Assembly (NCBI RefSeq): GCF_902713615.1
Contig: NW_024055492.1
Location: 124,001 to 188,000, forward strand
From: Scyliorhinus canicula
Taxonomy: Eukaryota
DNA: 64,000 nt
Direction of reading: 5' to 3'
In this document: positions 1-64,000 of the stretch, piece by piece
How the letters are laid out: each line of letters begins with the position of its first letter
Numbering within the stretch: the stretch's first letter is position 1
Program-made: the position numbers and the translations under genes
The notes under the pieces: generated by a model
Told to the model about the DNA's origin: nothing
Database searches by the model: none
Seen by the model: the letters and a program-made list of their open reading frames with translations, nothing else

Positions 1-829
1 AATCTGAGTGGATCCCCCCTCTCCCCGTTTACACCGAGGGGCGCCGTAGCTCCCAGATCAATGAAGAGCCGCTTTGTATCAGGTTGGCCATTGGTTCCTG
101 AGGTTGTTCCCTGGCTCCAGCATCGCTTCTTTATCAGTGAATCATTGAATGGTCACAATACCGACTGAAGGGGTAGCACAGTGGCATGATGTGATGATTC
201 TGATATGATGTTGTGTTTCACTTCCCCAATGTCCAACCTCCTGTGAAATTGACTGAAAACATAAAAGAGCGAGTGTGAGAGTGAAATTGAGCTGAATGAA
301 TCAGGTCATTTGTGGGGCCGACACTAGGAAAAAGTGACCATGTAAACTGCGGGATTGTCATAAAAACTCAACTGGTTCAGTAATGTCCTTCAGAGAAGGG
401 AATCTGCCAACTGGTCTGGGCCTTCACAAGACTCAGACTCCGATAGGAGGGAGAGGAGAAGAGTCAATGAGAGAGAGAGGTGGGAGAGGTAGGCAATGAA
501 GGAAAGGATTTTTATACATGCACAACTTGACCAGAAATTTGACAAATCTCTCAAACCTTCAGCCTCCATCACCATAAAGGACAAGCATGTGTATGAGAAC
601 ACATTCACCTACCAATTCCTCTCCCAGTCACACACTGTACTGACATTCTGGACTGGATGAGCAAACATTTACTGCATTTAAACATTGCAAAAAATTATCC
701 TATTGTCTTTGCTTCTCTGCTACAAACTCCATTTCCTCAGCACTTACTTGGTAATGGATTTTGTAAAATTTTGTTTTTAATATTTTGGCTTTTGTTTATT
801 TTTAATTAACTTTTGTTTTTAGATTACCC

Positions 830-1385
830 AATTGTTTTTATCCCAATTGAGGGGTAATTTTAGCGTGGCCAATTCACCTACCCTGCTCATCTTTTTGGAT
901 TGTGGGAGTGAGTCCCACACAGACACAGGGAGAATGTGCAAACTCCATACAGACAGTGACACGGGGCCGGGATCAAACCCGGGTCCTCGGCTATCCACTG
1001 AGCCACCGTGCCTGCCCCCAGTGATTTCTTTGAAAGCTTCTTTTACAGGATATTACAACTGGAGAATTTACAGATGGAAACTCCAATCAAACTTCACTTC
1101 AACATTTAACAGAGTCACTCCATTCATCAGGACCTGAATATCATTGGCCTGTGGATGTGGTAAAAGAAACGTTTGTCTGTTCTGTCCGTGGGAAAATATT
1201 TTCTTTTATTAAAATAAACTTAGAGTACCAAATTATTTTTTTCCAGTTGAGGGGCAACTTTGCATGGCCAATCCGTCTGAGACAGACACGGGAAGATTCA
1301 CACACAGTGACTCGGGGCCGGCATCAAACAAAATTCCTTAGCGCCATAGGCAGCAGTGCTAGCCACTGCACCACCGTGCCGCCCT
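830..1385 (-). mobile_element. Two short V-SINE copies (830-1015 and 1225-1385) flanking the ZNF relic
   Basis: gagaatgtgcaaactccatacagacagtgac and ggggcaactttgcatggccaatcc motifs. Confidence 0.75.
1050..1200 (+). pseudogene. Relic ZNF terminal-exon 5' end
   Basis: ttttacag|gatattac..., near-identical to 27510-27665, including the same upstream SINE remnant. Confidence 0.75.
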
Positions 1386-1559
1386 GAGGATTGTGTTTCT
1401 GACATGCGTCTCTGTGTGACTCAACAGAGCCGCACATGGGGTCAGATATCCATTGAGTTGGTGGGATCCAGAGAGCAGAATTTGCTTGTTTCTTCACTTC
1501 TCTGTTGCTACTCTGATCATAGATATCTGGGTCTGTGCAAACTGGGGTAATGGGAGGTC

Positions 1560-2160
1560 AAGTACCCAGGACAACGGGTAATGCAGTTTGCTGGCCAGGT
1601 TGTCTCTATTCTGAGAAATATGGAACAAGCTTCTCCCAGTTATTGAAAATGTTGCCCCCAACAAACATGGCGGCCGCACATGCGCTCTGCTGCTCATTGT
1701 CCCGAATAAAGATGGCGGCCGTTATCCCGAACCGATCACCGGACCCTCGAGGCCCCGCTCCGTGAAACGGGGGAACTAGGAAGTGATTTTTCCGGGTATG
1801 GGCTTGGACAACATGTTTAGAAAACTTTTCCACCCACCAGCCAGATCCATCGCTCCCGTGTTCAACAATATTCCTCTTACCCTTTGTGGATCCGAAATAA
1901 AAGCATCTCTCCACCGCCATTACCCGCACTGCGCATGCTTCAGTTGAAGTCCCACCCACCTTCACTCACTCCGATTGGTTGAAAGACGAGCATCTCCCGG
2001 TCGGTCCTCCAGTCCCGCCCCCTCTTCCTATTGGTCCGGAGCTGCCGTCAATCACTCTCGACATTGTGATGTGGTGCATGCGCAGTGAAGCTCATGTCCA
2101 GACGCTTGTTTGTCTCATCTTCAGGCGGGAAGGAGGCGGATAAGCGGAGGAGGCGTTAGG
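1560..2160. promoter_or_regulatory. Bidirectional-promoter-like cassette, copy 1
   Basis: AACATGGCGGCC and AAGATGGCGGCC (YY1-like), ACTGCGCATGCT and GTGCATGCGCAGT (NRF1-like), two ATTGG boxes, CCCGCCC. Confidence 0.65.
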
Positions 2161-2589
2161 GGCAGTGGGTGTGGGAGGGGAGGCCTCAACACCCCCAATA
2201 ACAAACTAGCGGCTTTGCTTTGAGGTGTCCAGCGCTGTCTGTCCCCTGACCATGTGCTGCTGATTTACTAGCTTTATCCCCACAGTATCTTTCGCAGTCA
2301 GCAAATGTTTTCCCTTTGCTAATATCCATTTCTATTCCACTTCTGAGCTTCTATTGACCATCACATTTTGCATCGCTTTTATTCCCTGTAATTCATCTGT
2401 ACATCCTGAAATGTTAACTCTTTCTCCACAGTTACTGCTTGGACTGTGGAATATTTTCAGAATGTTCTCAGTTTATTTCAGATTTCCAGAGCTGCAGTTT
2501 GTTTTTATTGAAGTCAGGACGGTGTGTGACTTTGAGCGGTCTTTGCCACAATTCCCACAGCACAGTGTGGATGTACTGGTGTGTCTGCA

Positions 2590-3615
2590 GATGGAATGAA
2601 GTAGTGAATGGAGATCTGTAACTCATGGTGTTCCACAGTGATCAGTACTGGGACCTCTGCTGTTTGTAATACATATATATAAATGATTTGGAAGAAAATG
2701 TAGCAGGTCTGATTAGCAAGTTTGCGGATGATACGAAGATTGCAGGATTGCAGATAGTGATGAAAATTGTCATAGAATACAACAGGACATACGTAGGCAG
2801 CAAAATTGGCTGGAGAAATGGCAAGTGGAATTTAACCCAGACAAATTTGAGGTGATACATTTTGGTAGATCCAATTCAGGTGGAAGCTGTAAAATAAATT
2901 GCAGAACCATCAGGAGCAGAGACACCGAGAGATCTGTGTGTGCAGGCCCACAGATCCTTAAAAATGGCAGCACAGATGGAAATGGTGGTGAAGAAAGCAG
3001 ACAGCAAGCTTGCCTTCATAGGATGGGGTATTGTGTATAAAAACTCAAAAGATTATGTTCCAGTTACATAGAACGTTGGTTAGGCCACATTTGAAATACT
3101 GTGTTCCAATTCTGGTCACTGCACTACCAGAAGGACGTGGAGGCTTTGGAGAGAGTTCAGAAAAGGTTTACCAGGATGTTGCCTGGTATGGAGGGTACTA
3201 GCTATGAGGGGAAATTGAATAAACTGGGATTGTTCTCCTTGGAGAGACAGAGGCTGAGGGGCGACCTGATAAAAGTTTATAAAATTATTAGGGGTATGGA
3301 TAGGATAAACAGTTGGACACTTTTTCCCAGGGCGGAATTGAAAAGTACAAGGGGGCACAAGTTCAAGGTGAGGGGGATGGATTCAGTGGAGATGTGCGGG
3401 AGAAGTTTTTTTACACAAAGGGAGGTGGTGGCCTGGAATGCGCTGCCAAGTCAGATGGTTCAGGCAGATACGTTAGTGACTTTTAAGACATCTGGATAGG
3501 CACATGAACAGATGGGGTATAGAAGAATACAGGTGGTTGGTCTAGATAGGACATGTGATTGGCACAGGCTTGGAGGGCCGAAGGGCCTGTTCCTGTGCTG
3601 TATTGTTCATTGTTC
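2590..3615 (+). mobile_element. CR1 (HER1-like) LINE 3' portion
   Basis: SKFADDTKI, FNPDKFEVIHFGRSN, QFWSLHYQKDVEALERVQKRFTRMLPG; tail gggccgaagggcctgttcctgtgctgtattgttc. Confidence 0.92.
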
Positions 3616-3619
3616 TTTC

Positions 3620-4841
3620 CCAGACTCGGGGCAGATGGATAGTCTCTCTCCAGTGTGACTGTGCTGATGTGCTGTGAGATCAGATGATCACCTGAATCCA
3701 GTCCCACAGTCCAAGCATCTGAACGGTCTCTCATCAGTGTGAACACTTGGATGGTGCATCAGGTCTTGGGAACTTTTATAGAACTTCCTACAGTCTGACC
3801 ATTGGAAAGGTCTCTCGTCAGTGTGAACCTGTTGGTGTCTTGTTAGATTGAATGTGTGAGAAAATCCCTTCCCACACTTGGAGCAGGTGAATATCTTTCT
3901 CCAGTGGGAACTTGTTGGTGTGTCAGCAGGTGGGATAAACAAGTAAACCCCTTCTCACACTCGGAGCAAGTGAACAGCCTCTCCCCAGTGTGCACTTGCT
4001 GGTGTTTAATAAGGTCAGATGATTGCCTGAATCTAGTCCCACATGGCAAGCACCTGAACGGTGTCTCGTCAGTGTGAACATGTCGATGGGACATCAGTCC
4101 TGAGAACTTTTAAAGCACTTTCCACAATCTGCGCCTTTAAAACATCTCACATCAGTGTGAACCCACTGGTGTGTCAGCAGGTTGGATGGGTGAGCAAATC
4201 CCCTCCCACACTTGGAGCAGCTGAACGGTCCGGGTGTGACCTCGCTGGTGTGTCAGCAGATGGGATAAGGTAGTGAATCCCTTCCACACTTAAAGCAGGT
4301 GAAGTGTCCAACGTGACTGCCCTGATGAACTTCCAGCTCTGACAGGTAACTGAATCCTTCCACACAGCCCCCAAATATCTGGAGATTCTCCCTGTTGTTT
4401 TTTTTTTAATTTAGAGTACCCAATTATTATTTTTTTATTTTCCAATTAAGGGGCAATTTAGTGTGGCCAATCCACCTAACCTGCACATCTTTGGGCTATG
4501 GGGGTGAAACCCACGCAGACACGGGGAGAATGTGCAAACTCCACACGGACAGTGACCCAGGGCCGGGATTCGAACCTGGGTCCTCAGTGCCGCAGTCCCA
4601 ATGCTATCCACTGTGCCACGTGCCGCCCCGATTCTCCCTGTTGTGACAGTATTTATGTTTCGACAGGTCAGATAGTCGGCTGACTTCTCTTCCACACACA
4701 TAACACAGAAATAGTTTCTGCTCACTGTGAGCAGTCTTTCCTTCCATGTCCAAAATACAGTGATATATTAGGCGACTCTGTCATATCCTGATGTGATGTT
4801 TGGTTTGGGTTTCAAGACTGGCGAGTTCCTCTTCTAATAAC
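3620..4841 (-). pseudogene. C2H2-ZNF pseudogene terminal exon (~8 degenerate fingers, frameshifts), interrupted by a poly(A) SINE and abutting a CR1 tail
   Basis: [29 protein letters not shown] and [29 protein letters not shown] occur in different frames; acceptor tttcacag at 4842. Confidence 0.88.
4398..4629 (-). mobile_element. Short poly(A)-tailed tRNA-derived V-SINE with a ~15-bp TSD
   Basis: TSD gattctccctgttgt at 4384-4398 and 4630-4644; T-run = poly(A) on the minus strand. Confidence 0.9.
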
Positions 4842-6209
4842 CTGTGAAATTGTTTTAAAACAGAAAAATGTGAGTGAGAGAGAACCCACAAAAACACAAA
4901 GGCAGGTTGTGAAATTGAGCTGAATGAATCTGGTCACTTGTGGGGCCGGCTCTGGGAAAAACTGACCATGAAAACTGCTGGATTGTCACAAAAACCCAAC
5001 TGGTTCCCCCAATGTCCCGAAAGACATGCTGCTAGGTACTTTGGACATTCTGAATTCTCCCTCTGTGTACCCGAACAGATGCTGGAATGAGGTGACTAGG
5101 GGCTTTTCACAGTAACTTCAATGCAGTGTTAATGTAAGCCTACTTATGACAATAAACAATCAGGAAAAAGGAACCTGCAACTGGTCTGGGCCAACACAAG
5201 CTCTGGACACTGTGGGAGCAGAGAGAAAGGGAGTGGCAGGGATAAAAGAGAGGGATTTCATATATCGAAAACTCAACCAGAATGTTAATACCCAAACACT
5301 CAACCTCCACACCTAGAAACACCCGGGTAGCAGCTGGATGTTAACAGCATCACATACAACTGCTCAAAGTCACACACCGTCCTGACTTCAATAAAAATAA
5401 TATACTGCAGCTGCTGGAAATCTGCAATAAAACGAGAATATTCTGGAAATATTCCACAGGCCAAGCAGTAAATGTGGAGAAAGAGTTAATGTTTCAGGAT
5501 GGACGGAATGAATTACAGGGAATAAAAGCGATGCAAAATATGATGGTCAATATAAACTCAGAAGTGGAATAGAAATGGATACTGGCACAGGGAAAACAAT
5601 TGCTGACTGTGAAAGATATTGAATAATTGGACAGGCAGCACATGGTCAGGGGTCGGACAGTGGTGGACACCTCATTTAGACATCGTTGGGAAAAGTAACA
5701 GTAAAATACTGAACACAGCTAAATTACACTCATTATTCGAGATAGTGGAAGTGAGACAATGACAGAGAGCTGATCAGGGAGGGAAGAGGTGAATCTGCGC
5801 AAATGATGAACATGGATTCAGATACACAGTAAAGAAGTCACACCAGCCCCAGAGCTAGGAAAATTCTCACAGAGAACAGGGCACAGCACTAAACATTCTA
5901 GATTGTAGAGGAATGGACAAAAATACTCCCCATTAGAACAATTTCACTGTTTTCAATTTTAAACTCTCTTGCTGGAGCCTGCAGCCAGAAAGATATCAGA
6001 AGCCCTGGAGTCAGAGAAAAATCTCCCAGTTGAGGAAGTACCTGGGGCACGGGGGTGATGTCACTGCACAGCTGTTGGTGCGTGATGACATCATGGACAG
6101 GAAGACAACATCTGGATCTGTGCAAACCAGTGATAACCACACAGTCTGCAGTATAGGAGTGTTCTTGAGAGGGTGCAAAGTTGATTTACCAGAATTATTC
6201 CACGAATGA

Positions 6210-6960
6210 GGGATTATCCGCTTATCCGCCTCCTTCCCGCCTGAAGATGAGACAAACAAGCGTCTGTCTCTGGGCATGAGACGCACTGCGCATGCTCCAC
6301 ATCACAATGCCGGGGAGTGATTGACAGCAGCTCTAGACCAACAGGATGAAGGGGTGGGGCTGGATGACCCAGCGAGTGAGGTTGGTCCTCCAACCAATCA
6401 GAGTGAACGAGGGCGGGTGGGACTGAAGCATGCGCAGTGCAGGCAATGAAAAATGAAATGAAAATCGCTTATTGTCACGAGTAGGCTTCAATGAAGTTAC
6501 TGTGAAAAGCCCCTAGTCACCACATTCCGTCGCCTGTCTGGGGAGGCTGGTATGGGAATTGAACCGTGCTGCTGGCCTGATTTAAAAGCCAGCAATTTAG
6601 CCCAGTGAGCTAAACCAGCCCCTGGCGATGTAGAGAAGCTTTTGTCTCAGATCCACAAAGGGTAAGAGGAATATTGTGGAACACGGGAGCGATGAATCAG
6701 TCTGGTGGGTGGAGAGGTTTCCTAAACATGTTGTGCAAACCCATACGCGAAAAAAAATCACTTCCTCGTTCGCCCGTTTCAAGTAGCAGCGTCGAGAGGG
6801 TCCAGTGATCGGTTTGGGATAACGACCACCATCTTTATTCGGGACAATGAGCAGCAGAGCGCATGTGCGACCACCATGTTTGTTGGGGGCAACATTTTCA
6901 ATGACTGGGAGAAGCTTATTCCACATTGGTCAGAATGGAGACGACCGGGCCAGCAAATTG
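6210..6960. promoter_or_regulatory. Bidirectional-promoter-like cassette, copy 2 (inverted relative to copy 1), with a SINE fragment at ~6450-6625
   Basis: Reverse-complement homology to 1560-2160 (agcatgcgcagtgc, ccaatcagagtgaa, gcgcatgtgcgaccaccatgtttgttggggg). Confidence 0.65.
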
Positions 6961-7020
6961 CATTACCCTTTGTCCTGGGGACTTGACCTCCCATTACCCC
7001 GGTTTGCACAGACCCAGATA

Positions 7021-7355
7021 GAACATAGAACAGTACAGTACAGACCCTTCGGCCCTCGATGTTGTGCCGAGCAATAATCACCCTACTCAAACCCACGTAT
7101 CCACCCTATACCCGTAACCCAACAACCCCCCCCCTTAACCTTACTTTTTAGGACACTACGGGCAAATTAGCATGGCCAATCCACCTAACCCGCACATCTT
7201 TGGACTGTGGGAGGAAACCGGAGCACCCGGAGGAAACCCACGCACACACGGGGAGGACGTGCAGACTCCGCACAGACAGTGACCCAGCCGGGAACTGAAC
7301 CTGGGACCCTGGAGCTGTGAAGCATTTATGCTAACCACCATGCTACCGTGCTGCC
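7021..7355 (-). mobile_element. Full-length young HE1-like V-SINE with CR1-type tail
   Basis: tRNA-like head, V domain, tail ctgttctatgttc; short TSD agata. Confidence 0.9.
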
Positions 7356-7494
7356 TCATAGATATCTATGATCAGATAGCAACAGAGATGTAAAGAAACA
7401 GAAGCAAACCTGCTCTCTGGATCCCACCAACTCAAAGGACGCCTGACCCCATGTGGGGCTCTGTTCAGTCACACAAAGGCCCATGTGGGAACCC

Positions 7495-7945
7495 TAGGAG
7501 CGGCAAGGCGGTGTAGTGCTTAGCACTGCTGCCTATGGTGCTGAGGACCTGGGTTCGATGACGGCCCCAGGTCACTGTCTGTGGACTCTGCATGTTCTCC
7601 CCGTGTGTGCATGGGTTTCCTCCAGGTGCTCCGGTTTCATCCCACAGTTTAACAATAGGTGGATTGGCTATGCTAAATTGCCCTTAATGTCCAGAAAGGT
7701 TAAGTTGGGTTAGGGGATAAAGGGAATGGGGTGGAGGCGTGGATCTTAAGTGGGGTGCTCTTTGCAAGGGCTGGTGCAGACTTGATGGACTGAATGGCCT
7801 CCTTCTGCACTGTAAATTCTATGGTTCTTCCCATGTCTGCGTGGATCTCACCTCCACAACCAAAGGTGTGCAGATTAGGTGGATTGGCCAAGCTAAATTG
7901 CCCCTTAATTGGAAAAAGACGATTGGGTACTCTAAATTCATTTGA
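7495..7945 (+). mobile_element. HE1-like SINE followed by a truncated short SINE
   Basis: Head/V domain, tail ggactgaatggcctccttctgcactgtaaattctatg, then a second V-domain 3' half. Confidence 0.8.
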
Positions 7946-7949
7946 AAAT

Positions 7950-8070
7950 AGGAAATCTTTTCCTACAGACAGAACAGACAAACATTTCTTCTTCCACATT
8001 CACAGGCCAATGATATTCAGCTCCTGGTAAATGGAGTGGCCCTGTTAAATCTTGGGGAAAAATATTTTCA
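7950..8070 (-). pseudogene. Relic ZNF terminal-exon 5' end (inverted paralogue of 1050-1200)
   Basis: EYHWPVNVEEEMFVCSVCRKRF on the minus strand. Confidence 0.7.
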
Positions 8071-8877
8071 TGTAGGTTAGGGGCTCCACAAAGTGTTTTC
8101 CAACTCCTCCCACCCATCTCCTTAACAGGTTCACACATTTATTTGTCTGACTAAAAGAATGGTCACTGGTCACACAGTGGTTATCGCTACTGCCTCACGG
8201 CGCCAAGGACCCATGTTCAATCCCAGCTCCGGGCCACTGTCCGTGTGGAGTTTGCACATTCTCCCTGTTTAAAAGATTCATCTACTTGCAGACTGAGTTT
8301 ATCCAGAAGCACAGTGCGGTTTCTGTGCTGACAGATCTACAGTGAACATGATCGTCTCCACACACCAGCTACAAGAGAAGAGAACAATTGGGATTTGATC
8401 TAAAGTGTCAGTGCTGAGAAAGTGAAATGTTCTAATTACTGAGTGAAAGTAAACCTTTCAGTGTGAATCACAATTTACTGGGACAATTGGAAAAGGCACC
8501 AAAATGTTTCAATCTCTGAAGATAAACTTCAGCCTTGAAGTTATGTTTCGGAGCTCACAAGCTGTGGGAAGCTTTGTGAATGTTTCCTATTCCCTTTTGT
8601 AAACAAGCAAAGAAGTTAACCTTTTTCCCGACAGCACGGCATCAATTTGAAATAAAGACTTTGACTTTTAAAGATTTGGCTTCACCTCATTTGTTGGGGT
8701 CATATTTCCGGTCGTGAGAATCATCGCAGGCAGGATGGAAATTTGCCAGAACATTTTTATTTATAATCCTAATCTTTATTGTCACAAGTAGTCTTACATT
8801 AACACTGCAGTGAAGTTACTGTGACAAGCCCCTCGTCAGCACATTCCGGAGCCTGTTCAGAGGGAGAATTCAGAGTT

Positions 8878-9048
8878 GTCATGTGAGAGTACCTTTAAGA
8901 CCTGGGTGATTATCAAATAGCTGAATTGCATGTACCTTTAAGAAATGCGTGTTTATCAGATATCTGCAGTGAAGACAGACAGCCCAGCTCCACCCACACT
9001 CTGATATCACTGCAGCTATTTGATAAACACTCATTTCTTAAAGGTACA
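8878..9048. repeat. Hairpin of LTR-start-like sequence; ~42-bp near-perfect inverted arms
   Basis: tgtacctttaagaaatgcgtgtttatcagatatctgcagtga versus its reverse complement at ~9008-9049; partial third copy from 8878 (tgtcatgtgagagtacctttaag). Confidence 0.7.
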
Positions 9049-9059
9049 GCTGGTCTTCC

Positions 9060-9330
9060 AACCAATCGGAGTGAATGAGGGTCGGGGCTGATCCTGGATC
9101 TCCCTCATTGGCTGAGACTGTATCATTTTGAGTTCTTACCATTGGCTAAGTGGGCGCGGGTTCCAAAACCTCTTCCTACCTGAGCGATGTTGACCAATAG
9201 GAGGATTTGGAAGACCAGGTGGACTCTGGTCCTCCAGCCAATCAGACTGCGGGCTTTGTGTAAATGAAGATTGAACTTCACACAGACTAAAACTTCTTCC
9301 TGTGTCAAACCTCTGAGTAAAATACTTTCC
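9060..9330 (+). promoter_or_regulatory. CCAAT-rich promoter-like segment
   Basis: Five CCAAT/ATTGG boxes within ~185 bp; the start is homologous to the cassette end (ccaatcggagtgaatgaggg). Confidence 0.5.
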
Positions 9331-9664
9331 ACTTTTCACTTCAATGGACTTTAAATTAGAGTCCATTCACCTTTCTACAGAACTGTTACAACAAGGAACA
9401 AACGTTACCTCTGTTTCTCTCCCAATATATGTACTCAAACAGTTCCAGAGTATGTTGACTAGGAGATTTTCACAGTAACATCATTGCAGTGTTAATGTAA
9501 TCCTACTTGTGACAATAATAAAAATTATTATTCTGTGTTTGGGTATTTTAAGGAGCAGGTAGAACTTCCTTGGTTCTGCCTGTTGTCCCCTCATATATTC
9601 CCATCAGTTTTTGGTTAATGTGTCTGGAGTCTGAGCTCTTCCAGTCTGTCTCCAATTCTCCTTA

Positions 9665-9999
9665 GGGCAGCATTGTGGTTATCACAGTAGCTTCACAGCT
9701 CCAGGGTCCCAGGTTTGATTCCGGCTGGGTCACTGTCTGTGTGGAGTATGCATATTCTCCCCGTGCATGCGTGGGTTTCCTCCGGGTGCTCCAGTTTCCT
9801 CCCACAGTCCAAAGATGTGCAGGTTAGGTGGATTGGCCATACTAAATTGCCTTCAGTGTCCAAAATTGCCCTTAGTGTTGGGTGGGGTTGCTGGGTTATG
9901 GGAATAGGGTGGAGGTGTGGGCTTGGGTAGGGTGCTCTTTTCAAGAGCTGGTGCAGACTCGATGGGCCGAATGGTCTCCTTCTGCACTGTAAATTCTAT
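9665..9999 (+). mobile_element. HE1-like V-SINE
   Basis: Head gggcagcattgtggttatcacagtagcttcacagctcc, V domain, CR1-type tail. Confidence 0.88.
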
Positions 10000-10229
10000 G
10001 AAATTCTGTCTGGAGTATATGGGTCTAGGTATCTTGGTGTTGTGATTCATGTTGTTTAGTTGTCTGTCTGACTCCAGCAGGTATTGTTGTCTCTCGATAA
10101 TGACTGTGCTGCAAACCTTGTCTTCTGGTCTTATGGACATATCCGTGTTGGATCCAAGCTCCCGGATTGTCTGTCTTCCTCTCTGGGTGAGATTCTGTTT
10201 GTCTCTTGTATTTCACTGTGACAGGGCAG

Positions 10230-10790
10230 AGACCTGATTGAAGGGATTCAAACATGGGAGTTCTGGGAAAGATGGGCAAGGATTTGGGAGGTGACAACAT
10301 GTTCAAAGAGTTTGGAGAGGAGAGGGAGGTTGAAGATGGGGCAGTAATTTGAAGGTTGGCAGGGTCAAGGGTTTGTTTTATTGAGGAGGGGGTGATGATG
10401 GCAGATTTGAAGGACAGAGGGACAGTACCTGAAGAGAGAGAAATGTTGACAATATCAGTGGACACAGGGTAGTTGGCTGATCAGTAGCTCAGTGGGAATA
10501 GGGTCGACGGAGCAGGAGCTGGGTCTCATGGACAAGATGAGCTCTGAGAGGGCATGAGGGGAGATGGGACAGAAACTAGAGAAAGATGTGGGTTCAGGGC
10601 TCGGGAAAGGATGAAATTTAGAGACAGTTTGGTCCGGTGGGCTCGTGGAAGGGAGGGAAGCAGTAGAGGCAGCTGATCGGATTGACTCAATCTCAGTCAC
10701 AAAGAAGCTCCACAGGCTCCTCACACTTCTTGTTGGAGGTGAGGATGGAAGAGACGGGGAGAGCGAGAGTACTTCAAAAGGAACTAACTT
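10230..10790 (-). mobile_element. L2-clade LINE RT N-terminal fragment with frameshifts
   Basis: SELILSMRPSSCSVDPIPT, DIVNISLSSGTVPLSFKSAIITP, KQTLDP, MFESLQSG. Confidence 0.8.
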
Positions 10791-10969
10791 GTGTCAGAGA
10801 TATTAAAATGTTTCCGCACACGGTATATTTCGCACAAATCTAATTTATTTGACTTTTAGCCAGAATATTAGCCCCTGTAAATTGGGTGGAGTTTGTTATC
10901 AGCAGAAAGAGACCCAAATGAACATATGCATTCAGTCCTGAATGTAACAGCAAAATCCAATCACTGTGG

Positions 10970-11503
10970 TTACCTATGGCCACGTTGGTGTCTCCGCAGG
11001 GAGGATGAAGCGGTGAATCCCTTCCCACAATCTGAGCAGATGAACAGCCTCCTCCCAGTATGAATTAGCTGGTGTCTCAGCAGGTCGGCTGACTGAGTGA
11101 ATCCCTCCCCACACTTGGAACAAGCGAATGGCCTCTCCCCAGTATGAATTCGCTGGTGCGTCTGCAGTTGGGATGATTGAGTGAATCCCTTCCCACACTC
11201 TGAGCAGGTAAATGGTTTCTCACCAGTGTGAACTCGCTGATGTTTTTGCAGGGTGGATGGCTCAGTGAATCCCTTCCCACACTTGGAGCAGGTGAATGGT
11301 ATCTCCCCAGTGTGACTGCGTCGATGAGTATCCAGCTTGGATGGGGAAGTGAATCTTTTCCCACAGTCTACACATTTCCACAATTTCTCCTCAGTGTGAC
11401 TGCATTTGTGGCTTTTGAGGCCTGATGATCGAGCAAGTCCTCGTCCACACACACAACACGTGGACGGTTTCTCCCCACTGTGAACGATGCTTTTTCCTTC
11501 CAT
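10970..11503 (-). CDS. C2H2 zinc-finger protein, 6 fingers (first one degenerate); likely start [13 protein letters not shown]
   Basis: Open frame with CxxC..HxxxH repeats and TGEK/RPF linkers. The exon acceptor is tttcacag at 11610, so the ORF-track Met at 11668 is intronic. Confidence 0.82.
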
Positions 11504-11914
11504 GTTCCAAGTACGATGATATTCAGCATATGTACAATTGAGGACTCTGTCAGATCCTGATGTGATGCTTGGTTTGATTCTGCAGACTTTGAAGCCTCCT
11601 TCGAACACCCTGTGAAACTGATTTAAAAACAGAAAATAGGGAGTGAGAGAGAACCCACAAAAACACAAAGGCAGGTTGTGAAATTGAGCTGAATGAACCT
11701 GGTCATTTGTGGGGCCGGCACTGGGAAAAAGTGACCATGAAAACGGCTGGATTGTTATAAAAACCCAACTGGCCTCTTTGGGAGGAATGAGAGAGAGGTG
11801 AAGAGGGATTTTGTATATCTACAAGACATGATAAGAGAGTAGTTGGCAAAACATCCAATTTCAACATTGAGCTTCATAAATAGAAATACTGATACTGAAA
11901 CTATGCTTCTGGTA

Positions 11915-12240
11915 ACAGTGATTAGCACTGCTACCTCACATCCAGCCTTGGTGACTGTCTCTGTGGAGTTTGCACTTTCTCCCAGTGTCTGCGTGGGTTT
12001 CCACCCGGTGCTCAGGTTTCCTCCAACAGTCCAAAGAAGGGCACGTTAGGTGGATTGGCCGTGATAAATTGCCCTTAGTGTCCAGGGATGTGCAGGTTAG
12101 GTGGGGCTATGGGGTTACAGGGACAGGGTAGGGGTGTGGGCCGAGGCAGGGTGCCCTTTCAGAGAATCAGTGCAGACTCGATGGGCCGAATGGCCTCCTT
12201 CTGCACTGTAGGAATTCTATGGTTCTAATTCTATTCTGTG
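11915..12240 (+). mobile_element. HE1-like V-SINE
   Basis: V domain and tail gggccgaatggcctccttctgcactgtagg. Confidence 0.82.
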
Positions 12241-12249
12241 AATCTTTAT

Positions 12250-12800
12250 AAAGCTCTGGTCACTACTCTTTAGGAAGGATGTGAAGGTTCACGGAGAAGG
12301 TGCAGAGGAGATTTACCAGAATGGTTCCAGCAAAGAAGGTTGAGGGGAGATTTGATTCAGGGACACAAGATTATGCCAGATTTCCATCGGGTGGACAAAG
12401 AAACTCTGTTTCCATTCACTGATCGGACAAGCAGCCGGGACACAGATTTAAAGTTTTGGGTAAAACCTGGATTGAACTATATCAGATCCTGAGGGGTCTT
12501 GACAGGATGGATGTGGAGAGGATGTTTCCTCTTGTTGGAGAATCGACAAATAGGGCATCACTGTTGCAAAATAAGGAGTCACCCATTTCAGATGGAGATG
12601 AGGATTTTTCATTCTCTTGAAGGTTGCAGGACTTTGGCAATCACGTCCTTAAAAGGCAGTGGAAGCAGAGTCCTTGAATATTTTTAAGGCAGAGCTGGAT
12701 AGATTCTTGATGAGCAAGGGGGTGAAAGGTTATCATGGGTAGGCAGGAATGCTGAGCAGGTTCGAGGGGCCTAGTGGCCTGTTCCCAGTTTGTATGTAAA
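12250..12800 (+). mobile_element. CR1 LINE 3' fragments
   Basis: Y.RKDVKV..KVQRRFTRMVP and GHCCKIRSHPFQMEMR motifs, CR1 tail. Confidence 0.7.
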
Positions 12801-13229
12801 AGATACAGGAGATATGAGGTAATAGGAGATATATGTTTTTACACAGCGAGCGGCAATGACGTGATACTTGCTGCCCATGAGGGAGTTTGAAAATAATACA
12901 TGAATCATTTGATTTCAAAAGGAAATTGGATCTGAGGGAAATAAACCTGCGAGGATACAGGGATAGAGCAGGAGAATGGCACTGACTGGATTGCTGCAGT
13001 GAGCCAGTATCGATTCAATGGGCCGAATGCCATTCTCTGTATCATCATATCTCTGACTCTCTTGTATAATCTAGTTTTGTAATTTAACCCCGGGGGGTTC
13101 AGATCTCACTCAGGTAAATCTGTGCTACACTCCCTCGGAGGCCATTCTATCCTTCCTCAGGTTTGTTGCCCAGAACCGAACACAGTTCTCCAGGTTTGGT
13201 CTAACCAGGGTTTGTGAATCTCGGGGCTT

Positions 13230-13410
13230 TTCCAGTCACACTGAGACCTGAAATCTTCCCTCACAGACAAAACAGACAAACCTTTTACCTTCCACACCCA
13301 GATGCTGCTGATGTTCAGGTTCTGATGAATCGAGTGACTCTGTCAGATTGCGATGTGACGTTTGGTTTGCGTTCCTGTCTGTTAAACCTCTTCCAGTATC
13401 CTGTAAATTT
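13230..13410 (-). pseudogene. Relic ZNF terminal-exon 5' end
   Basis: Reverse complement of the stereotyped exon start (ttacag|gatactggaagagg...atcagaacctgaacatcagc...tttgtctg.tttgtctgtgaggg). Confidence 0.7.
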
Positions 13411-13779
13411 ACAGAAACCTCACTGTCAGTTTAGGATAGAAATTCACAACATTCTCTCCTCGCCAACTTTGATTAAATGTATTCCTGGAGGTTTGATCAC
13501 ATGACCTGCCCCCATCCTCCAGCCATTAATCGGTGAACACATCCATCCTTGTGACACGCTGCCTTCCTCGGCCAAATGGGAAGCAAAAGGACTCATTACC
13601 TTACAGGACAGTGATTGGCTGTCAGCCAATCAACTTTTATCCCATTTTCAATATTTTTATATCCGCTGAAGAGAAATGTTCAAAGAAAATTACATTAAAA
13701 TCTTCTTTACTGTCCTAATGATTTCCCAGCCACACAGGCATGAATCTCACCAAGACAGAAGGTTAAATTTGAATTAATT

Positions 13780-14400
13780 TAAAGTCTACTGAAGACCCTG
13801 AAACGATTGTTGGTTGTTGCAAAGACCCATCTGGTTCACTCATGTCCTTCAGTGAGGGAAATCTTCCATCCTTACCTGGTCTGGCCGACATCCAAAGGCC
13901 AAAGACGTGCAGGTTAGGTGGATTCAAATGAATTGAAATTAAATGAAAATGAATAAAAAATTGGCCATGACAAATTGCCCTTAGTGACCAAAAACGGTTC
14001 GAAAGGGTTATTGTGTTACGGGGATAGGGTGGAAGTGAGGGCTTAAATGGGTTGGCGCAGACTCGATGGGCCGAATGGCCTCCTTCTGCACTATATGTTC
14101 TATGCACATGTGACTCTAAATGCACAGTCATCTGGTTGACTCTTAAAATGCTCTGAGATACACTCAGTTCAAGGGCAATTAGGGCTGGGCAGTGAATGCT
14201 GGCCCAGTCAGCGACACCCACATCCCGTGAATGAATAGAAAAGAAAATCTGCCATCCTTACCTGGTCTGGCCGACACGATTCCAAACCACAGCAATGTGG
14301 TTGACCCTTTAAATGCCCTCTGAGATGGTCTTGAAAGCCATTCAGTTCCAGGGAAATTAGGGATGGGCAATAAATGTTGGCCCAGCCAGTGACTCCAAAC
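13780..14400. mobile_element. Unclassified shark interspersed repeat (two partial copies with a SINE fragment); related copies at ~17800-18140 and ~59930-60260
   Basis: Shared motifs gacccatctggttcact..gtccttc..gggaa.atct.ccatccttacctggtctggcc..., aagggcaattagggatgggcaataaatg.tggcc. Confidence 0.6.
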
Positions 14401-14439
14401 AAAATAAAATCCTGGAGACTCCAGTCAGTCAATCCGGGA

Positions 14440-14830
14440 GAGTTGGTATCCGGTCCAGGCTCTCAGCGCATGCGCCCTGCGGCACCTTGTACTCTGTAAA
14501 GATGGCGGCCGGTAACCCGGGCCTGTCACCGCTCAGCTCTCACTCTGTTCGGTGCTGTTTAAGACGGGACCGTTAACATTTTACTCGAGAGTTGAAGCCT
14601 CCACGGGGTATTTATGTAGCCTCCCGGCTCACTCCGCAGCTTCTATTGCTCCCCGGCCACCCACTGACTCCAATCCTGAAAGTCGCTCGATTGTTTCTAT
14701 CCCGCTCCTCGCACCGTCAGCGACAACCTGAACTGCACATGCGCCGGACACAGCCGGACTCTGCGCATGTGTGGGGAGCTTCTGTAATGTGGATAGAGCA
14801 CATTCTCGGCCACAATGCATGTTGGGTACT
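14440..14830. promoter_or_regulatory. CpG-rich promoter-like segment
   Basis: GCGCATGCGC at ~14466, AAGATGGCGGCC at ~14499, ATTGG and TGCGCATG motifs. Confidence 0.55.
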
Positions 14831-15697
14831 AATTCTGCCATTGAAATAGATATTGATGATAAAAATTATGCTTTGCCAACCGATTACATTTGGTACCGTT
14901 GGGCCAAGGGAACAAATGTATTAAATAAATTAATACAGCAACTAAAGAGCACAGGCCCTTCCACCAGAGTCTGTCCTGGGTGTGATTGACAACAGACCAA
15001 ACACGGACAGTGAGTTGTTAACATGTTGGGGTCTGAGCAGGTTCAGGTGAACAGTGATTTTTGTCTTCTGGACAGAACAGTTAAACTGCCCCTCGTCCAT
15101 AACAATGTGCTGCAATTGGATCAAATTGTCTGGGCTTTTAAAGTTGGAGTGTTAACTAGTGGGAAAACTGAGGAAATTCCTTTGCACATGTGAAGTGTGT
15201 GAGTGATCTCCCTCTGAACTGCACATTAGATTAATCAATCACTAACTCATATTTATTCTTATTCAGTGGAAACATCTTCCACTTGTCTATCATATCAAAC
15301 CTGTTCATAGTCTTACAGGATCAGGTCATCCTTCATTCCATTTTCCAAAGAAAAAGTTATGCCCTATCCAATCTTTCTTACTGGATGTAACCTGCCAGTC
15401 CAGGCATAATTCAAATATCTTTTCCTGCATCTTCTCCAGTCCTTCTAGATCTATTTTACAATATGGAGACTTTAACTAATCTGAGCAGCAATCTCACCGT
15501 TGTCCCCAACTGCCTGTATGTTGCAGTATTTTAGTCATTTTACTGTCAGCTGAATGTAAGATGGGACAGAATAAGATCCAACGATCCAGTTTGTAACACC
15601 GTAGAACATCTACAAACCTGCCTCTTCCCCGTACTGCTAAACAGTTGACTTTTTCACTCTTAACCTGTCAGATATGTCATTAAGAATAATGTGTCAA

Positions 15698-15930
15698 GGG
15701 CAGCACGGTGGCCTAGTGGTTAGCACAACCGCCTCACGGCGCTGAGGTCCCAGGTTCGATCCCGGCTCTGGGTCACTGTCCGTGTGGAGTTTGCACATTC
15801 TCCCCGTGTCTGCGTGGGTTTCGCCCCCACAACCCAAAAATGTGCAGAGTAGGTGGATTGGCCATGCTAAATTGCCCCTTAATAGAAAAAATAATTGGGT
15901 AATCTAAATTTATAAAAAAAAAAAAAAAAA
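15698..15930 (+). mobile_element. Short poly(A)-tailed V-SINE with a 15-bp TSD
   Basis: TSD aagaataatgtgtca at 15682-15696 and 15930-15944; A-run of ~18 nt; target TT/AAGA. Confidence 0.93.
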
Positions 15931-16319
15931 AGAATAATGTGTCAGAGAAAGACTGGATTTCAGCTTGGTGACACCAGGCCAGACTAAATTTTAGTTCATA
16001 GAATTGTTGAGCTCATTTCTCCATATCATAAGATGCCACTGATGATTCCTGAACTGTCAAACCAATTTATATTTACCCTCTGTTCATCTGAAAAGTATTG
16101 ATTCTGCTGTTACTGCCACTGCTAATCACACCCAGAACTGAACCATTGTCAATCTGACAATTGGGGTTTATTTCGATTCCCTGTAACTGAGCTGGGCTAG
16201 TGTTTAATATCTTGTTGTTTGTGAAATAAATCAGCTTTGTCTCAAACACACTGTGTCAAGTCCTTGATTTCTCTTGGGGGAAAGGAAATTAATTGATGGC
16301 CATGTGGCACCAGGCCATG

Positions 16320-16775
16320 CCCGTCAGTCTTTTTAAGACAGAGATATATCGGTTCTTGATTAATAAGAGGCTCAGGTGTTATGGGGAGAAGGCAGGAGAA
16401 AGGGGATGAGAAACATATCAGCCATGGTCGAATGGCAGAGCAAACTCGATGGGCTGAATGGCCTAATTCTGCTTCTCTATCTCTTTTTTAATGAGAAGAT
16501 CTCAAAGAAACGTATAAAATTCTAACAGGAGTGGACAGAGTAGATTCATAAAGAATGTTCCCAATGGTGGGAAGTCCAGAACTAGGGGGTCATAGCTTGG
16601 GGATAAGGGGTAAAACTTTTAAGACTGAGGTGAGGAGAAATGTTTTCACCCAGAGAGTGACGAGCCTGTGGAATTCATTACCACAGAAAGTCGTTGAGGC
16701 CAATACATTGTACAATTTGAAGAAGGAGATTGATACAGCTCTTGGGGCTAAAGGGATTAAAGGATATGTATGACT
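16320..16775 (+). mobile_element. Two CR1 LINE 3'-end fragments
   Basis: GHSLGIRGKTFKTEVRRNVFTQRVTSLWNSLPQKVVEA and the tail gggctgaatggcctaattctgct. Confidence 0.8.
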
Positions 16776-17456
16776 CTGTAGCACAATGGATAGTGTGTTG
16801 GACTTCTACTTAATGGCAAGTAAGGGATTCAAAGGTTGTGGGTTCAAATCTCACCAGTGTCAACTGTTAGCGTGGCACAATGGTTACCACTGTTGTCTCA
16901 CAGTGCCAGGGACTCAGGTTCAATTTCGACCTTGGGTGGCTGTCGGTGTGGAGATTACACCTTCTCCCCATGTCTACGTGGGGACGCAGACATGGGGAGA
17001 AAGTGCAGAATCCGCACAGACAGTGACCCAAGCCTGGAATCGATAAGAATGGGTGATAAATGCTGGCACAGCCTGCGACGCCAATGTCCAATGAATAAAA
17101 AAAGTTTCATTAATTGTCACTCAATTAAGGATCACTACTTATTTAATCATGTTACAAACTAATTAATACACTAATTTTTAATTAATACATTTGGTTAATA
17201 CAAGATACACTGGTTCTTTTCTGAGTAGTACTATAATCCATATGCTTCACCCGCTGTCTGTGTCTATGTATTTACATTGTATATTTACTGTATGTCCTAT
17301 GTATTTTCATGTATGGAGCAATCTGTCTGGAAATGTAGAACAATATTTTTCACTGTACCTCGACACACGTGACAATTAATCAAATCCAATCAAAGAGACA
17401 GTTTCTTACTAGTCTTCAGATTGAACAATGAACCTTCTTAAAAATTATTCATTAAA

Positions 17457-17786
17457 GGGCAGCACGATAGCATGGTGGTTAGCATCAATGCTTCACAGCT
17501 CCAGGGTCCCAGGTTCGATTCCCGGCTGGGTCACTGTCTGTGTGGAGTCTGCACGTCCTCCCCGTGTGTGCGTGGGTTTCCTCCGGGTGCTCCGGTTTCC
17601 TCCCACCCAAAGATGTGCGGGTTAGGTGGATTGGCCAGGCTAAATTGCCCTTAGTGTCCTAAAAAATAATGTTAATGGGGGTTGTTGGGTTACTGGTATA
17701 GGGTGGATACGTGGGCTTGAGTAGGGTGATCATTGCTCGGCACAACATTGAGGGCCGAAGGGCCTGTTCTGTGCTGTACTGTTCTA
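17457..17786 (+). mobile_element. Young HE1-like V-SINE
   Basis: Near-identical to the copies at 7021, 45013, 47635, 60912 and 62770. Confidence 0.9.
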
Positions 17787-19289
17787 AAACTCTAAATGGG
17801 AGGTGGGCGTCACTGGCTGGACCAGCATTTACTGCTCATTCCAATTACCCTTGAACTGCGTGTCTTGTGAGGCTATTTAAGGAGACTTACAAATCAACCC
17901 CAACATTGCTGTGGATCTGGAGTCATGTGCAGGACAGGCCACAAAAGGAGAGCAGATTTCATAAAGGACATTAGTGAACCAGACGGGTTTTTACAACGAT
18001 CAACAATGTCAACATTAGACTTTGAATTTGAGACTTTTATTCAATTTCAAAAACTGTCATAGGCAGATTCGATCCCAGATCCCTAGAGCATTAACCTGGG
18101 TCTCTGGATTACTAGCCCAGTAACAATACCATTACACCTCTGCCCAGCCCACATAGTCTTGGCAGAATATGATGTCTTGTAACTTCTCAAAATTATAAAG
18201 TAATTTATTTTTTCAAACAAATTCTGATAGCTCTGCAGTTTCTGGAAACATTTTGGTTGGAAGTGTTACTTTTTAAAATAAAGAACTAGTCTTTACAAGA
18301 TAACTACCTCACACACCAATTCATGTATGATAATCTATGTTCACTACTGAATAATCATGAATTTAATTATTGCTTTTTGCTGTGAAATCAATGTGGTTAA
18401 TACAGAAAAGGTACAGAAGGTGAAATGGCTGCAGGAAGCTGCATGTTCGAGGTATAAAAGGGCTTCCTTGACCATGTTACTAATGACAGGGAATACACTA
18501 TGAAAATAACAATTTCAAAACTAAATGTGATTACACATGTGTACTTACAGCTTCCTACATTACAACAGTGAGTATGTTTCAATTCAAAAGTACTCCATTG
18601 GCTTTAAAACACTTTAGGAGGTTCAGTGGTCGAGAGGTTTTATAGAAATGTACATGTATTCTAATTGTCCACATATATTACACTCGGTGTCCTCACCAGA
18701 ATCATTGATAAAGATTGAGTCTTAATTTTGTCTAATACCCACGTCATTGACACCATTTTGAATACTCTGTGAAAATCCACACACACAATATGCACAATTA
18801 TTTGTTGTAAAGCACAGCGAGTTTTTGTGATTTGGAATGCACTGTCGATAAATGGTGCTGGAATCTCATTGGAATGCAATTTCCAAAAGGGAATTTGATG
18901 CATTCTGAAAATGAAAACAAAATATCCGAACTCTGGGATTAAATGGGTCATTGTACAAAGTGCTGGCATAGGAAAAATGGGCCAAATAGACTCCTCTGTG
19001 CTCGAACAGCCTTGTGTACATGTAAAGGGAGTGGTAACAACCTGGAACCTACTGCCTATGAGGGTAGGAGATGCAGAGATGACAGAAGGATTTCAATAGG
19101 AAATTGGACAGGCATTGAGAGAAATAAACTCACAGGGATTTGGGGATAGAACGGGGCAATGGACAGACTGGCTTCCTCCATAGGGAGCCGACACTGTCCC
19201 AAAGGGCTGAATGGCCCCATTCCTCACCCTCCAGATGCTGTGATCTCAGGAGTGAAATTTAGTTGCTCCAGTCACTCCAACTAACTGGA

Positions 19290-20600
19290 GTCCCTCATCT
19301 CTGGTACCATTCTCGTAAATGTTCTCGACACCGTCTCTGAGAACTTCACATCTTTCCCAAAGTGTGGGGCAATTATATATAGGGTTCCAGTCTAGAGAGA
19401 TAGAATTGAAAAGCACGGAGGAAATGTTCAGCTTGTTTAGAACCGGGGTTAGACTACACTGGGAACACTGTCAACATTGGGGTGCTATGTCTTTTCGTCC
19501 GACGTCATTTCGTCCAACGACACTTCGTCCACGTCTTTTCGTCCAACGTCTTTTTGTCCGCCCGTCTTTTGGTCCAACGTCATTTTGTCCGGTGATTTTT
19601 TTCGTCAAAGATTTTTTGTGACTTTTTACGTGTTTTTGCTGGATGATTTTTTTTGTCAAAGACTTTTTGTAACTTGACTTTTAGTAACTTGCTTAGTAGC
19701 ACCACTCCACTTTAACTTTTGTACATGGAAATCTTCTCTAATGCACATAATATACAATAAAGGATCTTTATTACCGGCCTCTTTCCTGTAACGAGCCTCG
19801 TTAAAGGATAGTTATTATCGTTCTCTCGTTAAAGGATAGTTATTATCGTTCTCTCCCCTTTAACGAGCCTCGTTAAAGGATCCCACAGCGAAAATTGATT
19901 TCTTGAGGAATGTTGCTCACAATTTACATCAATTTTAAGTAAATTCGGGAATTCATCAGTAGTAAACTTTTAGATCTTTTTAACTGCATTTTTAGATTTT
20001 TTAACTTTTTAACTGCATTTTTAAGCTTGTATTTTACTTGAATTTCATCAATTACTTGCATTTTAGCAATTAAATTCACTTGCTGTATTGTGCCTGCTTT
20101 CTATCAATTAAATGCTTTTATACGGAGTTGATTTGCAATTGGTTAATTGGACGAAGTGACGTTGGACCAAAAGACGGGCGGACAAAAAGACGTTGGACGA
20201 AAAGACGTGGACGAAGTGTCGTTGGACGAAATGACGTCGGACGAAAAGACGCGACACGCAACATTGGTGATATCCATTTCGATAAAGGAAATAGAGGCAC
20301 TGGATAAGGTGCAACAAAGGTTCATAATATACAGAACTGAGAGCATTTAACACCCAGGAAAGTCTGGGGCTGCTTTTTTCTGGAAAGGAGAAGACTGATG
20401 GGTGACCTGGAGGAAGTCTTTCAGATTATGAAGGAATTCAATAATCCAATAGGAATTTCAGCAGAAACCTCTTTACCAGCGAGTGGTGAGAATGTGCAAC
20501 TCACTCCCACAGCAAGTGGTTGAGGTGAACAGCATTAATCCATTGAACGTAAAGCTAGATACATACATGAGAGAGAAAGGAATAGAGGGAGATGGTGGGG
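19290..20600 (+). mobile_element. Degenerate CR1 3' fragment that hosts the foldback element
   Basis: RT C-terminal LEHC..W...IEALDKVQQRF region is continuous across the TSD. Confidence 0.65.
19481..20258. mobile_element. Young foldback/MULE-like non-autonomous DNA transposon
   Basis: 94-bp perfect inverted repeats (19489-19582 / 20157-20250) built of ~15-bp subrepeats; 9-bp direct repeat CAACATTGG at 19472-19480 and 20259-20267; AT-rich interior. Confidence 0.88.
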
Positions 20601-21002
20601 GGGAGGGGGTTATATAGAGGGGCGGGTGGAGGGTCATGTGGAGCATAAATACTGAGACAAACCATGGCTAACCTCAGCCGGTATGGGAATTTAACCTGTG
20701 CTGTTCGTGTCACTCAGCACAAACCAGCCATCCAGTCAACTGAGCTAACCGATTCCCATGTAAATCTGTAATAATTCCATAAATATTAGTGATTGCCTGT
20801 CTCCCACCATACTATGTAATGTAGTTTCCCAGTGAACATCAGACAACTTCCCCTCATACCCTGATAGTTTTCGTCTGTGAGAAGCACCAAGACAAATTAA
20901 ACAAAAGATCCATGTAACCACCATAGCCCATCTTCATGGCAATGTGGCATGATTTGGGGGATTTCAAAACAGAAATGGTAATGAAATATCTTCTAACCTG
21001 AA

Positions 21003-21335
21003 GAGCATGGTAGCATAGTGGTTAGCACAGCTGCTTCTCAGCTCCAGGGTACCAGGTTCGATTCCCGGCTTGGGTCACTGTGTGGAGTCTGCACGATCTC
21101 CCCGAGTGTGCGTGGGTTTCCTCCGGGTGCTCCAGTTTCCTCCCACAGTCCAATGATGTGCGGGTTAGGTGGATTGGCTATGATAAATTGCCCTTAGTGT
21201 CCAAAAAAGATTAAGTGGGGTTACTGGGATAGGGTGGAGGTGCGGGCTTGGTTGGGATGCTCTTTCCAAGGGCCGGTGCAGACTCGATGGGCTGAATGGA
21301 CTTCTTCAGCACTGTAAATTCCATGATCTATGAAC
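21003..21335 (+). mobile_element. HE1-like V-SINE
   Basis: Head, V domain, CR1-type tail. Confidence 0.85.
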
Positions 21336-21544
21336 CTCCAAACTCCCTTTCACTCTTTGATCCATGTGAAATGTGCAACCAGATATTCGCAAGAAGGCTC
21401 AGAGAGAATCAGCCCACTGGGGGAGAAGCCGTGAGACCGGCCAGTCCAGCAGAAACCCTCTGACCATCCCCATTGACCAACAGAATGAACAAAATGCAGT
21501 CCTGGATGTAATTGAGAACAGAAACAATAACAGCAGAATCCAAT

Positions 21545-21683
21545 CCCTGGATCAGTTGTGAACTTGTTGGTGTCTCAGAAAGTGCGATGAATTACAAAAT
21601 CCCTTCGCACACTGACAGCAGGTGAATGGCCTCTCCCCAGTGTGAACTCCCAGGTGTGACTGCAGACGGCATAACCGAGTGAA
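21545..21683 (-). pseudogene. Orphaned 3' end of the ZNF exon (rest of finger 11, finger 12, original stop)
   Basis: [43 protein letters not shown] continues the frame broken at 24001. Confidence 0.88.
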
Positions 21684-24000
21684 TTGTGTAAATAGATGTA
21701 AACGGGTGTGAGATAACCAGGATTATGGAGACATGGCTGCAGGATGACCAGGGGTGGGAACTGAATATCTTCAGTATTTAGGAAGGACAGACAAAAAGGA
21801 AAAGGCAGTGGAGTGGCAGTGCTGGTTAAAGAGGAAATTAATGCAATAGTGAGGAAGGATATTAGCTCCGATAATGTGGAGTCTGTATGGGTAGAGCTGA
21901 GAAACACCAAGGGGCAAAAAACATTAGTGGGCATCGTATATAGACCCCCAAACTGCAGTGGTGATGTTGGGAATGGCACAAAACAGGAAATTAGGCCGAT
22001 TGTATAAGTTTCTGTCGGTATGTGAAGAGAAAAAGATCGGTGAAGACAAATGTAGGTTCCTTTCAGTCAGAAACAGGGGAATGTATAATAGGGGACAAAG
22101 AAATGGGTGAGCAAATAAATACATACTTTGCTTCTGGCTTCACAAATTAGATGCTAGAAATGTTGGGGAAGGCAGGATTTAGTGAGAGGGAGGAACTGAA
22201 GGAGATCAATATTCGAGAAATTGTGTTGGGGAAATTGATGGGATTGAAGGCTGATAAATCCCCAGGGCCTGATAATCTGCATCCCAAAGTACTTAAGGAA
22301 GTGGCTCTAGAAATAATGGATGCATTGGTGGTCATCTTCCAGGATTCTATAGACTCTGGAACAATTCCTGCACATTGGAGGGTGGCTTATGTAACTCACT
22401 ATTTAAATAGGGAGCTCGAGACAAAACAGGAAATTATAGACCAGTAAGCCTGACATCGGCAGTGGGGCAAATTTTAGAATCCATTATCAAAGATTTTATA
22501 GCAAAGCACTTCGAAACCAGTGGCAGGATCGGACAGAGCCAGCATGGATTTATGAAGGGGAAATCATGCTTGACAAATCTACTGGAATTCTTCAAGTGTG
22601 TAACTGGTAGAGTTGACGAGGGAGAGCCAGTGGATGTGGTATATTTGGACTTTCAGATGGCTTTCGACTTATTCCTGCATAAGATATTAGTGTGTAAAAT
22701 GAAAGCACATGGGATTAGGGGTCGTCTCTTGAGATGGATAAAAAACTGACTGGCAGGCAGTGACTAGTGGGGTACCGCAGGGATCGGTGCCTGGGCCCAG
22801 ATATTCACAAGATATATAAATGATTTTTCTTTTCAAATTTAAAGTACCCAATTCTATTTTTGCAATGAAGTGGTAATTTAGCATGGCCAGTTCCCCTCCA
22901 CTGCACATCTTTGGGGTTATGGGGGTGAGACCCACGCAAAATCGAGAACTTGACTGCACACAGACAGTGACCCAGGCATGATTGAACCCTGATCCTCAGC
23001 ACCATGAGGCAGCTGCACCACTTATATATTAACAACTTAGATGTGGGAACAAAATGCAATATCTCCAAATTTACAGATCACACAAGTTGCTTGGGAGGGT
23101 GAGCTGTGAGGAGGATGCAGAGATCCTTCAGTGTGATTTGGACAAGTTGAGTGAGTGGGCAAATGAATGGCAGATGCAGTATAATTTGGAGAAATGCGAG
23201 GTTATCCACATTGGTACCAAAAATGAGAAGGCAGACTATTATCTGAACGGCCATAGATTAGGAGAGGCGGGGAATTAGCAACGAGACCTGGGTGTCCTTG
23301 TACACCAGTCACTGAAGGTAAGCATGCAGCTACAGCAGGCGGTAAAGAAGGTAAATGCTATGCTAGCCTTCATTGCGAGCGGATTCGAGTACAGGAGCAG
23401 GAATATCTTGCTGTTATTACACAGGGCCATGGCGAGGCCATACCTGGAATATTGTGAGCAGTTTTGGTCTCCTTATCTGAGGAAGGATGTTCTTGCTCTA
23501 GAGGGAGTGCAGCGAGCGTTTACCAGACTGATTCCTGGGATGGTAGGACTGACGTATGAGAGATTGAATCAGTTAGGTTTGTATTCGCTAGAGTTCAGAA
23601 GAATGAGGGGGATCTCCTAGAAACCTATAATATTCGAACAGGACTTAACAAGGTAGATGCAGGAAAGATTTTCCCGATGGTGGGAGTGTACAGAACCAGA
23701 GGTCGCAATCTGAGGATACGGGGGAGACCATTTAGACAGAGATGAGGAGAAATTTCTTCAACCAGAGAGTGGTGAGCCCGTGGAATTTGTTACCACAGGA
23801 AAACTTTAAGGCCAATACATTATTTGTTTGCAAGAAGCAGTTAGATATCGCACTGAAGGCGAAGGGGGTCAAAGGATGTAGAGGGAAAAGCGGAATTAAG
23901 CTATTGAGTTGGATGATAAGCTATGATCATAATGAATGGCAGAGCAGGTGCGAAGGGCCAAATGGCCTCTTCCTGCTCTCCCTTTTCATGTTTCTATATA
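21684..24000 (+). mobile_element. 5'-truncated, internally deleted CR1 LINE (EN remnant, RT, 3' tail) inserted in the ZNF exon; contains a SINE at ~22820-23015
   Basis: VWVELRNTKGQKTLVGIVYRPPN, KADKSPGPD, QHGFMKGKSCLTNLLEFF, VDVVYLDFQMAFD, LEYCEQFWSPYLRKD; tail gggccaaatggcctcttcctgctc. Confidence 0.93.
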
Positions 24001-24013
24001 ATCCCTTCCCACA

Positions 24014-24916
24014 CTAAGAGCAGATGAATTGCCTCTCTCCAGTGTGAACTCGCCGGTGTTTCTGAAGGTTGGACGAATTACTGAATCCCTTCCCACACTG
24101 AGAGCAGGTGAATGGCCTCTCCCCAGTGTGAATTCGCTGATGTTTCCGCAGGGTGGATAAATCACTGAATCCTTTCCCACACTGAGAGCAGATGAATGGC
24201 CTCTCCCCAGTGTGAATTCGCTTATGTCTCTTCATGGTGGATGAACTAACAAATCCCTTCCCACACTGAGAGCAGGTGAACGGCCTCTCCCCAGTGTGAA
24301 CTCGCTGATGGTTCCGAAGGTTGGACGAGTTATTGAATCCCTTCCCACACTGAGAGCACGTGAATGGCCTCTCCCCAGTGTGAATTCGCTGGTGTGTCTG
24401 CAGACTGGATAAATGTGTAAATCCATTCCCACACTGAGAGCAGATGAATGGCCTCTCCCCAGTGTGAATTCGCTGGTGTGTCTGCAGGGTGGATAAATCA
24501 CTGAATCCCTTCTCACAGAGGGAGCAGGTGAATGGCCTCTCCCCAGTGTGAACTTGCTGATGTCTCCGTAGGTTGGATGAAGAACTGAATCCCGTCCCAC
24601 ACTGGGAGCAGGTGAATGGCTTCTCCCCAGTGTGAACTCGCTGGTGTGTATGCAGACTGGATAACTGAGTGAATTCCTTCCCACACTGAGAGCAGGTGAA
24701 CGGCCTCTCCCCAGTGTGAACTCGCTGGTGTGACTGCAGGTTAAAGAAGTGAGTGAATCCTTTCCCACACTGAGAGCAGGTGAATGGCCTCTGCCCAGTG
24801 TGACTGCGGCGATGAATCTCCAGCACAGATGGGGCTCTAAATCCCTTCCCACAGTCAGCACATTTCCACGGTTTCTCCATGTTTTGGGTCTCCTCGTGTC
24901 TCTCCAGATTGGACAA
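24014..24916 (-). CDS. C2H2 zinc-finger protein, 300 aa, 10 complete fingers with TGERPF linkers
   Basis: Open ORF within a terminal exon whose acceptor is at ~25252. It ends at a TAG inside finger 11, just before a CR1 insertion. No KRAB or other effector domain is visible. Confidence 0.85.
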
Positions 24917-26109
24917 TCAGTTGAAGCCTTGTCTACACACAGAACATGTGCACTGTCTCTCCTCAGTGTGAATGGTGTGATGTTTTTTTCAGGCCGTGTG
25001 TCTGGTTGAAGCTATTTTCACAGTGAGTTCACTAGAACTCTCTCACTCGGATGTGTTGTGTGGGTCTCGGTGCTTTTCCAGTCACACTGATATTTCAAAT
25101 CTTTTGACGCCGAAAGATCGGACAAACATTTCTCCTTCTCGTCGATGATGTTCAGAGCCCGTTGTTTTCAGATCAGAAGGAATCGAGTGAGTTTGTCACA
25201 TCGAGATGTGATGTTTGAGATTTCTGTCTATAATTCCTCCTCTTCTAATATCCTTTAAAAACAATTTACGAAAGTCATCACTGTTATTACAGGATAGGAA
25301 TTCAGAATAGACAATTCTACTTCCTATGGAATATAATTTCCTCTCTCCTTTTCCAAAATCTGTAAATCTCCATCCGACACAATCTCCCTCCATTCTCACT
25401 CTGCTGTATCTAATATTCACCCTCCCAATTCTCCTGAAGGGCTGATTCATGTTGATTGACAGATCCAAGCTCAGCTCACTGCTTCCTGACCAGGATGCAG
25501 AGATTAGAATAGGAGTAAGAGTTGGCCATTCGGCCCACCGAGTCTGCTCAACCATTCAATGAGATCCTTGGCCGATCTACCTCAGCACCATTTTCCCACA
25601 CGATTCCCATATCCCTCGATATCTTCAATATCTAGAAACCTGTCAATATTTGTCTTGAACATACCTAATGGCTGAGGCTCCATATTCCTCTGGGGAATAC
25701 CAAAGCTTCACCACATCCTCGAGTGAAGAGATCCCTCATCTCAGCTTTCACTCTATTTTCCTACATGTTCCCCATAACCCTTAACTCCATTGTCAATAAA
25801 ATATCTGTCTAACTTGTGCTTCAATATATTCAATGACCCCCAGATACAACTGGTCCCTGTGGAAGAGAAATCCAACGACTAACAACCCTCTGAGGGAAGA
25901 GATGACTGGAAATCTATAATGTAGCTACAGTCTTATAGTACATGGCGAGAAATAATTATGAATTTTATTACGGAACTGTAATTAATATACCTAATCTGTA
26001 CCATATAAGAACATGAGACGGATACCTGTCCATTTACTGTCCCTGAAATGTAGCCCTCTCCTGGGGTACCCACACCTTTAATTGTAAACATTAGGAAAGA
26101 GTTTTTAAA

Positions 26110-26330
26110 AATAAATTTGGAGTAACCAACTTTTTTTTCCAATTAACGTGCAAAATTAGCTTGTTCAAATCACCTACCCTGCACATCTTTGGGTTGTGAA
26201 GGTGAGACACACGCAGAGACGGGGAGAATGTGTAAACTCCACATGGATAGTGACTCGGGGCTAGGATCGAACCCGGATTCTCAGCGCCATTAGGCAGCAG
26301 TGCTAACCACAGCACTACCATGGCCCCAGA
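26110..26330 (-). mobile_element. Short V-SINE; further degenerate copies at ~16860-17040, 27310-27480, 27685-27880, 28425-28700, 28700-28910 and 33140-33340
   Basis: V-domain motif gagaatgtg.aaactcca..cagacagtgaccc. Confidence 0.75.
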
Positions 26331-26492
26331 GACCACCCTCTCAGTAAGAAAAATAATTGCATCCACCTGTTAACGGGGTGGGAGGCAGGAGTTGGAAACA
26401 CTTTGTGGAGCCACGAAATTTCATTTAATTTTGTTTCCCAATTAAATTGAAATTTAACGTGATTCGAGGTTGGGCTCAAATCATCAGAGGAC

Positions 26493-26965
26493 TCTGGTCG
26501 TGATTCTCCGACACCCTGCCGGGCCGGAGAATTGGCAGGGGACTGCGCGAATTGCGCCACACCACTTCAACGCCATTCTCCCACATGTAAAAAATCGGGC
26601 AGGCGCGCATGGTGCTGTGCCGCACGGAGAATCGCTGCAAACAGCCATAGCGGCGATCCTCCGGCGGCGCCGTGATTCTCCAGCCCGAATGGACCGACCG
26701 GCCAACTGAAAAAATCCTAGTCCCGCCGGCGCTGTTCTAACATGCTCTGGGCCCGGCTGGACCTCGGGGTTGAACGGTCCGGGGCGGCCTGTGGGGGATG
26801 GACGTGGGGTACATCCGGGACCGGCAGCTGGAGCAGCATAGGCCACTTCAGCGCCGTTCTGGCCCCCCCAGGACCCGGGAATCGGGTCTCGAAACCTGCG
26901 CCGGAGTAAAGTACTCCTGTTTTGGCGCCGGCACTCTGACACCGGACCAGAGAATCGCGGCCCTG
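26493..26965. mobile_element. GC-rich MITE-like non-autonomous element
   Basis: Imperfect terminal inverted repeats tggtcgtgattctcc / agagaatcgcggccc and internal gattctcc/ggagaatc motifs; no recognisable protein. Confidence 0.6.
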
Positions 26966-27509
26966 GTCTGTGGGGAGGAAGGAAACCCAGGGAGGTGGAC
27001 AGGGAGTATTCACAAACACCCGCTGGAGGCCCCAATAACACCCTTTGATTTTATTGTCAGTCTGCAGACAGAAGCTGGAGAACTGAACCCAGGCAGAGGA
27101 GAGGGAGGGAGAAAACTGGGACTGGAGGAAAGAAATGGTGCAGATGGTGAAATGGGTTTGGATTTCAGCCCAGGGAGGAGGGAGAGTATGTGGGACGGGG
27201 ATTTACAGCATTGGGGGAACAAGAGAGCAAACAATGTTCCAGAGAAAGTAGAATTGTCTGTTCAGAATTTCTATCCTGGACTGAGTGCTGACTATTGTTT
27301 TTTTTATTAAATATAGAGTACAAAATTGTATTTTGTCCCAATTAAGGGGTAGTTTTATCCATCACATCTTTTTGGATTGAAACCCATGCTGACAAGGGGA
27401 GAATGTGCAAAGTCCATATGGACAGAGACCCGGGATCAAACCCGGGTTCTCAGCTAACCACTGAGCCACCGTGCCTGCCCCTAATGACTTTTATAAACTC
27501 CTCTTACAG

Positions 27510-28107
27510 GATATTACAAGGGGAGGATTTACAGATGGAAACTCAAATCAAACCTCACAGCAAGATTTAACAGAGTCACTCCATTCATCAGGACCTGAAT
27601 ATCATTGGCCTGTGAATGTAGACGAAGAAATGTTTGTCTGCTCTGTCTGTAGGAAAAGATTTTCAACATCAGTGTGACTGGGACTGCTGCCTCACGGAGC
27701 CGAGGTCCCAGGTTCGATCTCGGCCCCGGGTCACTGTCCGTGTGGAGTTTGCACATTCTCCCCGTGTTTGCGTGGGTTTCAGCCCCACAACCCAAAGATG
27801 TGCAGGCGAGGTGGATTGGACATGCTAAATTGCCCCTTAATTGGGAAAAAAGTGGATACTCTAAATTTATTTTTTAAAAAGATCAGCGTTACTGAAAAAA
27901 GACCCGATACACACACACTTGAGTTCAACTGATCATCAACCTTAGAGAGGGACAAGGACACCAGCAGCATGCTGAAACCATGGCAATGTGGGGACTGTGG
28001 GAAGGGATTCAGATCTCCATGTGAGCTGGAAATTCATCACCATCGTCACACCCGCGACAGACCATTCGCCTGTTCTAAGTGTGGGAAGGGATTCACTCAG
28101 TTATCCG
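27510..28107 (+). pseudogene. C2H2-ZNF pseudogene exon, split by a SINE (27685-27880) and truncated by an L1 fragment
   Basis: ttacag acceptor at 27509; WQCGDCGKGFRSPCELEIHHHRH and [15 protein letters not shown] at ~27978-28105. Confidence 0.85.
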
Positions 28108-28295
28108 AGTGAGGATTTACCAGGATGTGGGAGCCGAGCTGGTGAGGAAGTGAGTGGCCTTTAATAAGGTTCAGGCTGCTCTATCTAAGGAAGGAGTTCC
28201 ATTCGGGGTGGTTTACCCAGCAAAGCTACGAGTTGCAGATGAGTCCAAGGACTTTCATTTTGAGACTCCAGAGGAGGCGACTGCCTTCATTGAGG
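28108..28295 (+). mobile_element. L1/Tx1-type ORF1 C-terminal fragment
   Basis: Translates VRIYQDVGAELVRK*VAFNKVQAALSKEGVPFGVVYPAKLRV...FETPEEATAFI, typical of the L1 ORF1p CTD. Confidence 0.75.
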
Positions 28296-28385
28296 GGCTC
28301 ATTGGTCTGGGAGTATGATTCTCGCTTCGGTTGTTTTGGTTTCGAAATTTGCGAGAGGCCCCGGGTTCAAATCCCGGACAAGCCC
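28296..28385 (+). tRNA. tRNA-Pro(CGG): tRNA-Pro(CGG)-like gene with an 18-nt intron (28332-28349); probably a decaying copy
   Basis: GGCTCATTGGTCTGGGAGTATGATTCTCGCTTCGG T[tgttttggtttcgaaatt]TGCGAGAGGCCCCGGGTTCAAATCCCGGACAAGCCC aligns with the vertebrate Pro-CGG consensus. B box intact; A box and acceptor stem mutated; TTT/TTTT downstream. Confidence 0.85.
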
Positions 28386-28929
28386 TTTGATAATGTTTTC
28401 TGTTGGCCAAGCAACATGTTTTAAGGGGTAGTAACTGTAGCACAGTGGGTAACACTGTTGCTTCACAGCTCCAGGATCCCAGGTGCAAATCCTGGCTTGG
28501 GTCACTGTCTGTGCGGAGTCTGCATGTTCTCCCTGTGTCTACGTGGGTTTCCTCCGGGTGCTCTGGTTTAATCTCACTAGTCACGAAAGCCATGCTATTA
28601 AGTCATTTGTACATTCTGAATTCTCCCTCTGTGTACCCAAACAGGCATCGGAATGTGGTGACCAGGGGCTTTTCGCAGTAACTTCATTGCAGTGTTAATG
28701 TTTTTTTAAAATATGAATTTAGAGTGCCCAATTCATTTTTTCCGATTGAGGGGCAATTTAGCATGGCCAATCCACCTACCCTGGACATCTTTGGGTTGTG
28801 GAGCCAAAACCAAGGCAAACACGGGGAGAATGTGCAAACTCCACACAGACAGTGACCCGAACCTGGGATCCCGGCGCCGTGAGGCAGCAGTGTAACCACG
28901 GTGGTCAGTGGGTGGTTGGCGGGTACATT

Positions 28930-29270
28930 GGTGATGCTGGTGAATGGCTATGCCCCTAACTAGGAAAATGTGGCATTTGTAAAAAGAATTGTTCCCCCAA
29001 ACATGGATACACATCAATTAATTCTTGGAGGAGATTTCAACTGTTTTCTGGATCTGAAATGAACTGGTCCAAGCCCATTCAACCGCTACAAAAACAGGAA
29101 AAGGGAATGAAACCAGATGGACCTCCCGGCATCGACCCAGGCACCGGAAATGACAACGGCAAACCCAGCAAAAGGTAAAGAAAAGCTGTTCAATAGCAGA
29201 TTGTAAAAGGATTATGGGACACAGATTTAAGATTGTGAGCAAGATCTACAGGGGAGATACGAGGAAGAAA
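28930..29270 (+). mobile_element. L1/Tx1-type ORF2 endonuclease fragment, degenerate
   Basis: LILGGDFNCFLD motif at ~29018-29055. Confidence 0.6.
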
Positions 29271-29799
29271 ATTTACACAGTGTGGTAATGATTTGAACTC
29301 AATGCTTACACACAAATGTCAATAATCTCCAGGTCCTGATCACCAGAAAAGTGCTGTCAGAATTTGATGTGAGGATTGATTGTGAGTTTCCTGTCCCTTT
29401 CTAAGTCCCTGTGAAAGAAGTTTACAAAGGCATCACTGTCAGTCCAGAAATAAAATTCAGGAAAGATAAGCATTTTTCCTGGTTTGAGTTTGCTGTCTGT
29501 AAATCCTCCCTGACTAATCCCCTATAAAAGGAGTTTCCAAAATCAATTAGTCAGTTCAGTATAGAAATTCACAACGACCTCTCTTCCTGCTCCCTGGTCC
29601 AGGATTACCGTTTATGCCGCCTCGCCCCCCCCGCCCCGCTGCACACTGACCCTCGTCATCAGCAGTCCCCTGATTTGAGGGTCATGCTGACTTAGGGTTG
29701 TGTGTTTCTGCCCTGGGTCTTCATGTGGCTGAACAGGGCCACAAAGCTTTGGACACATCGGGCAGGATGGACAATGAGACAGTGAAACCTGGAGAGCAG

Positions 29800-30360
29800 G
29801 ATTGGCTTCCTTTTCTTTCCATCTCTGCCACCGCTTTGCATCATCAATAAGACATTGGGACTGAAAGACTAATCCAGTTTGATGGACAAGTTGTCTCCAT
29901 TCCGAACAATGGGGAACAAGCTCCTCCCACTCATTGAAACATCGGCCCCGACAAAGATGAGAAACGCGCATGCGCCCTGATGCACATGCAATAAAGATGG
30001 CGGCCGTTAACCCGAGTCGAAGATGAGGAGCTGCAGCTCCGCTCGGTACAAACTGGGTCCCGTAAACATTTCAGATGTTTGCGATTGCAACAGCTTTAAA
30101 CAACGTTTCCGCCCACCCTCGCGATCTCTCGCTGCCTCCGTATTGTTAAACGCCTCATACCGATTTCCGATCTCAAAAAGACATCCTTCTCCATCGCCAT
30201 GACCCACACTGCGCATGCTTCAATCACAGCGGGCCCCGCCCCTCATTCACTCCGATTGGTTGGAGGACCATCCGGTCCCGTTCGGCCCTCCAGTACCGCC
30301 CCCCCACTTCCTATTGGTCCGGAGCTGCCGTCAATCACCCGGGCATTGTGAGGCAGATTT
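29800..30360. promoter_or_regulatory. Bidirectional-promoter-like cassette, copy 3
   Basis: GCGCATGCGC (NRF1-like), AAGATGGCGGCC (YY1-like), two ATTGG boxes and GC boxes; homologous to 1560-2100. Confidence 0.65.
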
Positions 30361-30547
30361 CAGGCTGACTCGCTGATTGTTAAATACATTTTTTTTGGTA
30401 AATGTTTTTTATTGGGTTTTTGAAGAAAGTATATTTACCGTTATGTACACAGGATAAGAAACATATATCTATATACACACACACACGTGTATAGAAGAGA
30501 AGGACACACCCCAACAGACCAAAGAAAAGAAAATAGTGAATAATTTA

Positions 30548-30775
30548 AGAACATAGAACATAGAACAGTACAGCACAGAACAGGCCCTTCGGCCCTCGAT
30601 GTTGTGCCGAGCAATGATCACCCTACTTAACCCCACGTAACCCGTATACCCGTAACCCAACAATCCCCCCATCAACCTTACACTAGGGGCAATTTAGCAT
30701 GGCCAATCCACCTAACCCGCACATCTTTGGACTGTGGGAGGAAACCGGAGCACCCGGAGGAAACCCACGCACACA
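30548..30775 (-). mobile_element. 5'-truncated young HE1-like SINE inserted in a probable L1-type 3' end (~30380-30900)
   Basis: agaacatagaacatagaacagtacagcacagaacaggccc tail; flanks are A/T-rich with a long G run. Confidence 0.75.
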
Positions 30776-31219
30776 AAAATACAATAAAAAATAAAATAGA
30801 ATAACTGGTAGGGTATTGTGCACCAGCTCAACAGCAGCAACTCTGTACACCTGGCAAAATTATTTACAACACATAAGTAAGCGACTGATGCGGGCGGGGG
30901 GGGGGGGGGGGGGGGGGGGACGTGGAGGGAGCGGGGAGAGATTGGGGAGGTAAATATATATTCGGGTGCCGGAGAAACAATTACAGTGGGCAATACTCGA
31001 ATGGGTTTGGTGTTGGTGTTGTTGCTTGCTTCTCCCGGACAGATCTCGCTGCCGTCTTGCGCTCACCTCCGCTTCTGCCGTTGCTCCTGTCTTTCGTCTT
31101 TATTCTCCTCGTTCCCTACTCCTGAAGATACCATGTTCGTTAATGTAACCCGTGCCTTCCTTCCGGCTCTCATTTCACTGCCTCCCTCCCACCTCCATGG
31201 ATTGTTCAATACATAGAGA

Positions 31220-31470
31220 TACAATTATAGAATTTATAGTGCAGAAGGAGGCCATTCGGCCCATCGAGTCTGCACCGGCTCTTGGAAAGAGCATCCTACT
31301 TAAGACCACACCTCCACCCCATCCCTGTAACATAGCAATCCCATCTAACATGAGAGCAATTTAGCATGGCCACACCTGACCTGCACATCTTTGGACTGTG
31401 GGAGGAAACCGGAGCACCCGGAGGAAACCCACGCAGACACGGTGGGAACAGGCAGACTCCGCACAGGCAG
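31220..31470 (-). mobile_element. HE1-like SINE; another at ~33740-34070
   Basis: atagaatttatagtgcagaaggaggccattcggcccatcgagtctgcacc tail and V domain. Confidence 0.8.
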
Positions 31471-31629
31471 TCACACTTTTGTTGTGGTTTCTAGCTGATT
31501 TTGGTCTTTTATTTTGACTGGACCACATGCTTGGGGAAAGCAAGAGAGGAAAGAAGGTTTGATAGAAACTAAAATGATCTGTTGTGAATTTCTACCCTGT
31601 TCTTCTGGTGATCATTTTTGTAAACTTCT

Positions 31630-31890
31630 TTTTCAGGCATTAGAACGGGAGGATTGGCAGCTGGGCAACTCGAACCAAATATAATATCAAGATCTGACAG
31701 TCACTCAATTCATTAGCATCTAAATATCACAAACTGTCAATGTGTTTGTCTGTTCTGACTGTGGGAAGTGATTTCAAACATCAGTGTGATTGGAAACGCC
31801 CCGAGACCCACACACATCTGAGTGAGAGTGTTCCAGTGAACTGACTGTGGAAAGAGCTTTAACCAGTTACACAGCCTGAAAAATCATCTT
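31630..31890 (+). pseudogene. Relic 5' part of a C2H2-ZNF terminal exon
   Basis: tttttcag acceptor followed by the cluster's stereotyped exon start (..tgtttgtctgttctgactgtgggaagtgatttcaaacatcagtgtga..gactgtggaaagagctttaaccagttacacagcctg); stops present. Confidence 0.75.
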
Positions 31891-32271
31891 GTTTCCTCTT
31901 GTGGGAGAGTCTAGGGCCAGAGGCATAATCTCAGAGGACGCGGTTCAAATTTAGGACAGAGATGAGAAGACATTTCTTCCATCAGAGGGTAGTGAATCTG
32001 TGGAATTCTTCAGCTGTGAAATCATTCTGCCTCTCGAGTTCACCATAAAAAGGCAAAGGTAAAGGTGTCTTAACCCGGATGGGCCGCTTGGTGGCGCAGT
32101 CGCTCTTTCACTGAGGGGCCTTGAGTTCAGACACATCCCAGACAGGACTGGTGAGAAATGTCTGTCTGGGAAACGGGAGAAAACTGTATAATCGGGGAAA
32201 TGGAGCGGTGCCGATGGACCTGAGAGAAAGGAGTTCAGATTAGACTTGTTTTCTTCATTTTTCATTCAATA

Positions 32272-32312
32272 TTTATTAAAATTTCAGAGAAAATATAGCA
32301 CAAAAGTTTATT
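32272..32312 (-). terminator. Candidate membrane-mu polyadenylation signals
   Basis: AATAAA on the minus strand at 32307-32312 and 32272-32277, ~0.4 kb after the TM2 stop. Confidence 0.5.
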
Positions 32313-32717
32313 TTGATGTTTACAAAAGGGAACATAGCGATTGAGGGTCACACTGAGAACAGAACACATGCCCTCTGAGCTGCCAAATGTATGTACAACT
32401 GTAACAGACACAAGAGAGAACAGGAGCTCAACATAAAGGGAAGGCAACTGTTGTAAATAAGGTACGAGGTAAGTTACTTATTTAGACATGACATTGAGAG
32501 AAATTATTAACTACAATTACATTACAGCCAAAATTATCGCGTACATTTTAAACTGAAAAGCAGAAATACTGTCCATGATTGTCTCAGTTACAGATGCAGA
32601 ATAATAAACTGAGAGAATTTTACTGTGAGAGTCACCAAGAGGAGATATTGTATTTGTGTCACACACAGATCATAATAAACAGCTGAGGGAAATCTACAGC
32701 GTCCGAAGGTCAACCCA

Positions 32718-32726
32718 TCACTTGAT
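32718..32726 (-). CDS. IGHM: IgM TM2 exon coding part (IK*), giving cytoplasmic tail KIK
   Basis: Polypyrimidine tract, ttttacag|ATC AAG TGA, ~140-nt intron after TM1. Confidence 0.9.
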   Translation of the reverse strand: MK

Positions 32727-32866
32727 CTGTAAAAGAGAGAGAAAATGATGAAGCAGATGTTTATGATCTGGGACACTGATGTTAGAGTTTTTAATCAATC
32801 AAACATTTAGAGATGTTTTAAACGGCTTCTGTCAGTTTGAAGTGTGAGTGGATTGAATCTTCTCAC

Positions 32867-32994
32867 CTTCACCAGAGTGACAGCAGCGCTGTAGGAAATG
32901 CTCAGGAAGAACAGGGTGATGAATGTGGAAGCGGTTGTCCAGATGTTCCCGTTATCATCCTCATTTTCTTCAGTCCAGGTGTTGTCTGTGGTAT
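32867..32994 (-). CDS. IGHM: IgM TM1 exon (D)TTDNTWTEENEDDNGNIWTTASTFITLFFLSISYSAAVTLVK
   Basis: ctcgtag acceptor, GTGAGA donor, acidic spacer plus conserved antigen-receptor TM (CART) residues. Confidence 0.97.
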
Positions 32995-33349
32995 CTACGA
33001 GGATCGAGCCAAATATAATTAGTTTGTTTATTAATCCAGGATATGTTTTTTAATATTCTCGTTTCATTTTCTCCCGCTGCTAATTTAACATATTTGTCAT
33101 TGCATATCTACTGCTGAGTTCATGACACTCGGAAATCGATCTCTGTAACTTTTTTCTTCCAATTAAGGGGCAAGTTAGCCTGGCCAATCCACCTACCCTG
33201 CACATCTTTGGGTTGTTGGCGTGAGACCCGCGGGTCACTGGGAAAGTCCACTGGGACACAGACCCAGGAGCGGGATCAACCCCAGGTCCATGGTGGCGTG
33301 AGGCAGTAGTGCTAACCACTATGCCACCGTGCCGCCCTTGCCTGACGTT

Positions 33350-34700
33350 TGTGTTTGTTCTTTAGCTTTTGTGTCTGTGTGGATGCGAAATTCGTATTTC
33401 TTTACTCTTCATTTGTGTGTCCCGATGTCTTTATAAGTGTCATTGTGTGTGTTCATGTGTCAATGAGTATTGATCTGTGTATTTGTGTGTCAGCGCCTGT
33501 GTGAACTTTGTTTATCTTCTGTTAATGTGTACATATGAGTGTTTTATTGTGTGTGTTTGTGTGTTGAAGTCTATGTTTATATATTAATGCCTATGTCAAT
33601 ATAAGTTTATACTTCCCTGTCCAGTAATGAAAGTGTTAATGTGTCTTTGTACGTTCAACATGCATGTCATTGTCTTAATGTTTGTGTCTGGATAAGTGCG
33701 TTTGTGTGTGTGTGTGTTTGTTGATGCGTGTATTTCTTCATAGAATCATCATTAAATATAATCCCTACTGTGCCGAACGAGGCCATTCGGCCCATTGAGT
33801 CTGCACCGACCCTCCGAAAGAGCACTCTGCCTGGACGCATGCCCCTGCCCTGTCCCCAGAACATCGTATCCCCACCTAACGTTGTGGGCACTAAGGGGTA
33901 ATAGAGCCTGGCCAATCCACCGAACCTGCACATCTTTGGACTGTGGGAGGAAACTAGAGCACGCGGAGGAAACAGAAACAGACCCGGCAGAACGTGGGAA
34001 CACCACACAGACAATCACCCAAGGCTGGAATTGAACCCGGGATTATGGTGCTGTGCGGCAGTGGTGCTATTTATGCGTTGATGTTTGATTATAACTATCT
34101 ATTGATGTGTGTTGATGACTCTATGTGTATTCATATGTGTTCGTGTTAGCGTGTGTACGAGTCAGCTAATATGTATCTACGTGTGTCCGTTAGTGTGGAT
34201 TATTGTCTCTGAATGGAAATATTTCTGTCATCGTGAAATTCTGCTAATTTACATGTTATTGGTTACATTTCTGTTTCATATTCTTCTGTCAGCCTGCTTG
34301 TCTGGTTGTGTATGTCTGTGTATCTGTGTGGACATGTGGTTGTATATGTCTGTGTACATGCGTGTACCCACTTGTGTGTGTGGAATTGTGTTTGTATGTG
34401 TGGATGTGCACGTGAGTCTGTGTGTTTCTAAACATGTGCTTTTTGTGTTTATGTGCATGCTTGTGAATTTTTGTGCACATTTACGTGTGTTTTTGTGTCA
34501 AAATATGTGTGGTCCGTTGTGCCTGGGTGTATGTTTGTGCATGTGTTTCTATGTGTGTGTCCATGTGTGTGTTTGTGTCTACTTGTGAGCGTGTGTGTGT
34601 TTCTGGGTCTGTGTGCATGTGTGTGTAGTGTCTGTGTCTGTTTATCTGTCTGTGTATTTGTATCAGCTGCCTGTAGCTTTACCAGTTGTGGGTATTATTG
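33350..34700. repeat. Degenerate TG-rich low-complexity region in the Cmu4-TM intron, with an embedded SINE
   Basis: Dense imperfect (TG)n. Confidence 0.75.
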
Positions 34701-35149
34701 ATACCGATGTAGAATATGTTGAACTTTCTGCTTATAAATGTGTTTTCCGTGAGTTGCAAGCTGACATCAGGTGACCTAATGCAAAAAAACAAGGAGGCTC
34801 CTCGGGAGAGAACAGTGAAAACCCAGAGAGAATTCAATCACCAGTCTGGATTTGGATTATGGGGAATCGGTTTTAGCATACGGATAAGAGGGACAAGGGT
34901 GCTAAAAAAATTATGTTGCATAAATAGATATTTTAAGAACATCTCTATAATGTTTCAGCCTGTAAACTACATGGCGTCTTGTAATGTCAGTAACTGAGTT
35001 CTTAGTCCAGAGAACCGTTTACTTCCAAACTCCCTGCTTGGGGACTGGGAAGATATTGAGTTAATAATCTCCCTCTCTCTGGTCAGGTCAGCAAATTGCC
35101 TTTGGGTTCTCCCTGTTGGAGGTGGAGATACAGAGAGTTCACTCATCAC

Positions 35150-35960
35150 CTTCCTTCTCTTTTGGTTGGGAAAGTGGAGGTAAAATGTGTTAGTATTGCC
35201 CCTTTGCTCTCTTTGTTGGGGAAGTGGGGAGGCAGTGGATTAAATAATGTCCTTCCACTCATTGTTGGAAGCGGGTGTCCAGTGGATTAACTAATGTACA
35301 CCCCCCTCATTGTTGGAAGCGGATGTACAGTGGATTAACTAATGTACCCCCCCCCCCCTCATTGTTGGAAGCGGATGTACAGTGGATTAACTCAGCCCAC
35401 CACCGTCTCTTTGTTGGGGAAGTGGGGGCACAATGTGTTAACTAATGCTCCTCCCCTCGCTTTGTTGGGGAAGTGGGGGCACAGTGTGTTAACTAATGCT
35501 CCTCCCCTCGCTTTGCTGGGGAAGTGGGGGCACAGTGTGTTAACTAATGCTCCTCCCCTCGCTTTGCTGGGGAAGTGGGGGTACAGTGTGTTAAGTAATG
35601 CCCCAACCCCTCTCTTTGTTGGGGACGTGGGGAGACAATGGATTAACTAATGCCCCTCTCTTTGTTGGTGAAGTGGGGGTACAGTGTATTAACTAAAGCT
35701 CCTCCCACTCTCTATGTTGGGGAAGTGGGGGTACAGTGAATTAACTAAAGACCCTCTCTCTATTGGGGAAGTGGGGGTACAGTGGATTAACTAATACCCC
35801 TCCCCTCCCTCTATTGAGGAAGTGGGGGTACAGTGGATTAACGAATGCCCTTCCCCCTCTCTCTTTGTGGGAGGTGGGTGGGTGGGTGGGGAGACAGTGG
35901 AATAACTAATACCCCTCCCGCTCTCTCTGTTGGGGAGGTGGGGGTACAGTGGATTAACAA
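35150..35960. repeat. ~51-bp tandem repeat (ctcgctttgttggggaagtgggggcacagtgtgttaactaatgctcctccc), about 16 degenerate units
   Basis: 17-aa periodicity in ORF 35342-35650; unit read directly at 35456-35560. Confidence 0.9.
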
Positions 35961-36556
35961 TTTCACTTTCCCCTCTCTTTGACTGGAGATTGTTGGTCCA
36001 TGTTTCTGTGTGACCCTCAAATCAGTTCCCAGTGGGTCTCATGCAGCAACTTAAAGCTGACATTAATTTTAAAGGGATGGACAATGAGAGAAGCAGGAAC
36101 ACCGAGATCTAAATGTGATGGGTTTGTTTGTCTGAAATGGGAAATTGTCCGATTTCTCCTCATGTGGAGGAAAGTCAATGAAGATATTTTGCTGAATCCT
36201 GGAATGAATGAGTTTTACTCTGTCTCTAACCCAGGGGTATTTGAGCTGGGAGCTCTGGTTGTATCAGACTTGGGGCTGAGACCTGTAGAAATCCGGGTCT
36301 CATTGACCAGGGACTGGTTTAAAATCGCTGGATTTTAAAGCAGACCAAGACAGGCCAGCAGCACGGTTCAATTCCCGTACCAGCCTCCCCGAAAAGGTGC
36401 CGGAATGTGGCGCTGAGGGGCTTTTCACAATAACTTGACTGAAGCCTACTTGTGACAATAAGTGATTTTCATTTCATTTTCAGATCTAACATCAGTAAAG
36501 TGGAAACACCATTAATCAAGCGGCTGTATGTTTAAATCACAATTAGAGGAAACGTT

Positions 36557-36571
36557 TTTATTATTTTTATT
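36557..36571 (-). terminator. Secretory-mu polyadenylation signals (two AATAAA)
   Basis: tttatt on the plus strand at 36557-36562 and 36566-36571, ~30-40 nt after the stop codon. Confidence 0.8.
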
Positions 36572-36598
36572 TTAGTTCGAAATATAACCAATCGATTC

Positions 36599-36990
36599 TC
36601 ATTGACATGAATTAACGGTGTCCATCAGAGCGAGGGAAATGTTCACAAAACTGGGTTTACCGCTGGATTTATCAACCGTTCTGTTGATGATCTTCAAGGG
36701 GATGGCTTCATGTCCCACCACACAGGAGTAAGAAGCGCCGCTGGCCCACTCCTCCGCTGCAATGGATAACAGGCTGTACATGAAGAAGGAGCTATTGCCG
36801 TTCTCCGCCATCACCTCGGTGTTCTTGTAGTTCCCGGGATTCACCGGCTTGTCATTGACGGTCCACTTGACGAAGATCTCTCGGGGGGAGAAACCTCTCA
36901 CTAAGCAGCTGAGGGAGACGAATCTCTGAGCGGAGACATCTTCAGCCGAGGGCAGGAGGACAGAGACGGACGGTTCCCGCGGGTTGGGAT
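36599..36990 (-). CDS. IGHM: Cmu4 exon plus secretory tailpiece ([20 protein letters not shown])
   Basis: ttttctgcag acceptor. Internal donor G|GTAAA at 36661/36660 serves the membrane form. Tailpiece has an N-I-S glycosylation site and the penultimate Cys. Confidence 0.98.
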
Positions 36991-37269
36991 CTGCAGAAAA
37001 TGTACAATAAATGTCAATAAAATGGGGAATTCCGGAGACAATGGAACCGCGGGTTAGATGTGAGAGAAATGTGTTTTGTGTTGGATTTTAAAGGTTTCCA
37101 TTTTCCACTTTGGGGTATGTCCGGGTTCCCAGCTCGGAGCAGAGGTGGACACAATCCTTTTCCCTGAGAATTTACGGATATTGGATTCGAAAGTTTCAGA
37201 AAGTGTACAGCAGGGAAACAGGCCATTCGGTCCGCCTGTTCTGTGTTGGTGTATAAACTCCACACGAGG

Positions 37270-38290
37270 CTCCTCCCACCTTACCCCAAGAAGATTGGAC
37301 AACTGCCAAAGTAACACCCTTATTCAAAAGGGGAGGGAGTCAAACACAGGTAACTATAGGCCAGGGACCTTAACATCTGTCAGTGAAAAACGGTTCGAGT
37401 CCATTATAACAGATCCAATAGCTGAGCATTTCGAAATACTCAATATAATCAAACAGAGTCAGCACGGCTTCGGGAAGGGTAAATCATGCCTGACAAATTT
37501 AGTGCCCTTATTTGAGGTGATGACGAGAAGGCGAGAGAGGGAGGGGGAGGGGGTGGGGCAATAGATGTAATATACATGAATTTCAAAACGGTGATTGATA
37601 AATGAATGTACTATTCCCATGTTTGCAGATGGCAAAAAATAGGTAAAAAGGCAAGTGGTGAGGATTACAGGAAATCCACAGAGGGACAGAGAATGTGAGG
37701 TTCGACACTTTGGTAGGAGGAAGAACATAAATAATTATTATTTATATAGAGAAAGACTGAAGAAAGCTGAAGTAACGGGGGAATTGGGGGCCCTCGTGCA
37801 GAAACCACAAAAAGCAAGTTCTGCAGGTAATATGGAGGCAAATTGAATGCTGATCTTTATTTTAAAGGGAGTAGAATATAACAATGGGGAAGCCTAGCTA
37901 AAACTGGGGAATTAGTTAGACAACACCTGATATACTTTGAATAGTTTTGGTGCCCGTATCTAAGGAAGACAGATTGGTTTTGAAGGCAGTCCAGAGAACG
38001 ATCACGAGGTTGATCCCGAGTATGGAGGGATTTTCTTACGGGGAGAGGTTAAGTCGGCTGGGCTGTACTGATTGGAGTTTAGAAGAATGAAGACGACCTC
38101 AGATTCTGGGTCGGTCAGTACGTTCAAGGTTGAGGGACACATATTTTAAATCAGTAAAAGCATCAAGAGATATGGTGATAAGGCGGGAAAGAGGAGTTGA
38201 AGATTATCACATCAGATCTTACTGAAGGCTGGACCGGTGTTGATGGGCCCAATGGCCTACATCTGCTCATAAGTCTTGTGGTCTATGGTC
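37270..38290 (+). mobile_element. Degenerate CR1 LINE RT fragments in the Cmu3-Cmu4 intron
   Basis: NYRPGTLTSV..., SQHGFGKGKSCLTNL motifs and a CR1-like 3' tail near 38240-38290. Confidence 0.8.
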
Positions 38291-38505
38291 TCGCTTCATC
38301 TAAACCCAATATCACTGGGTTTAATTCATTGTTCATTCATCTGCATATCAATTTCCCCCTTAAACTCTAAATGCCCAGAGTATTCAGTTAGTGGAATTGC
38401 CAATCAGAATGGACCATAAATACACTGAATGCTAAATACTGACCGCTGCACTGACACTAGAAATAGACACAATGACTCACTTATTGCTTCAGTCTCACCG
38501 CTCAC

Positions 38506-38814
38506 CTATTTTTTTGTGAGTTGAAATTCTTAAAGGAGTTGGCAGGTCCTGATGGCTCGCCACACAGTCAAACACAGCCCCACTCAGCCAGGCTTGTGTG
38601 GAGATGTTTAATTTGCTGACCACGCTCTCAGTATCTGCCCCAGGCTGGTCGGCAATCTCTGATTTCAGCGGCTTCTTCGCTTCACTCCAGGACACGTTGA
38701 CTCCATAAGGAGCATTCGAAATGACGCAGGTTAAGGTTACAGTCGCCTCCAGTAAGACCTGTTCTATTGGTGGTGGCAGTATTGTTACTGAGGCATCAGT
38801 GCAAACGGAAGGAT
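38506..38814 (-). CDS. IGHM: Cmu3 exon (D)[42 protein letters not shown]...[22 protein letters not shown]
   Basis: ttcacag acceptor, GTGAGC donor, 309 nt, open frame. Confidence 0.96.
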
Positions 38815-39434
38815 CTGTGAATGAAAAAAGTGGAAATCAACCCAAGTTTCATCTTCAGAATCAGGACAGCAGGATTCAGCGTTCACTCACTCAATGGGAA
38901 TAAATCAACTTCGAAATAACAACCTCTAATGATCGCCTTTAAATCTTCTATACACAATGGATAACCAGTTTGGTTTGTGAAAACTATTCTCATTGTGAAA
39001 TACAGTCAGCCTCGAAACCATTCTAATGAATCAGTATTACAGCATTCCCAATACAAATATTCCAGTCCTGATCTCAGAATCCTAATATGGAAGGCTGCTT
39101 GATAAATATCTTGAATGAATTTTTCAAAATCTTCGCCCCGAGCTGGTTTCAGTAAAGGGTTCCAGACAGCCATTGCCTCTGCAATTTAATCAGCTGTCTC
39201 GGGATAAAGCTGATATCAAATCCACCTCACTCCCTAAATTACTTCAGGTGAGAGGGAAACATTTATTTCTATACTGATCAAATCCTGAATGGTGATCAAT
39301 CCAAATGCATCTCTTACATCAGAATGAAACACAAACTACATGGCAGTAAATTCGAAGTTATTCTGTGCTTTGCACTAACTTCAGTAAATTACTGTGCAGG
39401 ATGATTTATTGTTTCCTCTGTTTGGGCCTCTTAC

Positions 39435-39746
39435 CAGACGCGGTGATGTTGTGACTTTGGGTGACCCCTTGATGAATGACCTGGCAGGTATAGACCGCTT
39501 TGCTGAACCATTCCCCAGCAGAGACTGTCAGTCGACTGCTCGCCGAGAAGTTCCCGTTCACTTCACAGGCGGGAGAGGTGACAATTCCTGAACCCATGGC
39601 TTGTCCATTCTTCAGCCACTTCACCGTCATTGACTTTGGACTGAAATCGTTGATTGAACAGACCATGGTTGCAAATTTCTGTCTTGTGATTTCTTCATTG
39701 GAACTCACGGTGAGGAGAACATTTGGATGGATGTCAGGTAGAGGAC
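39435..39746 (-). CDS. IGHM: Cmu2 exon (C)[47 protein letters not shown]...[19 protein letters not shown]
   Basis: tttcttgaag acceptor, GTAAGA donor, 312 nt, open frame. Confidence 0.96.
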
Positions 39747-39943
39747 CTTCAAGAAACAGAAATTAGACATTTCTTGAAGAAGATGTTGTAAGGAATAAAA
39801 TGACTAATTATATTTTCAGTTTCTCGGTGGTCACTATTTCTCTCAGGAATCAGAACTGTGCAGAGAACCATCAATGTGTTATGACCAAAGATTTAAATAA
39901 AGTAATCAAAGCGTCTGTTTCTCACAGTTTTCACAACACTTAC

Positions 39944-40243
39944 ATGTCATTCCAATGCTCTTGTCTGAGCCGCTGTGTCGAACCTCACAGCTGATTTTGC
40001 TGCATGCCCCCTCTGACTCGGTGATGATTAACTGGCTGCTCAGAGTGTAGGTTCCCTTCTTGTTTCTCACTGACGGGTATTTCTTAACTCCAGTGGTGAT
40101 CTGCTGCCCATCTTTCTTCCAGGTAAGACTGGTGATTTCTGGGGAGTAGTCCATCGCCAAACAGCCGAAGGTCACAGAGCCGTCAGTGTTGTGTTGCTGA
40201 CAGGAGGAGACCAGACTGTAGAGAGTGGGCGGAGACAGTGTCG
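39944..40243 (-). CDS. IGHM: Cmu1 exon (A)[45 protein letters not shown]...[16 protein letters not shown]
   Basis: ctcccag acceptor, GTAAGT donor, 300 nt, C1-set Cys/Trp/Cys. Confidence 0.97.
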
Positions 40244-40349
40244 CTGGGAGAGAATGGCCAATTGAACAAGTTAAACTCTGGGACTTGTCATTAAGATATC
40301 ATACAACTTAGAATTTGGATACAGTTACAAATTTATCCTCACATGTTCG

Positions 40350-40900
40350 CATTAAAACTGCATCAATACTTGAGCTTCTGTTACTTCTAACATTTGAGAA
40401 TCACCATTTGTTTATTCCTTCTGTAGAAACTCACATCTCTTTCTCCATTTCTAACACCTCGCAGAAATGTAGCATTTTGATGTCATCTGAAAACGTACCA
40501 TTCATTACTTTCAATGAGCAGAGCGGAGGGTTTTCCCAATTATTTATGCCACCAATGTTTTTTTCCATCAACTGCACTTTGTGATAAAGAAGTTGTCTCT
40601 CCATTTCTGTCATTGCTATTTTGGAAATTGCCTGTGTTCAAACTGACTGATGTCCCCCCTCTCTCCACCTCACTACCCCCACTCCCCAAAACAAGGAGTC
40701 GTGACTTTGCTTCAGAAAAATCTTCCAGGTACTTACATAATGACGATAACATTCTACATTTGAGCACATGTGCAAGTAACTCCAAAATTCTCCAATTACA
40801 GGACCCTGGACATTAAAAGCGGGATGCGGCCATTCGGTCCCTCAGGTCTCCTGCACCATTCAATATGATTATGGCGGAGCAGATTGTGGGATGAACTCCG
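40350..40900 (-). mobile_element. CR1-type LINE RT/3' fragments just upstream of Cmu1
   Basis: Minus-strand sequence resembling the ISKFADDTK region and the 3' tail gggccgaatggcc. Confidence 0.55.
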
Positions 40901-40919
40901 CATTCCATGTATCCGCGAT

Positions 40920-43900
40920 AATCAGCTTCCTGTCCTTTTCCCAGCTCTCTGATCTTTCCTCCACTTCTATAATTTGCCCAGCTGCACCTTTCCAGGTTGT
41001 TTGCTCTTTGCCTCAGCTTCTGGAACTTTCCACTTGCTCTTTGTGCTTTTCCCCAGAACATGGCACTTTGCCCCCTGATTATTGGCTTTTGCCCCAGCAA
41101 TGATCATTTTTCCCCTTGTTCCTGCAGCTTCTCTCCCCGGTCTGCGCTCAGCTCTCTGGTCATCTCACCTGCTCACTACTCAGCTCTCGTCTTTCCCAGG
41201 CTCCCTATACTTTAACCCAGTTTTATACCATTTCCCAGGCTCCATGTGTTCCCGACCACCCCCCCCCCCCCGACCCCCACCTCCCCTACCCAGCTCGCTG
41301 CCGTTTCCGAGGCTCCCTGTGATTTCCCCAGCTCTCTACCTTTTCCCAGGCTCCTTGTACTTCCCCCCCCCCCCCAGCTCTCTGCCTTTTCCCAGGCTCC
41401 CCACACTTTTCCCCAGCTCTCTACCTATTCCCAGGCTCCCTGTGCTTTCCCCAACTCTCTACCTTTTCCAAGGCTCCCTGTACTTCCCCTCAGCTCTCTG
41501 CCTTTTCCCAGGCTCCCCACACTTTTCCCCAGCTCTCTACCTTTTCCCAGGCTCCCTGTGCTTTCCCCAACTCTCTACCTTTTCCCAGGCTCCCTGCGCT
41601 TTCCCCAGCTCTCTACCTTTTCCCAGGCTTCCTGTGCTTTCCCCAACTCTCTGCCTTTTCCCAGGCTCCCTGCGCTATCCCCAGCTCTCTACCTTTTCCC
41701 AGGCTCCCTGTGCTTTTCCCCAGCTCTCTGCCTTTTCCCAGGTTCGCTGTGCGTCCCCCAGATCTCTACCGTTTCTAATACTCCCCGCAATTTCCCCCAG
41801 CTTTCTGCCTTTTCCCAGGTACGCTGAGCTATTCCCCAGTTCTCTACCTTTTCCCAGTCTCCCTGTGCTTCCCCCCAACTCTCTACATTTTCCCAGACTC
41901 CCGGCACTTCTCTTCAGGTCTGAGCTTTCGCCCCGCTTCCTGCCTTTTCCGGACTCCTTTTGCTTTCCTCCAGCTCTCAAACTTTTCCCAGTCTCCCTGT
42001 GATTTGCCCCAGCTCTCTCCCTTGTCCCAGGCTCCCTGCACTTTCTCCTAGCTCTCTAACGTTCCAAGGCTCCCTGTGCTTTCCCCCAGCTCTCCACCTT
42101 TTCCCAGGCTCCCTGTGCTTTCCCCCAGCTCTCCACCTTTTCCCAGTCCCCCTGTGCTTTCCCCCAGCTCTCCACCTTTTCCCAGTCTCCCTGTGCTTTC
42201 CCCCAGCTCTCCACCTTTCCCCAGTCTCCCTGTGATTTCCCCCAGCTCACTACCGTTTCCCAGGCTCCCTGTGATTTCCCCCAGCTCACTACCTTTTCCC
42301 AGGCTCCCTGTGCTTTTCCCCAGCTCTCTATTCTTTCCCAGGCTCCCTGCGCTCCCCCCCCCCCCCCCCCGGTCTCTACCTTTTCCCAGGCTTCCTGCAC
42401 TTTTCACCACTTCTCTACCTTTTCCCAGTCTCCCTGCACTTTTCCCCAACTCTCTGCCTTTTCCCAGTCTCTCTATGCTTTCCCCCGGCTCTCTGCCTTT
42501 TCCCAGTCTCCCTGCGCTTTTCCCCAACTCTCTACCTTTTCCCAGGCTCCCTGTGCTTTCCCCCAGCTCTCTACCTTTTCCCAGTCTCCCTGTGATTTCC
42601 CCCAGCTCACTATCTTTTCCCAGGATCCATGTGCTTTCCCCCAGCTCTCTACCTTTTCCCAAGCTTCCTGTGCTTTCCCCCATCTCTCTATTCTTTCCCA
42701 GGCTCCCTGCGCTCCCCCCCCCTCTACCTTTTCCCAGGCTCCCTGTGCTGCCGCCCCGCTTCCTGCCTTTTCCGGACATCTTTTGCATTCTTCCAGCTCT
42801 CAAACTTTTCCCAGTCTCCCTGTGATTTCCCTCAGCTCTCCACCTTTTCCCAGTCTCCCTGTGATTTCCCCCAGCTCACTACCTTTTCCCAGGCTCCCTG
42901 TGCTTTTCCCCAGCTCTCTATTCTTTCCCAGGCTCCCTGCGCTTCCCCCCCCCCCCCGTCTCTACCCTTTCCCAGGCTTCCTGCACTTTTCACCACTTCT
43001 CAATCTTTTCCCAGTCTCCCTACGCTTTTCCCCAACTCTCTGCCTTTTCCCAGTCTCCCTATGCTTTCCCCCGGCTCTCTGCCTTTTCCCAGTCTCCCTG
43101 CGCTTTTCCCCAACTCTCTACCTTTTCCCAGGCTCCCTGTGCTTTTCCCCAGCTCTCTACCTTTTCCCAGTCTCCCTGTGATTTCCCCCAGCTCACTACC
43201 TTTTCCCAGGCTCCCTGTGCTTTTCCCCAGCTCTCTATTCTTTCCCAGGCTCCCTGCGCGTCCCCGTCCCCCCCCGTCTCTACCTTTTCCCAGGCTTCCT
43301 GCACTTTTCCCCAACTCTCTACCCTTTCCCAGTCTCCCTATGCTTTCCCCCGGCTCCCTGCCTTTTCCCAGTCTCCCTGCGCTTTTCCCCAACTCTCTAC
43401 CTTTTCCCAGGCTCCGTGTGCTTTCCCCCAGCTCTCTACCTTTTCCCAGTCTCCCTGTGCTTTCCCCCAGCTCTCTACCTTTTCCCAAGCGTCCTGTGCT
43501 TTCCCCCATCTCTCTATACTTTCCCAGGCTCCCTGCGCTCCCCTCCCCCCCTCTTCCTTTTCCCAGGCTCCCTGTGCTGCCGCCCCGCTTCCTGCCTTTT
43601 CCGGACATCTTTTGCTTTCTTCCAGCTCTCAAACTTTTCCCAGGCTCCCTGTCCTATTCCCCAGCTCTCGAACTTTTCCCAGGCTCTCTGTCCTATTCCA
43701 CAGCTCTCTACCTTTTCCCAGGCTCCCGGTGATTTCCCCCAGCTCTCTACCTTTTCCCAGGCTCCCGGTGCTTCCACCCAGCTCTCTACATTTTCCCAAG
43801 CTTCCTGTGCTTTCCCCCATCTCTCTATTCTTTCCCAGGCTCCCTGCGCTTCCCCCCCCCCCCCCCCCCACACCGTCTCTACCTTTTCCCAGGCTCCCTG

Positions 43901-46900
43901 CACTTTTCCCCAGCTCTCGGCCTTTGCCCAGGCTCCCTGTGCTTTTCCCCACTTCTCTACCTTTTCCCTGTCTCCCTATGCTTTCCCCCGGCTCTCTGCC
44001 TTTTCCCAGTCTCCCTGTGCTTTCCCCCGGCTCTCTGCCTTTTCCCAGGCTCCCTGTGCTTTCCCCCAACTCTCTTCCTTTTCCCAGGATCCTTGTGCAT
44101 TTCCCCAGCTCCCTACCTTTTCCAAAGCTTCCTGTGCTTTCCCCCAGCTCTCTATTCTTTCCCAGGCTCCCTGCGCATTCCCCTCCCGCCCCCCACCCCC
44201 TTTCCCGTCTCTACCTTTTCCCAGGCTTCCTGCACTTTTCACCACTTCTCTACCTTTTCCCAGTCTCCCTACGCTTTTCCCCAACTCTCTGCCTTTTCCC
44301 AGTCTCCCTATGCTTTCCCCCGGCTCTCTGCCTTTTCCCAGTCTCCCTGCGCTTTTCCCTAACTCTCTAACTTTTCCCAGGCTCCCTGTGCTTTTCCCCA
44401 GCTCTCTACCTTTTCCCAGTCTCCCTGTGATTTCCCCCAGCTCACTACCTTTTCCCAGGATCCATGTGCTTTTCCCCAGCTCTCTACCTTTTCCCAGGCT
44501 CCCCGCACTTTTCCCCAGCCCTCTACCTTTTCCCAAGCTTCCTGTGCTTTCCCCCATCTCTCTACTCTTTCCCAGGCTCCCTGCGCTCCCCCCCCCCCCC
44601 CCTCTACCTTTTCCCAGGCTCCCTGTGCTGCCGCCCCGCTTCCTGCCTTTTCCGGACATCTTTTGCTTTCTTCCAACTCTCAAACTTTTCCCAGGCTCCC
44701 TGTCCTATTCCCCAGCTCTCGAACTTTTCCCAGGCTCACTGTCCTATTCCCCAGCTCTCTACCTTTTCCCAGGCTCTCGGTGATTTCCCCCAGCTCTCTA
44801 CCCTTTCCCAGGCTCCCGGTGCTTCCACCCAGCTCTCTACAATTTCCCAAGCTTCCTGTGTTTTCCCCCAACTCTCTATTCTTTCCCAGGCTCCCTGCAC
44901 TCCCCCCCCCCCCCCCCACCGTCTCTACCTTTTCCCAGGCTCCCTGCACTTTTCCCCAGCTCTCGGCCTTTGCCCAGGCTCCCTGTGCTTTTCCCCACTT
45001 CTCTACCGATTTGGGGCAGCAGGGTAGCATGGTGGTTAGCATAAATGCTTCACAGCTCCAGGGTCCCAGGTTCGATTCCCGGCTGGGTCACTGTCTGTGT
45101 GGAGTCTGCACGTCCTCCCCCTGTGTGCGTGGGTTTCCTCCGGGTGCTCCGGTTTCCTCCCACAGTCCAAAGATGTGTGGGTTAGGTGGATTGGCCATGC
45201 TAAATTGCCCGTAGTGTCCTAATAAAAGTAAGGTTAAGGGGGGGCTTGTTTGGGTATAGGGTGGATATGTGGGTTTGAGTGGGGTGATCATGGCTCGGCA
45301 CAACATTGAGGGCCGAAGGGCCTGTTCTGTGCTGTACTGTTCTATGTTCTATGTTCTACCTTTTCCCAGTCTCCCTATGCTTTCCCCCGGCTCTCTGCCT
45401 TTTCCCAGTCTCCCTGTGCTTTTCCCCGGCTCTCTGCCTTTTCCCAGGCTCCATGTGCTTTCCCCCAACTCTCTTCCTTTTCCCAGGATCCTTGTGCCTT
45501 TCCCCAGCTCTCTACCTTTTCCCAAGCTTCCTGTGCTTTCCCCCAATTCTCTATTCTTTCCCAGGCTCCCTGCGCTTCCCCCTCCCGCCCCCACCCCCTT
45601 CCCCGTCTCTACCGTTTCCCAGGCTCCCTGCACTTTTCCCCACTTCTCTACCTTTCCCAGGCTCCCTGCGCTTTTCCCCAAGCTCGCTACCTTTTCCCAG
45701 GCGCCCTGCACTTTTCCCCACTTCTCTACCTTTTCCCAGTCTCCCTGTGCTTTCCCCCGGCTCTCTGCCTTTTCCCAGGATCCTTGTGCCTTTCCCCAGC
45801 TCTCTACCCTTTCCCACGCTTCCTGTGCTTTACCCCAATTTTCTACCTTTTCCCAGGCTCCCTGTGCTTTCCCCCAACTCTCTGCCTTTTCCCAGGATCC
45901 TTGTGCCTTTCCCCAGCTCTCTACCTTTTCCCACGCTTCCCGTGCTTTTCCCCAATTTTCTACCTTTTCTCAGGCTCCCTGTACTTTCCCCAAGCTGTCT
46001 ACCTTTTCCCAGGCTCCCTGCACTTTTCCCAAGTTCACTACCTTTTCCCAGGCTCCCAGCGCTTTTCCCCAAGCTCACTACCTTTTCCCAGGCGCTCTGT
46101 ACTTTCGCCCCGCTTCCTGCCTTTTCCGGAATTCTTTTGCTTTCATCCAGCTCTCAAACTTTTCCCAGGCTCTCTGTCCTATTCCCCAGCTCTCTGCCAT
46201 TTCCCAGGCTCCTGGTGTTTCCCCCCCGGCTCTCTGCCTTTTCCCAGCCTACCTATGCTTTCCCCCCGGCTTCCTGCCTTTTCCCAGCCTCCCTGTGCTT
46301 TCCCCCGGCTCTCTGCCTTTTCCCAGTCTCCACGTGCTTTTCCCCAGCTCTCTACCTTTTCCTAGGCCCCCTGCACTTTCCTCGGCTCTCTGCCTTTTCC
46401 CAGTCTCCCTGTGCTTTTCCCCAGCTCTCTGCCCTTTCCCAGGCTCCCTGTGCTTTCCCCCAGCTCTCTACCTTTACCCTGGCTTCCCGCAGTTTTCCCC
46501 AGCTCTCTACCTTTTCCCAGACACTGTGCTTTCCCCCAGCTCTCTAACGTTTCCCAGGATCCCTGTGCTTTCCCCCAACTCTCTGCCCTTTCCCAGTCTT
46601 CCTGTGCTTTTCCCCAGCTCTCTACCTTTTCCCAGACACTGTGCTTTCCCCCACCTCTCTAACGTTTCCCAGGATCCCTGTAATTTCCCACCCCCGCTTC
46701 CTGCCTTTTCCAGACTCCTTTTGCTTTCCTTCAGTTCTCAAACTTTTCCCAGGCTCCCTGTGCTTTTCCCCAACTCTCAACCTTTTCCCAGTCTCCCTGT
46801 GCTTTTCCCCAACTCTCAACCTTTTCCCAGGCTCCCTGTGCTTTTCCCCAGCTCTCTAACGTTTCCCAGGCTCCCCGCACTTCCCCCCAGCTCTCTACCT

Positions 46901-47160
46901 TTCCCCAGGATCCCTGTGCTTTTCCCCAGCTCTCTGTCATTTCCCAGGCTTCCTGTGCTTTTCCCCAATTTTCTACCTTTTCCCAGGCTCCCTGTGCTTT
47001 TCCCCAGCTCTCTACCTTTTCCCAGTCTCCCTGTGCTTTCCCCCAGCTCTCTGCCCTTTCCCAGGCTCCCTGTGCTTTCCCCAGCTCCCTACCTTTACCC
47101 TGGCTCCCCGCAGTTTTCCCCAGCTCTCTGCTTTTTCCAGGGTTCTCTGTGCTATTCCAT
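40920..47160. repeat. Switch-region-like tandem array; 39-bp unit, minus strand GTAGAGAGCTGGGGGAAAGCACAGGGAGCCTGGGAAAAG (core ~41290-47150)
   Basis: 13-aa periodicity in the artefactual ORFs, unit read directly at 42067-42240, degenerate edges, one SINE insertion. Confidence 0.95.
45013..45358 (+). mobile_element. Young HE1-like V-SINE inserted in the switch-like array
   Basis: Full head, V domain, tail tgttctatgttctatgttcta. Confidence 0.93.
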
Positions 47161-47544
47161 GGCTCTTTGTCATTTTTCCTCTCCCTCTATATTTTCCCAC
47201 GTCCTCTTTACCCACGTTCTCCCAGCCCCCTTGCCAGGCACCCACGTTTGGCCACCACTCGCTCTCGCTCCTCGCTCCAATTCTCTGTTCCTCTCTCGTT
47301 GCAGACTAACTCTCGCCCATTTAGTGAGCAAGGGGACAAGTGAATGAGGGTGAGCGAGCAGGGGTGTGATTTAGGGCTGGAGTGAGAAGAGGGTGGCTGG
47401 GTGTGTCAATGTGCGTGCATTAACAATGGTGGGCGCTTATGAGTGTGGAGCATGAGGATGGGTGTGTGATTAAAAATGAGTGAGGATGGATTGGTGAGTG
47501 AGGGAGGATGTATGGGCGACGGTGGTGCTTGAAAATAAATGAGC

Positions 47545-48140
47545 TCAGTGAGAAGTCTCACAACACCAGGTTAAAGTATAACAGGTTTGTTTCAAACACT
47601 AGCTTTCGGAGCACAGCTCCTTCCTCAGATGAATAGAACATAGAACAGTACAGCACAGAACAGGCCCTTCGGCCCTCGATGTTGTGCCGAGCAATGATCA
47701 CCCTACTCAAACCCACGTATCCACCCTATACCTGTAACCCAACAACTCCCCCCCTTAACATTACTTTTTAGGATACTACGGGCAATTTAGCATGGCCAAT
47801 CCACCTAACCCACACATCTTTGGACTGTGGGAGGAAACCGGAGAACCCAGAGGAAACCCACGCACACAGGGGGAGGACGTGCAGACTCCGCACAGACAGT
47901 GACCCAGCCGGGAATCGAACCTGGGACCCTGGAGCTGTGAAGCATTTATGCTAACCACCATGCTACCGTGCTGCCCGAATGAAGAGGTATGTTCCAGAAA
48001 CATGCATACAGATTTCTGTCTGTATATATTTCTGGAACCTACCTTTTCACTCACCTGAGGAAGGAACTGCGCTCTGAAAGCTCGTGTTTGAAACAAACCT
48101 GTTGGACTTTAATCTAGTGTTGTCAGACTTCTTACTGAGC
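47545..48140. mobile_element. Palindromic element with Penelope-like terminal sequence in both arms, split by a SINE at 47635-47976
   Basis: 47545-47630 is the reverse complement of ~48050-48140 (cctgaggaagga..gctc.gaaagct.gtgtttgaaacaaacctgtt..actttaa.ct.gtgttgt.agacttct.actgagc). Inner arms also pair. The Penelope assignment is from recall, not a search. Confidence 0.7.
47635..47976 (-). mobile_element. Young HE1-like V-SINE inserted in the palindromic element
   Basis: Full length; possible TSD gaat at 47631-47634 and 47977-47980. Confidence 0.93.
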
Positions 48141-48239
48141 TCACCCCAGTCCAACGCCGGCATCACCACATCATGTAAATACATGGGTGGGCGGTTTGGT
48201 GTTGAGTGAGAGTTTGGGTGAGCTGAGCTTCATGAATGT

Positions 48240-58152: not shown

Positions 58153-60911
58153 CCCGGCAGAAGGGGGCGGCTTTCCAGGCGCCGCCTGTTGATTCCCTGG
58201 TGGAGGTGGCGCCTGGATCCACGTCCCACCTTCCACACCCCCAACAGAATGAACACAGAGATTTACTATAGGTTATTATTAAAATAAACATTTATCTGTA
58301 TCGGGATATTTGTTTGTCTGAATGGATTATTTGTAATGTCTCTCCTAATCCTAATGGCGAAATTACATTTGCCCACCTGGTAATAAAAACCTAATCCATT
58401 GTAAATTCAGTCTCTTTCTTTCGACACTCCAATATCAGGGGCTGAACCTAAACAGTTTAAATTATATTGTCAGGGAATAAATCGTCTGTCAGTCTGATTT
58501 GCAACACTCTCGGTCTCTATCCCATTAGAGCAATAAAGTATCATTTATCAGAGGAAATGTAACTAATGCGGGGATGAACAAAGTGATTCAATTTCCAGTG
58601 CGGATGGCTATCACTGTACAATGTGGGTCTGTAGATAAGTAGAAACTCCTCACATTACACCATGTTTCTCCTGGTATTTTTCGAACTGCCCCTGAGCCTC
58701 AGACAGTCCGGTGAACATTAACGGTAAAGAAGCCGCTTGCCTGATAATTCAGCAGTGAGTTGACAGAGAAACATAAAATTCATTCCAGCTTTTGACAGAG
58801 AAGTTAATGAATCAAAACGGACGCGGCGATCAGCAAAGTTATCCTTCAGCATCCAAATCATTGCCGCTAATTTTACTGACCAGCGGCTGTCTAACATTCA
58901 CTGGTGTTGGGAACACAGGACATCAGGACTTTGCGGCAGATTAAGCAATATCAGAAGAATAAATGTTTTATTCTCCACTAAAGCAGGCCATGAACTGGTC
59001 ATTTCTCCACTCATTGGCAGCAATAAGAGGGACTGTTAAATTATTGAAATCCAGACAAATTAAACACGGTGTTAATCGGGTATAAGAGACGACTCCGTTT
59101 AAAAGAGATCAACAACTCGGAGAATATTCCTGGATTCCCCGCGAGTTCAATGCAGTTTATTTACTTTTAATTTATTTTATTTTATTTTTTGTAATTGGAG
59201 TCATCTTATTGAACTTATGGATTGGGTCCATCAACAGCACTCACTCTCACTTCATTCGGTTCTTAACAAACGGACTTTAATAACTAGAGTGACCTTTACT
59301 CAGAACTAATATAAATTAAATAGCATCTGGTCAGGTTACTATTTTCCGATCATGTTTAATCTCAGAGTGAACAAAACATTCAGTGAATATATTTCTTTGC
59401 ATGGATCACCATTTAAAACGTTTAGTTCATGTGAGACTGAAACATTTATTGTTTGAATGGATAAATCCCATTTAATCCATTCATATTCAGGCTAATCTGC
59501 CCCACACAGTATTTGGCAGCAATCCAGCCGCCTGCAGTCAGGGAGGCTCGAATGTTCAATGTTGTTTACAGGAAGCATCTGGATTTTTTTTCAGAGATCT
59601 GTTTGCTCAGTACTGACCGCTTGGCTGCAAGCCAACTTCAAACTCTTAACATTGTCAATGAGGACTATTTATAAACAAATCTACCCAGCAACAGTACTGG
59701 AGATCTTTTTATGTTTTAAATTGCGAACTTATTTGAACTGTTCCCATCTCTAAGGAAAGGAGATTTTTCCAGCTTTTCTAGCCTCTCTTAGCAACACTAA
59801 CCGGCTGGAGGATCTCTCCCACACCTCATAACATTGTGATGATGGATAGAAATACAATCAGACTATCAGACAGGGGATACATTTTGTAATAAATAAAAAT
59901 GTAATTCATGTGTTTTCCCCTTTATTCTTCCATGGAATGTGGGACTCACTGGCAAGACCACCATATGTTCCCTGTCCCTAATTGCTGTTGAACTGAGTGG
60001 GTCAGCTCAGAAGGAACTGAAGAGTCAGACATGTTGCTGTCTGACTGGAGCCACATGTAGGTGAGACCAGGGAGGAATGTCAGATTTCCTTCATTGATGA
60101 AGCAGAGGGGATTTCATGGTCACCATTATTATGTATTCCAAATTTATTAATTGAATTCAAATTCCACCACCGGCCATGTTGGGATTTGTACCCGAGTCCC
60201 CACAGAATTAGCCTGGGCCTTTGGATTACTGGTACAATAACATTAATACTACAGCACCACCTGCCAAATGATAAAGGGATGACTGCTTTTTTGTAGGGAT
60301 GGATGTTGGTTGAATGCCTGAATATTTTGATTGAGGACTCAATGAATGTGGTTGATGGATGGATGGATAGATGGTCTGAAAGATGTTGTTCTACATTCTC
60401 AATTTTGCGCTTGATCAATTAAAGCAGGTGCTTCAAAGCGGGAACATGATTACATTGAGGAGGGATGGCTGTAATATTGTGGGCATGTAGTCATATCATG
60501 TACAATAAGTCACTCCAGATGTCCCTACCCAAATCAATTAAGACACCAGACTGAAAACAGAAATCCCGTGAAACTCTGTGGACAGCTGCAGACGTTGAAT
60601 TACTTTCCAAAACAGAGTAATAACAAATCGGGATTTAAAGATTCATTAACGTCACATTAGTTGCCAGTATTTTCATTTCTACCGTCACTTCAAAAATCGG
60701 CACACACTACAGTCTGGAGATTCTGTGTGACGATGAGGTAATTACTAACCAATACAGATCAGAGGCTGCTGTGTGGCTGCACATTATCCTCAGTGCGGTT
60801 CAATTCCATTTCACATTGAATTCTGACGCAGATGTTACTTGTTGGTGACAGAATGGTCAATGCTATCTCAAATAAATTTAATCTCAATAAATTATGTTAA
60901 ACATGGGAACA

Positions 60912-61249
60912 GGGCAGCACGGTAGCATGGTGGTTAGCATAAATGCTTCACAGCTCCAGGGTCCCAGGTTCGATTCCCAGCTGGGTCACTGTCTGTGCGG
61001 AGTCTGCACGTCCTCCCCGTGTGTGCGTGGGTTTCCTCCGGGTGCTCCAGTTTCCTCCCACAGTCCAAAGATGTGTTGGTTAGGTGGATTGGCCATGCTA
61101 AATTGCCCGTAGTGCCCTAAAAAAAAGTAAGGTTAAGGGGGGGTTGTTGGGTTACGGGTATAGGGTGGATACATGGGTTTGAGTAGGGTGATCATTGCTC
61201 GGCACAACATCGAGGGCCGAAGGACCTGTTCTGTGCTGTACTGTTCTAT
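60912..61249 (+). mobile_element. Young HE1-like V-SINE
   Basis: Near-identical to 45013-45358. Confidence 0.92.
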
Positions 61250-61419
61250 AGGTATGAGGAGCAGAAGTCGGACTTTCACAATCATCGTGGCTGATCTCTT
61301 CCATTTTGTAAAACCAAATGCCGAAAATAATTTGTGAATGTAACTATTTATGTTGTGAGTTGATCATAATTGATATATATAATTATTTAACTTTGTGAAT
61401 TGTGACAATTGGTAACATT

Positions 61420-62230
61420 CACCACGGAAGTGCTAAAGAATGACCATCTCCACCAAAATAGAATCCAACAATCTCTCCTTGACATTCAGTGATATTGTCA
61501 TCGCTGAATCCCCAGCTATCAATACCCTGGGGTTACCATTGACCAGAAGCTGTCCTGGACTGACCATATAAATGCTGAGGCGACATGATCCGGTCAGGGT
61601 CTAGGAAACCTGCGGCAAGTAACTCACTCCTGACTCCCAAAGCCTGTTCGCCATCTACAAGGCACAAGCCAGGGGTGTAATGGAATACTCTCCAGTTGCC
61701 TGTCTGGGTGCAGCTCCAATAACATTGAAGAAGCTTGACACCATCCAGGCCAAAGCAGCCCGCTTGATCGTCACCCTATGTACAAACACTCTTATGAGGG
61801 ACATGGATAGTATGGATGGGAAGGAATTCATTTCCAGGGTGGAGAGGTCTGTCACCAGGGAGCATAGGTTTAAGGTCCGTGGGGCAAAGTTTAGAGGAGA
61901 TGTGGGAGGCAAGGTTCCATCCACCACCGATGAACAATGACAATAATGTACCATCCACAAGATTCACCTCAGAAACCCATCAAGTCTCCTTTGAAACGCC
62001 TTCTCAACCCAGGCCCATTACCTTCTAGAAGGAAAAGGCAGCTGACACATGGGACGATCACCACCTGGAAATTCCCCTCCAAATCACTCACTATCCTGAC
62101 TTGGAAATATATTGCAGAATCTTTAGTGTCGCTGGTTCAAACGGCTAGAACTCCCTCCCTAACAACACCGTCGGTTTACCGACACCAGAGTGATTGCGGA
62201 GGTTCAAATCGGTAGCACACCACCACTTTG
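61420..62230 (+). mobile_element. LINE RT C-terminal fragment (CR1/L2-group), with a short CR1 3' piece at ~61790-61915
   Basis: LGVTIDQKLSWTDHIN, SPSTRHKPGVMEYSPVACLGAAPITLKKLDTIQAKAARLI. Confidence 0.72.
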
Positions 62231-62419
62231 TGAAAGACAATTAGCGATGGACAATAAATCATGGCCGTGCTAGCGACACCCGCACCATATAACTTAATTT
62301 AAAATTGTACTAATCTTTTTGGAACGACGGTAATTGGTGAATTCAATTATTTATATTCATAATTGAATGAAGATTCATGAATATCATTACTATTTTTCTG
62401 AACATTTATGACCGACGCC

Positions 62420-63700
62420 TTCTTTGATGGAAGATATAACCCATCCCACAGGAGATTGAAGATGCAAAATCATAATCAATATCTGAAAACAAAGTGGACA
62501 GAGGAGACTGCAGCAACTATTGACATATCTCACTCATAGCAGCACTGGGAAGGCCGTTGCGAGCTTCACATTTTAAACACTTCATCTGCTTGCAGGCCGA
62601 ATGTAGCTGGAAGCAAGGTGTGGTGTTTGTGTCGCAAGATTTACTCTGGGCGTGATCTGTTCCCTATACCACAAGTCTACCTCTTCAACTTGCTTTCATC
62701 AACATCAATAAACATTCGACACTGTCATCAGAACAGGGACTATAAGATTTGGGGAAACTTGTCTGCCTTAGAACATAGAACAGTACAGCACAGAACAGGC
62801 CCTTCGGCCCTCAATGTTGTGCCGAGCCATGATTACCCTACTCAAACCCACGTATCCACCCGATACCCAACAACCCCCCCCCCCCCTTTAACCTTACTTT
62901 TTAGGACACTACGGGCAATTTAGCATGGTCAATCCACCTAACCCGCACATCTTTGGACTGTGGGAGGAAACCGGAGCACCCGGAGGAAACCCACGCACAC
63001 ACGGGGAGGACGTGCAGACTCCGCACAGACAGTGACCCAGCCGGGAATCGAACCTGGGACCCTGGAGCTGTGAAGCATTTATGCTAACCACCATGCTACC
63101 GTGCTGCCCGGTAGCTCCTTCTAAAGCTTCCCTGTCTCATTCACTGCTTCCATTGCAAAATGCACTGCATTGTACAGATTGATGATTCCACTTCCGACAG
63201 ATTCCAAGTGAATGATTGAGTGAAAGAGGACCGTGTCATTGACCCAACTCTATTCGGGAGCTTCCTCTTCAAGCTGCTGATCTTCGCCTTCCCTGAAGAT
63301 ATGGATGAAATCCACGAGCACGCTCGGTCAGGCTGCAACCTCTACAACCTTTCAGTCATGAAAACTGAGACATAATCACAATGCATCCTCATCAGAGAAT
63401 TCCTCTAGGCTGAAAATTCGATCATCCAAACAAAACATCAGCTACAGAGACTCATGGACTCTGTCCCCAGTGCCTGTAACTTGTTCTTCCTTGCCATAAG
63501 CATGAGGAAAACAGTGGTCCTGGGACAAGGTGTTGCACTTTCGCCAATGGCCACATTAAATAAGAGCCGGTGAGCAGATTCTGCTCCCGAGTTTCCATGT
63601 TGAGAGACTGCCTTGACGCAGAACGTGATCCTGACATGGGGAAAGCAGGTACTACCTTTGTTTGACTCATTAAAATGTCCATGGAATAACATCAAGCTTT
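62420..63700 (+). mobile_element. Degenerate RTE-clade LINE RT, split by a SINE
   Basis: DAK.I..(KNK)GDRGDC.NY..ISL...GK region, then ..KKTVVLGQGVA.. and AERDPDMGKAGTTFV motifs. Confidence 0.6.
62770..63109 (-). mobile_element. Young HE1-like V-SINE
   Basis: Near-identical to 47635-47976. Confidence 0.92.
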
Positions 63701-63744
63701 GGAACGAGCTGATGGTTTATAAGGCCTAAACTCTCAGAACCTTA

Positions 63745-64000
63745 GGTCAACAAGGTAACACACTGGTTAGCACAGTTGCTTCACAGCTTCAGTGTTCCCG
63801 GTTCGATTTTCATCTTGGGTTACTGTTTGTGCGGAGTCTGCACGTTTTCCCCGTGTCTGCATGGGTTCCTCCGGGTGCTCCGGTTTCCTCCCACAGTCCA
63901 AAGATGTGCTGGATAGGGGGATTGGCTCTGCTAAATTGCCATTAGTATCCAACAAAGGTGAAATGGGATTACAGAAATAAGGTGGAGATGTGGGGATAGG
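63745..64000 (+). mobile_element. V-SINE running off the window end
   Basis: ggttagcacagttgcttcacagc..., V domain. Confidence 0.8.

What the first reader, a model, noticed from the sequence alone, without database searches (positions are those of the whole stretch)
40920..47160. A tetrapod-like switch (S) region in a shark IgM J-C intron
Seen: ~6 kb of 39-bp repeats ending ~1 kb 5' of Cmu1. On the transcribed-sense (non-template) strand the unit is purine/G-rich and reads ..GAGAGCTGGGGGAAAG..GGGAGCCTGGGAAAAG, carrying the AID hotspot palindrome AGCT next to a G cluster. Established: mammalian Smu consists of GAGCT/GGGGT pentamers (GAGCTGGGGT), is G-rich on the non-template strand, forms R-loops and G4, and lies just upstream of Cmu. 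S regions are generally held to begin with amphibians, while AID-associated switching between IgH clusters has been reported in nurse shark without classical S regions. Inference: position, polarity, length and motif all match, so this could be a bona fide proto-S region for inter-cluster switching, either ancestral or convergent.
Basis: partly seen in the sequence, partly recalled or inferred. Interest (0 to 1): 0.88.

Follow-up and report, generated by a model that had tools for sequence, protein, structure and literature searches.

The report
G-rich switch-like repeat before shark Cmu
A catshark antibody (IgM) gene carries, just upstream of its constant-region exons, a 6-kb G-rich tandem repeat with the sequence hallmarks of a mammalian class-switch region, a structure sharks are said to lack; whether B cells use it is untested.

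Summary
The window holds one intact, unrearranged IgM cluster on the minus strand, closest to Scyliorhinus (catshark).

The JH-Cmu1 intron is 16.07 kb. Its last 40% (47,160 to 41,200, fading to about 40,920) is about 150 copies of a 39-bp unit. The array ends 0.96 kb before Cmu1.

**What fits a mammalian-type S region**
- The transcribed-sense strand is 44% G and 13% C, with 382 G-runs, 78 AGCT and 171 WGCW.
- It is the only large R-loop-prone tract on that strand in 64 kb.
- Place, length, repeat form, polarity and G-density all match. It is not the AT-rich palindromic Xenopus type.

**What weakens the case**
- AGCT survives in only 52% of units and includes the least conserved base of the unit.
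- Overall WRC density is about background.
- The nearest known promoter is about 10 kb upstream.
- A 4.5-kb array of opposite polarity, with no AGCT, lies just upstream in the same intron.

**What could not be tested**
- Whether the 39-mer is Ig-specific: no other shark DNA could be fetched.
- Whether B cells break or join there.

First-stage notes of this scan, all unchecked, flag similar arrays upstream of Cmu1 in about eight other IgM clusters of this genome.

Verdict: a real S-like array. I put 0.45 on it being the break zone for inter-cluster switching and 0.40 on a neutral minisatellite.

The parts
41289..47158 (-). 39-bp tandem array, a dimer of units of about 19 and 20 bp, about 150 copies, G-rich on the IgM sense strand; the candidate switch-like region
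45008..45354 (+). tRNA-derived SINE inserted into the array, flanked by a short duplication (about TCTACC) that keeps the repeat phase. It is 92-94% identical to four other full-length copies in the window, so the array predates it
40917..41288 (-). degenerate proximal repeats led by CAGCT, plus a C-run; the 500-bp bin 41,316-40,817 holds 8 AGCT and 17 WGCW
40244..56315 (-). JH-Cmu1 intron, 16,072 nt, with three compositional domains on the sense strand: AT-rich (56,315-52,817), C-rich (52,816-47,330) and G-rich (47,316-40,817)
39944..40243 (-). Cmu1 exon (C1-set Ig domain)
   Evidence: 92% identical to a Scyliorhinus torazame protein
56317..56370 (-). JH segment (reads WGQGTMVTVTA, donor gtaaga) with its recombination signal heptamer
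57506..57892 (-). VH exon (V-set), unrearranged; D1 at about 57,155-57,140 and D2 at about 56,770 lie between V and J
36602..39762 (-). Cmu2 (39,409-39,762), Cmu3 (38,498-38,836) and Cmu4 plus secretory tail (36,602-37,087); all open and C1-set
47330..52816 (-). C-rich domain of the same intron: a 24/38-bp array at 48,387-51,036 plus its degenerate tail and CT microsatellites. It is 40-58% C and 1-7% G on the sense strand, and the array has no AGCT or WGCW. It is R-loop-prone only for antisense transcription. The N runs at 51,380-52,067 were left as they are
55265..55608 (-). 11-bp array (31 copies, 94% matches), each copy with one TGCA (WGCW); 0.7 kb 3' of JH

Best explanation
The feature is an old, diverged 39-bp polypurine, G-rich minisatellite. 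It forms the 3' 40% of the JH-Cmu1 intron of an apparently functional germline IgM cluster in a catshark. By sequence it has the properties that make a mammalian switch region work. Proposed mechanism: in an activated B cell the cluster is transcribed from the VH promoter. The G-rich nascent RNA re-anneals to the C-rich template across this 6-kb tract and forms R-loops. AID then deaminates the displaced strand and the AGCT/WGCW sites (78 and 171 of them). The nicks become double-strand breaks. A break here joined to a break in the equivalent tract of another cluster would give the VDJ-to-foreign-C 'switch' reported in nurse shark. Each cluster's single array would serve as both donor and acceptor, like Smu-Smu or trans-chromosomal joining, without an I promoter. 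Shown here: anatomy, composition, motif counts and R-loop-forming potential by sequence rules. Inferred: R-loops in vivo, AID targeting, breaks, joining, and any selection for this role.
For: Position: the array ends 0.96 kb 5' of Cmu1 inside the 16-kb J-C intron of an intact V-D-D-J-C cluster. Form: about 6 kb of tandem repeats. [quoted passage not shown] Polarity and G-density: 42-47% G in every 500-bp bin of the array on the sense strand. R-loop elongation zones are 35-50% G, and 46% against 29% G changes both CSR and R-loops (PMC4245955). My scan, modelled on the QmRLFS R-loop-sequence rules, finds one large sense-strand tract in 64 kb, 47,243 to 40,452, with 320 initiation sites. Hotspots: AGCT is 4.2 times background and WGCW 1.7 times; absolute counts are 78 and 171. 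GAGCTGGGG occurs 54 times and never outside the intron, and it is shared with the mouse Smu repeat (PMC11897869). AID-associated switching between clusters through the J-C intron is reported in nurse shark (Zhu 2012, as summarised in PMC4279169 and PMC8201067). Unchecked first-stage notes flag comparable arrays upstream of Cmu1 in about eight other IgM clusters of this genome.
Against: AGCT is intact in only 52% of 120 units, and its C is the least conserved G/C position of the unit (0.67), so there is no sign of selection on the hotspot. WRC plus GYW together are only about 1.1 times background. AGCT at 13 per kb is well below the 50 per kb of a working synthetic S region (4 per 80 bp; PMC4245955). 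The nearest known promoter (VH) is about 10 kb upstream, and greater promoter distance lowers R-loop formation and CSR (PMC4245955). No cryptic promoters are known in shark Ig loci (PMC4588147). A 4.5-kb domain of opposite polarity lies in the same intron. Tandem repeats are abundant in elasmobranch genomes (bioRxiv 10.1101/2025.06.08.657570). Specialists who studied nurse shark introns concluded there are no S regions, but I could not read those primary papers. Presence in sister clusters may be simple inheritance by cluster duplication.
Confidence: 0.45

Rival explanations
1. A neutral intronic minisatellite. A G-rich polypurine tandem repeat arose once in an ancestral IgM cluster, expanded by slippage and unequal exchange, and was copied along with the clusters. 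Its likeness to an S region is coincidental and B cells make no special use of it.
For: The same intron holds a second array of 2.65 kb (4.5 kb with its tails) of opposite polarity with no AGCT or WGCW. The cluster also holds a 51-bp array with G-runs on both strands. Strand-asymmetric minisatellites are therefore common here and their polarity is not consistent. AGCT is the least conserved part of the unit. General hotspot density is about background. Copies are diverged (mean 12% from consensus), and no internal duplication longer than about 360 bp reaches 85% identity. Elasmobranch genomes are rich in tandem repeats, especially in GC-rich regions (bioRxiv 10.1101/2025.06.08.657570).
Against: Place, length, polarity, G-density and an AGCT/G-cluster motif all coincide at the one locus where such a tract has a known use. 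The array is old (a SINE has inserted into it) yet keeps 42-47% G in every 500-bp bin. A 44%-G tract with 64 G-clusters per kb, transcribed in this sense in AID-positive cells, is expected on biochemical grounds to form R-loops whether or not it was selected for that (PMC4245955, PMC5485518).
Confidence: 0.4
2. A platform of transcription-factor sites. The best conserved block of the unit is CTGGGAAA (each base at least 0.93). TGGGAA occurs 120 times and TGGGAAAA 91 times. From my own knowledge, not tested here, GGGAA is the Ikaros core and GGAAA the NFAT core. Such an array could load Ikaros-family proteins and so control cluster silencing, nuclear position or transcription, rather than serve as an AID target.
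For: Per-position conservation is uneven. Positions 16-23 have 24 mismatches in 120 units where about 117 would be expected from the unit mean. TGGGAA is 20 per kb in the array against 0.7 per kb outside the intron. Ikaros binds tandem repeats and recruits target genes to pericentromeric heterochromatin (PMC6477086).
Against: The motif assignment is from memory and the motif is short. Repeat copies are not independent, so uneven conservation can arise from copying history. The paralogous block in the other half-unit is much less conserved. There is no binding data for any shark.
Confidence: 0.1
3. An assembly artefact: a collapsed, expanded or misplaced repeat.
For: Long tandem arrays are hard to assemble, and N runs lie 4 kb away at 51,380-52,067.
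Against: The copies are diverged and individually distinct. The array is interrupted by a clean SINE insertion with a target-site duplication that keeps the repeat phase. It grades into unique sequence at both ends and has no N inside.
Confidence: 0.02

Closest known systems
Mammalian Ig switch regions (Smu, and the 40-80-bp-unit Sgamma/Sepsilon/Salpha type)
   Same: Both lie in the intron just 5' of the first CH exon. Both are kilobases of tandem repeats with about 44% G and dense G-clusters on the non-template strand. Both place AGCT next to a G-run, and the 9-mer GAGCTGGGG is shared with the mouse Smu repeat (PMC11897869). Both pass sequence rules for R-loop formation.
   Different: AGCT density is lower (13 per kb; half of the units have lost it) and overall WRC density is not enriched. 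There is no known I promoter, and the VH promoter is about 10 kb away. There is one array per V-D-J-C cluster rather than one per C gene in a translocon, so any switching would be between clusters. No functional data exist.
Xenopus Smu
   Same: A repetitive tract upstream of Cmu that contains AGCT.
   Different: [quoted passage not shown] This array is G-rich and 77% purine, and its single strands fold no better than shuffles (z -0.2 to -0.7).
Nurse shark inter-cluster isotype switching (Zhu et al. 2012)
   Same: The same kind of gene (IgM minilocus). The reported recombination takes place in the J-C intron and accompanies AID activity (as summarised in PMC4279169, PMC4588147, PMC8201067).
   Different: That work is summarised as finding no S regions. 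The species and order differ (Orectolobiformes against a carcharhiniform catshark). I could not read the primary paper to see whether intron repeats were described.
Generic GC-rich vertebrate minisatellites and polypurine tracts
   Same: Unit length of tens of bp, strand asymmetry, G-runs, diverged copies and an intronic site.
   Different: Generic minisatellites have no fixed relation to a C exon or to the sense of transcription. Whether this family occurs at non-Ig loci could not be tested.

Membership tests
Ig switch region, mammalian (G-rich, R-loop) type | Lies in the intron 5' of the first CH exon and 3' of the J or I exon | tested here: met
   The array at 47,158-41,289 is inside the JH (56,316) to Cmu1 (40,243) intron and ends 0.96 kb from Cmu1
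Ig switch region, mammalian (G-rich, R-loop) type | Kilobases (about 2-12 kb) of tandem repeats | tested here: met
   About 5.9 kb and about 150 copies of a 39-bp unit; 74 near-consensus hits against 0 expected; size range from PMC5485518
Ig switch region, mammalian (G-rich, R-loop) type | High G-density (35-50%) and G-clusters on the non-template strand | tested here: met
   43.6% G overall and 42-47% in each 500-bp bin; 382 runs of 3 or more G; the only large sense-strand R-loop-prone tract in the window; thresholds from PMC4245955
Ig switch region, mammalian (G-rich, R-loop) type | High density of AID hotspots, above all WGCW/AGCT | tested here: inconclusive
   AGCT is 13.1 per kb (4.2 times background) and WGCW 28.7 per kb (1.7 times), with 78 and 171 sites in all. 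WRC plus GYW is only about 1.1 times background. AGCT is kept in 52% of units and is not preferentially conserved. A working synthetic S region has 50 AGCT per kb (PMC4245955)
Ig switch region, mammalian (G-rich, R-loop) type | Own germline (I) promoter a few hundred bp upstream, driving transcription through the repeats | not tested
   I did no promoter prediction. There is no Ig octamer anywhere in the window. The nearest known promoter is VH, about 10 kb upstream. Reviews report no cryptic promoters in shark Ig loci (PMC4588147)
Ig switch region, mammalian (G-rich, R-loop) type | R-loops form over it in activated B cells | not testable with these tools
   Needs DRIP or bisulphite footprinting on catshark B cells
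Ig switch region, mammalian (G-rich, R-loop) type | AID-dependent breaks and recombination junctions fall within it | not testable with these tools
   Needs B-cell DNA (long reads or LAM-HTGTS)
Ig switch region, mammalian (G-rich, R-loop) type | A counterpart is present at each partner C gene (other IgM and IgW clusters) | not testable with these tools
   Shark genome DNA could not be fetched. The only evidence is unchecked first-stage notes on other IgM clusters, and there is none for IgW
Ig switch region, Xenopus (AT-rich, palindromic) type | AT-rich with AGCT-based palindromes or stem-loops | tested here: not met
   57% G+C and 77% purine on the sense strand. Single-strand DNA folds have z -0.03 to -0.74 against shuffles
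Generic dispersed satellite or minisatellite family | The same unit is found at many unrelated loci | not testable with these tools
   Absent elsewhere in this 64-kb window. There are no hits in the metagenome or prokaryote-genome collections, which hold no shark DNA.

The most novel reading that the evidence does not exclude
Cartilaginous-fish IgM clusters carry true mammalian-type (G-rich, R-loop-forming, AGCT-bearing) switch regions that focus AID-induced breaks for switching between clusters. S regions would then either date back to the gnathostome ancestor, before the translocon locus and before I promoters, or have arisen twice by convergence on the same sequence solution.
Probability: 0.3. 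Interest if true: 0.88.

Novelty: new variant of a known kind. Interest (0 to 1): 0.6.

Why it matters
Textbooks and recent reviews place the origin of switch regions, and of canonical class switching, at the amphibians. They describe shark switching between clusters as happening without S regions. A 6-kb array with mammalian S-region composition at the S-region position of a shark IgM gene gives that question a concrete, testable target. One long-read or HTGTS experiment on catshark B cells, or one S-region swap in CH12F3 cells, would show whether R-loop-based targeting of AID predates the translocon locus. If the array proves neutral, it is a caution: S-like composition can arise by chance in repeat-rich genomes.

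Tried and rejected
- **Other clusters and species.** A Cmu1 protein search found only four entries, three from Scyliorhinus torazame and one shark contaminant filed under Salmonella. Their contigs could not be delivered because the file is too large.
- **Array copies through translated ORFs.** Searching with a 209-aa ORF of the array gave no hit at E <= 0.001. This is uninformative.
- **Exact 24-mer of the unit.** There were 0 hits in the metagenome and prokaryote-genome collections, as expected, since neither holds shark DNA.
- **Primary papers.** Zhu 2012, Zhang 2013, Zhu 2011, Kokubu 1988, Zhang 2015 (Xenopus Smu) and Zhang 2014 (Cell Rep) are not held. I cannot say whether nurse or horn shark intron repeats were already described.
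- **Xenopus-type stem-loop structure.** Rejected.
- **Canonical G-quadruplexes.** G-runs in the unit are separated by 9, 5 and 15 nt. There are only 11 motifs with loops of 7 nt or less, and 88 if loops up to 20 nt are allowed. G4 potential is modest and I do not use it as support.
- **Recent homogenisation or higher-order repeats.** No internal duplication longer than about 360 bp reaches 85% identity.
- **A germline 'AID footprint'.** The C of all three AGC triplets is the most variable G/C base. Repeat copies share ancestry and one variant is clearly a propagated subfamily, so I do not lean on this.
- **Scan notebook.** Search by sequence gave nothing. Search by words gave titles only.
Full report
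**What is in the window**

The minus strand carries one complete, unrearranged IgM heavy-chain cluster.
- The VH exon is at 57,892-57,506. D1 is near 57,150 and D2 near 56,770, each flanked by heptamers.
- JH is at 56,370-56,317. It reads WGQGTMVTVTA and has the donor gtaaga.
- The Cmu1 exon is at 40,243-39,944, with its acceptor AG at 40,245-40,244.
- Cmu2, Cmu3 and Cmu4 plus the secretory tail follow at 39,762-36,602. A TM1-like exon lies near 33,000.
- Pfam calls the V exon V-set and all four C exons C1-set. All are open.
- Cmu1 is 92% identical to a Scyliorhinus torazame protein, so the animal is a catshark or a close relative.
- The JH-Cmu1 intron is 16,072 nt.

**The observation**

Tandem Repeats Finder reports a 39-bp array over 41,372-45,007, 45,355-45,582 and 45,599-47,158. 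A 32-nt consensus with up to 3 mismatches matches 74 times, all in one orientation and all between 41,326 and 47,072. None are expected by chance. Consensus 11-mers occur nowhere else in the 64 kb.

The break at 45,008-45,354 is a tRNA-derived SINE. It has a short target-site duplication that preserves the repeat phase. It is 92-94% identical to four other full-length copies in the window, so the array is older than this insertion.

Towards Cmu1 the repeats become irregular but still start with CAGCT, down to about 40,917.

**Anatomy of the unit**

From 120 ungapped units the sense-strand consensus is AAAAGCACAGGGAGCCTGGGAAAAGGTAGAGAGCTGGGG. It is a dimer of half-units of about 20 and 19 nt, each shaped AAAAG-N5-GAGC(C)TGGG.

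Mean identity to the consensus is 0.88. No internal duplication longer than about 360 bp reaches 85% identity. The array is therefore old and not recently homogenised.

**S-region criteria by sequence**

On the sense strand the array is 43.6% G, 13.2% C and 33% A, which makes it 77% purine.
- It has 382 runs of three or more G (64 per kb against 11 per kb elsewhere).
- It has 78 AGCT (13.1 against 3.1 per kb).
- It has 171 WGCW (28.7 against 17.2 per kb).
- It has 54 GAGCTGGGG, which never occurs outside the intron.

Every 500-bp bin of the array holds 42-47% G. Published work sets R-loop elongation zones at 35-50% G. It also shows that dropping from 46% to 29% G lowers both R-loops and CSR (PMC4245955).

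I wrote a scan modelled on the QmRLFS R-loop-sequence rules. On the IgM sense strand it finds a single large R-loop-prone tract in the window, 47,243 to 40,452, with 320 initiation sites.

Mouse Smu repeats are printed as GAGCTGAGCTGGGGTGAGCT (PMC11897869), so the AGCT-plus-G-cluster core is shared. Single-strand DNA folding shows no stem-loops beyond shuffled controls. The likeness is therefore to the mammalian G-rich type, not to the AT-rich palindromic Xenopus type (PMC4279169).

**What weakens the case**

- *Hotspot conservation.* AGCT is intact in only 52% of units. The C of AGCT is the least conserved G/C position of the unit (0.67). The best conserved block is CTGGGAAA. Nothing suggests selection on the hotspot.
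- *Hotspot density.* WRC plus GYW is only about 1.1 times background. AGCT density is a quarter of that in a working synthetic S region (PMC4245955), although the absolute number of sites is large.
- *Promoter distance.* The array starts 9.2 kb 3' of JH, about 10 kb from the VH promoter. Distance from the promoter reduces R-loops and CSR (PMC4245955), and no cryptic promoters are known in shark Ig loci (PMC4588147).
- *A second array of opposite polarity.* The intron has three compositional domains: AT-rich (56.3-52.8 kb), C-rich on the sense strand (52.8-47.3 kb; 40-58% C) and G-rich (47.3-40.8 kb). The 24/38-bp array of the C-rich domain has no AGCT or WGCW. So a large array of the 'wrong' polarity lies directly upstream. 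A third array with G-runs on both strands lies between Cmu4 and the TM exons. Strand-asymmetric minisatellites are frequent in this cluster, and elasmobranch genomes in general are rich in tandem repeats (bioRxiv 10.1101/2025.06.08.657570).

**What could not be tested**

I could reach neither.
- Contigs of S. torazame were not delivered.
- A protein search with an array ORF found nothing.
- The DNA collections that can be scanned hold no shark sequence.

One S. torazame gene model spans 24 kb from a V-set to a C1-set exon, which suggests long J-C introns in a congener. It says nothing about their content.

This scan's own first-stage notes flag 'switch-region-like' arrays of 3-10 kb, or AGCT-dense 29-bp arrays 430-510 bp upstream of Cmu1, in about eight other IgM clusters of the same genome. 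These notes are unchecked. Even if they are right, sister clusters may share the array by descent.

**Literature**

Accessible reviews agree on two points. Sharks lack S regions while still switching VDJ between clusters in step with AID activity (PMC4279169, PMC4588147, PMC8201067). Canonical S regions start with amphibians (PMC10450919). No paper in the searched library describes an S-like array in a shark Ig intron. The primary nurse shark and horn shark papers were not available, so prior description of intron repeats cannot be excluded.

**Reading**

The feature is real and meets the sequence-level definition of a mammalian-type S region on place, form, polarity and G-density. It meets the hotspot criterion only partly.

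A 44%-G, G-cluster-dense tract transcribed in this sense in AID-expressing B cells should form R-loops on biochemical grounds. I therefore favour it as the preferred break zone for inter-cluster switching (0.45). A neutral minisatellite with coincidental likeness is nearly as probable (0.40). An array of TGGGAAA protein-binding sites (0.10) and an assembly artefact (0.02) are minor rivals.

It is best filed as a possible new variant of a known kind. There is one S-like array per minilocus and no I promoter, and it would act between clusters.

Noticed in passing
window 47330-52816 (core array 48387-51036): A second large tandem array (24/38-bp units, TGAGTGAGGGTGGG on the plus strand) sits in the same J-C intron with the opposite polarity. 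It is 56% C and 2% G on the IgM sense strand, with no AGCT or WGCW. It is R-loop-prone only for antisense transcription, and it abuts the G-rich array at about 47,320, giving a sharp GC-skew flip.
   Followed up: partly
window 41289-47158, positions within the 39-bp unit: Conservation within the unit is uneven. The C of each of the three AGC (WRC) triplets is the most variable G/C base (0.67-0.76), whereas the two non-WRC C positions are at 0.92-0.93. G in GYW context is also more variable than other G. The block CTGGGAAA is nearly invariant. This could be a deaminase-like mutational footprint or a protein-binding constraint, but repeat copies are not independent.
   Followed up: partly
window 55265-55608: An 11-bp array (31 copies, 94% matches) lies 0.7 kb 3' of JH. 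Each copy holds TGCA, giving 31 WGCW sites in 344 bp, the densest WGCW cluster in the intron and much nearer the promoter than the 39-bp array.
   Followed up: partly
window 45008-45354: A tRNA-derived SINE is inserted into the 39-bp array with a target-site duplication that keeps the repeat phase. About 27 further full or partial copies lie in the window, and the four full-length ones are 92-94% identical to it.
   Followed up: yes
protein P0001: A 132-aa 'hypothetical protein, partial' filed under Salmonella enterica serovar Typhimurium is 86% identical to this shark Cmu1 exon. It is almost certainly shark DNA contaminating a bacterial assembly (480-bp contig).
   Followed up: no
window 35157-35981: A 51-bp tandem array (16 copies) lies between Cmu4 and the transmembrane exons, with G-runs on both strands.
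   Followed up: no
window 24017-24916, 10973-11818, 3691-4109 (minus strand): C2H2 zinc-finger coding arrays (84-bp periodicity) flank the IgM cluster on its 3' side. They are interspersed with SINE and LINE fragments and reverse-transcriptase ORFs (22,150-23,617).
   Followed up: no
S. torazame gene model for P0004: A gene model in a related catshark joins a V-set exon to a C1-set exon across 24 kb, which suggests that very long J-C introns are shared within the genus.
   Followed up: no
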